Shown piece by piece: positions 1 through 64,000 of a stretch of DNA of 64,000 nucleotides; the stretch's first letter is position 1, and every line of letters starts with the position of its first letter. The notes under the pieces were generated by a model. The model saw only the letters and a list, made by a program, of their open reading frames with translations. It made no database searches and had not been told where the DNA came from. The stretch spans positions 128,001 through 192,000 of the forward strand of contig CAWFXA010000003.1 of assembly GCA_963819655.1 (NCBI GenBank). The letters run 5' to 3'. The position numbers and the translations under genes are program-made. The DNA comes from an uncultured Chloroflexia bacterium (GTDB lineage Bacteria; Chloroflexota; Limnocylindria; Limnocylindrales; CSP1-4).

Positions 1-14
1 TGCGCTGCGAATGC

Positions 15-545
15 CTACCAGCGCTCCTCGTGGATGAGCTCGTCGAGCGGCAGCCGACCGCCGGCGCGGAGCGGACGCGTGAGGTCGGTCGGGTCGGCCG
101 GGTAGCCGAACGAGAGCAGGAACTCGCAGTGATGATCGGCTGGGTAGGCGAGCAGGGACCGCGCGAGATCCTGCTCATAGACGGTCGCCGGCACGCTGCC
201 GATCCCGAACTCCCACGCCACGAGCATCATCGAGTCGGCGGCCTGGCCGAGGTCGAACATCACCGACAGCGGCGCGTCCGTGCGCGCGGGATCCGGGGTG
301 ACGAGGGCCACCGCGACGGCCGCCCCCGCCAGGTGACCGGCGTACGGCCCGACCGCCGCGAGCTCCCTGAGATGCGTCCGGTCGCGGCAGACGATGAATG
401 CCCAGCGCTGTTGGTTCTTCGAGCTGTTGGCGCGGCGGCCGGCGTGAAGGATGCGATCGAGGTGCTCGTCGTCGAGCGGCCGGTCGGCGAAGCGGCGGAC
501 GACGCGGCGGGACGTGACGGCATCCCACACCGAGATCGGGCGCAT
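15..545 (-). CDS. Nitroreductase family protein
   Basis: RRVVRRF..RP-like FMN-binding N-terminus, ANSSKNQQRWAF motif, DLGQAADSMMLVA..GIGS segment, LLSFGYP near C-terminus. Confidence 0.88.
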   Translation of the reverse strand: MRPISVWDAVTSRRVVRRFADRPLDDEHLDRILHAGRRANSSKNQQRWAFIVCRDRTHLRELAAVGPYAGHLAGAAVAVALVTPDPARTDAPLSVMFDLGQAADSMMLVAWEFGIGSVPATVYEQDLARSLLAYPADHHCEFLLSFGYPADPTDLTRPLRAGGRLPLDELIHEERW

Positions 546-1654
546 CAGCCCAGTCCCGGCTCGTCGGCCGATGCCAGCGCCTCGAGGTCGGGTGTCCGGG
601 TGGCGCCGGGCAACGCGATCTGGGCCAGCGTGCGGAAACCGCCTGGCATCGTGTCGACCGCGGACAGACGCTCCTCGGCCGCCGGGATGCGCTGCGCTGG
701 CGTGGCGGCGGCGATGGCGGCCGCCTCGTCGGGATCGAGCGGGCCGTCCAGCGCAGCGGCCAGGAACCGGGCGACACCAGCCCGATATGCGGCGTCCTCA
801 TACAGCCACGAATGCTGCCCGCCCGGGATGACAATGGTCTCGACCGGCTCGGCCGCCGGATCCGCCGCACGCGCGCGACGGGCGGCTGCCGCGAGCCGGG
901 CCATATGGGGGAACGGCACGACCTGGTCCTCGTCACCGTGGGCGAGGAGGATCGGCCCGCGAAACCTGGCGATCGCATCGGTCGCGCTGACCTCGGTCAC
1001 GACGTGGCCGCGCGGCCGCAGGAACACCCGGGTCGTGAGCCAGGCCAGCGGGTAGGCGATCGGGTCGGGGATCGGCAGGCGGGCCAACCGGAAGGTCTGG
1101 CGCGTCAGCCGGTATGGATCGGCTGGCGATGAGGTCGCGACCACGGCGGCCACGCGCGGGTCGGCAGCGGCCGCAAGGATCGCGCCGATGGCCCCCATCG
1201 AGTGCCCGACCAGGGCGCCGGCCGTCACCTCGGGGCGTTCGACGAATGCTCGGAACGCCGCCAGGGCGTCGAGCCCGAACTCACCGGCACTGACCGGCAG
1301 CGCCTCGGCCGGGTTTTCGCCGTGACCGCGGACATCGAACGTCAGGCAGTGGAACCCGGCCGCATGGAGGAAGTGCGCGAGCGGGAGTGTTCGGTCCCGA
1401 GCCGACTCCCAGCCGTGGATGAGCACGACGCCCGGCCCAGGCGCCCCAGCGCGGGCCGGGATGAACCAGGCGGGCAGGTCGATCCCCTCAGACGGGACCG
1501 TGGCCCGTTCGAACGGAAGCCCAAGGTCGGCCGGTGTCATGGTCGGCGGGAACCGTCGCGGGTAGCCGGCCCGGGCCCGATACGCGAGCGCGAAACGGTA
1601 GGCGAGACCGACCTGGGCGGCGGCGATCGCCGCCGCGACACCTGCTCGAGTCAC
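545..1654 (-). CDS. Alpha/beta hydrolase (serine aminopeptidase-like)
   Basis: IHGW oxyanion segment, FDVRGHG, GHSMG nucleophile elbow, HGDEDQVV acid, GGQH base; start set at GTG 1654 (VTRAGVAAA...). Confidence 0.82.
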   Translation of the reverse strand: MTRAGVAAAIAAAQVGLAYRFALAYRARAGYPRRFPPTMTPADLGLPFERATVPSEGIDLPAWFIPARAGAPGPGVVLIHGWESARDRTLPLAHFLHAAGFHCLTFDVRGHGENPAEALPVSAGEFGLDALAAFRAFVERPEVTAGALVGHSMGAIGAILAAAADPRVAAVVATSSPADPYRLTRQTFRLARLPIPDPIAYPLAWLTTRVFLRPRGHVVTEVSATDAIARFRGPILLAHGDEDQVVPFPHMARLAAAARRARAADPAAEPVETIVIPGGQHSWLYEDAAYRAGVARFLAAALDGPLDPDEAAAIAAATPAQRIPAAEERLSAVDTMPGGFRTLAQIALPGATRTPDLEALASADEPGLG

Positions 1655-1736
1655 GACTCCCACGGCCCTAGGGGACGGCACCACACGGCAGCCTGTCAAG
1701 CGTCGAGCCGATCCTGGCCGCCGGTACACTGGCTGC

Positions 1737-2474
1737 GTGGCGAAACGCGACCCTCATGACGTGCTCGGTGTGGCCGTCGGGGCGGACCCGACCCGTATCA
1801 AGGCCGCATGGCGACGCCTCGCGCGCGCCCATCATCCCGACCTGACCGGCGACGACCCTGCCGCGTCCCGGGTCGCGACCCGGAAGATGGCCGAGATCAA
1901 CGACGCCTATGCCGCCTTGACCCGCGGGACGGGCGACGACCGGGCCGCAGACGGGCCGCCGGCCGACATGGGAACCGACGGGAGGCGTCGCCGGGGGGGC
2001 GGCCCACCCCCTCCGCGACCAACCCGTCCTGTCACCGGTCGTGTCGATACGACTGCCACCTACAGGCCCCGCAACCAGACGACGCCGCGCGAGATGGGCG
2101 GCACCTACCCACCTCGCGGCTCGACGCTGGCCGGCCAGCCGCCGTCGCGCGGACAACGGGTCCACCAGGAGGCCCCGCGCGCGTCGACACCGACGGGGCC
2201 TCTCGAGCGGGGCCGGCTGCGCAACTTCAGGCGCCCCCGACCACCGCGCCTCGACCGAGCGCTCGGGCACGTGGTCGAGTTCGGCAAGTTCCACGGTCAC
2301 ACCCTCGGGCAGATCGCGGCTTTCGAGCCGTCGTACATCGATTGGGTAGCCGGCACGGTGACCCGGGACCCGGACCTCGTCGCCGCCGCACGCGTCGTCC
2401 AGGCGGACCTGGACACGCGGGGGATCGGGCGGCGCTCCCACCCGCCGACAGCGCGGGCGTCGCGCTCGGCATAA
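1737..2474 (+). CDS. J-domain (DnaJ N-terminal) protein with low-complexity linker and C-terminal FGKxxG..YxxW mini-domain
   Basis: DPHDVLGV..IKAAWRRLARAHHPD..MAEINDAY (HPD intact); C-terminal FGKFHGHTLGQIAAFEPSYIDWV; TACACT -10 box 6 nt before GTG. Confidence 0.85.
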   Translation: MAKRDPHDVLGVAVGADPTRIKAAWRRLARAHHPDLTGDDPAASRVATRKMAEINDAYAALTRGTGDDRAADGPPADMGTDGRRRRGGGPPPPRPTRPVTGRVDTTATYRPRNQTTPREMGGTYPPRGSTLAGQPPSRGQRVHQEAPRASTPTGPLERGRLRNFRRPRPPRLDRALGHVVEFGKFHGHTLGQIAAFEPSYIDWVAGTVTRDPDLVAAARVVQADLDTRGIGRRSHPPTARASRSA

Positions 2475-2522
2475 GGACAGCACCGGTCCACGGCCGGACC
2501 TCAGCGGCCGGACTTCACCGGA

Positions 2523-2561
2523 GAAATGAAGATCGCCCCCCGGCAATCCCGGAGGGCGATC
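2523..2561 (-). terminator. Intrinsic terminator closing the candidate ncRNA; may also serve the convergent J-domain gene
   Basis: Minus strand GATCGCCCTCCGGG-ATTG-CCGGGGGGCGATC hairpin followed by TTCATTTCT. Confidence 0.7.
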
Positions 2562-2757
2562 GAGCGATGATCCGCGCCAATCTCTATCAGTCCTGCCAAC
2601 CCGACGGCCTTACGGGCCTGATGGCCGAAAGATCCGGTTACTCGGCTCGTGACAGGGAGCCGGGATCCCTCCCTCGAACCTCCTCGAGAAAGCGTCCGTT
2701 CCCCGTCCGTGACCGACGCCCCAGGTGCTGTCCCCGGTTCGATCGCAGGTCGGCTTG
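2523..2757 (-). ncRNA. Candidate structured non-coding RNA (~230 nt), family unassigned
   Basis: Upstream TTGCCC-18 nt-TAGGGT promoter, downstream terminator, closing stem GCCGACCTG/CGGGTTGGC, five internal hairpins, no credible ORF. Confidence 0.55.
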
Positions 2758-2763
2758 GTATGA

Positions 2764-2793
2764 ACCCTACGCCCGGGTCCCCGTGCAGGGCAA
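2764..2793 (-). promoter_or_regulatory. Sigma70-type promoter of the candidate ncRNA
   Basis: -35 TTGCCC (2793-2788), 18-nt spacer, -10 TAGGGT (2769-2764). Confidence 0.55.
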
Positions 2794-2911
2794 TGGCACC
2801 CTGGTCCCGAAATCGCCCGGGCGATGGTCGGGCGCATCCTGGCACCACGAGTGGGACGCCCGTACCAGGTGCCAGGGCGCACCGCGCGGCAGGCGCCGCT
2901 ACCCTTCCGGC

Positions 2912-3517
2912 GTGACCCACCGACTCCATCGCCGCGGTCCGGCGCTGGCCGCCGTCGTCCTGGCCGCCCTGGCGGTGGCCACCCTCGGGGCCTGCGCGAC
3001 CAGCTCGACCGCGTCACGATTCGACCCAACGGGTCCGTGTACCACCGAGGGCCGGTCGGCGGGCGCCTACCCGGAGCTCGAGGCGCGCGTCCCAACGAGC
3101 TACGAGGGACGCGGGCCCGACCTGCTCGACTCCGGGCGCCACTGCACCCAGGCGAGCCTCGGGTCCCTGGCCACGGCAGGCTTCACCGAGGTGCGCTTCG
3201 CCGGCGGGACATGGGATTTCGGCGGCAACCGGGCAGCGGCGCTCGTCGTATTCGAGGCCACTGACCTGACCGCCGATCAGGTCGCCGACTTCTACGCCAC
3301 CAGCGCTCGCGCGGCGGACCGAACACGGGTCACCGGTGAGTCGACGCCGTCTGTCGCTGGTCGCGCCGGCCGTCGCCTCGATACGACGACCGGCAGTCGG
3401 ACACAGTCCGTCGTCGTGTGGCCGTCGGCCGGTCCGGGAATCGTCAACATCGTCATCACGAACGACCTGCCGGACCCGAAGATCGACGCGGCGGTCGAAG
3501 CGTTCGGCGGGCACTGA
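2912..3517 (+). CDS. Hypothetical lipoprotein
   Basis: GTG start after TACCCT -10; basic N-terminus, hydrophobic stretch and LGAC lipobox; C-terminal part of the 1808..3517 ORF. Confidence 0.7.
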   Translation: MTHRLHRRGPALAAVVLAALAVATLGACATSSTASRFDPTGPCTTEGRSAGAYPELEARVPTSYEGRGPDLLDSGRHCTQASLGSLATAGFTEVRFAGGTWDFGGNRAAALVVFEATDLTADQVADFYATSARAADRTRVTGESTPSVAGRAGRRLDTTTGSRTQSVVVWPSAGPGIVNIVITNDLPDPKIDAAVEAFGGH

Positions 3518-3547
3518 CCCGCGTGACCCGGTGCTAGAGTCGAGGTC

Positions 3548-5212
3548 ATGACCGACCGCCGCGCCGACTGGGAGCGCGACCGCCTGAAGCCCGCCCTCGA
3601 CCGGGCGCCGGAGCGCAAGCAGTCCTTCTCGACGATCAGCGACATGCCGATCGAGCCGTTGTACGGACCGTGGTCGCTGCCGGACGACGCCGACGACCGG
3701 ATCGGCATGCCCGGCGAGCCGCCGTTCACCCGCGGCATCCACCCGACCGGTTACCGGAGCCGCCTGTGGACGATGCGCATGTTCGCAGGCTTCGGCTCGG
3801 CCGAGGACACGAACGACCGCTTCCGGCAGCTGCTGGCGGCTGGCCAGACCGGGCTATCGATCGCGTACGACATGCCCACGCTGTACGGCTACGACACCGA
3901 CGACCCCGAGGCCGAAGGGGAGTTCGGGACGTGCGGGGTCGGGGTCAGCAGCCTGGCCGACATGGAGGTCCTGCTCGCGGACCTGCCGCTGGAGAAGGTC
4001 TCCACGTCGATGACGATCAACTCGCCGGCGGCGCCGATCTGGGCGATGTACATCGTCGCAGCCGAGAAGGCCGGTGTGCCGCGCGACCGGCTCGAGGGCA
4101 CGCTCCAGAACGACATCCTCAAGGAGTTCATCGCGCAGAAGGAGTTCCTGTTCCCGCCCGAGCCGTCGATGCGCCTCGTGACCGACACGATCGAATTCGG
4201 GACGCGTGAGATGCCGCGCTGGAACACCATCTCCATCAGCGGCTATCACATCCGCGAGGCCGGCTCGACCGCGGTCCAGGAGCTGGCATTCACGATCGCC
4301 GACGGCATGGCCTACGTGGAGCACGCCATCGAACGCGGGCTGCGGGTCGACGACTTCGCACCACGCCTGTCGTTCTTCTTCAACTCGCATTCGGACTTCT
4401 TCGAGGAGATCGCCAAGTTCCGGGCAAGCCGACGGATCTGGCACGACCTGATGACGAAGCGCTACCGGGCCGAGAACGAGCGATCCGCCTGGATGCGCTT
4501 CCATACCCAGACGGCCGGTGTGTCGCTGACCCCGCAGCAGCCCCTCAACAACCTGACGCGGGTCGCCCTCCAGGCACTGGCCGGGGTGCTGGGCGGGACG
4601 CAATCGCTCCACACGGACGCGTACGACGAGGCGCTGGCGGTCCCCACCGCCGAGGCCGCTCTGCTGGCATTGCGCCAGCAGCAGGTCATCGCCGAGGAGA
4701 GCGGCGTCGACGCCACCGTCGACCCGCTCGGCGGGTCCTGGTTCGTCGAGGCGCTCACGGACGAGACGGAACGGCAGGTCTGGCGCTACCTCGACGAGAT
4801 CGATCGGCGCGGCGGCATGGTCGCGGCGATCGGGGAGGGCTACCCCCAGCGCGAGGTCGCCGACGCGGCCTATCGCTATCAGCGCGAGTTCGACGACGGG
4901 CAGCGGCGCATCGTCGGGGTCAACGCCTACGTCGACGAGACCGAGGAGACGACAGTGCCGGTGCTGGCCGTGCCACCGGGCTCCCTGGAGCGCCAGCTCG
5001 CTCGGTTGGAGCGGACGCGGCGGGAGCGTGACGCGAGCGCCGTCGAGGCGGCGTTGTCCGGCCTGCGCGACGCGGCGTCACGGCCCGGTTCGAGCGAGAC
5101 GAACCTCATGCCCCATTTCATCCGGGGCGCTGCGGCCTACGCCACGCTGGGCGAGATGTGCGGGGTGCTGCGCGGGGTCTTCGGCGAGTACCGCGAGCCG
5201 GTCGCGGTCTAA
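3548..5212 (+). CDS. icmA: B12-dependent acyl-CoA mutase large (substrate-binding) subunit, isobutyryl-CoA mutase type
   Basis: [59 protein letters not shown]; no C-terminal B12-binding domain. Confidence 0.85.
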
Positions 5213-7188
5213 GGGTTCCGGAAGGGTCGCCGCGCCCAGACGAGCAGTCCGGCCGCCGCGCCGAGCACGATGACCAGCGCAGCGGCCTGACCCGCACCGA
5301 AGACCGCGAGGACAAGGCCGACGAGCCCGCCGATGAGGAGCATGGCCTGAGCGCCGGCCATCGACCGGTCCGGAAGCGTCGGCGTCTCCGGATGCATCGC
5401 CCGCCGCTCGCGCTGGTCCCAGTCATGCCAGCGCGCCGTCCCGACCTTGGCCAGGGCGAAGAACAAGCCGACCGTGAGAGCGACGCCCAGCACGACGGGG
5501 CCGAGGCTGGCCAGTACATCCGCGATGTCGCCGAGCCCCAGCCAGTCGAGGACCGCGCCGACGACCGCCCCGATCGCGGTCACGGGAGCGGACACGATCT
5601 GGTGCCCCGGCAGCCTGTCCCACGCCGCCACGAGCAGATCGCCGGCGCGAGTGAGACGCCGGTCGCCGACGGCCTCGAGCAGGATCAGCGCGAGGACCGT
5701 GCCGATCGTCGCCACCGAGCACAGCCAGCTCCAGGCCGCCAGCGTCGAGACCCGCTGGCGGCGCCACACGATCCGCCTGGTCCGGTCGGTTCGATCGCGG
5801 TAGAAGCGCGACGCCGAGGCGTCGCCGCGAGCCGCGTCGATGTGGCGGACCAGGGGGATCAGGAACCCCTCCGGGTTCGCCCAATACGCGCCGTGATCGG
5901 TCAGGACGTTCATCTCGTTGGTGACGGGCCGGGACTCGACCATGATGGTCGCAGGCGGTGGTGTCGGCACGGGTTCGCCGGGCAGCGTCACCGGCGCCTG
6001 CATGAGCCACGGGACGTCGGTCGAGTCGCCGGTCGCTACGGCGGTGACCGTGGTAGCGCCGGCGCGTTCGGATGTCCCGGGAACGATGCCGCCGCGGGCC
6101 GGAAGTGGCCCCGCGGGGGCCGGGTCGTACGAGGCCCAGACGTCGACCCAGCGGAGTCCGGGACGGATCCGCGCGAGGTTGCCCACGAGTCGATCGCCCG
6201 GCGTGATCTCCTTGACGCCCGGATCCGCCGCGAGCCGCCATGCGAGACCGAGACCCTGGCCCAGGGTCACGAGCTTGTCGACCTTGAGCTTCTCGTAGGC
6301 TGGGTCCAGCAGAGTCTCGAAGCTGACCAACGCGCCGCCGGAATGGGCGACGATCACGATCGCGTCGCAGTCGTCGTCGACCAGGCGCTGGATCGACCGT
6401 GCAAGCCTGGCGCGCACGTTCGCCGATTGGACAGGCTCGTCCAGCAGGACCGGCAGGTCGCCGAACCAGTCGACGAGGAAGCTATCGATCATCTTGCGCG
6501 CGGCGAAATCGCGGACGACCGGGATCGGGATGCGCCGGAGCAGGTCATACCCCGCCAGGACGATCGCTCCGACGCCGCCGACCAGCCAGCCGACGGGTCG
6601 AGCGCCGAATGTCAGTGACTGGATCAGGTCCAGCCGCTCGGCCAGCCGCCAGTCGAGCGGCGGCCGGCCCGGGCCGATGACGTCCGTCGCCTGGGCGAGC
6701 TCATGGAGACGCGGCGATCGATCTCGGTAACCCGCAGCGATGCCGGAGACGACGGTGCCCATCCGGCGCCGCAGGTAGTCGATCGTCCGGCCCAGGCTCG
6801 GAGCCCGCAGGTCGGACGCCCACCACGCCTCGGTGATGACCCATGTCGTGGACGGGATATCGCCGTGCGCAGGGACAGCGACCTCGAGGTACGGCGGGGA
6901 CGCAGCATTGAAGGAGAACTCGGCGCGCCACACTGGATCGTCGATCCGATCGGCGCCCGTGGCCGTCGCCGCCCGCCAATCCGACAGGAGCTCGACGATC
7001 GGACCGGACCAGTCCAGGAACGTCTCGGCTGGCGTCTGGGTGCCGATGCCATGCACGAAGACGATCCCAGTCCGTCGCGCGATCGCGGCTGGGAGCTCGC
7101 CGGCGACGACGTGAGGTCCCGACGGGGTGTGATCGCTCGCCTCGGCGTCGGAAAAGACCGTGGGCTGGTCGTCGCCACGCCGCTGCAT
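5209..7188 (-). CDS. Membrane-anchored alpha/beta-hydrolase-like hypothetical protein
   Basis: FVHGIG, VAHSGG elbow, LVTLG, TDHGAYW; several C-terminal TM helices; TAGAGT -10 before ATG. Confidence 0.65.
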
Positions 7189-7237
7189 GGCGGCGACTCT
7201 AGCACCGGCCCGCCGGTGCTCCGACTACCATGCCGTC

Positions 7238-7720
7238 ATGTACCTCGACGCGATGGAATTCCTCGAAGAGGAACGCGACGGATGGGCGCCGTACGAGGCG
7301 CTTGCCGCCTTGAGCGACGAGCAGTTGACCGTCGTCGTCGACGGTGCCCACGGCTGGTCCGGGCGCGAGCTGATGGCCCACCTGCTCGCCTGGCAGGGCG
7401 TCTCGCTCGAGGCGGCAAAGGAGCTGGCCGTCAATGAGACGAGCCCGACCATCGCGCGGGTCGATGCCGACTGGGATGCCCGTGGCGGCGATGTCGTCAA
7501 CGCGGAGATCAGCGCGACCTGGGCTGCGGTGCCGATCGACGAGCTGCGGGAACGCTTCCGCACCCAGCCCGGCGAGCTGCGTGGGTACCTGACGGTCGTG
7601 CCGGAGACACGCTGGGTCAAGCACGCCGATCACCTCAAGTCGTTTCACGACGAGACGATCGCCCACTACGAGGATCACGTACCGGACTTGCGGGCGATCC
7701 TCGCGTCGGCCGGGCGGTGA
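7238..7720 (+). CDS. DinB/ClbS-DfsB-like four-helix-bundle protein
   Basis: GWSGRELMAHL.AW and C-terminal HYEDH; ATG 7238 follows TACCAT -10. Confidence 0.72.
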   Translation: MYLDAMEFLEEERDGWAPYEALAALSDEQLTVVVDGAHGWSGRELMAHLLAWQGVSLEAAKELAVNETSPTIARVDADWDARGGDVVNAEISATWAAVPIDELRERFRTQPGELRGYLTVVPETRWVKHADHLKSFHDETIAHYEDHVPDLRAILASAGR

Positions 7721-8049
7721 CGCCCGGCGCGGTCACGCTCCGGGCGGTCCTCGACGCCGCCGCGGCGGCGACCCCGGACGTGGAGGTCACGACGGAGGAA
7801 GACGGGTCGGTGGCGTGGTCCGTTCGAGGGAAATCGTTCGCGATCCTGTCAGCGGATGGCGGCGAGGCATCGTTCCTGCTCGACCCGATCGTCGCGGGCG
7901 CCGCGACCCGGACGCCGGAGGTCACGCGGTCCGCGCGGGGTGCCGGCTGGGTCGCGATCCGACCGCGGGTCGTCGATGGGCACGTCGCCGACCGCGCCGG
8001 CGCGTGGTACCTGTCCGGGCATCGCCGGCTGACCGGCCCGGGCGCCTAA
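7717..8049 (+). CDS. Hypothetical protein (weakly YjbR/MmcQ-like)
   Basis: GTGA overlap with upstream gene; WSVRGKSFA..GWV pattern. Confidence 0.55.
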   Translation: MTPGAVTLRAVLDAAAAATPDVEVTTEEDGSVAWSVRGKSFAILSADGGEASFLLDPIVAGAATRTPEVTRSARGAGWVAIRPRVVDGHVADRAGAWYLSGHRRLTGPGA

Positions 8050-8323
8050 GGCCGGGCGCCTAACATCCTGGCGCCTAGCATCCCTGGCGCCCACCGACCC
8101 TGAGATACGCGCATCACAACGACTCAATGGCGAATCCGGCCGTTGTGCGGGCTTCCGGGGCGGCCCCTCGTGGGCAGACATCATGCGTACCGCGCTTCAG
8201 GACCGACCTTTTGCATGGTCGTAGGCCCGATCGAGGACGCGCAGCGGCCATTAAGTTCCACTGATTCGCGTTGTTCAGGGTCGATGCCCCGATGGCCCAG
8301 GCTCCAAGGCGCCGGACACGGAA

Positions 8324-8349
8324 CGACCCCGGTCGGGTGACCGGGGTCG
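8324..8349 (-). terminator. Hairpin terminator downstream of trxA
   Basis: CGACCCCGGTC-GGGT-GACCGGGGTCG perfect 11-bp stem. Confidence 0.6.
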
Positions 8350-8372
8350 GTTGGCGCTGGGGAGGCGAGCGG

Positions 8373-8717
8373 TCAGTCGGCCGCGGCCACCACGAATTCG
8401 GCGAGGCCGAACTGCTGCTCGAGCTGCTCGAGGGGCCGGAACCCGACCACGCCCTGCGGCTGCGAGCCCGGCTTGAAGAAGGCGATCGTCGGGATGCTCA
8501 TGATGTTGAACGCCTGCGACAGCCGGGGATTCGCGTCGACGTCGACCTTGATCACGTCGACGGCGCCCTCGTACTTCTCAGCGAGCTTCACCATCTCGGG
8601 GGCGACCATCTTGCAGGGCCCGCACCACTCGGCCCAGAAGTCGACGACGACCGGTCGCTCCGCCTTGAGCACGAGCTCCTCGAACGTGGCGTCCGTCGCG
8701 TGCTTGATCTCGACCAT
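8373..8717 (-). CDS. trxA: Thioredoxin
   Basis: VDFWAEWCGPCK active site, SIPT cis-Pro motif, AAGGA RBS. Confidence 0.95.
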   Translation of the reverse strand: MVEIKHATDATFEELVLKAERPVVVDFWAEWCGPCKMVAPEMVKLAEKYEGAVDVIKVDVDANPRLSQAFNIMSIPTIAFFKPGSQPQGVVGFRPLEQLEQQFGLAEFVVAAAD

Positions 8718-8767
8718 TGATGCGTTCCTTTCTCACTCGCTCTCGGCGAGTGCCCGGGGCCTGTGCC

Positions 8768-9067
8768 CTAGCGGGCGATGTCCTGGATGAGGCGATACGC
8801 CTCGAGGACGCGATGGTCCGCGAGGCGGTAGAGGATGGTGTTGCCGTCGCGCCGGCTCGTCACGAGGCCGGCCCGGCGGAGCACAGCGAGGTGCTGGCTC
8901 ATGTTGGGCACCTGGCAGCCCACCCGAGTGCTGAGGTCGCTGACCGAGAGCTCGCCGATGGCGAGCGACTCGAGGACGCACAGGCGTTTCGGGTCTGCGA
9001 GCGCTCGACCGACCGCGGCGTACCGTTCCCGATCGAGCTCTGCCGAGACCGGCAGGTAGTCCAACAC
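8768..9067 (-). CDS. ArsR/SmtB family transcriptional regulator
   Basis: ALADPKRL..L..L, MSQHLAVLRRAGLV, RRDG..ILYRL; GTG 9067 follows TATCGT -10. Confidence 0.9.
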   Translation of the reverse strand: MLDYLPVSAELDRERYAAVGRALADPKRLCVLESLAIGELSVSDLSTRVGCQVPNMSQHLAVLRRAGLVTSRRDGNTILYRLADHRVLEAYRLIQDIAR

Positions 9068-9083
9068 GGCCTTGACGATATCA

Positions 9084-9099
9084 GTGTTTGCGCAAACAC
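9084..9099. promoter_or_regulatory. Putative ArsR operator (perfect 16-bp palindrome)
   Basis: GTGTTTGCGCAAACAC just upstream of the -10 box of the ArsR-trxA unit. Confidence 0.65.
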
Positions 9100-9145
9100 G
9101 CAAGTAGCGCGGCTGGGCCCGGTCCCTGCGGCCGGCCCGGAGTTG

Positions 9146-10051
9146 TCAGGCGAAGAACGGCGGCGACGTCAGGACGTAGCGATCGAGACCGTCGACCGGG
9201 CCATCGGTGAAGAACAGCATCACGAACGGGTCGACGCGAAAGCCGCGACCGAGCAGGTGGTCGAGCGCCGGCCGCGCGGTCAGCGCGACGTCGAACGTCA
9301 CAGTCGCGTGCCCGGCTGCGATAGCGGCCGCCTCGCCGTCCGCGATCAGGACCGGCAGGTCCGCCGCCTCCAGCGCGGCATACGGTCCGCCCCACAGCGG
9401 CCGTCTCGGGTGATAGCCGTAGCCGACCAGTGACGCGCCGCGCCGGTAGACCACGCCCGGGCGCTGGCTCGCAAGCCAGCGGTGGTCCTCGTCCCGCCGG
9501 AAACCCAGCAATCGCCGGTCGACTTCGGCGAGCTCCTCGAGCGGCGGGCGTTCGGGATCGATCGGCTCGCGCACGAGGTCGGTTGCCAGCGGCTCATCGC
9601 GTGGAGCGCCCTCGAGGCCGATCATCGGCACGCGCGCGTCCAGTCCGGCCCGGAGGTAGCGCGCGATCGCCCGCGGGTCGATCGTCGCCACGATCGCGCG
9701 GTGTCGGGCACCCTCGTTCGAGAACGCCCGCTCGAGAAGCCCGCGACCGACCCCGGCCGACTGCGCGTCGGGGAGGACGAAGAACTCGGTCAGCTCGCGT
9801 ACGCCGTCGCGCACGATCGACCGCGCGTAGCCGACGGCCCGGCCGGTCGCGTCGTCCTCGGCGATCCACCACTGATCGGCAGTCGCGGCGAGATGCTCGA
9901 ACATCGGGCGTCGGATCTCGAACGCAGTCGGGTCGCCCGCCGTGGAGTTCGCACCGCCCCCGGTGCGCCGGCCTAAGTCGTCCACGGTGACCTCGAAGAT
10001 GTCGAAACAGGTGTGGGTGTCGGCGGCTGTCCCGGGTCGGTAGCGGGTCAT
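9146..10051 (-). CDS. GNAT family N-acetyltransferase (tandem domain)
   Basis: FFVLPDAQSAGVGRGLL acetyl-CoA-binding motif A; second degenerate GNAT domain. Confidence 0.82.
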   Translation of the reverse strand: MTRYRPGTAADTHTCFDIFEVTVDDLGRRTGGGANSTAGDPTAFEIRRPMFEHLAATADQWWIAEDDATGRAVGYARSIVRDGVRELTEFFVLPDAQSAGVGRGLLERAFSNEGARHRAIVATIDPRAIARYLRAGLDARVPMIGLEGAPRDEPLATDLVREPIDPERPPLEELAEVDRRLLGFRRDEDHRWLASQRPGVVYRRGASLVGYGYHPRRPLWGGPYAALEAADLPVLIADGEAAAIAAGHATVTFDVALTARPALDHLLGRGFRVDPFVMLFFTDGPVDGLDRYVLTSPPFFA

Positions 10052-10084
10052 GGAGCGAGCCTAGCCCGTGCCATACTCGGCCGC

Positions 10085-11131
10085 ATGCCCGACCCGGTCA
10101 CGCCCGCGTCCGACGCTGACCTCGAGGTCCCGCTCTCGCAGATCGAAGACGCCGCCGGCAGGCTCGACGGCTACGTCCATCGCACGCCGCTGTTGAGCTC
10201 GATGACGGCGGCCAGGTGGGTGCATGCGGCCACCGGGACGACGCTGGCAGACGGTCTCCTGTATCTCAAGCCCGAGCACCTCCAGAAGACCGGCTCGTTC
10301 AAGGCGCGGGGCATGACGAACCGCATCGCGACCCTGCCGAGCGAAGCCCGCCAGCGCGGTGCCATCACCCTGTCGGCCGGGAACGCCGGTCAGGCGTATG
10401 CCTGGGCCGGTGCCGCCGCCGGTGTCCCGGTCACGGTCGTCATGCCAGAGGGCGCGGTCCGCTCGAAGGTCGAGGCGTGTCTCGGGTATGGGGCGCGGGT
10501 CATCCTGCACGGCACGCACGTCGGTGACACGTTCGCCGAGATGGAGCGGATCCGCGACGCCGAGGGCCTGACCTTCGTCCATCCGTTCGACGATCCGGCC
10601 GTGATCGCGGGCAACGGGACGGTCGGGCTCGAGCTCGTCGACGACATGCCGGACGTCGACGTCGTCGTGGTCGGCATCGGGGGCGGCGGGCTCATCAGCG
10701 GCATCGCCTCCGCGGTCAAGGCGCGGCGGCCGTCCGCGCGGATCGTCGGCGTCGAGCCTGAGCGGTCCGATGCGGTCTCGCTGGCGCTCGAGCGGAACGA
10801 GATCGTGACGATCCAGCCGCAGTCCGTCGCGGACGGGCTCGGCGCGCCCTTCGCCGGGCGCTGGACGCTGGCGATCACCCGGCGGCTGGTCCACCACATC
10901 GTCCTGCTCGACGACGCCACGATCCTGGCCGGTCTCCGGTTCGCGCTGGAGCGGCTCAAGCAGGTCGTCGAACCGGCCGGGGCGGCGGCGCTGGCAGCCG
11001 TCCTCGCCGGCCGTGTCCCGCTGAGGGACGGCGAGCGAGTCGCTGTCGTCCTGTCGGGTGGCAACGTCGAGATGAGCCGGCTGGGCGATCTCCTGGCTGC
11101 GGCGGGGACACTGCCCGGAGCCAGCGCCTAG
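10085..11131 (+). CDS. PLP-dependent threonine/serine dehydratase
   Basis: LKPEHLQKTGSFKARG PLP lysine, SAGNAG, GGGGLISG, EPAGA, LSGGN. Confidence 0.9.
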   Translation: MPDPVTPASDADLEVPLSQIEDAAGRLDGYVHRTPLLSSMTAARWVHAATGTTLADGLLYLKPEHLQKTGSFKARGMTNRIATLPSEARQRGAITLSAGNAGQAYAWAGAAAGVPVTVVMPEGAVRSKVEACLGYGARVILHGTHVGDTFAEMERIRDAEGLTFVHPFDDPAVIAGNGTVGLELVDDMPDVDVVVVGIGGGGLISGIASAVKARRPSARIVGVEPERSDAVSLALERNEIVTIQPQSVADGLGAPFAGRWTLAITRRLVHHIVLLDDATILAGLRFALERLKQVVEPAGAAALAAVLAGRVPLRDGERVAVVLSGGNVEMSRLGDLLAAAGTLPGASA

Positions 11132-11541
11132 TCGACCCCGAGGTCGTGCAGTCGGTCGTCGTCGATACCCAGATGGTGGGCAAGTTCGTGGATGACCGTG
11201 ATCCGAACCTCCTCGGACAGCTCGTCGGGGTCGGCGAAGTCGGCTTCGAGCGGCAGTCGGAACAGGGAGATCCGGTTCGGGACGCTGATCCAGTCGGCAC
11301 CCCATTCGGTTCGCGCGACGCCTTCGTAGAGGCCGTAGAGCGTGTCGTCCGGCTCGAGCTCGCTCTCGCGGAGCTGCTCGGGCGTCGGCTCGTCCTCGAT
11401 GACGATCGCCACCTCGTCGAGCGCAGCGGCGAAGGGCATCGGGATCTCCGCGAGCGCGATCGCGACAAGATCCTCGAAGCGCCGGTGACGTGCGGGCGGG
11501 CGCAGACGACCGGACTGGGACCCGCGACGGCGCTTGGGCAT
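11128..11541 (-). CDS. Zincin-like minimal metallopeptidase (DUF1025-type)
   Basis: LYGLYEG, P.RI.LFR.P, HELAHH.G HEXXH motif. Confidence 0.85.
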   Translation of the reverse strand: MPKRRRGSQSGRLRPPARHRRFEDLVAIALAEIPMPFAAALDEVAIVIEDEPTPEQLRESELEPDDTLYGLYEGVARTEWGADWISVPNRISLFRLPLEADFADPDELSEEVRITVIHELAHHLGIDDDRLHDLGVD

Positions 11542-11562
11542 GGCGCCCGTATCCTAGGGCCG

Positions 11563-12501
11563 ATGGAGCTACGGCCCACGGATGCCCCCGACCCGGATGC
11601 GACGCTCGAGCCGGCGGGCTTCATGGTCGAAGGTGACGGAGGCGACCGCATCCATTTCCTCGATTGGGGCGGTCCGCCCGATTCCGCGGCGGCCCCTGGG
11701 ATCGTGGCCATCCACGGGCTCGGTCAGACTGGCTGGATCTGGGCACCGGTGGCCCGCCGGCTGGCCGGCAGCGGCGGCCCGAGACGGTTCGTGACCATGG
11801 ACCTGCGCGGTCATGGCCTGTCCGACGCGCCGACCGAGGACGGCCGCTACGACCTCGACGTGCTGGCGAGTGACGCCGTCGCCGTGGCCGAAGGCGCGGG
11901 ACTGCTCGGCGATGGCGAGTCCGATCGGATCGTCCTCGCGGGTCACGGCTTCGGCGCGATCGTGGCTGCGCGGGCCGCCGCCGACCTCGGAGCAGGATGC
12001 GCAGGTCTCGTCCTCGTGGACGGCGGCTGGGAGACGCTCGAGGTCACGACCGGCGTCGACGCGGACGAGTTCCTGCGCGGCCTCGACGAACCGCCCGAGG
12101 TGATGCGCTCGCTCTCGGCCTTCCTGGCGGACCGGAAGGCGTTCGATCCGGGGACCTGGGACGCCGATCAGGAACGTGCGGCTTTGGCGACGATCGTCGA
12201 GACCCACGCCGGTCGCGTCGTCCCGTCGACGCGACCCCATGCCACCGAGGCCAGCGTCCTCACGATGTTCGCCTACGACCCGGAGTCGACCCTCGCCGCC
12301 GTCAGCGCACCGATCGTCGCGTTGATCGCCGCCGGCGACGAATCCGGATCGCGCGCGCGTCAGCTCGCCGATGCATCGGCGACGCGCGTGGCATCCGGGC
12401 GCGACCCGATCGCGATCTCGTCGTTCGCCCACGACGGTCACAACCTGATGCGCTACCGTCCGCGGGAGGTCGCTACCGCCATCCTGTCGGTGGCCGGCTG
12501 A
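11563..12501 (+). CDS. Alpha/beta hydrolase fold protein, nucleophile Ser absent (GHGFG)
   Basis: IHGLG, MDLRGHGLS, LAGHGFG, LVLVDGG, GHNL. Confidence 0.8.
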   Translation: MELRPTDAPDPDATLEPAGFMVEGDGGDRIHFLDWGGPPDSAAAPGIVAIHGLGQTGWIWAPVARRLAGSGGPRRFVTMDLRGHGLSDAPTEDGRYDLDVLASDAVAVAEGAGLLGDGESDRIVLAGHGFGAIVAARAAADLGAGCAGLVLVDGGWETLEVTTGVDADEFLRGLDEPPEVMRSLSAFLADRKAFDPGTWDADQERAALATIVETHAGRVVPSTRPHATEASVLTMFAYDPESTLAAVSAPIVALIAAGDESGSRARQLADASATRVASGRDPIAISSFAHDGHNLMRYRPREVATAILSVAG

Positions 12502-12520
12502 GCCGATCGCAGGGAGCCCG

Positions 12521-13636
12521 ATGCAGGTCGTCTACAGTCCGCGCCACCTCGCGCACGACATCGATACCGAGACGTTCATGGGCGTGGCGATCCCCGCCAA
12601 CGAGGTCGCCGAGCGAGGAGAACGGATCCGATCCGCGCTCGAGGCGGACGGTGGGTTCGCGCTCGTCGACCCGACCGATCATGGGGCATCGCCCATCACG
12701 GCCGTCCACGACGAGGGCCTGGTCCGGTTCCTCGAGGTCGCCTGGTCCGAGGTCCGCGCCCAGGCGATCCCGCGAGCCTTCCTGTCGGCCGACACGTATC
12801 CGAATGTCGCGATGTTCGAGGGCATGTCGGCCGGCGCCATCCAGCGGCTGGTCCGGGAGCCGCGGCACGTCGGCGGACGGGCCGGGTTCTGGGGTCTCGA
12901 CTCGGCGGCGCCGCTCGTGGCCGGGACCTATGAAGCGGCCCGCGCGGCGGTCGATGTCGCGCTGACCGCGATGGATCTCGTCCTCGGCGGCGAGACCGCA
13001 GCATACGGCCTGTGCCGGCCGCCAGGCCACCACGCCGCCCGGTCGATGTACGGCGGCTACTGCTTCTTCAACAACGCCGCGATCGTCGCCCACGCGATCA
13101 CCGCCGCGACAGGCGACCGGGTCGGGATCCTCGATGTCGACTATCACCACGGCAACGGATCCCAGCAGATCTTCTGGCAGCGAGGCGACGTCCGGTATGT
13201 CTCGATCCATGCGGATCCGGAGCGGGCGTACCCGTACTTCCTCGGGCGCGCCGACGAGACCGGTGAGGGCGCGGGTGCCGGTGAGAACCTGAACATCCCG
13301 CTCCGGGCGGGTGCCACCAACGCCGACTACCTGGACGCCACGGACCGGGCGATCGATGCGCTCGCCGGGGCACCCGGCTCGATCGTCGTCGTATCCCTCG
13401 GCTTCGATTCGTACGGGCTCGACCCGATCGGCGACTTCGCGCTCACGACCGAGGTCTATCACGAGGTCGGTCGGCGCGTTGCGGCACTCGGTCGCCGCCT
13501 GGTCATCCTCCAGGAGGGCGGCTATCACCGTCCCTCGCTCGGGGAGAATGCGCGGGCCTGGTTGCGTGGCGTTGAGGGGCGGTCGTTCGACCCGTTGCCG
13601 TCCACCGGCTTCACCGAGCACGGGACGGTCGGCTGA
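12521..13636 (+). CDS. Histone deacetylase family protein (acetylpolyamine amidohydrolase-like)
   Basis: CRPPGHHA, GGYCFFNN, LDVDYHHGNG, SLGFD, QEGGY. Confidence 0.92.
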   Translation: MQVVYSPRHLAHDIDTETFMGVAIPANEVAERGERIRSALEADGGFALVDPTDHGASPITAVHDEGLVRFLEVAWSEVRAQAIPRAFLSADTYPNVAMFEGMSAGAIQRLVREPRHVGGRAGFWGLDSAAPLVAGTYEAARAAVDVALTAMDLVLGGETAAYGLCRPPGHHAARSMYGGYCFFNNAAIVAHAITAATGDRVGILDVDYHHGNGSQQIFWQRGDVRYVSIHADPERAYPYFLGRADETGEGAGAGENLNIPLRAGATNADYLDATDRAIDALAGAPGSIVVVSLGFDSYGLDPIGDFALTTEVYHEVGRRVAALGRRLVILQEGGYHRPSLGENARAWLRGVEGRSFDPLPSTGFTEHGTVG

Positions 13637-13683
13637 TCCAGGCGCTCGACCAGCCGACGCTCGAACGGGCGGTCGCGGAGCTC

Positions 13684-14265
13684 GTGCAGCGGGACGCCGA
13701 CCTGGCCGCCATCGCCGAGCGGTTCGGCCCGCCGCCTTTGTGGGATCGACCTCCAGGTTTCGGGACGCTCGTCCACATCGTGCTCGAGCAGCAGGTATCG
13801 CTGGCCTCGGCGCGCGCCGCGTTCGATCGCCTGGTCGCGGCGACCGATCCGTTGACCCCGGAGCGATTCCTGCGCCTGAACGACGACGAGCTGCTCGCCA
13901 TCGGGTTCAGCCGCCAGAAGGCGCGCTACGGCCGAGCGCTGGCGACCGCGCTCATCGATGGCACGCTCGATCTGGACGGTCTCGCTGCGCTCGACGACGA
14001 AAGCGCGCAGCGATCGCTCGAGACGATCCCCGGCATCGGTCGTTGGACGTCCACGATCTACCTGCTCATGGTCCTCGGCCGCCCCGACGTCTGGCCGGCC
14101 GGGGACATGGCGCTGGCGACCGCGGTCGCGCAGGCGAAGGGTCTCCCGACACGGCCCAGCCCGGACGAGCTGACGCTCATCGGCGAGGCGTGGCGGCCAT
14201 GGCGATCCGTCGCCGCGCGGCTCTTGTGGCACGACTATCTGGCGCGTCGGCGCACCACTCCGTGA
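13684..14265 (+). CDS. alkA: DNA-3-methyladenine glycosylase II (AlkA-type HhH-GPD)
   Basis: IVLEQQVSLASA, IPGIGRWT HhH, DVWPAGD, WRPWRS; true start may lie ~50 nt upstream. Confidence 0.85.
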   Translation: MQRDADLAAIAERFGPPPLWDRPPGFGTLVHIVLEQQVSLASARAAFDRLVAATDPLTPERFLRLNDDELLAIGFSRQKARYGRALATALIDGTLDLDGLAALDDESAQRSLETIPGIGRWTSTIYLLMVLGRPDVWPAGDMALATAVAQAKGLPTRPSPDELTLIGEAWRPWRSVAARLLWHDYLARRRTTP

Positions 14266-14275
14266 CGGTCCGTGC

Positions 14276-15028
14276 GTGGGCGACACGTCCCCGCAACCCA
14301 CCAAACCGCAGCGCAATGGTCCGTGTCGCAGCAGGGCGCGTATCCTCGAGGGACGGTCGCGGGGCCCGTCGCTGTGGGGCCTCGTCAGGAGGAGACCTAT
14401 CAGCCGCATCAGCCGGATCGACCCGCTCTATCGTCAGACTGCCGTCGGGATCGGATTCGGGCTGCTCATCGCGCTCGTGCTCGCCAGGACGCTGTCAGCG
14501 ATGGTGCCAGCCGCGTCCGGACCCGGCCCGCAGGAGCTGGTGGCGGTCCCGCCGGTCTCGGCATCGCCCGGTCCGGTCGTGGCGGACCCGACCGCGGCCG
14601 GTGCCAGTCCGACGTTGTCCACCTCGCCCGGCACCCTGACTACCGCCTCGCCCGCGCCGACCCTGCCCGACACCCCCGGCGGCCCGACCGGTGGCCCGGC
14701 CGGGCCCAGCGCGACGCCCTCGACGACATCTGGCGGCGGGACGAGCCCAATCGGCCCGACGACACCGGGCGAGCCGACCCCGGCCGGCCCGACCACACCC
14801 CCGGCCGCCGCGCCGACGGCCCCTCCGACCGCGCCAGCGACGGCTGCGCCGACCCCCCGCCCGACAGATGCGCCGACTCCGCGCCCCACGGCAGCGCCCA
14901 CGCCGCGACCGACAGCAGCCCCGACGCCGCGACCGACACCGGTGCCCACACCCGACCCGACGCCGCCGCCTACGCCGGCACCCACCCCGACGCCCCTTAT
15001 CTGTCTCCCGATCGTCGGCTGCGTGTAG
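14276..15028 (+). CDS. Single-TM Pro/Thr-rich surface protein ending in ICLPIVGCV
   Basis: TM segment [14 protein letters not shown], long P/T/A/G low-complexity stalk; start codon uncertain. Confidence 0.6.
14849..14992 (+). repeat. Coding tandem repeat, about six 24-nt units (PTPRPTxA)
   Basis: Degenerate units such as CCGACTCCGCGCCCCACGGCAGCG encoding PTPRPTAA. Confidence 0.75.
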
Positions 15029-15065
15029 GGACCGTCGATCGACTCCGGCGTACCATCTCCGGACC

Positions 15066-15773
15066 ATGACCAGACCGATCGACCTGCCGCCGAACGTCCG
15101 TCGTCTCGTCGATGAGATCGAGTCGGAGATCGGCGAGACGAGCGTCGCGATCGACGACATCACCGGATCGCGTGGTCGCGATCACGTGGGCGAGATCTCG
15201 ACCGACAACGGCCGCGTCGAGGCTGCAGTCCGGCGGATCCTCGAAGAGATCGGCGAGGACCCCGACCGCCAGGGTCTCGTCGGCACCCCCGAGCGCGTCC
15301 ACCGCATGTACACCGAGCTGACGGCCGGCTACCACGTCGATCCGGAGCGGCTGATCAACAATGCGATCTTCGATGTCGATTACAGCGAGATGGTGATCGT
15401 CAAGGACATCCCGTTCTACAGCCTCTGCGAGCACCACCTCTTGCCGTTCTTCGGGTCGGCTGCGGTCGCGTACATCCCGCGGGGCCGGGTGATCGGACTC
15501 TCGAAGATCCCGCGCATCGTCGAGATGTATGCGCGCCGGCTGCAGGTGCAGGAGCGCCTCACGCAGCAGATCGCTGAGTTCCTCCAGGACCGGCTCGCGC
15601 CGCAGGGCGTCGGCGTCGTGATCGAGGCGACTCACCTGTGTGCCGTCATGCGGGGCGTCCGCAAGCCCGGCACGATCATGACCACGTCGTCGGTGCTTGG
15701 ACTGTTCAGGACGCGCGATCGCACGCGCGCCGAATTCCTCGATCATCTCGCTCGCGCGACACCCCACGGCTGA
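15066..15773 (+). CDS. folE: GTP cyclohydrolase I
   Basis: [49 protein letters not shown]. Confidence 0.96.
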
Positions 15774-15790
15774 CCGCTGGACGCGTGCGG

Positions 15791-16909
15791 TCAGTCGACC
15801 TCGGTGACTGCGATCTTGCCGGCACCCCCCACGATGTCGATCAAGTAGCGGTCGGCCGCCGTGGCTGCCTCGGGAGATTCCAGGATCGTGTCGCCCGGCC
15901 CGTTCAGCCGTTGCTGGTCGAAGTCGATGCGGCCGGCGCCGCCGCGAAGCGTCAGCCGGACGGGGACGCCGGTCGGTCGCTCGACCCGGATGTTGTTCGC
16001 CCCGCGGGTCAGCCTGATGGGCACCTCGCCCGCCGGCTGGCCAAGGGTCAGCCGGAGCTGATCGACGCCGCCCGACAGCTCGAACGAGCGTAGGTCCAGC
16101 GCCGCGAACTTTCCCTGGAGCTTGCCGGCTCCGCCGACGACCTCGACGTCCCACGGGATGGCGGCGTTGAGCGACACGTCGGCGCGCCGCTCGTTCCAGC
16201 CCCACTGCCAGTTGACCGACCATGGGTGGGAGGTCTTGTTGGCCGTCCCTCCCCAGCCTTTGTACTGGATGGTCACGATCCCGTCACGCAGCCGGACTTG
16301 CGGGATCGACCCCTCGAACCGCGCGCGGTACAGGTCGTCGATGTCGGTCGCGCCGCGGACCAGGAGCTCGTGGGCGCCCGACTTGAACAGGAGGCGTGCG
16401 CGGCCCAGCCCCCCGATGGGTGCGACGTGCTCGGATCCGCCGTCGCCGGTCTCCTCAGGGCTGCTCCGCAGCGCGGTCGCCTCGTCCCGGCGGATCGCCG
16501 CCATGCGCGTCAGGAAGTCGTCGATGACGGCCAGCTCGGCTTCGGTGTAGTGATCGATCTCCGACGCACTCTTGTCGCCGACGCGTGCCATGGTCGCTGC
16601 GACCGCCGCGATGCGGTCGGGCACGAGCTCGACGATGACACGCCGCCGATCGCTCGGGTCGGGGACACGCCGCACGTAGCCGGACTGCTCCAGGCGATCG
16701 ATGACGCGCGTGACCGCGCCGGTGGTCAGGCCCGTCAGGTCGGACAGCTTGCCCGCGGTCGCCGCGCCGCTGTCGATGAGCACCTCGAGCGCCTCGATGT
16801 CGGACTCGGACAGGCCGAACCGGAGGGCCACCGTGTGGCCGAATAGCGATCCCTGGAGATTGACGCGGCGCAGGGAGCGGAGGACGGAATCGATCGAATC
16901 GCGATCCAT
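15791..16909 (-). CDS. MarR family regulator fused to C-terminal beta-repeat (DUF4097/LiaF-like) domain
   Basis: GLTTGAVTRVIDRLEQSGYVRR.PDPSDRRRV; C-terminal repeats GGAGKL, SGGVDQL, GGAGRI, GGAGKI. Confidence 0.8.
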   Translation of the reverse strand: MDRDSIDSVLRSLRRVNLQGSLFGHTVALRFGLSESDIEALEVLIDSGAATAGKLSDLTGLTTGAVTRVIDRLEQSGYVRRVPDPSDRRRVIVELVPDRIAAVAATMARVGDKSASEIDHYTEAELAVIDDFLTRMAAIRRDEATALRSSPEETGDGGSEHVAPIGGLGRARLLFKSGAHELLVRGATDIDDLYRARFEGSIPQVRLRDGIVTIQYKGWGGTANKTSHPWSVNWQWGWNERRADVSLNAAIPWDVEVVGGAGKLQGKFAALDLRSFELSGGVDQLRLTLGQPAGEVPIRLTRGANNIRVERPTGVPVRLTLRGGAGRIDFDQQRLNGPGDTILESPEAATAADRYLIDIVGGAGKIAVTEVD

Positions 16910-16938
16910 GGTTGACAACATCTCCTCGCTTGGGTGAC

Positions 16939-16998
16939 TATCTGCACGGTGCAGATATTGCCCGAAGATGCTGAACGGCGCAACTGTCTGCGAGACAG
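16939..16998. promoter_or_regulatory. Putative MarR operators in divergent promoter region
   Basis: TATCTGCAC-G-GTGCAGATA (16939-16957) and CTGTCT-GCG-AGACAG (16984-16998). Confidence 0.65.
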
Positions 16999-17026
16999 CA
17001 TACGCCGCGAGCGAGGAGAGCGAACG

Positions 17027-18013
17027 ATGGCCCAGTCCCGTCCGACCAGTGGCACGATGATCGCCACCAACGACCTGGTACGAACCTTTCGCAGCCGCAA
17101 GAGCGTGGTCGAGGCCGTCCGCGGCGTCGATCTCGAGGTCGGCGTCGGCGAGATCTTCGGCTTCCTCGGCCCCAATGGGGCAGGCAAGACCACGACCCTC
17201 CGGATGCTCGCCACCCTGCTTTCGCCGACCTCCGGCGAGGCGGTGATCGCGGGCGCCGACCTGCGCCGCGAGCCGCAGGCGGTCCGCGAGCGGATCGGCT
17301 ACGTCCCACAGGGCGGCTCGACCGACCCGGCCGAGACCGGCCGTGGCGAGCTCGTCATCCAGGGTCGCCTCTACGGCATGGACAAGACGAGCGCGCAACG
17401 ACGCGCCGACGAGATCCTGGCGACGCTCGACCTGGAGGCCGCAGCCGACCGGGCGATCGCCACGTACTCGGGCGGCATGAAGCGCCGGCTCGACGTCGGC
17501 CTGGGCATCGTCCATCGGCCGTCGGTCCTGTTCCTCGACGAGCCGACCACCGGCCTCGACCCCCAGGCGCGAGCCCGGATGTGGGTCGAGATCCGGGGCC
17601 TGCGCGACGCCGGCACCACCGTGTTCCTCACGACTCACTACCTCGAGGAGGCCGACGCCCTGGCCGACCGGCTGGCGATCATCGACCATGGTCTGATCGT
17701 CGCCGAGGGCACCGCCGACGAGCTGAAGCGCGAGATCTCCGGCGACGTCATCACGATCGGCGTGGACGGTGCCGTCGAGCACGTCCTCGAGGCGGTTCGC
17801 GCCCAGCCGTTCGTCCGCGAGGCGAGCGCCGACCAGGAGCTCGTCCGCCTCTACGTCGATCAGGGCGACGTGGCAGTCCCGAACCTGATCCGCGTGCTCG
17901 ACGGTGCCGGGCTGCGCGCCCGGTCGCTCACTCTCGCCCGCCCCAGCCTCGACGACGTGTTCCTCCGCCAGACCGGCCGGTCGCTCCGCGAGGAGCCGGC
18001 TTCAGCCGCTTGA
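17027..18013 (+). CDS. ABC exporter ATP-binding subunit (DrrA-like)
   Basis: GPNGAGKT Walker A, YSGGMKRR signature, FLDEPT Walker B, TTHYLEEA. Confidence 0.93.
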   Translation: MAQSRPTSGTMIATNDLVRTFRSRKSVVEAVRGVDLEVGVGEIFGFLGPNGAGKTTTLRMLATLLSPTSGEAVIAGADLRREPQAVRERIGYVPQGGSTDPAETGRGELVIQGRLYGMDKTSAQRRADEILATLDLEAAADRAIATYSGGMKRRLDVGLGIVHRPSVLFLDEPTTGLDPQARARMWVEIRGLRDAGTTVFLTTHYLEEADALADRLAIIDHGLIVAEGTADELKREISGDVITIGVDGAVEHVLEAVRAQPFVREASADQELVRLYVDQGDVAVPNLIRVLDGAGLRARSLTLARPSLDDVFLRQTGRSLREEPASAA

Positions 18014-18050
18014 GGCGGCCCGAGGCCACCACCATCGAAGGAGATCCCAC

Positions 18051-18809
18051 GTGAAGACTCTGCGCGATACCTGGCTCATGTACCGACGCTCACTCATCCT
18101 GACCCTGCGCCAGCCGGTGTGGGTCGCCATGGGCCTCTTCCAGCCCATCCTCTATCTGGTCCTGTTCGCCCCGCTGCTCGAGGGCGCGACATCTGCAGCG
18201 GGTGCCTCCGCCAGTGCTTTCAACTGGTTCATCCCGGGCCTGCTCATCCTGACGGCATTCTTCGCCGCGGCCTTCGCGGGCTTCGGTCTGGTCGCCGAGA
18301 TCCGCTACGGCGTCGTCGAGCGGATGCGGGTGACCCCGATGAGCCGCTTCGCGATGCTGGCCGGTCGGTCGCTGCGGGACGTGACGATCCTGCTCGCCCA
18401 GTCGACGCTGCTGATCCTGGTCGCCATCCCGTTCGGCCTGAAGATCGATGTCGTCGGAGCTGCCCTGACGCTCGGCATCGTCGCCCTGGTCGGTCTGACC
18501 TTCTCGCTCCTTTCGTACACCCTCGGGCTCGTTACCAAGAGCGAAGAAGCGCTGGCCCCCATCGCGCAAGCCGTCTCCCTGCCGCTGCTGCTGCTGTCCG
18601 GGATCATGCTGCCCATGGCGCTGGCGCCGGACTGGCTGCAGACCCTCTCGACGTTGAATCCGCTGACCCATGCGGTCGATGCGGCGCGGGCCCTGTTCAA
18701 CGGCCTGTGGGGGGACCCGCAGATCGTGGTCGGCGCGGTCGTCATGGGGACGCTGGCGGTGATCTCACTGGTGGTCGCCTCGCGGGCGTTCGCGCGAACG
18801 ACCGCCTGA
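18051..18809 (+). CDS. ABC-2 type permease (DrrB-like)
   Basis: Six TM segments, [22 protein letters not shown]; GTG after AAGGAG. Confidence 0.9.
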
Positions 18810-18873
18810 CGGCGCGCCCGACGGATATCCCTCCGATGGGCCGGCGGGTCGTGGCGGTGACTACAATCCGCCC

Positions 18874-19278
18874 ATGCCCGACCGGCCCATCAAGGTTCTG
18901 ATCGCCAAGCCAGGTCTCGACGGCCACGATCGCGGCGCCAAGGTCCTCGCCCGCGGCCTCCGCGACGAGGGGTTCGAGGTCGTCTACACCGGCCTCCGCC
19001 AGACACCCGAGATGGTCGCGACGGCCGCGCTCCAGGAGGATGTCGACGTCGTCGGCCTGTCGATCCTGTCCGGCGCGCACATGACGCTCGTGCCGCGCAT
19101 CACGAAGCTGCTCAAGGAATCCGGTCTGGAGGACGTTCTCGTGACCGTCGGCGGCATCATCCCGGACGTCGACGTGCAGCCACTGCGCGACGCCGGCGTG
19201 GCCGCGGTCTTCGGTCCTGGAACGACCATCGCGGCCGTCGCCGAGTTCCTGCGCGCGAACGCGCGACCGCGCGACTAG
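18874..19278 (+). CDS. Acyl-CoA mutase small cobalamin-binding subunit (IcmB-like)
   Basis: [10 protein letters not shown] (DxHxxG), [20 protein letters not shown]. Confidence 0.92.
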
Positions 19279-19279
19279 G

Positions 19280-20281
19280 GTGGGGGAGTCCCCGACTCCC
19301 CCGGCCGCGGTCGGGGCCGACGAGCTGGCTGACGCCGCCATGGGTGGCGATCGCCGGGCCTTGGCGCGCCTGCTGACCGCGGTCGAAAACCGCTCGCCGC
19401 TCGCCGAGGGTGCCCTGCGACGGATGTACCCGCGCGCCGGGCGGGCCCACCTCGTCGGCATCACCGGGCCACCGGGGTCGGGCAAGTCGACCCTGGTCGC
19501 CGCGCTCATCGGGGAGGTGCGGGCCGCCGGTCGCGCCGTGGCGGTCGTGGCCGTGGACCCCTCGTCGCCGATCACCGGTGGCGCCCTGCTCGGTGATCGT
19601 GTACGCATGCAGGCCTACGCCGGCGATCCGGACGTGTTCATCCGCTCGATGGCCGCCCGTGGGCATGCTGGCGGACTTGCCTCGACGACGACCGCGGCGG
19701 CAGCCGTGCTCGACGCGTCGGGCTTCGACCTCGTGCTGATCGAGACCGTCGGGACCGGCCAGAGCGAGGTCGAGGTCGCGGCCGCCGCCGATACGACGGT
19801 CGTCCTCGAGGCGCCCGAGATGGGCGACGAGGTGCAGGCGATCAAGGCCGGCTTGCTCGAGGTGGCCGATCTCGTCGTCGTGAACAAAGGCGACAAGCCG
19901 GGCGCGCTGCGGACCGCTTCGCAGCTCCGGGCGATGCTCGTCCCGACCGTCGGGCGCGGCGACCCGTCCGATCGCCCGGCGCCGAAGCGACCGGAGGTGC
20001 TGGTCACGACCGCGTCGACGGGTGACGGCGTGCCTGAGCTCCTCGCCGCGCTCGATAAGCATCGCTCGAGCGACCGCGAAAGCCTGACGGCCGAGGCTCG
20101 CCGGGCGAGGGCGCTCGCTCAGATCCGCGGCGTCCTCGCCGAGCGCCTCTCGGACCAGCTGCGCGAGCCCGAGCTGGCGCCGCTCGCCGCGTCGCTCGTC
20201 GACGAGGTCGCCGAGCACCGGATGGATCCGTACGCCGCCGCCGATCAGTTGCTGAAGGCCATCGCCAGGGACCACCGTTGA
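19280..20281 (+). CDS. meaB: Mutase chaperone GTPase MeaB
   Basis: GITGPPGSGKST, AVDPSSP.TGGALLGDRVRM, IETVG.GQSE, NKGD. Confidence 0.93.
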   Translation: MGESPTPPAAVGADELADAAMGGDRRALARLLTAVENRSPLAEGALRRMYPRAGRAHLVGITGPPGSGKSTLVAALIGEVRAAGRAVAVVAVDPSSPITGGALLGDRVRMQAYAGDPDVFIRSMAARGHAGGLASTTTAAAAVLDASGFDLVLIETVGTGQSEVEVAAAADTTVVLEAPEMGDEVQAIKAGLLEVADLVVVNKGDKPGALRTASQLRAMLVPTVGRGDPSDRPAPKRPEVLVTTASTGDGVPELLAALDKHRSSDRESLTAEARRARALAQIRGVLAERLSDQLREPELAPLAASLVDEVAEHRMDPYAAADQLLKAIARDHR

Positions 20282-21471
20282 GCGCCGAGCCCGAGCCCAA
20301 ACCGCTCATCACCCGCTCGTTCGTCATCCTAGGTGCCACCTCACTCGTCTTCTTCGTTGCCGGCGGGGTGGTGTTGCCGATCGTCGCGCAATTCGCGACC
20401 GGGCCGCTCCAGACCGATGCGTTCGGGGCCGGGATCGCCTATGGCGCATTCGCGGTCGGCGCGCTGATCCTCCGGCCGGCAGTCGGCTGGGCCGCGGATC
20501 GATTCGGCCGACGTCCGTTGCTCCTGGCCGGTGCGCTCATGTCCGTCGGAGCGCTCGCGTTCCACCTGGTCGTCGACTCGCTTCTGCTGTTCATCGTGGC
20601 GCGGGCGCTCCTCGGCGTCGCCGAGGCCTTCTTCTTCGTGGCAGTGTTCGCCGCAGGTGCCGATCTCGCGCCGGACACGCGCCGCGGCGAGGCCCTGAAC
20701 TTCCTGTCGCTGTCGCTGTACGTCGGACTCGGGATCGGGCCGGCGATCGGCGAGCTCGTCCTGCGGGCCGGAGGGTTCGCGATGGTGTGGATCGTCGCCC
20801 TCTTGCTGACGGCTATCGCGGCGGGCCTCGCGACGCTCGTCCCGGAGACCTCGCCGACCGTGCTCAAGCGCCCGCCCGGTGGTGCTCCGCGATCCCGACT
20901 CATCCACCCAGCGGCTATCTTCCCGGGCATCCTGATCCTCGCCGGCACGACCGGGATGGCCGGATTCCTGGCATTCCTTCCGCTGCACGCTGCGGCCGTC
21001 GGGATGGATGGCGCCGGCTTGCCGCTCGCCATCTATGCCGGACTCGTCATCGGCCTCCGCATCGTGTTCGCCAAGTTGCCCGATCAGGTCGGGCCGGCTC
21101 GCGTCTCGGGTGGAGCGCTGGCCGTCGGAGCGGTCGGGCTGGCGATCCTCGGCCTGTTCCCGAGTCCCACAGGCGTGTTGATCGGCAGCGTGGCCTTCGC
21201 CTCTGGCGTCGCGTTCCTCATGCCCGGGCTCCTGACCCTGGCGGTCTCGCGCGTGTCTGAGATGGAACGAGGGTCCGTCATGGGGACCGCTAGTGCGTTC
21301 CTCGACGTCGCCTTCGGCATCGCGCCGGCGGTCCTCGGCGTGGTCGCCGCCAGTGTCGGATTCGGCGGCGTGTTCTTCGTCGGCGCGGCCGCGTCGGCGT
21401 TCGGGTTCGTGCTCCTGCTGGCCTGGACTGCCCGGTCCCGGGAGAGCCGCGTCGCTAGGCTAGGCACATGA
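20278..21471 (+). CDS. MFS transporter
   Basis: About 12 TM segments, GWAADRFGRR motif A. Confidence 0.88.
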   Translation: MSAEPEPKPLITRSFVILGATSLVFFVAGGVVLPIVAQFATGPLQTDAFGAGIAYGAFAVGALILRPAVGWAADRFGRRPLLLAGALMSVGALAFHLVVDSLLLFIVARALLGVAEAFFFVAVFAAGADLAPDTRRGEALNFLSLSLYVGLGIGPAIGELVLRAGGFAMVWIVALLLTAIAAGLATLVPETSPTVLKRPPGGAPRSRLIHPAAIFPGILILAGTTGMAGFLAFLPLHAAAVGMDGAGLPLAIYAGLVIGLRIVFAKLPDQVGPARVSGGALAVGAVGLAILGLFPSPTGVLIGSVAFASGVAFLMPGLLTLAVSRVSEMERGSVMGTASAFLDVAFGIAPAVLGVVAASVGFGGVFFVGAAASAFGFVLLLAWTARSRESRVARLGT

Positions 21472-22340
21472 CCGCGATCTCCAAGGTCTTCGTCGCGGGC
21501 GGCGGGCTGATGGGCCATGGCATCGCGCAGGTCCACGCCGCGATCGGCAAGCACGTCACGCTGTACGAGCCCGAGATCGCGCGCGCCACGGCGGGCCGCG
21601 AGCGGATCGCCGGCAATCTCCAGCGGGCGGTCGACAAGGGTCGGCTGGAGGCTGCCGACCGCGACGCCACGCTGGCCCGGATCGAGCCGACCGACGACGT
21701 CTCGGGTGTCGCGGCCGCCGACCTCGTCATCGAGGCCGTATTCGAGGATCTCGGCGTCAAGGCGGCGCTGTGGCGCGAGCTCGATGGGCTGGCGTCGCCA
21801 GCCGCCATCTTCGCCTCGAACACGAGCTCGATCGCCATCCGCCGGCTGGCCGAGTCGGTGTCGGGCGAGCGTCGACCGCGCTTCGTCGGGATGCATTTCT
21901 TCAGCCCGGTGCCGGTCATGCCGTTGGTCGAGCTCATCCGGTCTGGCGACACGTCGGCCGAGACCGTCGAAGCGATCCGGGAGCTGTCGGGCGAGCTCGG
22001 CAAGCAGGTCATCGTGTCGGCCGACCGGCCGGGCTTCATCGTGAATCGCATCCTGATGCCGTTCCTGGCCGAGTCGATGCGGGCGCTCGAGCAGGGCGTC
22101 GGCACGGCCGAGGACATCGATACGGGTGCGCGGATCGGCCTGAACCACCCGATGGGGCCGCTCGAGCTGGCCGATTTCATCGGACTCGACGTGTGTCTCG
22201 GGATCATGCGCGTCCTCGAGGACGGGCTGGGGCTGGAGCACCTCCGGCCACCGGGCATCCTGGTCGAGCTGGTCAACGCCGGTCACCTCGGGCAGAAGAC
22301 GGGGCGCGGCTTCTACACGTATCCGCGCGAGCGATCATGA
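21468..22340 (+). CDS. 3-hydroxybutyryl-CoA (3-hydroxyacyl-CoA) dehydrogenase
   Basis: GGGLMGHG, IEAVFE, ASNTSS, GMHFFSP, PGFIVNR, HPMGPLELAD. Confidence 0.92.
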   Translation: MTAISKVFVAGGGLMGHGIAQVHAAIGKHVTLYEPEIARATAGRERIAGNLQRAVDKGRLEAADRDATLARIEPTDDVSGVAAADLVIEAVFEDLGVKAALWRELDGLASPAAIFASNTSSIAIRRLAESVSGERRPRFVGMHFFSPVPVMPLVELIRSGDTSAETVEAIRELSGELGKQVIVSADRPGFIVNRILMPFLAESMRALEQGVGTAEDIDTGARIGLNHPMGPLELADFIGLDVCLGIMRVLEDGLGLEHLRPPGILVELVNAGHLGQKTGRGFYTYPRERS

Positions 22341-23503
22341 CTGCGACCGTCGTGCCCGCGCTCAGCGACGAGGAGCGGCTGCTCCAGTCGACGGCTCGCG
22401 AGTTCGCCGTTCGTGAGGTCGCGCCCGGGGCGATCGAGCGCGACGGGGCGGAGCGCTACGACCGGGCGCTGTTTACAGCGATGGGCACGCTCGGGCTGAC
22501 CGCGGCGCCGTTCCCGACAGACGTCGGCGGTGCCGGGTTCTCGTATCGCGCCTGGACGCTGGTCATGGAGGAGATGGGGGCGGCCGACATGTCGATGGCG
22601 GTGTCGCTGTCGGTGCACATCCTGTCGCAGTACCCGGTCGTGACCTGGGGCACCGACGAGCAGAAGGACCGGTGGCTGCCGGCGATGCAGTCGGGCGAGG
22701 CGCTCGGCGCGTTCGCCTTGACCGAGCCGCATGCCGGGTCGGACGCGTCGGCGATCCGGACGCGGGCGGAACGGACCGATGATGGCGGCTATCGGCTGAC
22801 CGGTACCAAGATCTGGATCTCCAACGCACCGGAGGCGGAGCGCTATCTGGTGTTCGCGACCGTCGACCCGGAGGCCGGCTCCGGTGGGATCACCGCGTTC
22901 CTGGTCGAGAAAGGGATGACCGGGTTTCGGTTCGGGGCGCACGAGCGGAAGATGGGGATCCGGGCGTGTCCGGCGGCCGAGCTCGTGTTCGAGGGCTGCG
23001 ACGTGCCGGCTGGGAACCGGCTCGGCGACGAAGGCGACGGCTACCGGATCGCGCTGTCGGCGCTTGGCGAGGGGCGGATCTCGATCGCGGCGGCGTGCGT
23101 GGGGCTGGCCCGTTCTGGGCTCGAGGCGGCGGCGCGGTACCTCGGAGAGCGGAAGGCCTTCGGCGGGCCGCTTGCCGAGCAGCAGGGGCTGCGCTTCATG
23201 CTGGCGGAGATGGCCCGGGACGTGGCGGGGGCGCGGGCACTCACCCGGGAAGCCGCCGCGGCCAAGGATCGCGGCGAGCCGCTCGCCGAGGTGTCGTCGC
23301 TGGCCAAATGGACCGCCTCCGATGTCGCGATGCGCGTCGCGACCGATGCGGTCCAGCTGTTCGGTGCCAGTGGGTACTCGCGCGAGACCGGCATCGAGCG
23401 CTTGATGCGCGACGCCAAGGGTGCCCAGATATACGAGGGCACGAACCAGATCCACCGCGAGATCGTGGCGGCCGAGGTGTTGAAACGAGCCGGGGTCGGC
23501 TGA
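22337..23503 (+). CDS. Short-chain acyl-CoA dehydrogenase
   Basis: FALTEP.AGSD, GTKIWISN, KMGIRA, IYEGTNQI. Confidence 0.92.
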   Translation: MTATVVPALSDEERLLQSTAREFAVREVAPGAIERDGAERYDRALFTAMGTLGLTAAPFPTDVGGAGFSYRAWTLVMEEMGAADMSMAVSLSVHILSQYPVVTWGTDEQKDRWLPAMQSGEALGAFALTEPHAGSDASAIRTRAERTDDGGYRLTGTKIWISNAPEAERYLVFATVDPEAGSGGITAFLVEKGMTGFRFGAHERKMGIRACPAAELVFEGCDVPAGNRLGDEGDGYRIALSALGEGRISIAAACVGLARSGLEAAARYLGERKAFGGPLAEQQGLRFMLAEMARDVAGARALTREAAAAKDRGEPLAEVSSLAKWTASDVAMRVATDAVQLFGASGYSRETGIERLMRDAKGAQIYEGTNQIHREIVAAEVLKRAGVG

Positions 23504-23543
23504 GTCGCAGCCGTCAGCCGGCCCCGAGCGCGCCGAGCCGCCA

Positions 23544-23701
23544 CCGTTGTGCCTTATCGCCACCACATGACGCTTCGGCACGATATCGACCGCCGAATGA
23601 GTCCGATCCCGGGACCTACATGCGTGGTCGCGGGGCCGCGACACGCTTGACCGGCGCGACACTGCGCCCAAGCGTCAAGACATGACGTTTTGGCAGGAAA
23701 C
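23544..23701. repeat. REPIN-like inverted pair of ~38-nt palindromes overlapping the nuclease gene 3' end
   Basis: Copy A 23544-23581 (..TGCCTTATCGCCA-CCACA-TGACGCTTCGGCAC); inverted copy B 23664-23701 (GCGCCCAAGCGTCA-AGACA-TGACGTTTTGGCAGGAAAC); both match the 40388-40565 element. Confidence 0.7.
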
Positions 23702-24347
23702 CAAGGGCGTCGACCCGCTCGAGCGGATCGCGCAGCCAGCGCTGCACACTCCGACCGTCGATCGGGAACTTGCGCCGGAGGACCGTCCCGTGCGCGGCGA
23801 CGGCCCGGCGGTTCGTTCGGCTGTCCGCGATGACGACCCAGGTGCTGACTGCGATGGGGTCCCAGCCCAGCCCGCGAGCGATGTTGCCCGCAAGGCGACG
23901 ACGCTGATCCATCTTTCCGAGCAACAGCCCGACCTCCACGACCTCGGTCTTGAGCTCGACGACGAGGAGCATCCGCCGGCCCGGGTGCCAGGCAAGGATG
24001 TCGATGATGCCGCGCTCACCGTGGATCGAGAACGACACCTCGGGTTCGATCACCCAGCCTTCGGTCGACGCAAAGAGCCCGGCGACAGCCTCGTGCATAG
24101 CGGCATGGCGTGCGTCGAGCAGTCGCGGAAGGTCCGCGCCATCCCACCGCACGAACACCTCGAGGCGCGCGCCGAGCGTGCTCGCCACCCGTCGGAGCTT
24201 GCCGAGCGGCACGGATGCGGCGCCGCCCCGTTCGATGCGGCCGATCACGGGCGGCGACACCCGAGCGCGCCGAGCGAGATCTACCTGCCGCCATCCCTTC
24301 CGGGTCCGGATCGCGCGGAGCGCGGCACCGATCCGCTGATCTTCCAT
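23616..24347 (-). CDS. XRE-family HTH fused to PD-(D/E)XK nuclease-like domain
   Basis: LRAIRTRKGWRQVDLARRARVS...IGRIERG HTH; EVSFSIHGERGIIDILAW...LVVELKT (E..D..ExK); CATCCT -10 6 nt before ATG 24347. Confidence 0.8.
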   Translation of the reverse strand: MEDQRIGAALRAIRTRKGWRQVDLARRARVSPPVIGRIERGGAASVPLGKLRRVASTLGARLEVFVRWDGADLPRLLDARHAAMHEAVAGLFASTEGWVIEPEVSFSIHGERGIIDILAWHPGRRMLLVVELKTEVVEVGLLLGKMDQRRRLAGNIARGLGWDPIAVSTWVVIADSRTNRRAVAAHGTVLRRKFPIDGRSVQRWLRDPLERVDALGFLPKRHVLTLGRSVAPVKRVAAPRPRM

Positions 24348-24412
24348 CCAGGCAGGATGGAGACACGCCCTTATCTGCGGCTTATCACAGGGCTCCGGCG
24401 TAGAATCGGGCC

Positions 24413-25642
24413 ATGCACGTCCCCAACGGTCAGACATTCATCGTGAGCGCCGCGCGAACGCCGATCGGCAAGTTCGCCGGGGCACTGTCAGCGGTGCCTG
24501 CGACGACGCTTGGCGGCGTCGCGATCCGGGCAGCCGTCGAGCGGGCCGGCCTCGATCCTGCGACCGTCCAGGTCGACGACGTGCTGATGGGCCAGGTCCT
24601 GCAGGCCGGTTCGGGACAAGCGCCCGCGCGCCAGGCCGCACTCAAGGCCGGCCTGCCCGACACCACCAGCGCCACGACGATCAACCGGGTCTGCGGTTCG
24701 GGACTGAAGTCGATCATGCTTGCCGCCGCGGAGATCCGAGCCGGAGACGCGGAGATCGTGGTCGCGGGCGGCATGGAGTCGATGAACGGGGCGCCCTACC
24801 TCCTGCCCGGCGCGCGTTTCGGGCTCCGGCTCGGCAACGCCGAATTGATCGATTCGACCGTCGCCGACGGCCTCTGGTGTTCGATCGAGGACTGCCACAT
24901 GGGCACTCACGCCGAACGGGTCGCCATCAAGGACCACGTGAGCCGCGAGGACCAGGACGCTTTCGCGCTCGCCAGCCACCAGAAGGCGATCGCGGCGATC
25001 GATGCGGGCCGCTTCGAGGCCGAGCTGGCGCCGGTCGTTATCACGGACGCCAAGGGTCGCGAGACCGTCGTCACCGAGGACGAGAACCCGCGCCGCGACA
25101 CGAGCGCCGAGGCCCTCGCGAGGCTCAAGCCGGCGTTCGCGCTGCCCGAGGGCGAGGACCGCGGCGATGCCACGACCGGCACCGTCACTGCCGGGAACGC
25201 GCCCGGGATCACCGATGGCGCGGCCGCGACCGTTGTTGCCAGCGAGCGAGCGGTCGAGCGCCTCGGGTTGAACCCGCTGGCTCGGATCGTCGGCTACGCC
25301 CAGGCCGAGGTGGCGCCGAAATGGCTTTTCCTCGCCCCGGTCGAGGGCGTGAAGCGGCTCCTCGACCGCATCGAGCTGCCGATCGAGGCCTTTGACCTCA
25401 TCGAGATCAACGAGGCGTTCGCTGCGCAGACGCTGGCGGACGGCCGTGAGCTCGGCTTCGACTGGGACAAGGTCAACGTCAACGGTGGTGCGATCGCGCT
25501 CGGCCATCCGATCGGGGCAAGCGGCGCCCGGATCGTGGCCACGCTGCTCCACGAGCTCCAGCGACGAGAGGGCCGGTACGGCCTCGCGACCCTGTGCCTC
25601 GGCGGCGGAGGGTCCGTCGCGATGGCGGTGGAGCGGGTCTGA
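24413..25642 (+). CDS. Acetyl-CoA C-acetyltransferase (thiolase)
   Basis: NRVCGSG, EINEAFA, NGGAIALGHPIGASG, LCLGGG. Confidence 0.94.
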   Translation: MHVPNGQTFIVSAARTPIGKFAGALSAVPATTLGGVAIRAAVERAGLDPATVQVDDVLMGQVLQAGSGQAPARQAALKAGLPDTTSATTINRVCGSGLKSIMLAAAEIRAGDAEIVVAGGMESMNGAPYLLPGARFGLRLGNAELIDSTVADGLWCSIEDCHMGTHAERVAIKDHVSREDQDAFALASHQKAIAAIDAGRFEAELAPVVITDAKGRETVVTEDENPRRDTSAEALARLKPAFALPEGEDRGDATTGTVTAGNAPGITDGAAATVVASERAVERLGLNPLARIVGYAQAEVAPKWLFLAPVEGVKRLLDRIELPIEAFDLIEINEAFAAQTLADGRELGFDWDKVNVNGGAIALGHPIGASGARIVATLLHELQRREGRYGLATLCLGGGGSVAMAVERV

Positions 25643-25646
25643 CCCT

Positions 25647-27929
25647 GTGACCGCCGGGGGACAGCCGTGGACCGTGCGCGTCGCCACATGGAGCGCGCGG
25701 CATAGGTGGCCGGTCGTCCTGCTCTGGTTCGTCTTGACGATCGGGCTCTTCGTCGCCAGCCTGGCGATGGGCGGGACCCTCACCGCGGACGCCGTCGACG
25801 CCGATAACGAGGAGCAGTCGACCTACGAGGCGGCGCGCGCCTTCGACCTGTTCGGCGCGTCGGGGACGGAGGACACGACCCATCTGACCCTGTTCGTCGT
25901 AGGCGATCCGGAACGAACGCTGGACGATGCAGCATTCGCTGCGGATATCGACGACGTCCTGGCGCGGTTGGCCGCCCACACGACCGACATCGATGGCTCG
26001 CCCGCTCCGACCTTCGAGGAGATCGTCGATCCGCGGCTCGCACCGCCCGAGGCTGGCCTCGTCTCGCCGGACCGATCGACCGTCCGGATCGCGGCCGCCG
26101 TGCCCGGCGATGGAGCGGCGCTCGACGCGCGACTCCAGTCGATGCGTGGATTCCTCGACGAGACGCGGGTCGCGCATCCGGGCCTGCGGATCCATTCGCT
26201 CGACGGGACGTTGGCCAACGACGATATCCAGGAGCTCGTCACCGGCGGCCTCGACGCGTCGCTGCGCCTCACGATCCCGCTGACATTCCTCATCCTGCTG
26301 GTCGCGTTCGGCGCGGTCATCGCCGCGATCGTGCCGCTCGTCCTGGCCGTGACCGCGCTGCTGGCCGCGTTCGGCGTCCTGGGCATCTACAGCCAGACCA
26401 TCGATCCGGTCAGTCCGTATGCGAGCCAGCTCATCGTGCTGATCGGCCTGGCGGTCGCCGTCGACTATTCGCTGTTCATGATCACGCGCTTTCGAACCGA
26501 GCGACGACACGGACGCGCCAAACCCGACGCCATCCGGGTCGCCTCGGCCACCGCCGGGCGTGCCGTGTTCTTCTCGGGCCTGGCGGTCATGTTCTCGATC
26601 GCGGGACTGTTCCTGCTCGACGACATCCTCTTCCAGTCGATGGCGATCGGGACGATCGCGGTGGTGCTGATCGCGGTCATCGGCTCGCTCACGTTCCTGC
26701 CGGCCACCCTGGCCATCCTCGGCGACGGGCTGGACCGGCTGCGCATCCCGATCCTGGGACGCGATCGACCAGAGGGCAGCGGCATGTGGGCGACCGTCGT
26801 GCGGGCAGTCATGCGCCGGCCCGTGATCTCCTTCGTGCTTGCCGCCGGGCTGCTCCTGGTGATGGCCGTCCCCGCCCTCCGACTGCACCTGGGCCAGAGC
26901 GACTTCGCCTCGTTCCCGGATTCCATCGATGCTGTCCAGGGCGTGAACCTTCTCGACGAGAAGTGGCCGGAGGGCTCGACGCTGGCCCTCCAGGTCGTCG
27001 TCACGCGGGCGGACGAGCCGGTGACGCAGGCCGCGATCGAAACCCTGCAGGAGCGGCTCCTCGCCATCGACGGACTATCCGGCCCGACCGAGACCCGACC
27101 CTCGGTGGATGGGACTGTGTCGCTCGTATCGGTCGTGATGGCTGGCGGCCAGAACGACCTGCGCAACGCGGAGATCGTTCGCGAGGTACGGGGCACCGTC
27201 GTGCCCGAGGTCTTCGGCGATCTCGACGGTGTCGAAGCGCTCGTCACCGGACGCGCCGCGTTCACCGTGGACGTCGTCGACTTCTACAACGACGGCATGC
27301 CCCAGGTCATCGGCTTCGTGCTGGCGCTGTCGTTCCTGCTGCTCCTCGTGGCATTCCGCTCGATCGTCATCCCGATCAAGGCCATCTTGCTCAACCTGCT
27401 ATCGACCGGCGCCGCATTCGGGCTCCTCGTCCTCGTCTTCCAGGACGGCCATGGCTCGGACCTGCTCGGCTTCAAGCCCGGCCCGATCGAGGCGTTCGTG
27501 CCGGTCTTCATCTTCACGATCCTGTTCGGCCTCTCGATGGACTACCACGTCTTCATCCTGACCCGTATCAAGGAGGCCCGTGATCACGGGCTGTCGTCGA
27601 ACGAGGCGGTCGCGCGTGGCATCGCGATCACGTCCGGGACGATCACAAGCGCCGCGGCGATCATGGTCACCGTCTTCGCCGTCTTCGTGACGCTGGAGCT
27701 GGTGATCATCAAGCAGCTCGGATTCGGGCTGGCGGTCGCGGTCCTGATCGACGCGACCATCGTCCGCAGCGTGTTGCTGCCGGCGACCATGCGCCTGCTC
27801 GGCGAGTGGAACTGGTGGCTGCCGCCGTTCCTGCGCTGGCTGCCGGAGGTCACGATCGAGGGCGACGTGGACGAGCCCGCAGCCGAGCCCGCGGCCGAGC
27901 CGGCCACGGCCGTACACTCGGCGACATGA
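25647..27929 (+). CDS. MMPL family (RND-like) transporter
   Basis: Two TM bundles with LAVAVDYSLF and FGLSMDYHVF motifs, extracytoplasmic loops. Confidence 0.9.
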   Translation: MTAGGQPWTVRVATWSARHRWPVVLLWFVLTIGLFVASLAMGGTLTADAVDADNEEQSTYEAARAFDLFGASGTEDTTHLTLFVVGDPERTLDDAAFAADIDDVLARLAAHTTDIDGSPAPTFEEIVDPRLAPPEAGLVSPDRSTVRIAAAVPGDGAALDARLQSMRGFLDETRVAHPGLRIHSLDGTLANDDIQELVTGGLDASLRLTIPLTFLILLVAFGAVIAAIVPLVLAVTALLAAFGVLGIYSQTIDPVSPYASQLIVLIGLAVAVDYSLFMITRFRTERRHGRAKPDAIRVASATAGRAVFFSGLAVMFSIAGLFLLDDILFQSMAIGTIAVVLIAVIGSLTFLPATLAILGDGLDRLRIPILGRDRPEGSGMWATVVRAVMRRPVISFVLAAGLLLVMAVPALRLHLGQSDFASFPDSIDAVQGVNLLDEKWPEGSTLALQVVVTRADEPVTQAAIETLQERLLAIDGLSGPTETRPSVDGTVSLVSVVMAGGQNDLRNAEIVREVRGTVVPEVFGDLDGVEALVTGRAAFTVDVVDFYNDGMPQVIGFVLALSFLLLLVAFRSIVIPIKAILLNLLSTGAAFGLLVLVFQDGHGSDLLGFKPGPIEAFVPVFIFTILFGLSMDYHVFILTRIKEARDHGLSSNEAVARGIAITSGTITSAAAIMVTVFAVFVTLELVIIKQLGFGLAVAVLIDATIVRSVLLPATMRLLGEWNWWLPPFLRWLPEVTIEGDVDEPAAEPAAEPATAVHSAT

Positions 27930-29464
27930 CCGAGAGCACCGTCCTGGCCTCCGCCGACGCCGGCTCGACGGGTACGCCGACGTCCCGGCATTTCATCGCC
28001 GGCGAGTGGATGGACTCGGTCGGCGGCGGGACGTTCGAGAGCCGCAATCCGGCGGATCGGCGCGACATCATCGGGCGTTTTCAACAGGGCACCGCGGCCG
28101 ATGTCGCGATGGCCACCAAGGCGGCCGAGACCGCGTTTCCGATGTGGCGCCGCACGCCCGCGCCGAAGCGTGGCGAGATCCTGTACGCGTTCGGGGCGCT
28201 CATGGCCACGCACAAGGAGCGGCTCGCCCGCGCCATGGCGCGCGAGATGGGCAAGGTCATCGCCGAGGCCCGCGGTGACGTCCAGGAAGGCATCGACATC
28301 GCATTCCTGATGGCCGGCGAGGGCCGTCGGATGCAAGGCGACACGGTGCCATCGGAGCTGCCCGACAAGTGGGCGATGTCGATCCGTCAGCCGATCGGTG
28401 TCGCCGGGATCATCACGCCCTGGAACTTCCCGATGGCGATCCCGTGCTGGAAGATCATGCCGGCGCTCGTGACCGGGAATACCGTCGTGTTCAAGCCGGC
28501 AAGCGACACGCCCCACTGCGCCACGCTGCTCGTCGAGCTGATGGCTGAGGCCGGGGTTCCGCCGGGCGTCATCAACCTGGTGACCGGCACCGGCGCAGAG
28601 GTCGGGGACGCGATCGTCAGTTCGCCCGATGTCGGCGTGATCTCCTTCACGGGGTCGTCGGCGACGGGCAAGTCGATCGCCGCGACCGCGGCGCAGCGGC
28701 TCAAGCGGCTGTCCCTGGAGATGGGCGGCAAGAACGGCGTGGTCGTCCTGGCCGATGCCGATCTCGATCTCGCCACCGACGGCATCTTGTGGAGCGCGTT
28801 CGGGACGACCGGCCAACGCTGCACGGCGGCGTCACGGGTCATCGTCGAGCGTTCGGTCGTCGAGTCATTGCTGCAGCGCCTCGAGAGCCGTGCGCGAGCC
28901 CTTCGCCTCGGCGATGGCCTCGACGTCGAGACCGATGTCGGGCCGCTGATCAACGCCGCCGCTGTCGATAAGGTCGCCGGCTATGTCGATATCGGTCGTG
29001 GCGAGGGAGAGCTCGTCACCGGCGGCGCACGTGCATCCGACGGCGACCTCGAGCACGGCAACTTCTTCGAACCGACGATCTTCGCAGGCGTCGGGCCGAT
29101 GGACCGCATCGGCCAGGAGGAGATCTTCGGACCGGTCCTCTCGATCATCCCGGTCGACGACTACGGTGCCGCGATGCTCGCCCTGAACCAAACCCGGTAC
29201 GGCCTCTCGTCGAGCATCTTCACGCGCGACGTGAACACGGCATTCCGGGCGATGCGCGACTTCGAGACCGGCATCGTGTACGTCAATGCCGGCACGACAG
29301 GGGCCGAGGTGCATCTGCCGTTCGGCGGCTGGAAGGAGACCGGCAACGGCCATCGCGAGGCCGGCAGCATCGCGCTGGATACGTACACCGAGTGGAAGTC
29401 GATCTACGTCGACTTCAGCGGTCGACTGCAGCGCGCCCAGATCGACAACCAGACCTCCGGCTGA
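27926..29464 (+). CDS. Aldehyde dehydrogenase
   Basis: ITPWNFP, FTGS, LEMGGKN, GQRCTA catalytic Cys, EEIFGP, PFGG.K. Confidence 0.94.
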   Translation: MTESTVLASADAGSTGTPTSRHFIAGEWMDSVGGGTFESRNPADRRDIIGRFQQGTAADVAMATKAAETAFPMWRRTPAPKRGEILYAFGALMATHKERLARAMAREMGKVIAEARGDVQEGIDIAFLMAGEGRRMQGDTVPSELPDKWAMSIRQPIGVAGIITPWNFPMAIPCWKIMPALVTGNTVVFKPASDTPHCATLLVELMAEAGVPPGVINLVTGTGAEVGDAIVSSPDVGVISFTGSSATGKSIAATAAQRLKRLSLEMGGKNGVVVLADADLDLATDGILWSAFGTTGQRCTAASRVIVERSVVESLLQRLESRARALRLGDGLDVETDVGPLINAAAVDKVAGYVDIGRGEGELVTGGARASDGDLEHGNFFEPTIFAGVGPMDRIGQEEIFGPVLSIIPVDDYGAAMLALNQTRYGLSSSIFTRDVNTAFRAMRDFETGIVYVNAGTTGAEVHLPFGGWKETGNGHREAGSIALDTYTEWKSIYVDFSGRLQRAQIDNQTSG

Positions 29465-29471
29465 CATCGCG

Positions 29472-29957
29472 GTGGGTCGATCTCGGCGGAGCGCCGGCGT
29501 GTTGCTCTATCGGCGTTCTCGGAGCTCCGCCGTCGACGGCGTCGAGGTTCTCCTCGCGCACCCGGGCGGTCCGATCTGGGCCACGCGCGACGAGGGCGTG
29601 TGGACGATCCCGAAGGGCGAGATCGAGGACGGCGAGGATCCGTGGGACGTCGCGCGCCGGGAGTTCGAGGAGGAGACCGGCCATCCGGTCCCTGACGGCT
29701 CCCGGATCGACCTCGGCGAGATCACCCAGAAGGGCGGCAAGGTCGTCGTCGCGTGGGCGCTCGAAGGCGACCTCGATCCGGCGGCCGCGCACAGCAACAC
29801 GTTCCCGTTCCAGTGGCCGCCGAAGTCCGGCCGCTACATCACGATCCCCGAGATCGACCGCGTCGAGTGGTTCGCGCCGGACCGCGGGCGCTCGAAGGTC
29901 AAGGACACACAGATCCCGTTCATCGACCGGCTGCTCGAGGCCCTCGGAGCTGGGTAG
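29472..29957 (+). CDS. NUDIX hydrolase
   Basis: PKGEIEDGEDPWDVARREFEEETG Nudix box; LAHPGGP, PEIDR. Confidence 0.88.
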   Translation: MGRSRRSAGVLLYRRSRSSAVDGVEVLLAHPGGPIWATRDEGVWTIPKGEIEDGEDPWDVARREFEEETGHPVPDGSRIDLGEITQKGGKVVVAWALEGDLDPAAAHSNTFPFQWPPKSGRYITIPEIDRVEWFAPDRGRSKVKDTQIPFIDRLLEALGAG

Positions 29958-29960
29958 CGA

Positions 29961-30332
29961 TCAGCCGTCCTTGATTCCCAGACCGCGGGACACGATCCGA
30001 TCGACTTTGGCGGCCATGATCAGGTCATTGGCGGTGATCGCACCGATCGCGTCGGTCTGCCAGGTGACCACGAGACGGCCCCACGCGACCTCGATCGTGG
30101 GGTGATGCCCCTGCGTCTCGGCGAGTAGCGCGATCCGCGTCCCAAGTGCGAATGCGCCGCCGAAGCCGCTGAACTGGAAGGTCCGGACGATGCGGTCGCC
30201 ACGCACCTCCCAGGCGGGGTCGAGTCCGGCCGCGAGTCGCGCGAGTTCCTCGGACGACAGCGCCGGCGTCGAGGCGTCGACATCTGACGTCGACTGGCTG
30301 GCCAGGGTGGCGGGATCGAGCTCTGCTGGCAT
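29961..30332 (-). CDS. phhB: Pterin-4-alpha-carbinolamine dehydratase
   Basis: AETQGHHP motif, ITANDLIMAAKVD; ATG 30332 after TAGACT -10. Confidence 0.82.
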   Translation of the reverse strand: MPAELDPATLASQSTSDVDASTPALSSEELARLAAGLDPAWEVRGDRIVRTFQFSGFGGAFALGTRIALLAETQGHHPTIEVAWGRLVVTWQTDAIGAITANDLIMAAKVDRIVSRGLGIKDG

Positions 30333-30367
30333 GGGCCGAAGTCTAGGCACTATCCTCAGGGCAGGGC

Positions 30368-32026
30368 ATGGCACGCATACGGTCTGCGGAAACGGCGCAG
30401 CTCCGGCGGGCGATCCGGGCAGGCGCCTTCCTGCTCGCGGTCGCCATGCCGTCGTCGGCGCTGGCCGGGGAGGGTCGCACGCCCGCCCTCGTTCCCGCGC
30501 CGGATCGACCGGTTACGACGCCGCAGCTGACGGTGTCGTCCGAGGACCGGCTCGGCGATGCGCTGCTGCTCGACGAGATCGGTGCGGGACTGCCTTCGGA
30601 CGGGGTGGCAGCTCCGCCGAGCCGCGATGTCGACGCGGTGCTCCGCGCCCAGGCTGACGCCTCGAGCCAGGCGTTCGCGCCCGCGGCGGTCCCGGCTTTC
30701 GCGACGCTCGGCTACATCCAGCGGCCCGTGCCGCTCGCGTCGCACCCGTACACCCTTGCCGCCCCGATCCCGCTCGTCGATCCGGGCACGCACGACGGCG
30801 CCGGCGTGCGGATGGTCAGGATCGGTTCGACGCTCTTCGATCACCCCGTCGCGCAAGCGTCCTACGGCCTGGCCAATCTGTCGAGCTACGACCTGACCGG
30901 CGACGACAGGTATCTCGACCGCGCCATCGCCCAGGCGACGCGCCTGGTCGACACGAAGGTCGTCTCGCGCGATGCCTGGTACTTCCCCTATCCGTTCGAC
31001 TTCGCGCTTCATGGACGTACCGCTGAGACCCTCCGGGCGCCGTGGTACAGCGCCATGGCCCAGGGGATGGGCGTCAGCCTGTTCGTCGGCCTGTTCCAGC
31101 GCACGGACGACGATGCGTGGTCGACGGCGGCCGCAGGTGCGGTCGCCAGCTTCCGGAACCCGCCGGAAGCCGGGATGCCGTGGGTCATCCACGTCGATGG
31201 CGACGGCTACCTCTGGCTGGAGGAGTACCCCGTCGAGCCGCAGTCGCGGTCCGACTTCACGTTCAACGGCCACGTCTACGCGACGTTCGGGCTGTACGAC
31301 TACGCGACACTCACCGGGGACCCGCTGAGCATCCTCCTGTTCGATGGGGCTGCGACCACCACGCGCCGGTACGGCATAGCGCTGGCACCCGTGGGTTTCC
31401 GGTCCCGCAGCTGGCTCAGCATGTACTGCCTGCGTCACGGGGTCCTCGACGCCAAGTACCACGGCATCGTCACGCAGCAGCTCATCGGCGTTCACTCGCT
31501 CACGGCCGATCCGTTGTTCGCGCGCGTGTCCGATACGTATCGGGCCGATTACCCGGCGAGCCAGACGTCGCGCGTGCGCTTCGCGGCGGGGACCTGGACG
31601 GGCTACGTCTTCGACAGCCAGGGCCGGATCGTGAAGAGGCGGACGGTCGGCTTCAGCCGGACATCGACGGCGCCGTCCGATCGATACGTGCGGATCAAGG
31701 GCCGCGGGCTGTACTACCGGATCACGGCGGGCTCGCTCAAGGGCTACATGGTGGCCGAGCGGGCCGGCCTGGTCCATGCCACCGGCCGATACGGTTCCGC
31801 CCGCTACTACCCGGAACGCCGCGCCGGGTTCCGCGCAGGAACGACGATCGCCTACCGGTTCGACTCGGCAGGCCAGCGGTCCATCTCGCGGCGCATCTCA
31901 CTCGGCGGCCCGAGCAGCGCGCCGTTCGACCAGTCCGCGATGTTCGGCGGCCGCCGATACGCGCACATCACGGCCGGCCGGCTGGCGGGGTACTGGGTGC
32001 TCACCTCCGCGGTCACGCTCTCCTGA
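30368..32026 (+). CDS. Secreted D-glucuronyl C5-epimerase family protein with two C-terminal beta-rich repeats
   Basis: Signal peptide; PWYSAMAQG, WLEEYP, FTFNGH.Y..FGLYDY, S.YCL, YH...QQL; duplicated ~60-aa module. Confidence 0.8.
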   Translation: MARIRSAETAQLRRAIRAGAFLLAVAMPSSALAGEGRTPALVPAPDRPVTTPQLTVSSEDRLGDALLLDEIGAGLPSDGVAAPPSRDVDAVLRAQADASSQAFAPAAVPAFATLGYIQRPVPLASHPYTLAAPIPLVDPGTHDGAGVRMVRIGSTLFDHPVAQASYGLANLSSYDLTGDDRYLDRAIAQATRLVDTKVVSRDAWYFPYPFDFALHGRTAETLRAPWYSAMAQGMGVSLFVGLFQRTDDDAWSTAAAGAVASFRNPPEAGMPWVIHVDGDGYLWLEEYPVEPQSRSDFTFNGHVYATFGLYDYATLTGDPLSILLFDGAATTTRRYGIALAPVGFRSRSWLSMYCLRHGVLDAKYHGIVTQQLIGVHSLTADPLFARVSDTYRADYPASQTSRVRFAAGTWTGYVFDSQGRIVKRRTVGFSRTSTAPSDRYVRIKGRGLYYRITAGSLKGYMVAERAGLVHATGRYGSARYYPERRAGFRAGTTIAYRFDSAGQRSISRRISLGGPSSAPFDQSAMFGGRRYAHITAGRLAGYWVLTSAVTLS

Positions 32027-32052
32027 CGGGCGTCGACGTTCCGCGATCCCGC

Positions 32053-32916
32053 TCAGCCGGGGCCGTCCTGCACGACGATGTCGCCGGAGGTCAACGGGAA
32101 CGGGCCGCCCGGGATGAACCGGGTCTGGCACCAGCCTTCCATCGTGGTCAGCGTCTCACCGCGATTGCTCAGCCACAGGATGGCCTCATCACCGCGGCCG
32201 TTCGGACCGCCGTCGTGGAGATGCAGGAACGCGGCGCGGTTTTTGCTCCCGTCCGTGGCCGTCGTCGCCGGACCGGCAAGCCATGCGTCCGATCCTGAGA
32301 TCACGAGGCAGGTGATCGGACCTCCGTATGAATCCCCTGCGGGCGTCGCGGGGATCGTGCGCGACCACTCGCCGACCGGATCACCTTCGAAATGCGCAGA
32401 GACGGCGTCGCGCCTTGCCCCCGGCTCGCCGTACGTATAGGCACCGGCGACGAAGCGTGCCGGTCCGGGGGACGCGGACGGCGGGATCGAGGCAGCGGAC
32501 GGAGAGGGCAGGGCCGAGGCGGTCGAGGGAGACGGCGTGACGGACGCCGACGGGGTTTGCGACGCTGTTGTCGCGACCGCGGGTGGTGAAGGCGAAGCCT
32601 CGAGTCTTCCCCCGGCGATCAGGGGCACCGCGATCGTTGCGAGCAGGAGCGTCGCGGCAAGGGCCAGGAGGATGCGCCAGTCGAATCGCCGGGCCCCGGA
32701 CGCCTCGTCGAAGACCCGCTGCCGGACACGCGGCGACACCGAGACTTCACCGAGTTGGCCTCGCAGCAGGATGTCGTCCCGTCGCATCGCGGCCGCGACG
32801 GAGCGGCAGCTCGGACACGTGGCGAGGTGCCGCTCCAGTTCCTGTTCCTCCGCGGCGGGTAGGACCTCCCTGATCTGCTTCGCCGCGAGGAGCAGGAACG
32901 TCTCGTGATCCATCAT
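32053..32916 (-). CDS. Anti-sigma factor (zf-HC2) with TM and extracytoplasmic domain
   Basis: LERHLATCPSC HxxxCxxC, TM helix, S/P-rich linker. Confidence 0.85.
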   Translation of the reverse strand: MMDHETFLLLAAKQIREVLPAAEEQELERHLATCPSCRSVAAAMRRDDILLRGQLGEVSVSPRVRQRVFDEASGARRFDWRILLALAATLLLATIAVPLIAGGRLEASPSPPAVATTASQTPSASVTPSPSTASALPSPSAASIPPSASPGPARFVAGAYTYGEPGARRDAVSAHFEGDPVGEWSRTIPATPAGDSYGGPITCLVISGSDAWLAGPATTATDGSKNRAAFLHLHDGGPNGRGDEAILWLSNRGETLTTMEGWCQTRFIPGGPFPLTSGDIVVQDGPG

Positions 32917-33461
32917 CGCGGTGCATCCCCGGACCCCGACAGGATCTCCCGAAGTCGGATCCGCGCGCGGCAGATGTAGGTGGACGTCGCGTTGGCCGTT
33001 CGACCGATCGCTTCACCGATCTCAGTGGATGAGAATCCGGCGGCGGCCATCAAGAGGGCGACTCGAGCATCCGGTGGCAACTCCGCGAGTCCGTTTCGGA
33101 GCCGGGCGCTTTCATCGGAGCGGATGGCGTGGTCCTCGGGCGAAACGCCCATGGTGAGATCGACGAGCGCAGCGTTCCTGCGGACAGCCACCGTCTGACG
33201 CCGTCCCCGGCTGACGATCAGATTCGCACAGACCCGGTGGAGCCAGCCCCCGACATTGTCTGGGACGTCGCCCTGCCGAACCTGACGGACGAACCGAAGG
33301 AACGTCTCCTGGACCAGGTCGTCGGCTGCGTCGTCGTCGCGGACCGCAGCGAGTGCGAAGGCCTTGAGGCGTGCCGCATGCGCATCGAAGGCCTCTTCCA
33401 CTATCAGGCCGACGGCCGATCGAGCTGGCGCCATACGTGTCGTCGCGACATCGCTCGTCAC
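32913..33461 (-). CDS. ECF RNA polymerase sigma factor
   Basis: ADDLVQETFL, GWLHRVCAN region 2; G.SSTEIGEAIG..YICRAR region 4; start uncertain (33434-33557). Confidence 0.88.
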   Translation of the reverse strand: MTSDVATTRMAPARSAVGLIVEEAFDAHAARLKAFALAAVRDDDAADDLVQETFLRFVRQVRQGDVPDNVGGWLHRVCANLIVSRGRRQTVAVRRNAALVDLTMGVSPEDHAIRSDESARLRNGLAELPPDARVALLMAAAGFSSTEIGEAIGRTANATSTYICRARIRLREILSGSGDAPR

Positions 33462-33636
33462 GACCGGGTTGTCCGTTGGTTCGACATCCGGTCCATTGAC
33501 GTTTGCGTCGTCGATGTCTTTCACACGGCAACGCGGTCTCGGCCGATCATCGCGCACGTTCCCTCTGGAACAGAGGGCGAATCGTACCCCTCGTCTGTCA
33601 GTGCTCCGGGAAGGTGCGGTATCATCGCCGACCCGT

Positions 33637-33711
<75 letters not shown>

Positions 33712-33727
33712 CGATTTCACGCAGCAG

Positions 33728-33765
33728 ATGACCCCTGACGGATGGTCCGTCAGGGGTCTGTCTTT
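33728..33765 (+). terminator. Terminator after tRNA-Lys
   Basis: GACCCCTGACGG-ATGGT-CCGTCAGGGGTC then TGTCTTT. Confidence 0.8.
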
Positions 33766-33918
33766 GGCCTGCACCACGCTGCCTCACGCGTCGAGCCGTC
33801 GACACCGGGATCGGGCTGGCGTGGCCGGCGACGACGGCGCGAAAACGCCGTCGCGACACCCCAGGCGTAGTGTCCGCCCCGCCGGGGAGCGATGCTGGGG
33901 GAACGCAGGAGGCCGACA

Positions 33919-34392
33919 TTGGTCCGCAGACTACTGCTCGCGCTCACGATGGGCGCGCTGGCAACAGGGGTCCTCGCGCAGGTCGCACTGGCGGGTGCGC
34001 CGGAGCGCTTCACTGAGACCTTCGAAGGCACGAACTTCATCCCCGAAGGTGAGCTCTGCGATTTCGACTACTCGCAAACCTTCTCGGGGACGGACGAAGT
34101 CACGATCTTCGGCGACCGCGTGCAGGTGCACGAGACCCTCGCCGTCGCGCACACGAACGTCGGCACGAACTACACGTTGACGGAGAACGACAGGCTCTTC
34201 TTCACGTTCAGGGCTGACTCGGAGAAGGATGTCGGGATCTTCTGGCACCTGCGTGACCCGAACGGAAAGATGGTCGTCGTCCAGGCTGGGCAACTCCGCT
34301 TTGACGAGACCGGCCTGATCAAGTTCACGCCCAACATCAACCCAGATTTCGCCGCGGTGATCTGTCCCGCGCTCGGAGGCAGCCCGGCCTAG
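33919..34392 (+). CDS. Secreted hypothetical protein
   Basis: AGGAGG RBS before TTG; signal peptide ending VALA; two Cys; beta-rich. Confidence 0.7.
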   Translation: MVRRLLLALTMGALATGVLAQVALAGAPERFTETFEGTNFIPEGELCDFDYSQTFSGTDEVTIFGDRVQVHETLAVAHTNVGTNYTLTENDRLFFTFRADSEKDVGIFWHLRDPNGKMVVVQAGQLRFDETGLIKFTPNINPDFAAVICPALGGSPA

Positions 34393-34408
34393 GCGAACCC
34401 ACGAAGAC

Positions 34409-34447
34409 ATGACCCCCGACGGACTCGCCGTCGGGGGTCATGATTTA
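34409..34447 (+). terminator. Terminator, near-copy of the tRNA terminator
   Basis: ATGACCCCCGACGG-ACTCG-CCGTCGGGGGTCAT. Confidence 0.72.
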
Positions 34448-34605
34448 GGGCGGGCGCCCCCGCGCCGCCCCACTGGAATGCCTAATCAGCACGACCCAGC
34501 CATGAACGTCCGGCTAACAGTGCAGGGCCTCGACGAGCTCGGTCAGCGGTTCAGCTCTATGACGCGCTTTCCTCGAGGTCATTGCAGGACCCCATCCGAT
34601 GCGCG

Positions 34606-35559
34606 TCAGCGCATCAACCAGCGCAACCGCGAGTACATGGCGGGCGCCAGGGCTGCCGCGTAGGTATTGGTCAGGTGATGCGCGTCGCGATAGCGGAGGA
34701 TTCGGTTCGACGTCACGGGCCAGCAACGTGTCGGCTGGCAGATCCAGTCGGCCATGTCGGTCGCGCGCACCCACGCGTACCTCACGTCGACAGCGGTCTC
34801 CGCCTGCCAGTGCAGCGCCTCTAGCGAGCTCGAACGCAGCCCCGAACAGGGTTGAGTCCAGCCAGCCTTCGCCACCAGGCAGGACGGGACGAGGAACCTG
34901 AAGCTCGGTGTGTCGCGAAGGATCACGACCCGGCGCACCTGACCAGCCACGCGATCGACCGTGCGTCGATAGCCGGCTTCCCACTCCGCGCGCTCCGCGT
35001 CCGGATCGGTGATGACCGCCCAGTTCGCGCGCCGGAGCAGGGTCGATCGCGACGAACCGCTCATCACGAGGAGGTCGACCCGAGGGAGGTTGCGGATCTT
35101 GGTCAGCACGTTCCGTCGCCACGTGTCGCAGGCCGCATAGCGGGACGAGCCGCTGCGGATCGTGACATCGGCGGCCGGACACGCCGTTTTGCTCATCCAG
35201 ACGACACGCCAGCCAGCGCGCCGCGCGGCGCCGTCGATCGCCGCCCACCACTGGGCCATGACCGAGTCGCCGATCACCACCACGACCTTCGTGCCGTCAC
35301 GCCGGCCGTACGTGCAATGGGTCGGGCTGGTGGTCGCGCGAGCGACGTGGCAACCGTCTCGATAGACGCGGCCCAGGTCGGATGGCGCGGCGGAGGTCCG
35401 TGGCTGAAGTGTCGAGAGGGAGACGCGGCTCGGGTCGTCGGCCGGGTCCGGCACGGCCGCTGAGACGGGTCGCGCACTCAGGGGCAGAAGACCCGACAGG
35501 ACGATGAGGCCGGCGATGCCGAGGCGGACCGGCGGCGGGAAGCGACGCTCGGCGACCAT
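34606..35559 (-). CDS. Secreted stand-alone SGNH domain protein (OafA/AT3-associated type)
   Basis: VIGDSVMAQW (GDS), KTACP, YRDAHHL (DxxH), paired Cys; signal peptide; no AT3 membrane domain. Confidence 0.8.
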   Translation of the reverse strand: MVAERRFPPPVRLGIAGLIVLSGLLPLSARPVSAAVPDPADDPSRVSLSTLQPRTSAAPSDLGRVYRDGCHVARATTSPTHCTYGRRDGTKVVVVIGDSVMAQWWAAIDGAARRAGWRVVWMSKTACPAADVTIRSGSSRYAACDTWRRNVLTKIRNLPRVDLLVMSGSSRSTLLRRANWAVITDPDAERAEWEAGYRRTVDRVAGQVRRVVILRDTPSFRFLVPSCLVAKAGWTQPCSGLRSSSLEALHWQAETAVDVRYAWVRATDMADWICQPTRCWPVTSNRILRYRDAHHLTNTYAAALAPAMYSRLRWLMR

Positions 35560-35659
35560 CGACACGAGCCTACACCCCTGATCCAGAACCGCCGGCCGAA
35601 TATGGCCGTACCTCCCAATAGAGCTCGGACCCCACGCCCGAGACGGAAGGAGGAGACGG

Positions 35660-36154
35660 ATGCGAAAGCTGCTCTTCGTCATCGCCGGAGGCGGGCTGGC
35701 CCTCGCTCTGGCGGCGCCAGTCGTGATCGGCGATTCCGACCAGGCGTTCACGGCCTCCCTCAATGGCTATCTCGAGGTGCCATCGATCTCGACCACCGCA
35801 CGTGGCTCGTTCCAGGCCGAGGTCGTCGGGTCGACCATCAAGTATCGATTGGTCTTCCGCGACCTCTCGACGCCTTCGCTGTTCTCGCACATCCACTTCG
35901 CCCGGCCCGACGTGAACGGAGGGGTGTCCGCCTTCCTGTGCGGCGGCGGTGGGAAGGCGGCATGTCCGACGACGGCCGGCACCGTGACCGGCACGATCGT
36001 GGCAGCCGATGTCATCGGCCCGACCGACAAGGGCATCCTGGCGGGCGAGTTCGCCGAGCTGCTCCGGGCGATGCGCAACGGCGCGACGTACGTCAACGTC
36101 CACAGCGACGCGTGGCCGAGCGGCGAGATCCGCGGCAACATCCGCCGCTCCTGA
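35660..36154 (+). CDS. CHRD domain secreted protein
   Basis: SLNG..EVP, SHIHF, G.TYVNVHS..PSGEIRGNI. Confidence 0.9.
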   Translation: MRKLLFVIAGGGLALALAAPVVIGDSDQAFTASLNGYLEVPSISTTARGSFQAEVVGSTIKYRLVFRDLSTPSLFSHIHFARPDVNGGVSAFLCGGGGKAACPTTAGTVTGTIVAADVIGPTDKGILAGEFAELLRAMRNGATYVNVHSDAWPSGEIRGNIRRS

Positions 36155-36177
36155 CCTAACTCGACACCCCCGCACAC

Positions 36178-36214
36178 GAACGGCCGGGTCTCCCTCCGGG
36201 GCACCCGGCCGTTC
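36178..36214 (+). terminator. Hairpin downstream of CHRD gene
   Basis: GAACGGCCGGGT...ACCCGGCCGTTC 12-bp stem. Confidence 0.55.
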
Positions 36215-36236
36215 CACGTTCCGTACACTCGGCGTC

Positions 36237-37199
36237 ATGACACAGAAGGTGATCCTGGACGTCGATACGGGCACGGACGACGCCGTGGCCCTCATGCTCG
36301 CCGCGCTCCACCCGGACCTGGAGTTGCTCGCAGCGACGACGGTCAACGGGAATGTGCCGGTCGACTACTGCACGGAGAACTCGCTCCGGGTGTTCGACCA
36401 CATCGGGGTGCCGGTGCCGGTCTACGAGGGCGTGAGCCGGCCCATCGAGCGGGCCGATTTCCCGATCGCGCGCGGTGACATCCAGAGTTCGAACGCCGTG
36501 CACGGCGGCTACCTCGACATCCCACCGTCGACCTCGACGAAGCAATCGACGGGAGCGGTCGACTTCCTGATCGAGACGTACCTCGCGGCGACCGACGAGA
36601 TCATCCTCGTCCCGGTCGGACCGCTGTCCAACGTCGCCACGGCGCTCCGACGCGAGCCGCGCCTGAAGGACCGCATCCCCGAGCTCGTGATCATGGGCGG
36701 GGCGAACCGCTACGGGAACGTGACCCCGCGCGCGGAGTTCAACGTCTGGGCCGACCCGGAAGCTGCCCGCACCGTCATCACGAGCGGCATCCGCAAGATC
36801 ACGCTCGTGCCGCTCGATGCGACCCACCGGGCCCTCGTCTCGCTCGACGACTGTGCCGCGCTCCGGGCGCTCGGCACGCCCGCCGGCGACGCGGCGGCCA
36901 CGTTCACCGAGCGTCGGATCCAGGGGTACGACACGACCCAGCCGATGAAGCGTCGGCATGCCGCGCCGGTCCACGACGCGCTCGCAGTCGCGGCGATCGT
37001 CGACCCTGCGGTCATCACGACCCACCACCTCCATGTCGACGTCGAGACCAAGGGCGAGCTGACCGTGGGCGAGACCGTCGTCGACACGAACTTTCGGAGC
37101 CGGCAGGAGCCGAATGTCCACGTGGCGCTCGACGCCGACGAGCGGGCGTTCGTGTCGATGCTGTTGGAGACGTTCGCCAGGAATCCGGCTGTCAACTGA
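36237..37199 (+). CDS. Inosine/uridine-preferring nucleoside hydrolase
   Basis: DVDTGTDD, GPLSNVA, MGG, AEFN.WADPEAA, HDALA. Confidence 0.92.
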   Translation: MTQKVILDVDTGTDDAVALMLAALHPDLELLAATTVNGNVPVDYCTENSLRVFDHIGVPVPVYEGVSRPIERADFPIARGDIQSSNAVHGGYLDIPPSTSTKQSTGAVDFLIETYLAATDEIILVPVGPLSNVATALRREPRLKDRIPELVIMGGANRYGNVTPRAEFNVWADPEAARTVITSGIRKITLVPLDATHRALVSLDDCAALRALGTPAGDAAATFTERRIQGYDTTQPMKRRHAAPVHDALAVAAIVDPAVITTHHLHVDVETKGELTVGETVVDTNFRSRQEPNVHVALDADERAFVSMLLETFARNPAVN

Positions 37200-37254
37200 C
37201 CGACATCGCCGCACATTGGCGCCACAAGCCGATCGCCCGCGCGTCTAGCCTGCC

Positions 37255-38535
37255 ATGGAAGTGCCCACCATCCTTCGCCGATCTCTGACCATCCTCGCCG
37301 TGGGTGCCCTCGTGGCTGCGTGTGGCACCACATCGACCGCGAGCCCGTCGGGCTTGACCCAACCATCCTCGCCGCCGCCCACGGCGGCGCCCTCGGGATC
37401 CGCTGCCTCGCCGTCGCCGTCCGCGTCGGCGGCGATCCGGGTGGAGCGGGCGGGGTCCATGCTGCGTGCCCGGACCGGGTTCGAATCCGTCCTCCTCGGT
37501 GACGGCACCGTGCTCGCTGTCGGCGACCACTCTGCCTGTCTCCCGGGCCCAGCGGAGCCGGGCAGTGAGCGGGCCGAACGCTACGACTCGAGCACGGACA
37601 TGTGGACGGAGGCCGAGAACCTCAACAAGCCGCGCAAGTCGTTCGCGATGGTGCCGCTCAAGGATGGCGCTGCGATGGTGGTCGGTGGCATGAACGCGGA
37701 CGACGTCCCGTTCTCGAGCACAAAGGTCTTCGCTCCGGATTCCGGGACTTGGTCCGACGGGCCGCTCCTCGAGATCGCGGTCGGCGACGGGCTCGCCGCG
37801 ACCCTCACCGACGGACGGGTGATGTCCTTCAGGCCCCGGTTCTACGGCGAGACTGGCACCGCGACGGCCGTCGAGCTCCTAGATCCGACGGCTGGTCGGT
37901 GGGAACCAGGGACGGAAGTCGGCATCTTCGTCGATGGGGTCCTTGCTCTCTCAGATGGAAACCTTTTGGCGAGGGGCTCGGCCTTCGAATCGCCCGAGCT
38001 TCTCTACCGTTACGATCCGGCCGCCGACGCCTGGACGAATGTCGCCAGCCCGATCGAGATCGTCAGCTCAATGGACTTTGGGAGATTCGGACCGTTAGTA
38101 GCGCTCGAGGACGGTGACGTCCTTGCGCTGAGCGTCGCGGCGTCTTCCACTGATCCGTTCCCATCGACTGGGGTGCGGCGGTTCGACGGCGCCACCGGAG
38201 AGTGGTCGGAAGGCGCCCCCACGTCGACTCCCCGGGAGGGCGCGATGATCGCGACGCTCGCCGACGGTCGGGTGCTCGTCGCTGGTGGGGCCACGTCCGA
38301 CGAGAACGACATGGGAGCCCGCGCGCTAGCCACGACCGAGATCTACGATCCCGTCGCCGATTCGTGGACCGCAGGCCCCGATCTGCTAGAGCCGCGCAAG
38401 GACGGCCACGCGCTCCTCCTGACCGACGGCAGTGTCCTGATCCACGGCGGTGACGCGAGCTTTAACGTCAATGGCGACGTGCCGTGGTGCCCGGATCCGA
38501 TGACAACGACTGAACGGGTCTACCTTGGGTCCTGA
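37255..38535 (+). CDS. Kelch-repeat beta-propeller lipoprotein
   Basis: VAAC lipobox, S/P linker, repeats L.DG.VL..GG...E.YDP...W. Confidence 0.85.
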   Translation: MEVPTILRRSLTILAVGALVAACGTTSTASPSGLTQPSSPPPTAAPSGSAASPSPSASAAIRVERAGSMLRARTGFESVLLGDGTVLAVGDHSACLPGPAEPGSERAERYDSSTDMWTEAENLNKPRKSFAMVPLKDGAAMVVGGMNADDVPFSSTKVFAPDSGTWSDGPLLEIAVGDGLAATLTDGRVMSFRPRFYGETGTATAVELLDPTAGRWEPGTEVGIFVDGVLALSDGNLLARGSAFESPELLYRYDPAADAWTNVASPIEIVSSMDFGRFGPLVALEDGDVLALSVAASSTDPFPSTGVRRFDGATGEWSEGAPTSTPREGAMIATLADGRVLVAGGATSDENDMGARALATTEIYDPVADSWTAGPDLLEPRKDGHALLLTDGSVLIHGGDASFNVNGDVPWCPDPMTTTERVYLGS

Positions 38536-38565
38536 GAGATAGCGACCAGCCCGGGAGGACCGACC

Positions 38566-39036
38566 ATGACGCGATCCGTCAGGCACGCCACTTTCACGAT
38601 CGAGAAGACATACGACGCACCGCCATCGACGGTCTGGCGCGCATGGTCCGACCCCGCCGAGAAGGCCGTGTGGTTCTCGGGTCCCGAGGAATGGGGTCCC
38701 GACGAGTTCGAGCTCGACTTCCGGGTCGGTGGGCGCGAGATCAGCCGCGGCGGCCCGCCCGGCGGGCCTGTGTTCACCTACGACGCCACGTATCGCGACA
38801 TCGTGCCGGGTGAGCGGTTCGTCTACGCATACGACATGTTCAGCGACGAGATGCGGATCTCGGTCTCGCTCGGGACGGTCGAGTTAGCGGCGGTCGGCGG
38901 CGGCACGAAGCTGACCTACACCGATCACGGTGCGTACCTCGACGGCGCCGACACGCCGGAGGAGCGTGAGCACGGGACCCTGGAGCTGCTCGACGCTCTC
39001 GGTCGGGTCCTATCCGGGGAGCCCGCGACCGCCTGA
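38566..39036 (+). CDS. SRPBCC/AHSA1-like protein
   Basis: APPSTVWRAWSDP..KAVWF, LDFRVGG, GTKLT; GGAGG RBS. Confidence 0.87.
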   Translation: MTRSVRHATFTIEKTYDAPPSTVWRAWSDPAEKAVWFSGPEEWGPDEFELDFRVGGREISRGGPPGGPVFTYDATYRDIVPGERFVYAYDMFSDEMRISVSLGTVELAAVGGGTKLTYTDHGAYLDGADTPEEREHGTLELLDALGRVLSGEPATA

Positions 39037-39091
39037 CGGCGGGGCTCCCGGGGCGCCGACCGTCGCAAGGGTCGGGATGCTACCCTGACGC

Positions 39092-39212
39092 CGTCCTTGG
39101 ATGGCCGGTCCTGTGAGGCCGGCGTACCGGTCCCGTGAGGCCGGCGAAGGAGGCATCGATGTCCGCGCACGCCCTCGCCCACCACGCCGATCCGGCGGGT
39201 GGGTCGTTTGTT
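39092..39212 (+). promoter_or_regulatory. PyrR-type attenuator with two tandem PyrR-binding loops and terminator
   Basis: GCCGGTCCTGTGAGGCCGGC (39104-39123) and CCGGTCCCGTGAGGCCGG (39127-39144) resemble ARUCCNGNGAGGYU; terminator 39177-39212; TACCCT -10 at 39081. Confidence 0.82.
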
Positions 39213-39229
39213 ATCCGGGCCGCCGTCGA

Positions 39230-40381
39230 GTGATCGCTCCACCACCGCCCCGGGCAAGCTCGGTCGTGGACCCGAGGATCGGTGATCTCGGGCCGGCAGT
39301 CCTGGCACTGGAGGACGGAACGGTGTTCCCGGGCGTGGCGTTCGGGGCGCCGATCGCGGCGGGCGGCGATCTCGTCGTCAATACGAGCCAGACCGGCTAC
39401 CAGGAGGTCTGCACCGACCCGTCGTACGCCGGCCAGGTCGTCGTCATGACCTATCCGCTCATCGGCAACTACGGCCGGCTGGCCGACGACGACCAGTCCG
39501 TCAAGCCCTGGTTACGGGCGCTCGTCGTTGCCAACGCCACCGCGGCCGTTCTGGAGGACGCTCGTCAGCTCGCGGCTCTCCTCCGCGACGAGCGCATCCC
39601 GGCGATCGCGGGTGTCGATACCCGTGCGCTTGCCCGTCACCTGCGCGCCAACGGCAGTCTGCGCGGGATCGTCACGGCACCGAGCGAGGTGGACACCGCA
39701 GGTGCCGTGCTCGCCGCGCGGGCCGTGGCGCGCTGGGAGGACCAGGATTTCGTGGGCCAGGTCTCGCCGACCGCGATCACCGAAGTCGGCTCGGTGGACG
39801 ACGGCGGTCCACTCATCGGCATCGTCGATCTCGGCCTCAAGTCGAACATCGTTCGGGCGATGCGCCATCGCGGGGCGCGCGCGCGCGTGTTCCCGCATAC
39901 GGTCGAGGCGTCGGATGTGCTCTCGTCCGACATCGACGGGATCATCCTGTCGCCCGGTCCTGGGGATCCCGCGCGGCTTGCATCGCAGGTGGCGCTGGCG
40001 CGCGCAGTCATCGACGACGGCCGGCCGCTGCTCGGGATCTGTCTCGGACACCAGATCGTGGGGCGGGCTGCGGGCGCGGATACCCGGCGCCTGCGGTTCG
40101 GGCATCACGGGGCGAACCATCCGGTCCAGGACTCGGACCTTGGGCTCGTCCAGGTGACCGCCCAGAACCACGAGGTCCAGGTGGTCGGCGACTCGCTGCC
40201 GTCGACGTCGGGCTTCCACGTCAGCCAGGTGAACCTCAACGACCTGTCGGTCGAGGGGCTGCGCCACGGCGAGAAGCCGATCGAGACGGTCCAGTACCAC
40301 CCGGAGGGGGCACCGGGGCCACTGGACGCCCTCGCCGTGTTCGACCGCTTCGTGGCCGCGGCGCGGGGCGGGGTCGCGTGA
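39230..40381 (+). CDS. carA: Carbamoyl-phosphate synthase small subunit
   Basis: LALEDG, TGYQE..TDPSY.GQ, LSPGPGDP, GICLGHQ, FGHHGANHPV, QYHPEG. Confidence 0.96.
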   Translation: MIAPPPPRASSVVDPRIGDLGPAVLALEDGTVFPGVAFGAPIAAGGDLVVNTSQTGYQEVCTDPSYAGQVVVMTYPLIGNYGRLADDDQSVKPWLRALVVANATAAVLEDARQLAALLRDERIPAIAGVDTRALARHLRANGSLRGIVTAPSEVDTAGAVLAARAVARWEDQDFVGQVSPTAITEVGSVDDGGPLIGIVDLGLKSNIVRAMRHRGARARVFPHTVEASDVLSSDIDGIILSPGPGDPARLASQVALARAVIDDGRPLLGICLGHQIVGRAAGADTRRLRFGHHGANHPVQDSDLGLVQVTAQNHEVQVVGDSLPSTSGFHVSQVNLNDLSVEGLRHGEKPIETVQYHPEGAPGPLDALAVFDRFVAAARGGVA

Positions 40382-40387
40382 TGGCGT

Positions 40388-40565
40388 GTTTCCTGCCAAA
40401 TCGTCGCCACATGACCCTTGGGCGCGCTGCCGGCCGTTCGATGCCGGCTGGCGGAGTTGGTCCGTGCGGGGCAGAGATGCCCAGCGCGCCGGGAGGGCGT
40501 CAAATCCGAGCCGAAGGGCGCCAGATCCATGCGCAGGCGTCACTCCGTGACGATTTGGCAGGAAA
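40388..40565. mobile_element. Non-autonomous REPIN/MITE-like element between carA and carB
   Basis: Perfect 17-bp TIR TTTCCTGCCAAATCGTC (40389-40405) / GACGATTTGGCAGGAAA (40549-40565); each end is a CGTCR-N5-TGAC hairpin; flanks TGGCGTG/TGGCGCG. Confidence 0.7.
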
Positions 40566-40653
40566 TGGCGCGGGCCGACGGTGACGAAGCCGGCCATCTT
40601 CCTTGCAGGCGCTTTGAACCTTGCCGGCTGTGATCGAGCAGACGCGGTGGACT

Positions 40654-43600
40654 ATGCCGGCCGCTACTAAGCCGACGTCGGTGCTGATCCTCGGCAGCGG
40701 GCCCGTCGTCATCGGCCAGGCGGCGGAGTTCGACTATGCCGGCACGCAGGCCTGTCGCGCGCTGCGGGCGGAGGGTGTGCGCACGATCCTCGTCAACTCG
40801 AACCCGGCCACGATCATGACCGACCCCCAGGTCGCCGACGTCATCTACCTCGAGCCGCTGACGGTCGAGGCGGTCGAGGCGGTCATCGCCCGCGAGCGAC
40901 CCGACGGGGTCCTCGCGGGCCTTGGCGGCCAGACCGCCCTCAACCTGGCCATGGCGCTGGCGGAAGCCGGCGCCTTCGAGCGCTACGACGTCCGGCTCCT
41001 CGGGACGCCGCTCGAGGCCATCCGCATGGCCGAAGATCGCGAGGCGTTCCGCGACCTGCTCGACCGGATCGGCCAGCCGTATGCCCCGTCGTGGATCGTG
41101 GAGACGCCCGACGATGTCGAAACGGCCCTCCGAGAGATCGGGCTCCCGGCGATCGTGCGACCGGCGTTCACCCTCGGCGGGACCGGTGGCGGCATCGTCG
41201 AGACCGAGGCGGCCTACCGCGAACGCATCCGGGCCGGCCTGCGCGCGAGCCCCATCGGCCAGGTCATGGTCGAGCGCTGCCTCGTCGGTTGGCAGGAGAT
41301 CGAATACGAGGTCATGCGCGACGCCGACGACACGTGCATCGCCGTGTGCTCGATGGAGAACGTCGACCCGCTCGGCGTCCACACCGGCGATTCGATCGTC
41401 GTCGCGCCGGTCCAGACACTGACCGACGCCGTCCACCAGCGTCTCCGCAGCGCGGCGCTCGCGATCATCCGGGCGCTTGGCGTCGAGGGCGGCTGCAACG
41501 TCCAGTTCGCTCTCTCGCCCGACTCCACCGAGTACGCGGTCATCGAGGTCAACCCGCGCGTCTCGCGCTCCAGCGCGCTGGCGAGCAAGGCCACGGGCTA
41601 CCCGATCGCCCGGGTCGCGGCGCAGATCGCGGTCGGGCGGCGGCTCGCCGAGATCCCGAATGTCGTGACCGGCACGACGGTGGCCGCGTTCGAGCCGGCT
41701 CTCGACTACCTCGTCGTCAAGCTGCCACGCTTCCCGTTCGACAAGTTCCCGACCGCCGACCGCACGCTCGGCAGCCAGATGAAGGCCACGGGCGAAGTGA
41801 TGGCGATCGACCGCACGTTCGGCTCGGCGCTCAACAAGGCGCTCCGCGGCCTGGAGCAGGCCGGCGCCGGGCCGCTGGCCGAGGATCCGTCGTGGACGCC
41901 GGCGTTCGACTACCTGGCCGGGGTCTACGCCGGCGATCCCGACGAGGACGAGCCGATCCGCTGGGTCGACGACGACCGGTCAGGCCTGCGAATCGACCCG
42001 ACACGCGCAGAGGACCGCCGCCCCGATCGTGCTGCGGCGCTTCCTCGAGCCGTCCGACTCGCGGCTCTGGCGGCTCCTCGGGCTGCTACGGCGAGGCGTC
42101 CCGGAGGCCGTGGTGGGCGAGGCGACGGGGATCTCGGCATGGTTCCTCGCCGAGATGGGCCGCAATGTCGCGCTCGAACGGGAGGTCACCGTCGTGGGAT
42201 CGCGCCTGGCCGACCCCGAGGACGGCGGAGCCGCAGAGCTGCTCGCCACCGCGAAGCGCGCCGGGTTCGGTGACAAGGAGCTCGCCGGACTGGCCGGCAC
42301 GAGCCCGGAGGCGCTGCGGGACGCCCGCCTCGCCCTCGGTATCGTGCCGGGCTACGCCATGGTCGACACGTGCGCCGCCGAATTCGCGGCCGAGACCCCC
42401 TACTTCTACGCGACCTACGCTGCAGCCGGCTCGGCGCCGGAGGCGCCACCGGTCGATCGACCCGCGGCGCTCGTGATCGGCAGCGGCCCGGTCCGGATCG
42501 GGCAGGGGATCGAGTTCGACTACTGCGCAGTGCAGGCCGCCGACACGCTCCGACGCAATGGCTGGCAGGCGGTGATGATCAACTCGAACCCGGAGACCGT
42601 GTCGACCGACTTCGACGCGTCGTCGCGCCTCTATTTCGAGCCGCTCGACCCGGAGAGCGTGCGCAGTGTCATCGACGCGGAGGGCGGGATCCCGGCCATG
42701 GTCGCGTTCGGGGGCCAGACCCCGCTCAACCTTGCCGCGCCGCTCGTGGCTGGTGGCGTGCAACTGCTCGGATCGGATCTCGAGGCCATCGACCAGGCCG
42801 AGGAACGCGTGCGCTTCGCGGCTCTGCTCGACCGCCTCGGCATCCCGCAGCCCGAGGGCGGGATGGCACACAGCATCGAGGAGGCGCTGACGCTGGCCGA
42901 GCGGATCGGCTTCCCGGTCATCGTCCGGCCATCGTTCGTGATCGGCGGCCTGGCGATCGACTTCTGCTATTCGACCGAGGACCTCGAGCGCCAGCTCGCG
43001 CTGGCCACGGTCGTCGACCCGGATCGACCCGTCCGCATCGATCGCTATCTCGAGGGCGTCGAGGTCGATGTCGATGCCGTCAGCGACGGCGTGCGGGTAC
43101 TGATCCCCGGATTGCTCGAGCACGTCGAGCGGGCTGGTGTGCACTCCGGCGACAGCGTCGGCGTCTTCCCCCCGCAGTTCGTCAGCGAGGGCGACCAGGA
43201 CCTCATCGTTGCGACGATGGAACGGGTCGTGCTCGCCCTGGGCGCGAAGGGGCTCGTCAACGCCCAATTCATCGTCCGCGACGACGGCGTCTACCTGATC
43301 GAGGTCAACCCGCGGGCGTCGCGCACCGTGCCCTTCATGTCGAAGGTGACCGGCGTCCCGATGGTCGAACTGGCCGTCCGGATCGCGCTCGGGGCGACGC
43401 TCCCGGATCTCGGCTGGGACGGCGGGCTGCTGCCGACGCCGTCGTTCGTGGCCGTCAAGGCGCCAGCGTTCTCGACCGCGAAGCTGCGAGGGGTCGACCC
43501 ATCGGTCGGTCCTGGCATGCAGTCGACCGGCGAAGTCATCGGCCTGCACGAGGATCCGCGCGTCGCGCTGGCAAAGGCCCTGCTCGGGGCGGCGCTCGTG

Positions 43601-44074
43601 CCGCCGCGCCCCGGCGAAGCAGGGGCTCTCGCCCTGTTGTCCATCGCCGATCGCGACAAGGCGCAGCTGGAGCGGCTCGCCGCCGGCCTGGCGAGGGCCG
43701 GGTATCGGCTTGCGGCGACCCCGGGCACACGCCGCCGGCTCGCGGCGGTCGGTTACGACGCCCGACCGGTGGCCAAGCTCGGCGAAGCGCCCGACGAATC
43801 GATCGGCGAGGTGCCGATCCTGGAGCTGATCGCGAGCGGCGAGGTGCGGCTCGTGGTCAACACCCCGACACCGCGTTCGGGCGCAGTCCGCGACGCAGCG
43901 GAGATCCGCCACGCGGCCACGGGCGAGGGGATCCTGTGCCTCACCGCCATCGAGACCGCGGTCGCCGCCGCGGAGGCGCTTGATCCTGAGGTCGCCGAGC
44001 GGCTCTCCAGCGTGCGTCCACTCGGCGAGTGGGTGCCGGAGCCGGGTCAGCCGCGGCTGGTCGCGACCGCCTGA
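40654..44074 (+). CDS. carB: Carbamoyl-phosphate synthase large subunit, +1 frameshift near 41965-41980
   Basis: [33 protein letters not shown] in one frame; [31 protein letters not shown] and MGS domain in the next frame. Confidence 0.92.
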
Positions 44075-45441
44075 TCAGCGCCGGCCTCCGCCGGCGTCAC
44101 GACGATCGCCTGGCCCAGCGACCAGAGCGTCAGCGTCGTCAGGGCGACCATCACGATCGCGAGCGGGATCTGGCGGACAGTGAGCGGTCGGCCCTCGAGA
44201 CCGGCCGGCGCCTCGAGCGCGGCGACCACGTGCCCACCCCACGCCCCGAGCATGTGGCCGCCGACGACGGCCGCGAGTTGCGCGGTCCACACGAGGCCCG
44301 GCGGCAGCCACGCCCCGCTCGGCACGAAGAACGCGGTCCCGACCAGATCCCAGCCCCTCTGGAATGGGTCGGATATGGCGATGACGATCCGTTGTCCGTC
44401 GATCAGCAGGTAGGTCAGGTAGTGCGCGATGAGATAGCCGACGGCGATCGGGAGCAGGCCCGCGCCGGTCGCAGCGACCCCGACGAACCGGGTCACGGCC
44501 AAGGCGGCGACCACGACGATCCCGAGGAACGCGGCGAGCAGCACCGTCTGGATCGGAAGGGCGGGGAACCCGAACGCCTCGAACCAGATCTGCGTCTGCG
44601 ACAGCCCGTCGAAAAGGATCGAGCCGACCGCGAGGGCCACCATCACGACATCCGCCAGCGTCCAACCGGGCTCCAGCAGCCCGCTCGCGAAAGAACGTCG
44701 ACGCACGCGTCCCGTCTCATCGACGAGTGCGTACGGAGCCAGCCGGCCGAGGAGGCGGAACCAGACCGTGAAGACCTCGGCGGTCGATCGCCACGTGTCG
44801 CGCCCGTACTGAGCCATCATCGCCAGCGTCAGGGCCGTATAGCCGACGAGCACGATGAACAGGACCTGGGGCCCCGCCTCGAGCACGAGCTCGAGCCAGA
44901 CGACGACCGCAAAGCCGACGACGGCCGGCCAGCGACCGAGCCTCGCTGGGTAGTCGGCCAGGTCCCACGGCCGCACGCCGAGCCGGCGGACGACCCATGC
45001 GCCCATGTCGAACAGGGTCGAGAACGGGTCCAGCCATTGCCAGATCGGCCCGACCAGGGCTGAGATCGCGGCCACGCCGACCCAGCCATAGACCCACAGG
45101 AAAAGCGTCGCGACCTCGGCGCTGCTGGTCCCCCCGGCGATCCCCTGGGCGACGATCCACAGCCAGCCGATCAGGCCCACGGCCCGCAGGAAGAGTCGGA
45201 GCGGGGCAGGGGGGAGATGGCCGCGATCACTCGTATCGGGGCGTTCCGCGCGCACGTCGCGCACGAGCACGAACACGAAGGACAGCGCGACCGTCGCCGC
45301 GGCCCCGGCAAGGTAGACAGCGAGCGGAAGCCGGCTCGTGTAGGTCGGGTTGAGCGAATGGGCCGCAACCCCGACAGGGGCAGCCAGCACGACCAGCGAG
45401 CCGCCGGCAACCGCGCCGACGAGGGCCCAGGCGCGTCGCAT
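44047..45441 (-). CDS. Multi-TM membrane protein downstream of copC
   Basis: Signal-like N-terminus ending AAH, WQWLDPF, LLPIAVGYLIAHY, VGGH..G.W.GH; about 11 TM segments. Confidence 0.72.
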   Translation of the reverse strand: MRRAWALVGAVAGGSLVVLAAPVGVAAHSLNPTYTSRLPLAVYLAGAAATVALSFVFVLVRDVRAERPDTSDRGHLPPAPLRLFLRAVGLIGWLWIVAQGIAGGTSSAEVATLFLWVYGWVGVAAISALVGPIWQWLDPFSTLFDMGAWVVRRLGVRPWDLADYPARLGRWPAVVGFAVVVWLELVLEAGPQVLFIVLVGYTALTLAMMAQYGRDTWRSTAEVFTVWFRLLGRLAPYALVDETGRVRRRSFASGLLEPGWTLADVVMVALAVGSILFDGLSQTQIWFEAFGFPALPIQTVLLAAFLGIVVVAALAVTRFVGVAATGAGLLPIAVGYLIAHYLTYLLIDGQRIVIAISDPFQRGWDLVGTAFFVPSGAWLPPGLVWTAQLAAVVGGHMLGAWGGHVVAALEAPAGLEGRPLTVRQIPLAIVMVALTTLTLWSLGQAIVVTPAEAGADQAVATSRG

Positions 45442-45443
45442 CG

Positions 45444-46064
45444 TCAGCGGCCGGCTCGGCTGCGGTTGAGCAGGAACCCGGCGAGGACGAGCACGAGCGC
45501 GAAGGCCGCGATGATCGGCAGCAGCACGTCGGTGGTCGACGACGTCGGCCCCCCGGGTTCGGCGGACGGGGTCGGGCTCGGGCTCGCGGATGGCGCGGCG
45601 GATGGGGTCGCCTCCGGCGTCGGCGAGCTCGTCGCCGGCGCGGACGTCCCCGCCGCTGGGCTCGGTGTCGGAGCCGCGGTCGCCGCGACCTCCACCGTGA
45701 AGATCCACGTCAGCCGCTCGATGTCGCCGTCCTCGGCTGAGATGGACGTCGACCTGACGGTGTACGTGCCGTTCGTCAATGGGACGTCGGGCCGAGCCAG
45801 CATCCGTCGGGCGTCCCCAGGGCCGACGCCGCCCTCCGCGACGATCGCGCCGCTGGCATCGAGCACATCGAGACTGCTGGCGGACGTCAGGTCCTGGGAG
45901 TACCGACCGCTGACGAGGGTCACGGGTTCCGTCACCGTCGACCCGTCCGGGGGGATGGCCCGGACCAGCTCGGCGTGTGCGAACGCGGTGGCCGGGATGG
46001 TGGCCAGGACGGCGGCGGCTGCCGCGACCAGCACGAGGCGCCGGGCGCCGATCCGTGATGTCAT
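45444..46064 (-). CDS. copC: CopC-family copper-binding protein with P/S/T stalk and C-terminal TM anchor
   Basis: AFA|HAELVRAIP.DG, G.YTV...ISAEDGD (canonical DGH). Confidence 0.78.
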   Translation of the reverse strand: MTSRIGARRLVLVAAAAAVLATIPATAFAHAELVRAIPPDGSTVTEPVTLVSGRYSQDLTSASSLDVLDASGAIVAEGGVGPGDARRMLARPDVPLTNGTYTVRSTSISAEDGDIERLTWIFTVEVAATAAPTPSPAAGTSAPATSSPTPEATPSAAPSASPSPTPSAEPGGPTSSTTDVLLPIIAAFALVLVLAGFLLNRSRAGR

Positions 46065-46175
46065 GGGCGGAGCATACGGAACATCCAACGGGCGGGTCGC
46101 CGCCCGGCCCCGACCGATCCGACGGGGTACGATCGACCGCACTCCACCGACCATGTGCCCTACCAGGAGCTCTGC

Positions 46176-47525
46176 GTGCCGACCACCCGCGTCCCGACCG
46201 TGACCTTCAGAGACGAACGCCTCGCGAACGGGCTCCGACTGATCGTCGCGGAAGACCATCTCGCCCCGGTCGTGGCGATCAACGTGTGGTACGACGTCGG
46301 ATCGAAGCACGAACAGCCCGGCAAGACGGGATTCGCCCACCTCTTCGAGCACGTGATGTTCCAAGGCTCGAAACACGTCGCCAAGGCCGAGCACATCGCG
46401 CTCATCCAGGCTGCCGGCGGCACGATGAACGGGACGACCTGGCTCGACCGGACCAACTATTTCGAGACGCTGCCGTCCCACGAGCTCGATCTCGGCCTGT
46501 GGCTCGAAGCCGACCGGATGGCCACGCTGCTCGATGCGCTCAGCCAGGAGAACCTCGACAACCAGCGCGAGGTCGTCAAGAACGAGAAGCGCTGGTCGTA
46601 CGACAACCGGCCGTACGGGTCGTGGCAGGAGAAGCTGCAGGCGCACCTCTTCCCGCCGGAGCATCCCTACCACCACTCGACGATCGGCTCGATGGCCGAT
46701 CTCGACGCGGCGTCGCTGGACGACGTGAAGGCCTTCTTCCGCACCTACTACGCCCCGAACAACGCCGTGCTGTCGGTCGTCGGGGACGTCGACGCAGCCG
46801 CGGTACGCGCAAGCGCCGAGCGCTACTTCGGTGCGATCCCGGCGAACCCGTCGATCCCGCCGCTGGGCGACCTGTCGTTGCCGCCGACCCTCGGTCACGA
46901 GGTCCGCGAGATCGTCCACGACCGCGTACCGCTGCCGCGCATCTACTTTGGTTTCCGCGCGCCGATCTACGGCGACACGCGCCTCGACGCGCTCGAAGTG
47001 GCCGGCCAGATCCTGGCCGGTGGCAAGGGCAGCCGGCTGCATCGCCGACTGGTCCGCGAGGAGCGGATCGCCCAGGACGTGGCGCTGTTCACGCTGGGCT
47101 TCATCGGCGGGGCCTCGGTGTCGGCGGGCTGGGCGACGGTCCGTCCCGGCATCTCGGTCGATCGCGTGGAGCGCGCCTTCCACGAGGAGCTCGAGCGACT
47201 GGCCGTGGAACCGGTGAGCCAGGACGAGCTGGCTCGTGCATTCGCGCTGATCGAGGCCGACGAGCTGGGTGCCCTGCAGCGCGTGGAGGAACGGGCCGAT
47301 CGGCTGTCGATGTACGCGACACTGTTCGACCGGCCCGCGCTCATCAACGAGATGCTGGGCCGATACCTGTCGGTCACACCCGAGGCGATCCTCGAGGTGG
47401 CGGCAGCGACATTCCGCCCGGACAACAGGCTCGTCCTGACATACCTGCCGGAGACTCCGTCCGCGGACAGTGAGGCGAACGACGCCGACGAGCGCGAGAC
47501 GGCCGACGAGGAGGTTGCGGCGTGA
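46176..47525 (+). CDS. M16 family metallopeptidase, catalytic subunit
   Basis: GFAHLFEHVMF (HXXEH), NG.T..DRTNY, VVKNE, YY.PNNAVL. Confidence 0.93.
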   Translation: MPTTRVPTVTFRDERLANGLRLIVAEDHLAPVVAINVWYDVGSKHEQPGKTGFAHLFEHVMFQGSKHVAKAEHIALIQAAGGTMNGTTWLDRTNYFETLPSHELDLGLWLEADRMATLLDALSQENLDNQREVVKNEKRWSYDNRPYGSWQEKLQAHLFPPEHPYHHSTIGSMADLDAASLDDVKAFFRTYYAPNNAVLSVVGDVDAAAVRASAERYFGAIPANPSIPPLGDLSLPPTLGHEVREIVHDRVPLPRIYFGFRAPIYGDTRLDALEVAGQILAGGKGSRLHRRLVREERIAQDVALFTLGFIGGASVSAGWATVRPGISVDRVERAFHEELERLAVEPVSQDELARAFALIEADELGALQRVEERADRLSMYATLFDRPALINEMLGRYLSVTPEAILEVAAATFRPDNRLVLTYLPETPSADSEANDADERETADEEVAA

Positions 47526-49078
47526 CCGCCGAGAGCCCGGAGCGGGACGGCGTCGTCGTCGCCCAGCGGCCGGCGCCCGGCACACCCCGGCCATACGACT
47601 TTCCCGAGGTGACACGCACGCAGCTCGACAACGGGTTGACGGTCATGATCGCCGACCTGCCGGGCAGGCCGCTGGTGAGCGCCTCGATCGTGATCCCGGT
47701 CGGCGCGTCGGATGAGCCGCCAAACCAGGCCGGTGCGGCTGTCCTTGCCGCGCGCGCACTGACCGAGGGCACGGAGCACTACGACGCGGTCGGGCTGACC
47801 GAGGCGTCGGAGCGGCTCGGGGCGTCCATCCATGCCGAGGCCGGCTGGGACGCGACCAGCGTCGGGGTCGATGTCCCGTCGACGAGGCTGGAGCCGGCGC
47901 TGGAGCTGCTGGCCGAGGTCCTCCTCCGGCCGACCTTCCCGGCGAGCGAGGTCGAGCGCCTGCGCGACGAGCGGCTGAACGACCTGCTGCAGGCGCAGGC
48001 CGACCCTCGCCGGCGCGCCGACGAGACGTTCATCGGCACGATCTACGCTCCGGCGTCGCCGTACCACCGGCCATCCGCCGGGACGAAGGAGACCGTCGAG
48101 GGCCTCGACGACGCGGCGGCCCGCCGCGCGTACGAACGGATCCTCGATCCGTCCCGCGCCACGCTCGTGGTCGGCGGCGACCTCGGCGGCCAGGATGTCG
48201 TCGAGCTCGCCCGGCGGCTGTTCGGCGAGTGGTCGCGACACGACGACGCTGCCGATCCGGGTTCGGTCGACGACCAGGGCGCCGGGAGCGGCCGGCTGGT
48301 CCGCGTCGTGCATCGACCGGGGAGCGTCCAGACAGAGATCCGGATCGGCCACCCCGGTCTGCCTCGACGCGTTCCCGATTACCACGCCGTGTCCGTCATG
48401 AGCGCGATCCTCGGCGGGCTGTTCAATTCGCGGCTGAACATGCAGCTCCGCGAGGCCAAGGGCTACACCTACGGGGCCGGCGCCGGCTTCGACATGCGCC
48501 GCGGGGCTGGGCCCTTCACGGCCAGGGCTGCCGTGAATACCGAGGTCACGGTGCCTGCGGTGATCGACACGCTCGCGGAGCTCGAACGCATGCGCGACAG
48601 CCGCATCGAAGACAGCGAGCTCGCGGCAGCCCGCGACTTCCTGGTCGGCGTCTTTCCGCTGCGCTTCGAGACACCCGGTGCGGTCGTCGGGGCCGTCGCG
48701 GGCCTGGCGGTCCACGGGCTCCCGCTCGAGGAGTTGACCGATTACCGCGCGCGTGTCGAGGCGGTCGACATCGACGCGGTCGAGGCCGCGGCGCGCGCGC
48801 ATCTCGCGGTCGATCGGGCGGCGATCGTCCTGGTCGGCGATGTCGACGCGTTCGGTGCGGATCTCGAGGCGGCCGGGCTCGGACGGCTCGTGATCGATCG
48901 GGACGAGCCCGCCGGCGCCCGGATGGCGCCAGAACCGGAGGTCGCCGCCGCGGTCGGACCGACCGACGAGGGCGACGAGGCAGGTCCCACCGCCGGAGCC
49001 GAGGACCCGAGCCTGCCCGGCTCGGACGAACCGGCCGCCTCCGATGTCACGAGCGGGGACTCGGACGCAGGCGCCTGA
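47522..49078 (+). CDS. M16 family peptidase, non-catalytic partner subunit
   Basis: No HXXEH; LGG.FNSRL..LRE.KGYTYG motif; GTGA overlap. Confidence 0.9.
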   Translation: MTAESPERDGVVVAQRPAPGTPRPYDFPEVTRTQLDNGLTVMIADLPGRPLVSASIVIPVGASDEPPNQAGAAVLAARALTEGTEHYDAVGLTEASERLGASIHAEAGWDATSVGVDVPSTRLEPALELLAEVLLRPTFPASEVERLRDERLNDLLQAQADPRRRADETFIGTIYAPASPYHRPSAGTKETVEGLDDAAARRAYERILDPSRATLVVGGDLGGQDVVELARRLFGEWSRHDDAADPGSVDDQGAGSGRLVRVVHRPGSVQTEIRIGHPGLPRRVPDYHAVSVMSAILGGLFNSRLNMQLREAKGYTYGAGAGFDMRRGAGPFTARAAVNTEVTVPAVIDTLAELERMRDSRIEDSELAAARDFLVGVFPLRFETPGAVVGAVAGLAVHGLPLEELTDYRARVEAVDIDAVEAAARAHLAVDRAAIVLVGDVDAFGADLEAAGLGRLVIDRDEPAGARMAPEPEVAAAVGPTDEGDEAGPTAGAEDPSLPGSDEPAASDVTSGDSDAGA

Positions 49079-49117
49079 ATAACCTTCGGGACGGCGATAC
49101 CTCGAGGATCCGCAGCC

Positions 49118-50584
49118 CTATTGGACGAGACCGGCTCCGCTGAGTTGGAGGGCAGTATCCGGATCGTATGTGACCGTCACGTTGCCGTTGCCGCCAACAT
49201 CGAACTCGTCGCAGATGACCTGGGCATCTAACACGTTCCCGGTTCCGTTCCCCTCGTAGGAGAACAGCGCGTTAGGGATATAGATGGTCCCCGAATACGT
49301 CGACGTCGCGTTTCCGGTGATCTTGAGCGGCGGCTGACTCGACGCATCGCGATCCTGGAAGAACAGCAGGTTCGTGTAGACCAGCCCCTGGTAGCCGCGC
49401 ATCCGGATGTCTCCGCCCGCCGTGTTTCGGAAGTCGATCGGACGGATGCAGTTGCCTGACGTGCCGCAGGTCGGACCGTCCGTGTTGTAGATCATCACGC
49501 CGCCGGAAGCGGTCGCGTAGCTCGTACCACCAGGGTCGACCGTGATGAGGTTGACGCCGCCGTCTACCAGGAAACCGCCGCCCGCCATGACGTAGAGGCC
49601 CGGTTCCATGTAGACCGTCAGCTGTCGAGCAGCATTTGGCTCTGAAAGATTGATCCCGCCGTAGTAGACGCCTGGGTAGATCCGCACGACAGACGGCGAA
49701 GTCTTTGGTTGTATGACGCACAGCTTCGGTGACGCTGCCGTCGCCCCTGCCGGCATGCCCGGACAATCATCGACCTTGTTGGTGAGGTCGCCGCCTGAAA
49801 CCAGAAGGGGCACATTCGGGGGGTCCGGAACGGCCGTGCCACCGGGTGAAGGCCCATCTAGACCGGCCAAGGGATCACTGATCGGCGGTGCTCCCTCAGA
49901 GTACGAACCGCAAACCGCCGTTGCTGACGGGCCGATGTCGATAGTTCCGACCGTGCCGCAGTTTCCCGCAACGTCGACGACCGTGCGGTTCCCATCAAAC
50001 ACCAGGGCGCCCGGTGACGTGCAGTCGGAGAGGACCATCACATCGCCTTCGACATGCAGCGTGCCGTTCCCGTGCGCGTGGCCGGCTTTGCATGTCGACG
50101 GGTCCAGGGCGAGGAAGGAGAAGGGAAACGAGTAGTCGTCGATATTCGCCGCGACGGCCATCGAGGCAACGCGGAAGCTCGTCATGCCAAGGACGCCCGC
50201 GAAATACGACGCGCGGGTGTTGGCGATCCCGACCTGGATGTGCCCCGGAAATCCGGCGAACCGCGTGGTGTTGTCAGGGGGGATCTTCACCGTGACTTGC
50301 GCTGTCGCGTACCCATGGAGCGTTGTGATCTCGCGCGCCGCGGCCTCCGCCTGAGGGCACGAAGCGAGGGACGGAGCCGCCTTGCAGGCCGGCTCTACGA
50401 GATATCTCGCGCCGGCCAGGGCGGCTGCATCGGACGCATCCTGTTGCATGCGTCGCTCGAACAGGTTCTGACCGACATCGAACACCAGTGCCGCAACGGC
50501 GATGATCCCGATCAGGCCGAAAGCGAAGATCGCAAGGACCTGCCCTCGCGTCCGTTCGCGACCCACGTCAATGGTTGATGACAA
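49118..50584 (-). CDS. TadG-like Flp pilus tip/adhesin protein
   Basis: RGQVLAIFA prepilin-like start, D.G..F.RR.QQ.A.DAAALAGA, Gly/Asn/Cys-rich C-terminal domain; TTG after GGAGG. Confidence 0.78.
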   Translation of the reverse strand: MSSTIDVGRERTRGQVLAIFAFGLIGIIAVAALVFDVGQNLFERRMQQDASDAAALAGARYLVEPACKAAPSLASCPQAEAAAREITTLHGYATAQVTVKIPPDNTTRFAGFPGHIQVGIANTRASYFAGVLGMTSFRVASMAVAANIDDYSFPFSFLALDPSTCKAGHAHGNGTLHVEGDVMVLSDCTSPGALVFDGNRTVVDVAGNCGTVGTIDIGPSATAVCGSYSEGAPPISDPLAGLDGPSPGGTAVPDPPNVPLLVSGGDLTNKVDDCPGMPAGATAASPKLCVIQPKTSPSVVRIYPGVYYGGINLSEPNAARQLTVYMEPGLYVMAGGGFLVDGGVNLITVDPGGTSYATASGGVMIYNTDGPTCGTSGNCIRPIDFRNTAGGDIRMRGYQGLVYTNLLFFQDRDASSQPPLKITGNATSTYSGTIYIPNALFSYEGNGTGNVLDAQVICDEFDVGGNGNVTVTYDPDTALQLSGAGLVQ

Positions 50585-51068
50585 GGGTCGAGCCTCCATT
50601 GAGAGTGAACGATGGGACAGGGGTAAACCCGGAGATGACCGGCCGGTACACGTAGGCGACGTCGACCTGGACTGTCTGACCCCGCTCGTTCGTGCCGTCG
50701 CCCAACGTTCCTGGACAGGCAGTGGTGTCACACCACTTGACCGTCACGGCGAAGTCAGCTGGACCCGAATCGATCACCGCGATGGCGTGGTCCTTGACGA
50801 CCCCGATGACCCGAGCGCCGTTCGGGTCGAACGGATTCGAGCCGTAGCCGACCGGCATCGGCCCACTGGGACACCTGGATTCGGCGCCGCACACGATGGC
50901 GTAGCGGGCACCCTCACGAGCGGCGTTGTTCAGCATCTGGATGTAGTAGATCGCCCGGCCGAACTCGATCAGCGTGAAGAGCAGGAAGAAAAAGAACGGC
51001 GCGACAAGGGCAAATTCGACGAGTGCCTGTGCCCGGTGCCGTCGATCGCGTCTCGCCATCTCACGCAC
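50568..51068 (-). CDS. TadE-like pseudopilin
   Basis: RAQALVEFALV.P, AAREGARYA. Confidence 0.88.
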   Translation of the reverse strand: MREMARRDRRHRAQALVEFALVAPFFFFLLFTLIEFGRAIYYIQMLNNAAREGARYAIVCGAESRCPSGPMPVGYGSNPFDPNGARVIGVVKDHAIAVIDSGPADFAVTVKWCDTTACPGTLGDGTNERGQTVQVDVAYVYRPVISGFTPVPSFTLNGGSTLVINH

Positions 51069-51612
51069 CCGTCAGATCGGAGATGGCAAACACGCTTTCG
51101 CGCGTGAGGGTGAAGGTGGAAGGTAACGGCGGCAGATCGAAGAACGTTCGGAATTCGAAGGTCACCGTGACGTGGATCCGGCAGGGCTCGACGAGCCCGG
51201 TCCGTCCACCGCACTCGGTCACCCCCGATGGCTTCTGCAGAGACCACGTCATCGCCGGGTTCGTGTCGCAGTTGCCGTTCGCATTGTTGAACCCGGCAAG
51301 CCGAGAGGTGGCGACGCAGGCACGACGCTTCATCTCGTCAACATTTGTCCCCCAGGGGGAATAGGCCTCTTGCCAGGCATCGGACCCGAGAAAGGCGCCG
51401 TAGTCCGCGGCCTCTCGCGCGGCGGATTCCGTCGCGACCGCCGCGGTGAAGACGCGGCCGAAATCGCCGATCGCGACTGCCAGTAGGAACAGGATCGGGA
51501 CGATGAGTGCGAACTCGGCCAATGACTGGCCGCGGCTCGACCGGACATGCGATCGGGCGGGAAGGGGGAGGCGGCCGATGGCGACCCGGCGCCAGTTGGG
51601 GGAGATATTCAT
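51061..51612 (-). CDS. TadE-like pseudopilin
   Basis: RGQSLAEFALIVP, DFGR, AAREAA. Confidence 0.86.
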   Translation of the reverse strand: MNISPNWRRVAIGRLPLPARSHVRSSRGQSLAEFALIVPILFLLAVAIGDFGRVFTAAVATESAAREAADYGAFLGSDAWQEAYSPWGTNVDEMKRRACVATSRLAGFNNANGNCDTNPAMTWSLQKPSGVTECGGRTGLVEPCRIHVTVTFEFRTFFDLPPLPSTFTLTRESVFAISDLTGA

Positions 51613-51757
51613 ATGACGCTCTGCCGCTGTGACTTTAGGTTCCCCGAGGCCGCCGATAGTACTGGTAGGAACCTTGCAATCAACCTGACGAAATACCTAT
51701 TCCGTTGTCCTGCAGCAACGAGAGGTATGGCGCGGTAGGGACCGGTACAGTGCGGGC

Positions 51758-52399
51758 GTGATCGTCGTCATCGGGTCGCTGCGTCTGCGCGGGTCGGGGC
51801 CGGACGCGGACGCGGACGGTCTTGCGGCCTCGATCGCCGCCGCGGCGGCAGCCGAGGGTGCTCGGGTCGAGCTCATCGGCAAGGTCGGAGACGACCCTGC
51901 GGGTGACGCCGTCCTTCTGTCACTCGCACGCCATGGCGTCGGCCATGTCGCCATGCTCCGAGATCCAGGGCGCCGGACGACGACCGCCGCGGCGATCGAC
52001 GAACGGATCGACGTGGATGCGAGCGAGGCGCTCACGACCGAGGTGGGCGCGGCCGAACCGGCCGGCGCAGGAGACTCACCGACTCTCGAGGCGGCGGATG
52101 TCGGCCTCGCCCTGCGCTACCTGCCGGAGATCTCGGTGATCGTGGCAGTCCACCTGGCGCCGGAAGTCCTGACCGAAGCCGCTGCGGCCGCGGGTTGGGC
52201 TGAGACCTCGTTGGTGGTGGTCGTGCCTGTCGATGGTGGGCCACCTGACGGCCTGCCCGCCGGTGCCGTCACCCTGGCCGCCGCCGACCACGACGAGTCG
52301 GCGGTCGGCGGGGCGATCGGACGCTACGCAGCCGCGCTCGACCGTGGCGATCCGGCCGATGCCGCCTACGACGCGCTCGTCGCTGCGGGGCGCGGCTAG
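51758..52399 (+). CDS. Truncated PfkB-family-like protein
   Basis: IGKVGDD.AG...L...GV PfkB N-terminal signature; no DTxGAGD; TACAGT -10 before GTG. Confidence 0.62.
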   Translation: MIVVIGSLRLRGSGPDADADGLAASIAAAAAAEGARVELIGKVGDDPAGDAVLLSLARHGVGHVAMLRDPGRRTTTAAAIDERIDVDASEALTTEVGAAEPAGAGDSPTLEAADVGLALRYLPEISVIVAVHLAPEVLTEAAAAAGWAETSLVVVVPVDGGPPDGLPAGAVTLAAADHDESAVGGAIGRYAAALDRGDPADAAYDALVAAGRG

Positions 52400-53118
52400 A
52401 TCCCGAGCGTGCCCTCGGCCGGCGTTGCCGCGACCGCCAGCAGCGGCTCGGTCAGCTCTGGGCCGTCACGGCGGACGTCGTTCACGTATCGATTGACCGG
52501 GTAGATCCGCACCGCGACAGCGTCGCTCGGCTCGAGCATCGCGAGCAGCTCGTCGGGATCGACCGCCGGTCCCGCTCGCCCATCGGTCAGCCAGCGATCC
52601 CATGATCCCTCGCCGAGCACGACCGGCATCCGGTCGTGCAGATCGGCCAGCGCGTCGTTCGGTGTCGTCGTGATGATCGTGAACGTCCGGCGGACCTCGT
52701 CGATCGACGGGTCGTGCCAGCCCGCCCACAGGCCGGCGAGGGCAAGCGGCAGGCCGTCCTCGCGCACGACGCGGTACGGCTGGCGGACGGTGCCCTCGCG
52801 CTTCCACTCGTAGAACGAGTCGACCGGCACGATGCAGCGCCGCCGGCGGAACGCCTCGCGGAAGGCCGGGCTGGAGGTGATCGTCTCTGCGCGCGCGTTG
52901 AACATCCGGGAGCCGCCCTTGAGGTCGGTGGACCAATGCGGCACCAGGCCCCACCGATAGGCCGTGACGGCCCGGCGATCCTCGCGCTGCACGACGACGA
53001 AGGCGTCGTCGGTGGGAGCCACGTTGTACCGCGCGCCCAACTCGTCGGCGAGCGGTTCGGCGGCGAAGATCTCGGCGAGCTCGGACGCTGGCCGCTCCTG
53101 CGTGAACCGTCCGCACAT
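52396..53118 (-). CDS. SRAP family abasic-site protecting protein (YedK/HMCES-like)
   Basis: N-terminal MCGRF, YNVAPT, WGLVP.W, NARAET, FYEW, HDRMPV. Confidence 0.94.
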   Translation of the reverse strand: MCGRFTQERPASELAEIFAAEPLADELGARYNVAPTDDAFVVVQREDRRAVTAYRWGLVPHWSTDLKGGSRMFNARAETITSSPAFREAFRRRRCIVPVDSFYEWKREGTVRQPYRVVREDGLPLALAGLWAGWHDPSIDEVRRTFTIITTTPNDALADLHDRMPVVLGEGSWDRWLTDGRAGPAVDPDELLAMLEPSDAVAVRIYPVNRYVNDVRRDGPELTEPLLAVAATPAEGTLGI

Positions 53119-53145
53119 GCGGGCAAGTCTAGTATCGTCCGGCCG

Positions 53146-54358
53146 ATGGACGACGCCCGGCCACCTGCCTCGCCCGACCCGTCACGGCAGGGCCGCCTGT
53201 CCCCCGCGGACGCCGCCGCGCTGCTGGCGGAGGGCGACAGCCTCCTCGCTGCGGGCGACTACCCGGAGGCCGCCGTCCGATATGGGCGCGTGGTCGGTTT
53301 CGACGACGCGGCGGTCACGGCCGCCGCATTGCTCGGGCTAGGCGAGGCCCGGTTCCGCCTCGGTGAGGACGGCGCCGCCCTGGCGTCCTGGAAGGCCGTC
53401 CTGCAGGTCGGGGAGACGCCGTCGTCGTACCCGGCGTGGCGGAACATCGCGGCCGCCAACGTTCGTGACGGGGATCTCCAGTCGGCGATCAGCGCCTATC
53501 GCCAGGCCGAACGGCGGGCGCCGCCCGCCGACCGTCCCGAGATCGCGAACCGACTCGGCTGGTTGACCAAGGAGACCGGCGACGTCAACGGGGCGCGGCG
53601 CTACTTCGCCCGCGGTCGTGGCGATACGCAGGTGCTGTCCGTCACGACCGTGCTCATCGCGGCGACGGTCATCGTCTCGCTGACGGCGATCCTGTCGGCC
53701 GAGGGTCAGTTCCTGTACGACGCCTTCCAGCTCGACAAGCAGGCGGTGGCGGCCGGCGAATACTGGCGGCTGTTCACGGTGACGCTGTTGCACGGCAGCC
53801 CTGATCCGGGGTTCTTCGCCCCGTCGCTCCTGCACCTGTTCTTCAACATGTATGCCCTGTACCTCGCCGGGCCGATCGTCGAGCGCTGGTACGGGTCGCT
53901 GCGCTTCCTGATCTTCTACCTCGTCTGCGCGGCCGGCGGATCCGTCGCGAGCTTCGCGTTCGGTGGCGATCTCCCGTCGGTCGGCGCCTCAGGCGCCATC
54001 TTCGGGTCTGTTCGGGCTGTTGCTCGGCGCGAATCGCTTCCACCAGCCGGTCGATCGTCAGAGCCGGGCGCTCGTCCGACAGCTCGGGATGCTCATCGTC
54101 CTGAACATCCTGTTCGGCTTTGCTGTCCCGGGCATCGACAACGCCGCGCATCTTGGCGGCCTCGTCACCGGCCTGTGGCTCGGTGCGGTGATCCCGCCGA
54201 CCCGCGTCGACACGATGGGGTCGTACTGGCAGCAGGCGAAGGGGGCGGCTGGGGCGCATGTCGCTCGCGTCCCGATGGCCGTCCCGATCCTGGCGGTCGT
54301 CGCGGTCGCGGTCGTCGTGGTCGCAGGGCTGATGTACGGGACATCGATCCGGGCGTAG
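53146..54358 (+). CDS. TPR-rhomboid intramembrane serine protease, +1 frameshift near 54004
   Basis: N-terminal TPRs, WRL.T..LLH, HL.FNM, VGASGAIFG then second frame LFG...DNAAHLGG. Confidence 0.85.
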
Positions 54359-54377
54359 CGCGCCGGGCTGACAGACG

Positions 54378-55253
54378 ATGTTCGCCACGCTCCTCGGCCC
54401 GCTCCCGCGGCCGCTCCTCCCGGCGGACACGTCCCCCGAGGCGATCCTCGACGCATGTTTGGCGCTCCAGATCGAGCACGGTCTCGAGCCGCTGACCGAC
54501 GCCGGCTGGCCACTGATCGACTCCGAGCCGGTCGCATCGTGGGTCGCCACCACGGAGCGTGCCGGCGGTGGCCTCGTGAAGGCTGTGCTGGACGGCCCGG
54601 TCTCGGCGGGTCGTGGCGTCGGCGACGTTCGACGGGAGGTCTTGGCCCTCGCCGCTGCCGGGTGCCGCTGGATCGAGATCCATGAGCCGGCCGTCACGGC
54701 GATCGGGGACGACGCGGAAGCCCGGAAGCGGTTCGCGGCGGCTCATCGGGAGCTCACCGCCGATCTCGAGCCGGACGTGCATCTGACCCTGGCCATCACG
54801 GGCGGCAGTGCCGACACGGCAGGCATCGAGACGGTCTTGGCCGGCGCCTACGCGAGCCTGGCGGTGGATCTCATCGACGGGCCGGACAACTGGCGGCTCG
54901 TCGTCGAGACGCCGGGAGAGCTGGGCATCGTTTGCGGCGCCCTGTCTGCGCACCGTGCCACCGACGACGGACCGGAGCACTTGCTGTTCGCGGCGAGGTA
55001 CGCCGCGTCGACTGGCGGGCGCGGGATGACCCGGGTAGGGCTCGCGACGTCGGGCTCGTTCGCGGAGCTGACGTGGGTCGAGGCGGCGACCAAGGTGCGC
55101 CGACTAGGTGAAGCGGCGCGGCTCGTGACTGCGTCACCCGTCGAGCGCCGCGAGGCGCTCGATCCGCGGGCAGTCGACATCCGGTCGGCCGCGCTCGGCC
55201 GGGTCGAGGACCCGCGACATCGGAAAGAACGGCGCGACCACGATGAGTCCTGA
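54378..55253 (+). CDS. Divergent MetE/UROD-barrel (cobalamin-independent methionine synthase-like) protein
   Basis: LLGPLPRP, Q...GL..LTD.G, VK.VL.GP, AGCRWIEIHEP; zinc Cys ligands not seen. Confidence 0.6.
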   Translation: MFATLLGPLPRPLLPADTSPEAILDACLALQIEHGLEPLTDAGWPLIDSEPVASWVATTERAGGGLVKAVLDGPVSAGRGVGDVRREVLALAAAGCRWIEIHEPAVTAIGDDAEARKRFAAAHRELTADLEPDVHLTLAITGGSADTAGIETVLAGAYASLAVDLIDGPDNWRLVVETPGELGIVCGALSAHRATDDGPEHLLFAARYAASTGGRGMTRVGLATSGSFAELTWVEAATKVRRLGEAARLVTASPVERREALDPRAVDIRSAALGRVEDPRHRKERRDHDES

Positions 55254-55288
55254 CGACGGGGCGGACACCGCTCTTGCCACCGGGACGA

Positions 55289-55442
55289 TGATCGCTCGCA
55301 GCGATCGTTTTCGGTTCGTAGCCACTCGCGGCGGCGTCCAGCGGCGCGTTTGATCGCTCAGAGTGATCGATGGGTGGTGTTGCACGACCCACGAGCCCAT
55401 CTGGACGCGCTTGGGCGCAGAATCGATCGCTGCGAGCGATCA
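55289..55442. repeat. Cluster of three GATCGCT-N3-AGYGATC palindromes with nested inverted symmetry
   Basis: Copies at 55290-55306, 55352-55368, 55425-55441; outer copies are 19-nt reverse complements; inner GCGTCCAG/CTGGACGC. Confidence 0.68.
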
Positions 55443-55646
55443 CCTCGGGCCGATCCTGTGCGGGGAGCACCGTGCGGGTTCCGACTTGATTCCCCACCCT
55501 GACGGTGGGACCATCGCAGTCCCTCCCACCGACGCGAGGAGCGGGTCGGTAAGAGGCGCGAGTGCTCCAGCCGACAACGCATCCGTGACCGCGCCGCGAC
55601 CCCCATCCGGCCGCGCCGTCGGTCGTCGTCGAAGGAGGTCCGGCCC

Positions 55647-56141
55647 GTGGGCGAACACATCTCCCTGACCGTCAACGGAGCACGACGGGAGCTCGATGTC
55701 GAGCCCAGACGCCTGCTCGTCCAGGCGATCCGCGAAGACCTCGACCTGACCGGGACCCACATCGGATGCGACACGAGCCAATGCGGCGCGTGCACCATCC
55801 ATCTCGATGGCAAGGCCGTGAAGTCCTGCACGGTGCTCGCCGTCCAGGCCGACGGCGCCACCGTCACCACCATCGAAGGGATGGCGAACGGCGAGACCCT
55901 CCATCCGCTCCAGACCGCCTTCTGGGAGAAGCACGGCCTGCAGTGCGGGTTCTGCACCCCTGGGATGATCATGGCTGCGGCCGACCTGCTGGCTCGCAAC
56001 AGCGACCCGTCCGAGGACGAGATCCGCCACGCCATCGAGGGCAACATTTGCCGCTGTACCGGTTACCACAACATCGTGGCGGCCGTGCGCGCGGCTGCTG
56101 CCGCCATGCGCGAGGGGGCCGTCGCCCCCGTCACCGCTTAG
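55647..56141 (+). CDS. coxS: Molybdo-hydroxylase 2Fe-2S subunit (CoxS-like)
   Basis: [10 protein letters not shown]...[19 protein letters not shown]. Confidence 0.9.
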
Positions 56142-56156
56142 GCCGGGAGACGAACG

Positions 56157-58580
56157 ATGACAGACGTACTCGACGCCCCGGCGACCACTCCGCTCGGCCA
56201 GCCGATCAAGCGCACGGAGGACCCACGCTTCATCACCGGCAAGGGCCGCTACCTCGACGACATCAAGCTGCAGTCGATGACCCACCTGGCCATCCTGCGC
56301 AGCCCGTACGCTCACGCCAACATCCGCTCGATCGACACGAGCACGGCCAAGTCGATGCCCGGCGTGCACGCGGTCTTCGTCGGCGCCGACATCCCGTACA
56401 ACCCGCTGCCGATGGCCTGGCCGGCCGGGGGCAGTGCCGGGATCACCAACAACATCAACACGCCGCGCGTGCTGGCCACCGACTCGGTCAAGTGGACCGG
56501 CGAGGGTGTCGCGGCCGTCGTGGCCGAGACGCCCGAGCAGGCGCTCGATGCCCTCGAGGCGATCGACGTCGATTGGGAGCCATTGCCCGCGGTCGTCGAC
56601 TCCGAGGCGGCCATCAAGGACGGCGCCCCGCAACTCCACGAGAACGCCCCGAACAACATCGTGTTCGAGTGGTCGGTCGGCGACAAGGACGGCACCGCCG
56701 CGGCCATCGAAGGCGCCGAGGTCGTCGTTAAGCAGCGCCTCGTGAACCAGCGGCTCATCCCGAATCCGATGGAGACCCGGGGCGACATCGGCTGGTACAA
56801 CCCAGGCACCGATGAGTACACGGTCTGGATGTCGAGCCAGACGCCGCACATCCAGCGGCTGCTCCTGGCGGCGTTCGTGACCGGCATCCCGGAGCACAAG
56901 ATCCGCTGTATCAGCCCCGACGTCGGCGGTGCCTTCGGCACCAAGATCTTCACCTATGCAGACATGCCGCTCGTGATGTTCGCGAGCAAGGCGATCGGCG
57001 GCCGGCCCGTCAAATGGGTCGAGGGCCGCCGCGAGAACTACCAATCGACCATCCACGGTCGCGACCACATCACGTACGTCGAGATCGCCGGCAAGCGTGA
57101 CGGCGAGGTCACCGGTGTCCGCGTCAAGACCTACGCCAACCTCGGCGGCCGTCTCTCGACGATCGGCCCGGGCATCCCCACGACCCTCTACGCCCGCGTC
57201 CTGTCGGGCTGCTACAAGATCCCGAACGTCTACGCCGAGGTGACCGGCGTCTACACGAACACTGTGTTCGTCGACGCCTACCGCGGAGCCGGCCGGCCCG
57301 AGGCGACCTACGTCATCGAGCGGGCGATGGACCTGTTCGCGGCAGAGATCGGCATGGATCGGGCCGAGGTGCGCCGTCGCAACTTCATCCCGAAGGACCA
57401 GTTCCCGTACGAGAACCCGTCGGGTCTCGGCACGGCCAGTGGCGGCGCCAAGATCTACATCGACTCCGGCGACTATGAGCCAGCCATGGACAAGGCCCTA
57501 GGCATGGTCGATTACGCGGCGCTCCCTGCGCAGAAGGCCGATGCACGAGACCGCGGCAAGCTCCTCGGCGTCGGGCTAAGCACCTACATCGAGGTGTGCG
57601 GCGTCGCCCCGTCCAAGTGGATCGGTGCTGTCGGCGAGGGCTGGGGTGCGGCGATGTGGGAATCGGCCAACATCCGCGTCCACCTGACCGGCAAGGTCGT
57701 CGTCACGGTCGGCACCCAGCCGCAAGGCCAGGGCCACGAGACGACGTACGCCCAGGTCGTCGCCGCGGAGCTCGGCGTGCCGATGGCGGATGTCGTCGTC
57801 CAGCACTCGGACACACTGGGCACGCCATTCGGTTACGGCTCGTACGGCAGCCGCACGTCGTCGGTCGGCATGACCGCGGCGATCAAGGCTGCGGACAAGA
57901 TCAAGGACAAAGCGCGTCGCTATGCGGCTCACATGCTGGAGGCGTCGCCGGACGATATCGAGATCGACGGCGCCGAATACCGGGTCAAGGGTTCGCCCGA
58001 CCGCAAGAAGACATTCCAGGAGATCGCGTTCGCGCTCGACCTCGCGTTCGACGCGCCCGATGGTATGGAGCCCTATCTCGACGAGACGGCCTACTACGAC
58101 ACCCCGAACTGCACGTGGCCGTTCGGGACGCACATCGCGACCGTCGAGATCGACGAGGAGACCGGCGTCGTGGATCTTGTCCGCTACGTTGCGGTTGACG
58201 ACGTCGGCAACAAGATCAACCCGATGATCGTCGACGGCCAACTCCACGGCGGCATCGCCCAGGGGGTCGGCCAGGCGCTCTGGGAGGGCGCCGTCTACAG
58301 CGATGACGGTCAGCTGCTGACCGGCTCGATGATGGACTACGCGCTGCCGAAGGCTGCGATGCTCCCGAACTTCGAGCTTGACCAGACTGTCACGCCGTCG
58401 CCGGTGAACCCGCTCGGGGTCAAGGGCGTCGGCGAGGCCGGCGCGATCGCGTCGACGGCCGCGGTGGCCAACGCCGTGGTCGACGCGTTGAGCGCCTATG
58501 GGATCCGCCACCTCGACATGCCGTACACGCCGCAGAAGCTGTGGTCGGCGATCCAGTCGGCGAAGGGAGGCCAGGCATGA
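56157..58580 (+). CDS. coxL: Molybdo-hydroxylase large subunit, form II CoxL-like
   Basis: DVGGAFG.K, AYRGAGRPE (57276-57296), GQGHET, GSYGSR, GQLHGG..QG, KGVGE. Confidence 0.88.
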   Translation: MTDVLDAPATTPLGQPIKRTEDPRFITGKGRYLDDIKLQSMTHLAILRSPYAHANIRSIDTSTAKSMPGVHAVFVGADIPYNPLPMAWPAGGSAGITNNINTPRVLATDSVKWTGEGVAAVVAETPEQALDALEAIDVDWEPLPAVVDSEAAIKDGAPQLHENAPNNIVFEWSVGDKDGTAAAIEGAEVVVKQRLVNQRLIPNPMETRGDIGWYNPGTDEYTVWMSSQTPHIQRLLLAAFVTGIPEHKIRCISPDVGGAFGTKIFTYADMPLVMFASKAIGGRPVKWVEGRRENYQSTIHGRDHITYVEIAGKRDGEVTGVRVKTYANLGGRLSTIGPGIPTTLYARVLSGCYKIPNVYAEVTGVYTNTVFVDAYRGAGRPEATYVIERAMDLFAAEIGMDRAEVRRRNFIPKDQFPYENPSGLGTASGGAKIYIDSGDYEPAMDKALGMVDYAALPAQKADARDRGKLLGVGLSTYIEVCGVAPSKWIGAVGEGWGAAMWESANIRVHLTGKVVVTVGTQPQGQGHETTYAQVVAAELGVPMADVVVQHSDTLGTPFGYGSYGSRTSSVGMTAAIKAADKIKDKARRYAAHMLEASPDDIEIDGAEYRVKGSPDRKKTFQEIAFALDLAFDAPDGMEPYLDETAYYDTPNCTWPFGTHIATVEIDEETGVVDLVRYVAVDDVGNKINPMIVDGQLHGGIAQGVGQALWEGAVYSDDGQLLTGSMMDYALPKAAMLPNFELDQTVTPSPVNPLGVKGVGEAGAIASTAAVANAVVDALSAYGIRHLDMPYTPQKLWSAIQSAKGGQA

Positions 58581-59419
58581 TCCCGGCGGCATTCGACTAC
58601 CGGCGGGCCACCTCGATCGACGACGCCCTCGGCGCGCTGGCCGGCGGTGACGCCAAGGTCATTGCCGGCGGGATGAGCCTGCTGCCGTTGATGAAGCTGC
58701 GGCTGGCGCAACCGTCGATGTTGGTCGATATCGGCCGCCTGGAGGAGCTCAAGGGCTCGCGGGCGACCGCGGATGGTGGCTGGGAAGTCGGTGCGCTGAC
58801 GACGTACACCGAGGCGCTCGAGGCCACTCAGCTCGATTTCACCCGCGACTGCATCCTCGGCATCGGTGATGTCCAGGTCCGCAACCGGGGCACGGTCGGT
58901 GGGTCGATCAGCCACGCCGACCCGGCGTCGGACCTGCCGGCGCTCCTGCTCGCCCTCGACTACTCGGCCGTGCTGCGGTCGAGGCGGGGCGATCGAACCG
59001 TGCCGCTCGACGGGTTCTTCGAAGGCGCCTTCCAGACCGGCATCGCACCGGACGAGATCCTGGTCAAGCTCGTCCGGGGACCTCTGGCCGCGGGCGCCCA
59101 GGGCTCGTATCTCAAGATGGCGCATCCGGCGTCCGGCTATGCGATCGTCGGCGTGTGTGCTGTCGTCGCGTCGTCCGGTGGTGCCGTGTCGCATGCGCGC
59201 ATCGGGATCACCGGCGTCGGCGACGTGGCCTATCGGGCGAAGGAGGTCGAGTCGGCGCTGATGGGTAGCGACGGATCGCCCAGCGCGGTCGTCGCCGCAG
59301 CAGCCCATGCCGCCGACGGGCAGACCGTCAACAGCGACATCTATGCCGATCGCGACTATCGATCGAAGATGGCGGAGGTCTATACCCGCCGTGCGATCGA
59401 AGCCGCACTCGGTCGCTAG
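58577..59419 (+). CDS. coxM: Molybdo-hydroxylase FAD subunit (CoxM-like)
   Basis: IAGGMSL.P.MKLRLA, QVRNRGTVGG, ADPASD. Confidence 0.9.
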   Translation: MIPAAFDYRRATSIDDALGALAGGDAKVIAGGMSLLPLMKLRLAQPSMLVDIGRLEELKGSRATADGGWEVGALTTYTEALEATQLDFTRDCILGIGDVQVRNRGTVGGSISHADPASDLPALLLALDYSAVLRSRRGDRTVPLDGFFEGAFQTGIAPDEILVKLVRGPLAAGAQGSYLKMAHPASGYAIVGVCAVVASSGGAVSHARIGITGVGDVAYRAKEVESALMGSDGSPSAVVAAAAHAADGQTVNSDIYADRDYRSKMAEVYTRRAIEAALGR

Positions 59420-59443
59420 CGCACCTTCGTCAGCGTCCCGGCA

Positions 59444-60487
59444 TTGCGCGTCGAGCGGGTCATCCCGGGTCGACGCGTCTCGGGACGGCTGGCGGGCGCC
59501 GTCCTCACGCGCGACCTGACCGTCGGCGGCCGACGCTGGTCGAAGGGCCGCCGGCTGAGTCCCGATGACCTCTTGGCGCTCGCGGCCGAGGAGCCGGGTC
59601 CGCCTGTGACCGTGCTCGTCGCCGACGGCAACGAACTGCACGAGGACGAGGCCGCGCTGCGCCTTGCCAAGGCGATCGCGGGGCCGGGTCTCGAGGTCCG
59701 CGGTCCGAACCAGAGTCGCCTTGATCTGGTCGCCACGGCCGACGGCGTCGTCACCGTGCGGATCGGCGAGCTCGAGCGCGTCAATCGGCTCGATCCTTTG
59801 GAGGTGTTCACGGTCTATGACGGTCAGGTCGTCGAGCGCGGCGACCTCGTGGCGAGCGTGAAGGTGGCGCCACACCTGGTGGATGCGGCCGTGGTCGAGG
59901 CCGGCGCGCGCATCGCCGGGTTCGGCAGCCAGCCGATCGTGTGGGTCGCGCCGTTCGTGGCACGACGCGTGGGCATCGTCGTGAAGGAGTCGATCCGCGC
60001 GACGGCCAGGGAGCGGTTCGAGGCATCCGTCCGGGCGAAGGTCGAGGGTCTCGGGTCGGAGATCATCGACATCGTATACGTCGAGGACGACGCCGACGCG
60101 GTCGAGACGGCGGTCGGGCGGTTCACGCGGGGGGTGGACACGGCCGATCTCGTGCTGACCGCCGGATCCGCCAGCACGGACCCGGATGACGCCTTCTTCG
60201 TGGCGATCGCCGCACTGGGCGGGCGGGTGGTCCGGCGCGGCGTGCCGTCGCATCCCGGATCGATGTTGTGGCTGGCACGGGTGGGCGGCACCTCGATCCT
60301 GGGGCTGCCGACGTGCGGGGCGTATTCGAAGGCGACCGCGGCGGACCTGCTGATGCCACGGTTGCTGGCCGGCGAGCCAGCGTCCGAGGCGACTGTGGCG
60401 AAGCTCGGCCACGGCGGCATCCTCACGCGCGACCAGCGGTTCCGCTTCCCACGCTACGCGCGGGACCTCGACGCACCGGAAGGGTAG
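59444..60487 (+). CDS. Molybdopterin-binding (MoeA/MogA-like) accessory protein
   Basis: LHEDEAA, AGSASTDPDD, GVP.HPG.M, ILGLP.C; follows coxSLM. Confidence 0.78.
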   Translation: MRVERVIPGRRVSGRLAGAVLTRDLTVGGRRWSKGRRLSPDDLLALAAEEPGPPVTVLVADGNELHEDEAALRLAKAIAGPGLEVRGPNQSRLDLVATADGVVTVRIGELERVNRLDPLEVFTVYDGQVVERGDLVASVKVAPHLVDAAVVEAGARIAGFGSQPIVWVAPFVARRVGIVVKESIRATARERFEASVRAKVEGLGSEIIDIVYVEDDADAVETAVGRFTRGVDTADLVLTAGSASTDPDDAFFVAIAALGGRVVRRGVPSHPGSMLWLARVGGTSILGLPTCGAYSKATAADLLMPRLLAGEPASEATVAKLGHGGILTRDQRFRFPRYARDLDAPEG

Positions 60488-60498
60488 GGAGGACACCG

Positions 60499-61014
60499 AT
60501 GGGAGAGGCGGACATCGCCGCGGCAATCAGCCGCGCCCGTGCGTATCTGACGGTGAACCCGACCGAAGCGCGGTACCGCGACGGCGCGGCGACCGCGTCG
60601 ATCGAGGATGGGCTGCGGGTGCGGGTCTCCGGCGCTGACGGCGCGTCGATCGTGACCGACATGGTCACGGGCATCGGTGGCGGCGGATCGGCGCCCAGCC
60701 CTGGTTGGATGTTTCGGGCCGCCTACGCGTCGTGCGTCGCGACGCTGATCGCGATGCGTGCCGCCGAGGAGGGGTGGGCGCTTGGGGCGCTCGAGGTCTC
60801 GGTCGACTCCGAGTCTGACGACCGAGGGATCCTGGCCACTGACGCCGGTGTTCCGGCGGGCCCGCTGAGTGTCCGCGTGGCGGTGACCGCCTCAGCCAAG
60901 GCCGCGGACAGTGCTGCGGTCCGGACAGCGATCGAGCAGGTAGTCCAGCGTTGTCCCGTCCACGATGCGGTGACGCGGGAGGTGCCCGTGGAAGTCGACG
61001 TTCGGGTGACGTGA
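60499..61014 (+). CDS. OsmC/Ohr family protein
   Basis: GGGGSAPSPG..AAYASC and RCPVHD; GGAGG RBS. Confidence 0.85.
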   Translation: MGEADIAAAISRARAYLTVNPTEARYRDGAATASIEDGLRVRVSGADGASIVTDMVTGIGGGGSAPSPGWMFRAAYASCVATLIAMRAAEEGWALGALEVSVDSESDDRGILATDAGVPAGPLSVRVAVTASAKAADSAAVRTAIEQVVQRCPVHDAVTREVPVEVDVRVT

Positions 61015-61125
61015 CTCAATACCACCACTTTGTCTGCTTACCCCAGCGCGCAAAGAGCGCGTGCGAACGGCGGCATCATGAAGGTGCCTTCGATCGACTG
61101 GCACATATAGGAGTACCTCGGGCGC

Positions 61126-61491
61126 ATGGAACCGACCGTTAGGGACTTCCACACCGATCCGCCTTGGATAGAGGTCGACATCGGTGGAGGTCGGCTATCG
61201 ATCCTCTATGGGGCGACGTGCAACCCAGGTCCTTGGGACATCGAGTATCGAACCGAGTCGGGCGATAGATACTTGGCCTCGATCGCGACGATCGAAGACA
61301 TCGTCCGACTGATGGACGTCTGGAAGTCGACGGGCGAGTGCCTAAATGGCCGCTACTTCTGGACGTCGGACCTGATAATCGTCGATCAGCTGAACGCTAT
61401 CGCGATTGCCGACGTTGTTGAAGACCTCGTCAAGACCGGCGACATCAGAGGCGCGATGACACGGGCCGAGGACGACGAATCGTCAGACTAG
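61126..61491 (+). CDS. Hypothetical protein (immunity-protein-like)
   Basis: AGGAG RBS; TGECLNGRYFW.SDLIIV motif; more A/T-rich codons than flanks. Confidence 0.6.
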   Translation: MEPTVRDFHTDPPWIEVDIGGGRLSILYGATCNPGPWDIEYRTESGDRYLASIATIEDIVRLMDVWKSTGECLNGRYFWTSDLIIVDQLNAIAIADVVEDLVKTGDIRGAMTRAEDDESSD

Positions 61492-61706
61492 CTCGGGTGA
61501 CCTTGCCGGACACTTAGCCATCAGGGCGTCCTTTCGGAGGATTTAGGGCTGAGGGAGCCCAGGGCGGTTGCTAGAGCGAGCCGCGAGGGGGTCGGTGTCG
61601 CCAGCCATACACCACAAGCCCTACGGCCTTCATCGGTGTTCGACACCGTCGGCGTCGACGAGGTCGAGGACTTCTAGCACAACCGTCCGTGGAGTAGTTT
61701 TCGCGC

Positions 61707-61988
61707 ATGTTCACGCACATCGCGATCCACACCCCCAAACCGGAACACCGCGACCACGTCATCGCCTCGATGCAACGAGCGGGCGCTGCAAGTGATGGTG
61801 CGGAAGGCCTCCTCCAGATGGGACCGTGGCAGGAGATCGACGGCGGCCGACTCGTCGGCCTCGCCATCTGGGAGTCGCGCGAGGCATTCCTCGCCGCGGC
61901 TCCGGGCATCTTCGCGGCTGTCGGCGACGACCCGTTCGACGAGTGGGAAGCCGAGCCGATCGTGAGCCTCCAGCTCGAGGAGGCCTAG
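61707..61988 (+). CDS. ABM-type dimeric alpha/beta barrel protein
   Basis: H.PKPE.RD, LVG.AIWES.EAF. Confidence 0.72.
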   Translation: MFTHIAIHTPKPEHRDHVIASMQRAGAASDGAEGLLQMGPWQEIDGGRLVGLAIWESREAFLAAAPGIFAAVGDDPFDEWEAEPIVSLQLEEA

Positions 61989-62080
61989 GCCGCAGGCATC
62001 GGGGCGGCTAACCCAACCGACCGAGGCCCAAGGGTTCTAACGAGCGCTCGCTGACGCGAGCGTCCGGTAGCCTGCGTCGT

Positions 62081-62956
62081 GTGATCGCCATGGCAATGCA
62101 GGCGTCAGAGGTACCGCGGGCGGTGGCTGCGGCCACGTCGACCGCCTCAGCCCTCGGCCTGAGGGTCGACGAGGCGATCGTTCTTCACGTCTCGAACAGG
62201 CTCGCGTTGCGCCTGCTGCCATCCGACGTTCTTGCGCGTGTGGCTCTCGCAACGCACGAGGCCGCAGAGCTCGAAGTCGAAGTCGCAACACGGCTGGCTG
62301 CAACGGACAGTCCCGTGGCGCTTCTCGATCCTCGAATGGCGCCGCGCGTCTACGAGCGCGACGGCTTCGCGATCACGCTCTGGACCTACTACGAGCCCCA
62401 ACCGGCTTGCGAGCTCTCACCAGCCGATTACGCTGACGCGCTCTCGCGGCTTCACGTCGGTATGCAGCACGTGGATGTCACCACGCCGCATTTCACGGAG
62501 CGCGTCAAGGAAGCTCAGCGAATCGTTGGAAACCGCGACCGGACTCCGGAGCTCGGCCAGGCGGACCGCGACCTTCTCGTGAGCACGTTCAGTCGCGTGA
62601 TGCGCGCGATCGCCGGGCGGGGCGCCGCGGAGCAGCTGCTGCACGGCGAGCCACACCCAGGGAACGTCCTCAACACCAAATACGGCCCGCTGTTCATTGA
62701 CCTCGAGACTTCGTGTCGCGGTCCGGTCGAATTCGACCTCGCCCATGTCCCGAAGGAGGTCAGCGAGTGCTACGCCGGCATCGATCAGGCACTGCTCGAC
62801 GATTGCCGCGTCCTCGTCCTTGCGATGGTCGCAGCCTGGCGGCTGGATCCTGAAGACCAGTTCCCGAGCGGAAGGCAGGCAGCCGTGGAGCTCCTCGCCG
62901 CTTTGTGGGCCGGTCCACCGTACCCGGCGCTCGGCGCCATCTCGGGCCTCAACTGA
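62081..62956 (+). CDS. Aminoglycoside phosphotransferase-like kinase
   Basis: LLHGEPHPGN and IDLE (Brenner/DFG-like), E.DLA. Confidence 0.8.
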   Translation: MIAMAMQASEVPRAVAAATSTASALGLRVDEAIVLHVSNRLALRLLPSDVLARVALATHEAAELEVEVATRLAATDSPVALLDPRMAPRVYERDGFAITLWTYYEPQPACELSPADYADALSRLHVGMQHVDVTTPHFTERVKEAQRIVGNRDRTPELGQADRDLLVSTFSRVMRAIAGRGAAEQLLHGEPHPGNVLNTKYGPLFIDLETSCRGPVEFDLAHVPKEVSECYAGIDQALLDDCRVLVLAMVAAWRLDPEDQFPSGRQAAVELLAALWAGPPYPALGAISGLN

Positions 62957-63173
62957 GGCCGAGTCGAGCAGGGTCCGCACGCCAACCCGACATGTGACGT
63001 CCGGTAACGTCCGAGTCTAGGCCGCGACCGTCAGCCGCCGATGAATTGTCGGTGGCTCGTCGAGTGACATTTAGAGCACTCTGCCACCACGCGGTCACGT
63101 CACCAGCGATCCCGCTGGCCATCAAAGGGGCGTCGCCCGGACAGGCACGCTGGTCAAGGATGCAGGTCGGACG

Positions 63174-63677
63174 TCAGTAGTTGGGTTCCAGGCCCAGGGC
63201 CTTTCGCAGGATCTCCGCTTTGTCTGCCGCAGCGTCGGCCGCATCGTTGGCGGCCGCTGACAAGGAGATGGCCTCGGCGGGGCTATCGGCACGCGACGCC
63301 GCACGTGCTCGCTGCTGGAACGCGGTGTCGGCCTTGATGAGTGTCGTCGCAGCGGCCTGGACCTCAGGCGGAAATGCAATCTCCTTGACGCCATCGAGGA
63401 ATGTCGCGTCCGCCTCCGCGATCAATGCCCAATAGCGCTGGTGGTCCTTGAGTGACGCCCGAGGGTCGTAGAGCTCGTCGGCCCGCTCGATCGCGGCGTT
63501 GTAGGGCTCCGCGATGGCGGAATACGTCGCAGCGGCCTGTTCGAGCGTGAGGGATACGCCCTGGGACCCTGAAGGCACCACACTCGCTGTCACCGAGGGC
63601 GTCACTTGAGCCCGAGGGGCAGGAACGCACCCCAGCACCAGGAGCGCCAAGAAGACCACCGCACCTAGGTGGGCCAT
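63174..63677 (-). CDS. Hypothetical lipoprotein
   Basis: VVFLALLVLGC lipobox; helical Ala-rich body. Confidence 0.6.
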   Translation of the reverse strand: MAHLGAVVFLALLVLGCVPAPRAQVTPSVTASVVPSGSQGVSLTLEQAAATYSAIAEPYNAAIERADELYDPRASLKDHQRYWALIAEADATFLDGVKEIAFPPEVQAAATTLIKADTAFQQRARAASRADSPAEAISLSAAANDAADAAADKAEILRKALGLEPNY

Positions 63678-63717
63678 CAGACCCTCTAAGCGTTGGTTGC
63701 GCGGTGGCTGGACAGCG

Positions 63718-64000
63718 TCACTGGGCGGCAGCGTGGATCTCCTCATAGGCGCGGCTGACGATCTCGGCCGCCTCGATCGTACGGCGGTCGCTCAACGGGT
63801 TGCCGGCCCGGCCGCGCCAGCGCTCGACACCCGCCAGAGCCGCGACGCGGACCTCGTCCGGGGACGCGCCGGCCGGCAGTCCGGCCCGCTCGGCATCCCG
63901 CCCCGACCCCCACAGCCGGCCGACCTCATCTCGCTCACTCGCGGCGAGCTCGAGATGGCCGGCGAGCACGAGATGCTGCAGCCGAAGGAGCGCCAGGGCG
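63718..64000 (-). CDS. C-terminal fragment of IniC-like dynamin-family protein (runs off window)
   Basis: GL...A...E.R..AL..VERWR..A.NPL.D......A..V.R.YE pattern recalled from mycobacterial IniC C-termini. Confidence 0.55.
   Translation of the reverse strand, partial: ALALLRLQHLVLAGHLELAASERDEVGRLWGSGRDAERAGLPAGASPDEVRVAALAGVERWRGRAGNPLSDRRTIEAAEIVSRAYEEIHAAAQ

Follow-up and report, generated by a model that had tools for sequence, protein, structure and literature searches.

An uncultured Chloroflexia bacterium carries a very low-copy family of inverted DNA repeats, one pair of which is built into a gene at its 3' end; this gene is chromosomal, conserved and present in single copy, and codes for an XRE-type helix-turn-helix (HTH) protein with a C-terminal domain of predicted PD-(D/E)XK nuclease fold. 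The repeat unit, here termed the arm, is an imperfect palindrome of ~45 nt, and a search with nhmmer and an HMM of nine arms finds four of them in the window, by which we mean the whole 64-kb stretch of DNA that was analysed. Two form pair 1 at the HTH-nuclease gene, and two form pair 2 in a spacer between two other genes. The arms have the anatomy of REPINs without the abundance of REPINs. We tentatively read them as specific DNA sites of the HTH-nuclease protein itself, with bridging and cutting of the arms as conjectured further steps; that protein and arms are functionally linked is plausible but circumstantial, and we regard it as a possibility rather than an expectation. The observation is real, and constitutes a moderately interesting curiosity.

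The HTH-nuclease gene occupies positions 23616..24347 of the minus strand of the window, with a TAG stop codon at 23616-23618 and an ATG start codon at 24345-24347, and codes for a protein of 243 amino acids. The ORF list and its translation place it within a longer frame (23616-24437, minus strand); because the homologues begin with MDDQRIG, we take the ATG at 24347 as the start rather than the end of the frame at 24437. In this window with a G+C content of ~70%, the gene lies antisense between genes for an acyl-CoA dehydrogenase (ending at 23503) and a thiolase (starting at 24413), within a β-oxidation cluster; this position, which the initial annotation had reported, was confirmed from the ORFs and a family scan. 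The 64-kb window has no paralogue of the gene, and the protein has no sequence match among 72,556 plasmid records or in a phage collection. Synteny is kept between the window and the orthologous locus of a related metagenome-assembled genome (MAG; locus L002, see below), and the gene is on this ground not mobile. The earlier suggestion of a selfish gene is accordingly not borne out, given the syntenic neighbours in both genomes and the lack of matches in the plasmid and phage collections.

The XRE-type HTH domain spans residues ~5-62 (24162..24335, minus strand) according to Pfam and to the AF2 model, in which its pLDDT is 92-95. It exceeds the curated cut-offs of both Pfam HTH_31 (38.9 bits against 27) and HTH_3 (36.3 bits against 23), placing the protein among the XRE-family regulators with a Cro/C1-type HTH, and its nearest PDB sequences are C.BclI, HigA2 and C.AhdI. 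The C-terminal domain (residues ~99-217; 23697..24053, minus strand), modelled by AF2 with a pLDDT of 83, displays the core fold of the PD-(D/E)XK superfamily and its E...D...(D/E)xK signature, formed by E103, D116, E131 and K133. Its Foldseek matches are weak, with a best PDB E-value of 3.8e-3 and none at E <= 0.001 in that database, and with two matches at E <= 0.001 in BFVD; those that carry a name (Card1, Can2, R2 RLE, XisH, NucS/EndoMS, SduA and phage exonucleases) are mostly PD-(D/E)XK nucleases. No curated sequence family covers this domain, the Pfam family YhcG_C reaching only E = 0.23 and 11.7 bits (cut-off 32.5), and profile searches against NCBIfam, PADLOC (defence), PHROGs (phage) and the PDB return a significant match to the HTH only. 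Thus, the architecture proposed at the outset is borne out by the Pfam scores of the HTH, the fold and the catalytic signature, and the C-terminal domain is assigned to PD-(D/E)XK by predicted fold and motif only. The protein ends in a basic tail (residues 218-243; 23619..23696, minus strand), which is predicted to be disordered from residue 222 to 243 (AF2 pLDDT < 50) and closes with the family-wide motif PV[KR]RV.

Among 8000 scored candidates, 1383 are homologues at E<=0.001, and at E <= 1e-30 the family comprises at least 645 clusters (50% identity), mostly from Chloroflexota; where a homologue has a named source, that source is a Chloroflexota/Limnocylindrales MAG. In the 19 longer representatives that were scanned there was no additional Pfam domain suggestive of fused forms. 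Across 120 homologues, E103, D116, E131 and K133 show little or no variation, and 146-148 of 150 distant representatives retain them; on account of this retention the family probably cuts nucleic acid. The literature searched yielded no description of this family or of repeats tied to it.

Pair 1 extends over positions 23546-23703. Its inner arm (23657..23703, minus strand; nhmmer 44.2 bits, E 1.1e-12) lies within the coding sequence and is followed by the final 15 codons, the stop codon and ~30 nt, and then by the outer, inverted arm (23546..23589, plus strand; 39.1 bits, E 4.7e-11), which is situated between the stop codon of the HTH-nuclease gene and the acyl-CoA dehydrogenase gene and pairs with the in-gene arm in the predicted fold. 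Translation confirms the earlier claim that one repeat copy is read in frame inside the gene, as (G)FLPKRHVLTLGR(S). Pair 2 (40389..40565 taken as a whole, 177 nt, unstranded) is free of any such gene and falls in the carA-carB spacer, which runs from the stop of carA (40381) to the start of carB (40654) and, at 272 nt, is taken to be unusually long compared with the usual lengths. The left arm of pair 2 (40387..40433, plus strand; 42.9 bits) contains an exact 17-mer at 40389-40405 and the right arm (40521..40570, minus strand; 40.5 bits) contains it at 40549-40565, so that the pair forms an inverted repeat of 35 nt that is 77% complementary overall and perfect over its outer 17 nt. The in-gene arm matches the same 17-mer at 23684-23700, agreeing with the arms of pair 2 at 16/17 positions. 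A small ORF that runs across pair 2 (40381-40587) was considered and set aside as probably non-coding, its GC3 being ~63% in a hand count. The carB gene is frameshifted in the window.

The similarity between the two regions had been noted in the initial annotation, and recomputation reproduces its figure of 31/38 identities between the reverse complement of 23664-23701 and 40388-40425, as well as the common loop segment CCACATGAC, whose only two occurrences in the window are at 23563 and 40407. A gene-free copy elsewhere had likewise been proposed; that copy is real, but what lies there is not one arm but a complete inverted pair, the second arm being that at 40521-40570.

Could the resemblance be due to chance or to an artefact of assembly, with no repeat family behind it? 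The assemblies of the window and the related MAG may be error-prone, as the frameshift in carB illustrates. Nevertheless, the 17-mer TTTCCTGCCAAAWCGTC allowing up to three mismatches has three matches in the window against 0.07 expected, a number that none of 100 shuffles reached; nine arms are recovered at E <= 4.7e-11; and the same arrangement is present in an independently assembled genome. We accordingly consider this explanation already refuted and give it practically no weight.

The loci outside the window were found with a pattern of 19 specified bases, which fits 5 of the 9 known arms and was scanned over 185,579 species genomes; on a uniform-composition estimate, it should hit ~4 times by chance. 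Three loci were recovered, and the two true hits among them (L001 and L002) both lie in one Chloroflexia MAG. The third (L003), in an Acidobacteriota genome, falls inside the coding sequence of an MFS-type transporter, as read from the sequence, and was taken for chance. L002 is the syntenic ortholog of the gene-borne locus, 84-96% identical to the window and with the same HTH-nuclease gene; its in-gene arm is 91% identical and its distal arm (d1) 81% identical to those in the window, so that the claim of a repeat pair built into this gene gains from conservation at an orthologous locus. L002 additionally possesses a tandem arm (d2) beside d1 and a small glyoxalase/VOC gene, both of which are absent from the window. 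The window keeps ~30 nt that resemble the 3' end of the VOC gene, which suggests a plain deletion of that gene together with an arm. An integron-like cassette made up of the VOC gene and an arm was also considered and set aside, L002 being a single case with no recombinase nearby. L001 holds a gene-free pair that lies downstream of a gene for a MerR-GAF-GGDEF protein; its vicinity contains no homologue of the nuclease.

One HMM recovers all nine arms of the window, L001 and L002 at the E-value given above and nothing else in 88 kb. Arms of non-orthologous loci align at 51-74% identity, and their spacers do not align. Most arms are arranged as inverted pairs, with TTTCCTGCC ends facing outward; these measure 153-177 nt from end to end and have unrelated spacers. 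Known loci number two per genome, one of them being the HTH-nuclease gene. Given that there are two hits in the related MAG and that the pattern fits 5 of the 9 arms, we conclude that arms number no more than a handful per genome: the family is of very low copy number and is not a high-copy REP. The initial annotation had envisaged a proliferating REP/REPIN family and counting of its copies across a genome; with four arms in the window and only two exact-pattern hits in the whole of the related MAG, proliferation is not what such a count returns.

Each pair is predicted to form a single long hairpin; z is -3.3 for pair 1 and -4.4 for pair 2, for which none of 200 shuffles was as stable. Single arms form weak hairpins (z above -2 in 7 of 9). 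Hence, of the ~38-nt hairpins said to straddle the 3' end of the gene, the inverted arms hold up, but as hairpins in their own right they are weak. On the other hand, the REPIN-like anatomy that had been proposed is seen in all its parts, namely inverted arms, an unconserved spacer and a long hairpin. The conservation of the arms, combined with unconserved spacers and weak single-arm hairpins, points to recognition of a sequence and not of structure alone.

REPs of E. coli stabilise or partly terminate transcripts. The pairs might have the same effect at the RNA level, as long hairpins 3' of genes or between cistrons, with no dedicated protein and no active mobility. All three loci are at the 3' ends of genes or between co-directional genes, pair 1 encloses the stop codon of the HTH-nuclease gene, and whole pairs are far more stable than shuffles. 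However, a 17-mer that is perfect in both arms of pair 2 and kept at 16/17 positions in the in-gene arm exceeds any structural need, and identical sequence at unrelated loci would still have to be copied there. Moreover, a reading by eye of the mismatches between arms reveals no G-U bias of one strand, there is no T-run terminator, and Rfam gives no match at the gathering score or at E <= 0.6. We therefore regard an RNA-level role as improbable, and as less likely than either recognition by the HTH-nuclease protein or maintenance by an unlinked factor.

Whether the in-gene arm is native to the protein can be judged from its homologues. In 120 of them (>= 61% identity) the tail conforms to FLPxRHxVxLGRxxAPV[KR]RV; sequence P0032, which has an aberrant tail, was dropped from the counts. 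Among the representatives below 50% identity, 123 of 150 keep the FL-ending strand and the terminal PV[KR]RV/RRVRR motif, and the linker between FL and PV[KR]RV, which holds the arm, is variable. On these alignments the tail motif is ancestral and the in-gene arm is not an insertion, because the motifs on either side of it are ancestral and the length of the tail is unchanged. The same two points led us to reject a MITE insertion that replaced the C-terminus.

The arm within the gene is also unusual at the nucleotide level. The in-gene arm uses the rare codons CCA, AAA, CGT, TTG and CTT (frequencies of 0.078, 0.058, 0.077, 0.052 and 0.04 within their synonymous sets); given the peptide, codon rarity of this degree has P = 0.0019, and the segment ranks among the lowest 1.1% when 12442 windows of 12 codons are compared. 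These rare codons indicate either that the nucleotide sequence is constrained or that it was copied recently. In the stem of the arm, second codon positions face each other for residues 219/227, 220/226, 221/225 and 222/224, and across the 120 homologues these second positions are complementary in 82.5% of cells, ranking first among 252 possible centres, with the 221/225 pair above all 5000 shuffles. When the count is limited to phylogenetically independent pairs, only 2-3 are supported and the sign test gives p = 1. We thus do not claim a hairpin conserved throughout the family, the positive shuffle tests being undone by the phylogenetic control, nor conservation of the palindrome beyond two genomes, those of the window and the L002 MAG.

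If the arms are not sites of the HTH-nuclease protein, they might be REP- or MITE-like units whose copying or maintenance depends on an unlinked factor elsewhere in the genome; candidates are a RAYT, the transposase of an IS, and recombination by the host. The gene would then be only a host or a source of the repeat, and the protein would be unrelated to it and may regulate the β-oxidation genes. This is likewise a possibility that we entertain tentatively, and we judge it about equally likely as recognition of the arms by the protein. Several features of the locus agree with it: some arms stand alone or in tandem (d2 and d1 in L002), the indel that removes the VOC gene and one arm adjoins arms, the body of the HTH-nuclease gene lies outside the pair and not between its ends, and the gene is divergent from the thiolase gene within a fatty-acid cluster, in the manner of local regulators. 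The retention of rare codons in a native, conserved tail speaks against it.

The system that comes closest in anatomy is REPIN-RAYT (Bertels & Rainey). According to the portion of the published description used here, REPINs comprise REPs that are 71 or 110 bp apart with unconserved spacers, and the RAYT gene is single-copy and flanked by REPINs (PMC3337134). Judged against that portion, the likeness covers inverted imperfect palindromes ~70-110 bp apart, a poorly conserved spacer, a hairpin formed by the whole unit, and a single-copy, vertically inherited gene that is physically associated with the repeat. The inverted pair and its hairpin were found at three independent loci, one of them orthologous in two genomes, and the inverted pairs, unconserved spacers, 3' or intra-operon sites and long hairpins fit REP doublets or REPINs as that part of the source presents them (PMC3337134), in favour of an unlinked factor. 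In contrast to the tens to hundreds of copies in the part of the REPIN-RAYT work drawn on here, only a handful is present; the pair is found only at the 3' end, where it overlaps the coding sequence, rather than flanking the gene; and there is no GTAG end tag. Further, the associated gene codes for an XRE-HTH and PD-(D/E)XK protein rather than a HUH/Y1 transposase, in agreement with the earlier statement that it is not a RAYT, and a Pfam scan of 52 window ORFs detected no HUH/Y1/RAYT protein or other transposase. Both the copy number, which REP and MITE families exceed by far, and the lack of a transposase or Y1 enzyme among these 52 ORFs weigh against an unlinked factor.

The GTAG and CGTC classes of REPs carry an end tetranucleotide followed by a stem of 8-9 bp and a loop of 4-5 nt, and some REPs are intragenic, according to part of the survey by Di Nocera et al. 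2013 (PMC3733652). In the same part of that survey, GTAG and not CGTC families are reported for Chloroflexi, and CGTC REPs have no known dedicated transposase (PMC3733652). The arms resemble the REPs so described in being short palindromic repeats that form dimers and in part lie within genes, and the existence of intragenic REPs in that account favours maintenance of the arms by an unlinked factor (PMC3733652). Relative to that description, however, the arms are longer (~45 nt), fold weakly alone and are of low copy number, their CGTC being located inside the core of the stem and their units ending in TTTCCTGCC. The absence of a GTAG or CGTC end tag is a further point against a REP-like origin through an unlinked factor.

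MITEs offer a second comparison. Pair 2 is bounded by inverted repeats 35 nt long and 77% complementary, of which the outer 17 nt match perfectly, and pairs share with MITEs a length of 150-180 nt and an intergenic location. The two differ in that the interiors of the pairs are not shared and a parent IS was not found, and no target-site duplication of consistent length is seen in the flanks. When the flanks were read by eye, CCGG was present on both sides of L001, TGGCG was offset by 2 nt at pair 2, and pair 1 had no match. No IS was found in the window, and no arm is covered among 15 listed of 47 matched plasmid records. For an unlinked factor, the unshared interior, the flanks without a consistent target-site duplication (by eye) and these plasmid matches count as adverse. 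Two related arrangements were examined and rejected: an IS carrying the gene as cargo, as there is no arm upstream and both outward-facing ends are at the 3' end of the gene, and a shufflon-like invertible C-terminal segment, as the inverted frame loses PV[KR]RV (by eye) and the gene-free pairs have no gene to switch.

Two enzyme systems bear on the HTH-nuclease protein itself. MOB_C relaxases such as TraX of pAD1 employ a PD-(D/E)XK-type enzyme in the usual role of HUH enzymes, according to the part of the source consulted (PMC6736028). To the extent of that part, they provide a precedent for sequence-specific DNA processing by a PD-(D/E)XK-type instead of a HUH enzyme. The present protein differs in its much smaller size, its chromosomal housekeeping context and the absence of any match in the 72,556 plasmid records, and membership in the MOB_C family is not supported. 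The C proteins of restriction-modification systems and small type II enzymes are similar in their HTH (nearest to C.BclI and C.AhdI), in the combination of an HTH with a restriction fold, and in their palindromic sites. In this case, by contrast, the sites are long and rare and the gene is conserved in synteny. No methyltransferase family matches any of the 52 window ORFs scanned, the neighbours being the acyl-CoA dehydrogenase and the thiolase; the arrangement recurs in L002, which differs by its VOC gene and its additional arm.

The 65-nt divergent promoter region upstream of the gene contains the direct repeat CTTATC-N5-CTTATC (24370..24386, plus strand). CTTATC occurs six times in the window on both strands, and the copies at 24370, 24381 and 23553 account for three of these. 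The direct repeat is identical in L002, in an upstream region that is 92% identical overall, and in view of this conservation it may be a true operator or a promoter (-10) element of the HTH gene. The third copy falls within the distal arm, where the L002 distal arm reads AAATCG, and it represents a lineage-specific change, so its tie to the upstream repeats is probably coincidental. Hence, the CTTATC repeats noted earlier upstream of the gene stand, but not their connection to the distal arm.

Returning to the reading in which the HTH-nuclease protein recognises the arms, its mechanism might proceed as follows. A dimer of the HTH would sit on the CGTCA-N5-TGACG core and its strongly conserved flank TTTCCTGCCAAA; half-sites 10 bp apart suit an XRE dimer. 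Two arms would then be bridged, and the nuclease domain, with its catalytic residues intact, would nick or cut at or near them. The gene-free pairs, that between carA and carB and that downstream of the GGDEF gene in the related MAG, would be rare seeded copies or extra targets. Support for such sites comes from the rarity of the arm family coupled with the HTH-nuclease gene being one of the two known loci in each genome, from the conservation of the gene-borne pair at the orthologous locus, from the rare codons of the arm within a native tail, and from the proximity of the HTH to restriction-modification controllers together with the half-site spacing and the retained catalytic residues. Conversely, the reading is weakened because the association amounts to one evolutionary event (one orthologous locus in two related genomes), because the promoter region of the gene, the usual place for autoregulatory sites, contains no arm, because the apparent complementarity of second codon positions across homologues did not withstand the phylogenetic control, and because the linker that holds the arm is variable below 50% identity. 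Binding alone does not explain how identical arms reached new loci, and the feature was picked for its coincidence, which brings a look-elsewhere effect.

A still broader proposal is that the HTH-nuclease family constitutes a second, non-HUH class of domesticated enzymes, single-copy and vertically inherited, each with its own REPIN-like pairs and a home copy in the disordered tail; these enzymes would nick or cut their arms and from time to time give rise to new pairs. We consider this unlikely; were it true, the family would be an independent analogue of the RAYT-REPIN symbiosis.

To our knowledge, REP and REPIN repeats have so far been tied to HUH tyrosine transposases, and a large CGTC class is without a known enzyme. 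If the link between the arms and the gene is incidental, the arms would represent a new and small family of repeats from an uncultured lineage, and mainly a marker of local rearrangement. If instead a restriction-fold HTH protein recognises its own pairs, this would represent a second enzymatic route to such repeats, and would provide a function for a sizeable uncharacterised Chloroflexota protein family. In that event, a DNA element and a protein tail would be encoded by the same bases, with the choice of codons dictated by the DNA site.

On the acyl-CoA dehydrogenase side of the HTH-nuclease gene, comparison with L002, the syntenic orthologous locus in a related Chloroflexia MAG, sets L002 6348-6803 against window 23504-23546. 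In the L002 segment, the interval separating the HTH-nuclease gene from that for the acyl-CoA dehydrogenase contains an additional gene for a 119-aa glyoxalase/VOC protein and an additional tandem arm (d2). As approximately 30 nt resembling the 3' end of the VOC gene are retained in the window, it seems likely that a deletion adjoining the arms occurred there. The acyl-CoA dehydrogenase stop codon also coincides with an inverted repeat (window 23491-23526; 13 nt, 92% complementary, with a 10-nt loop) that is distinct from the arms and may represent the terminator hairpin of that gene itself.

On the opposite side, in the divergent upstream region shared with the thiolase gene (window 24370-24406), the CTTATC-N5-CTTATC element is perfectly conserved in L002. 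A TAGAAT sequence 6 nt upstream of the thiolase ATG in the window could serve as the -10 box for leaderless transcription, but is not conserved in the orthologous locus. The sequence GGCAGGA (window 24348-24357) lies immediately upstream of the HTH-nuclease start codon and is kept in L002. The same 7 nt form the outer end of the arms, a match that may be due to chance.

The gene-free pair in the carA-carB spacer is wholly contained in a 68-codon ORF (window 40381-40587, + strand), whose start ATG overlaps the carA stop codon (TGATG) and in which the left arm is translated as CFLPNRRHMTLGR. Given that its GC3 is only about 63% by hand count, this ORF is probably non-coding. Downstream, carB (40621-44074, +) is read as a pair of ORFs that overlap but differ in frame: the upstream one (40621-42273, +, with an ATG at 40654) encodes CPSase_L_D1+D2, and the downstream one (42029-44074, +) encodes D3, D1, D2 and MGS. 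The break in frame, between approximately 41650 and 42050, is a frameshift or an assembly error.

Among the representatives of the HTH-nuclease family, the profile match in many cases ends at approximately position 163-165 or splits into two stretches (e.g. the homologs P0133, P0146, P0151, P0156, P0178, P0180, P0181 and P0186, among others). This suggests that metagenomic copies of the family are often frameshifted or truncated at one place.
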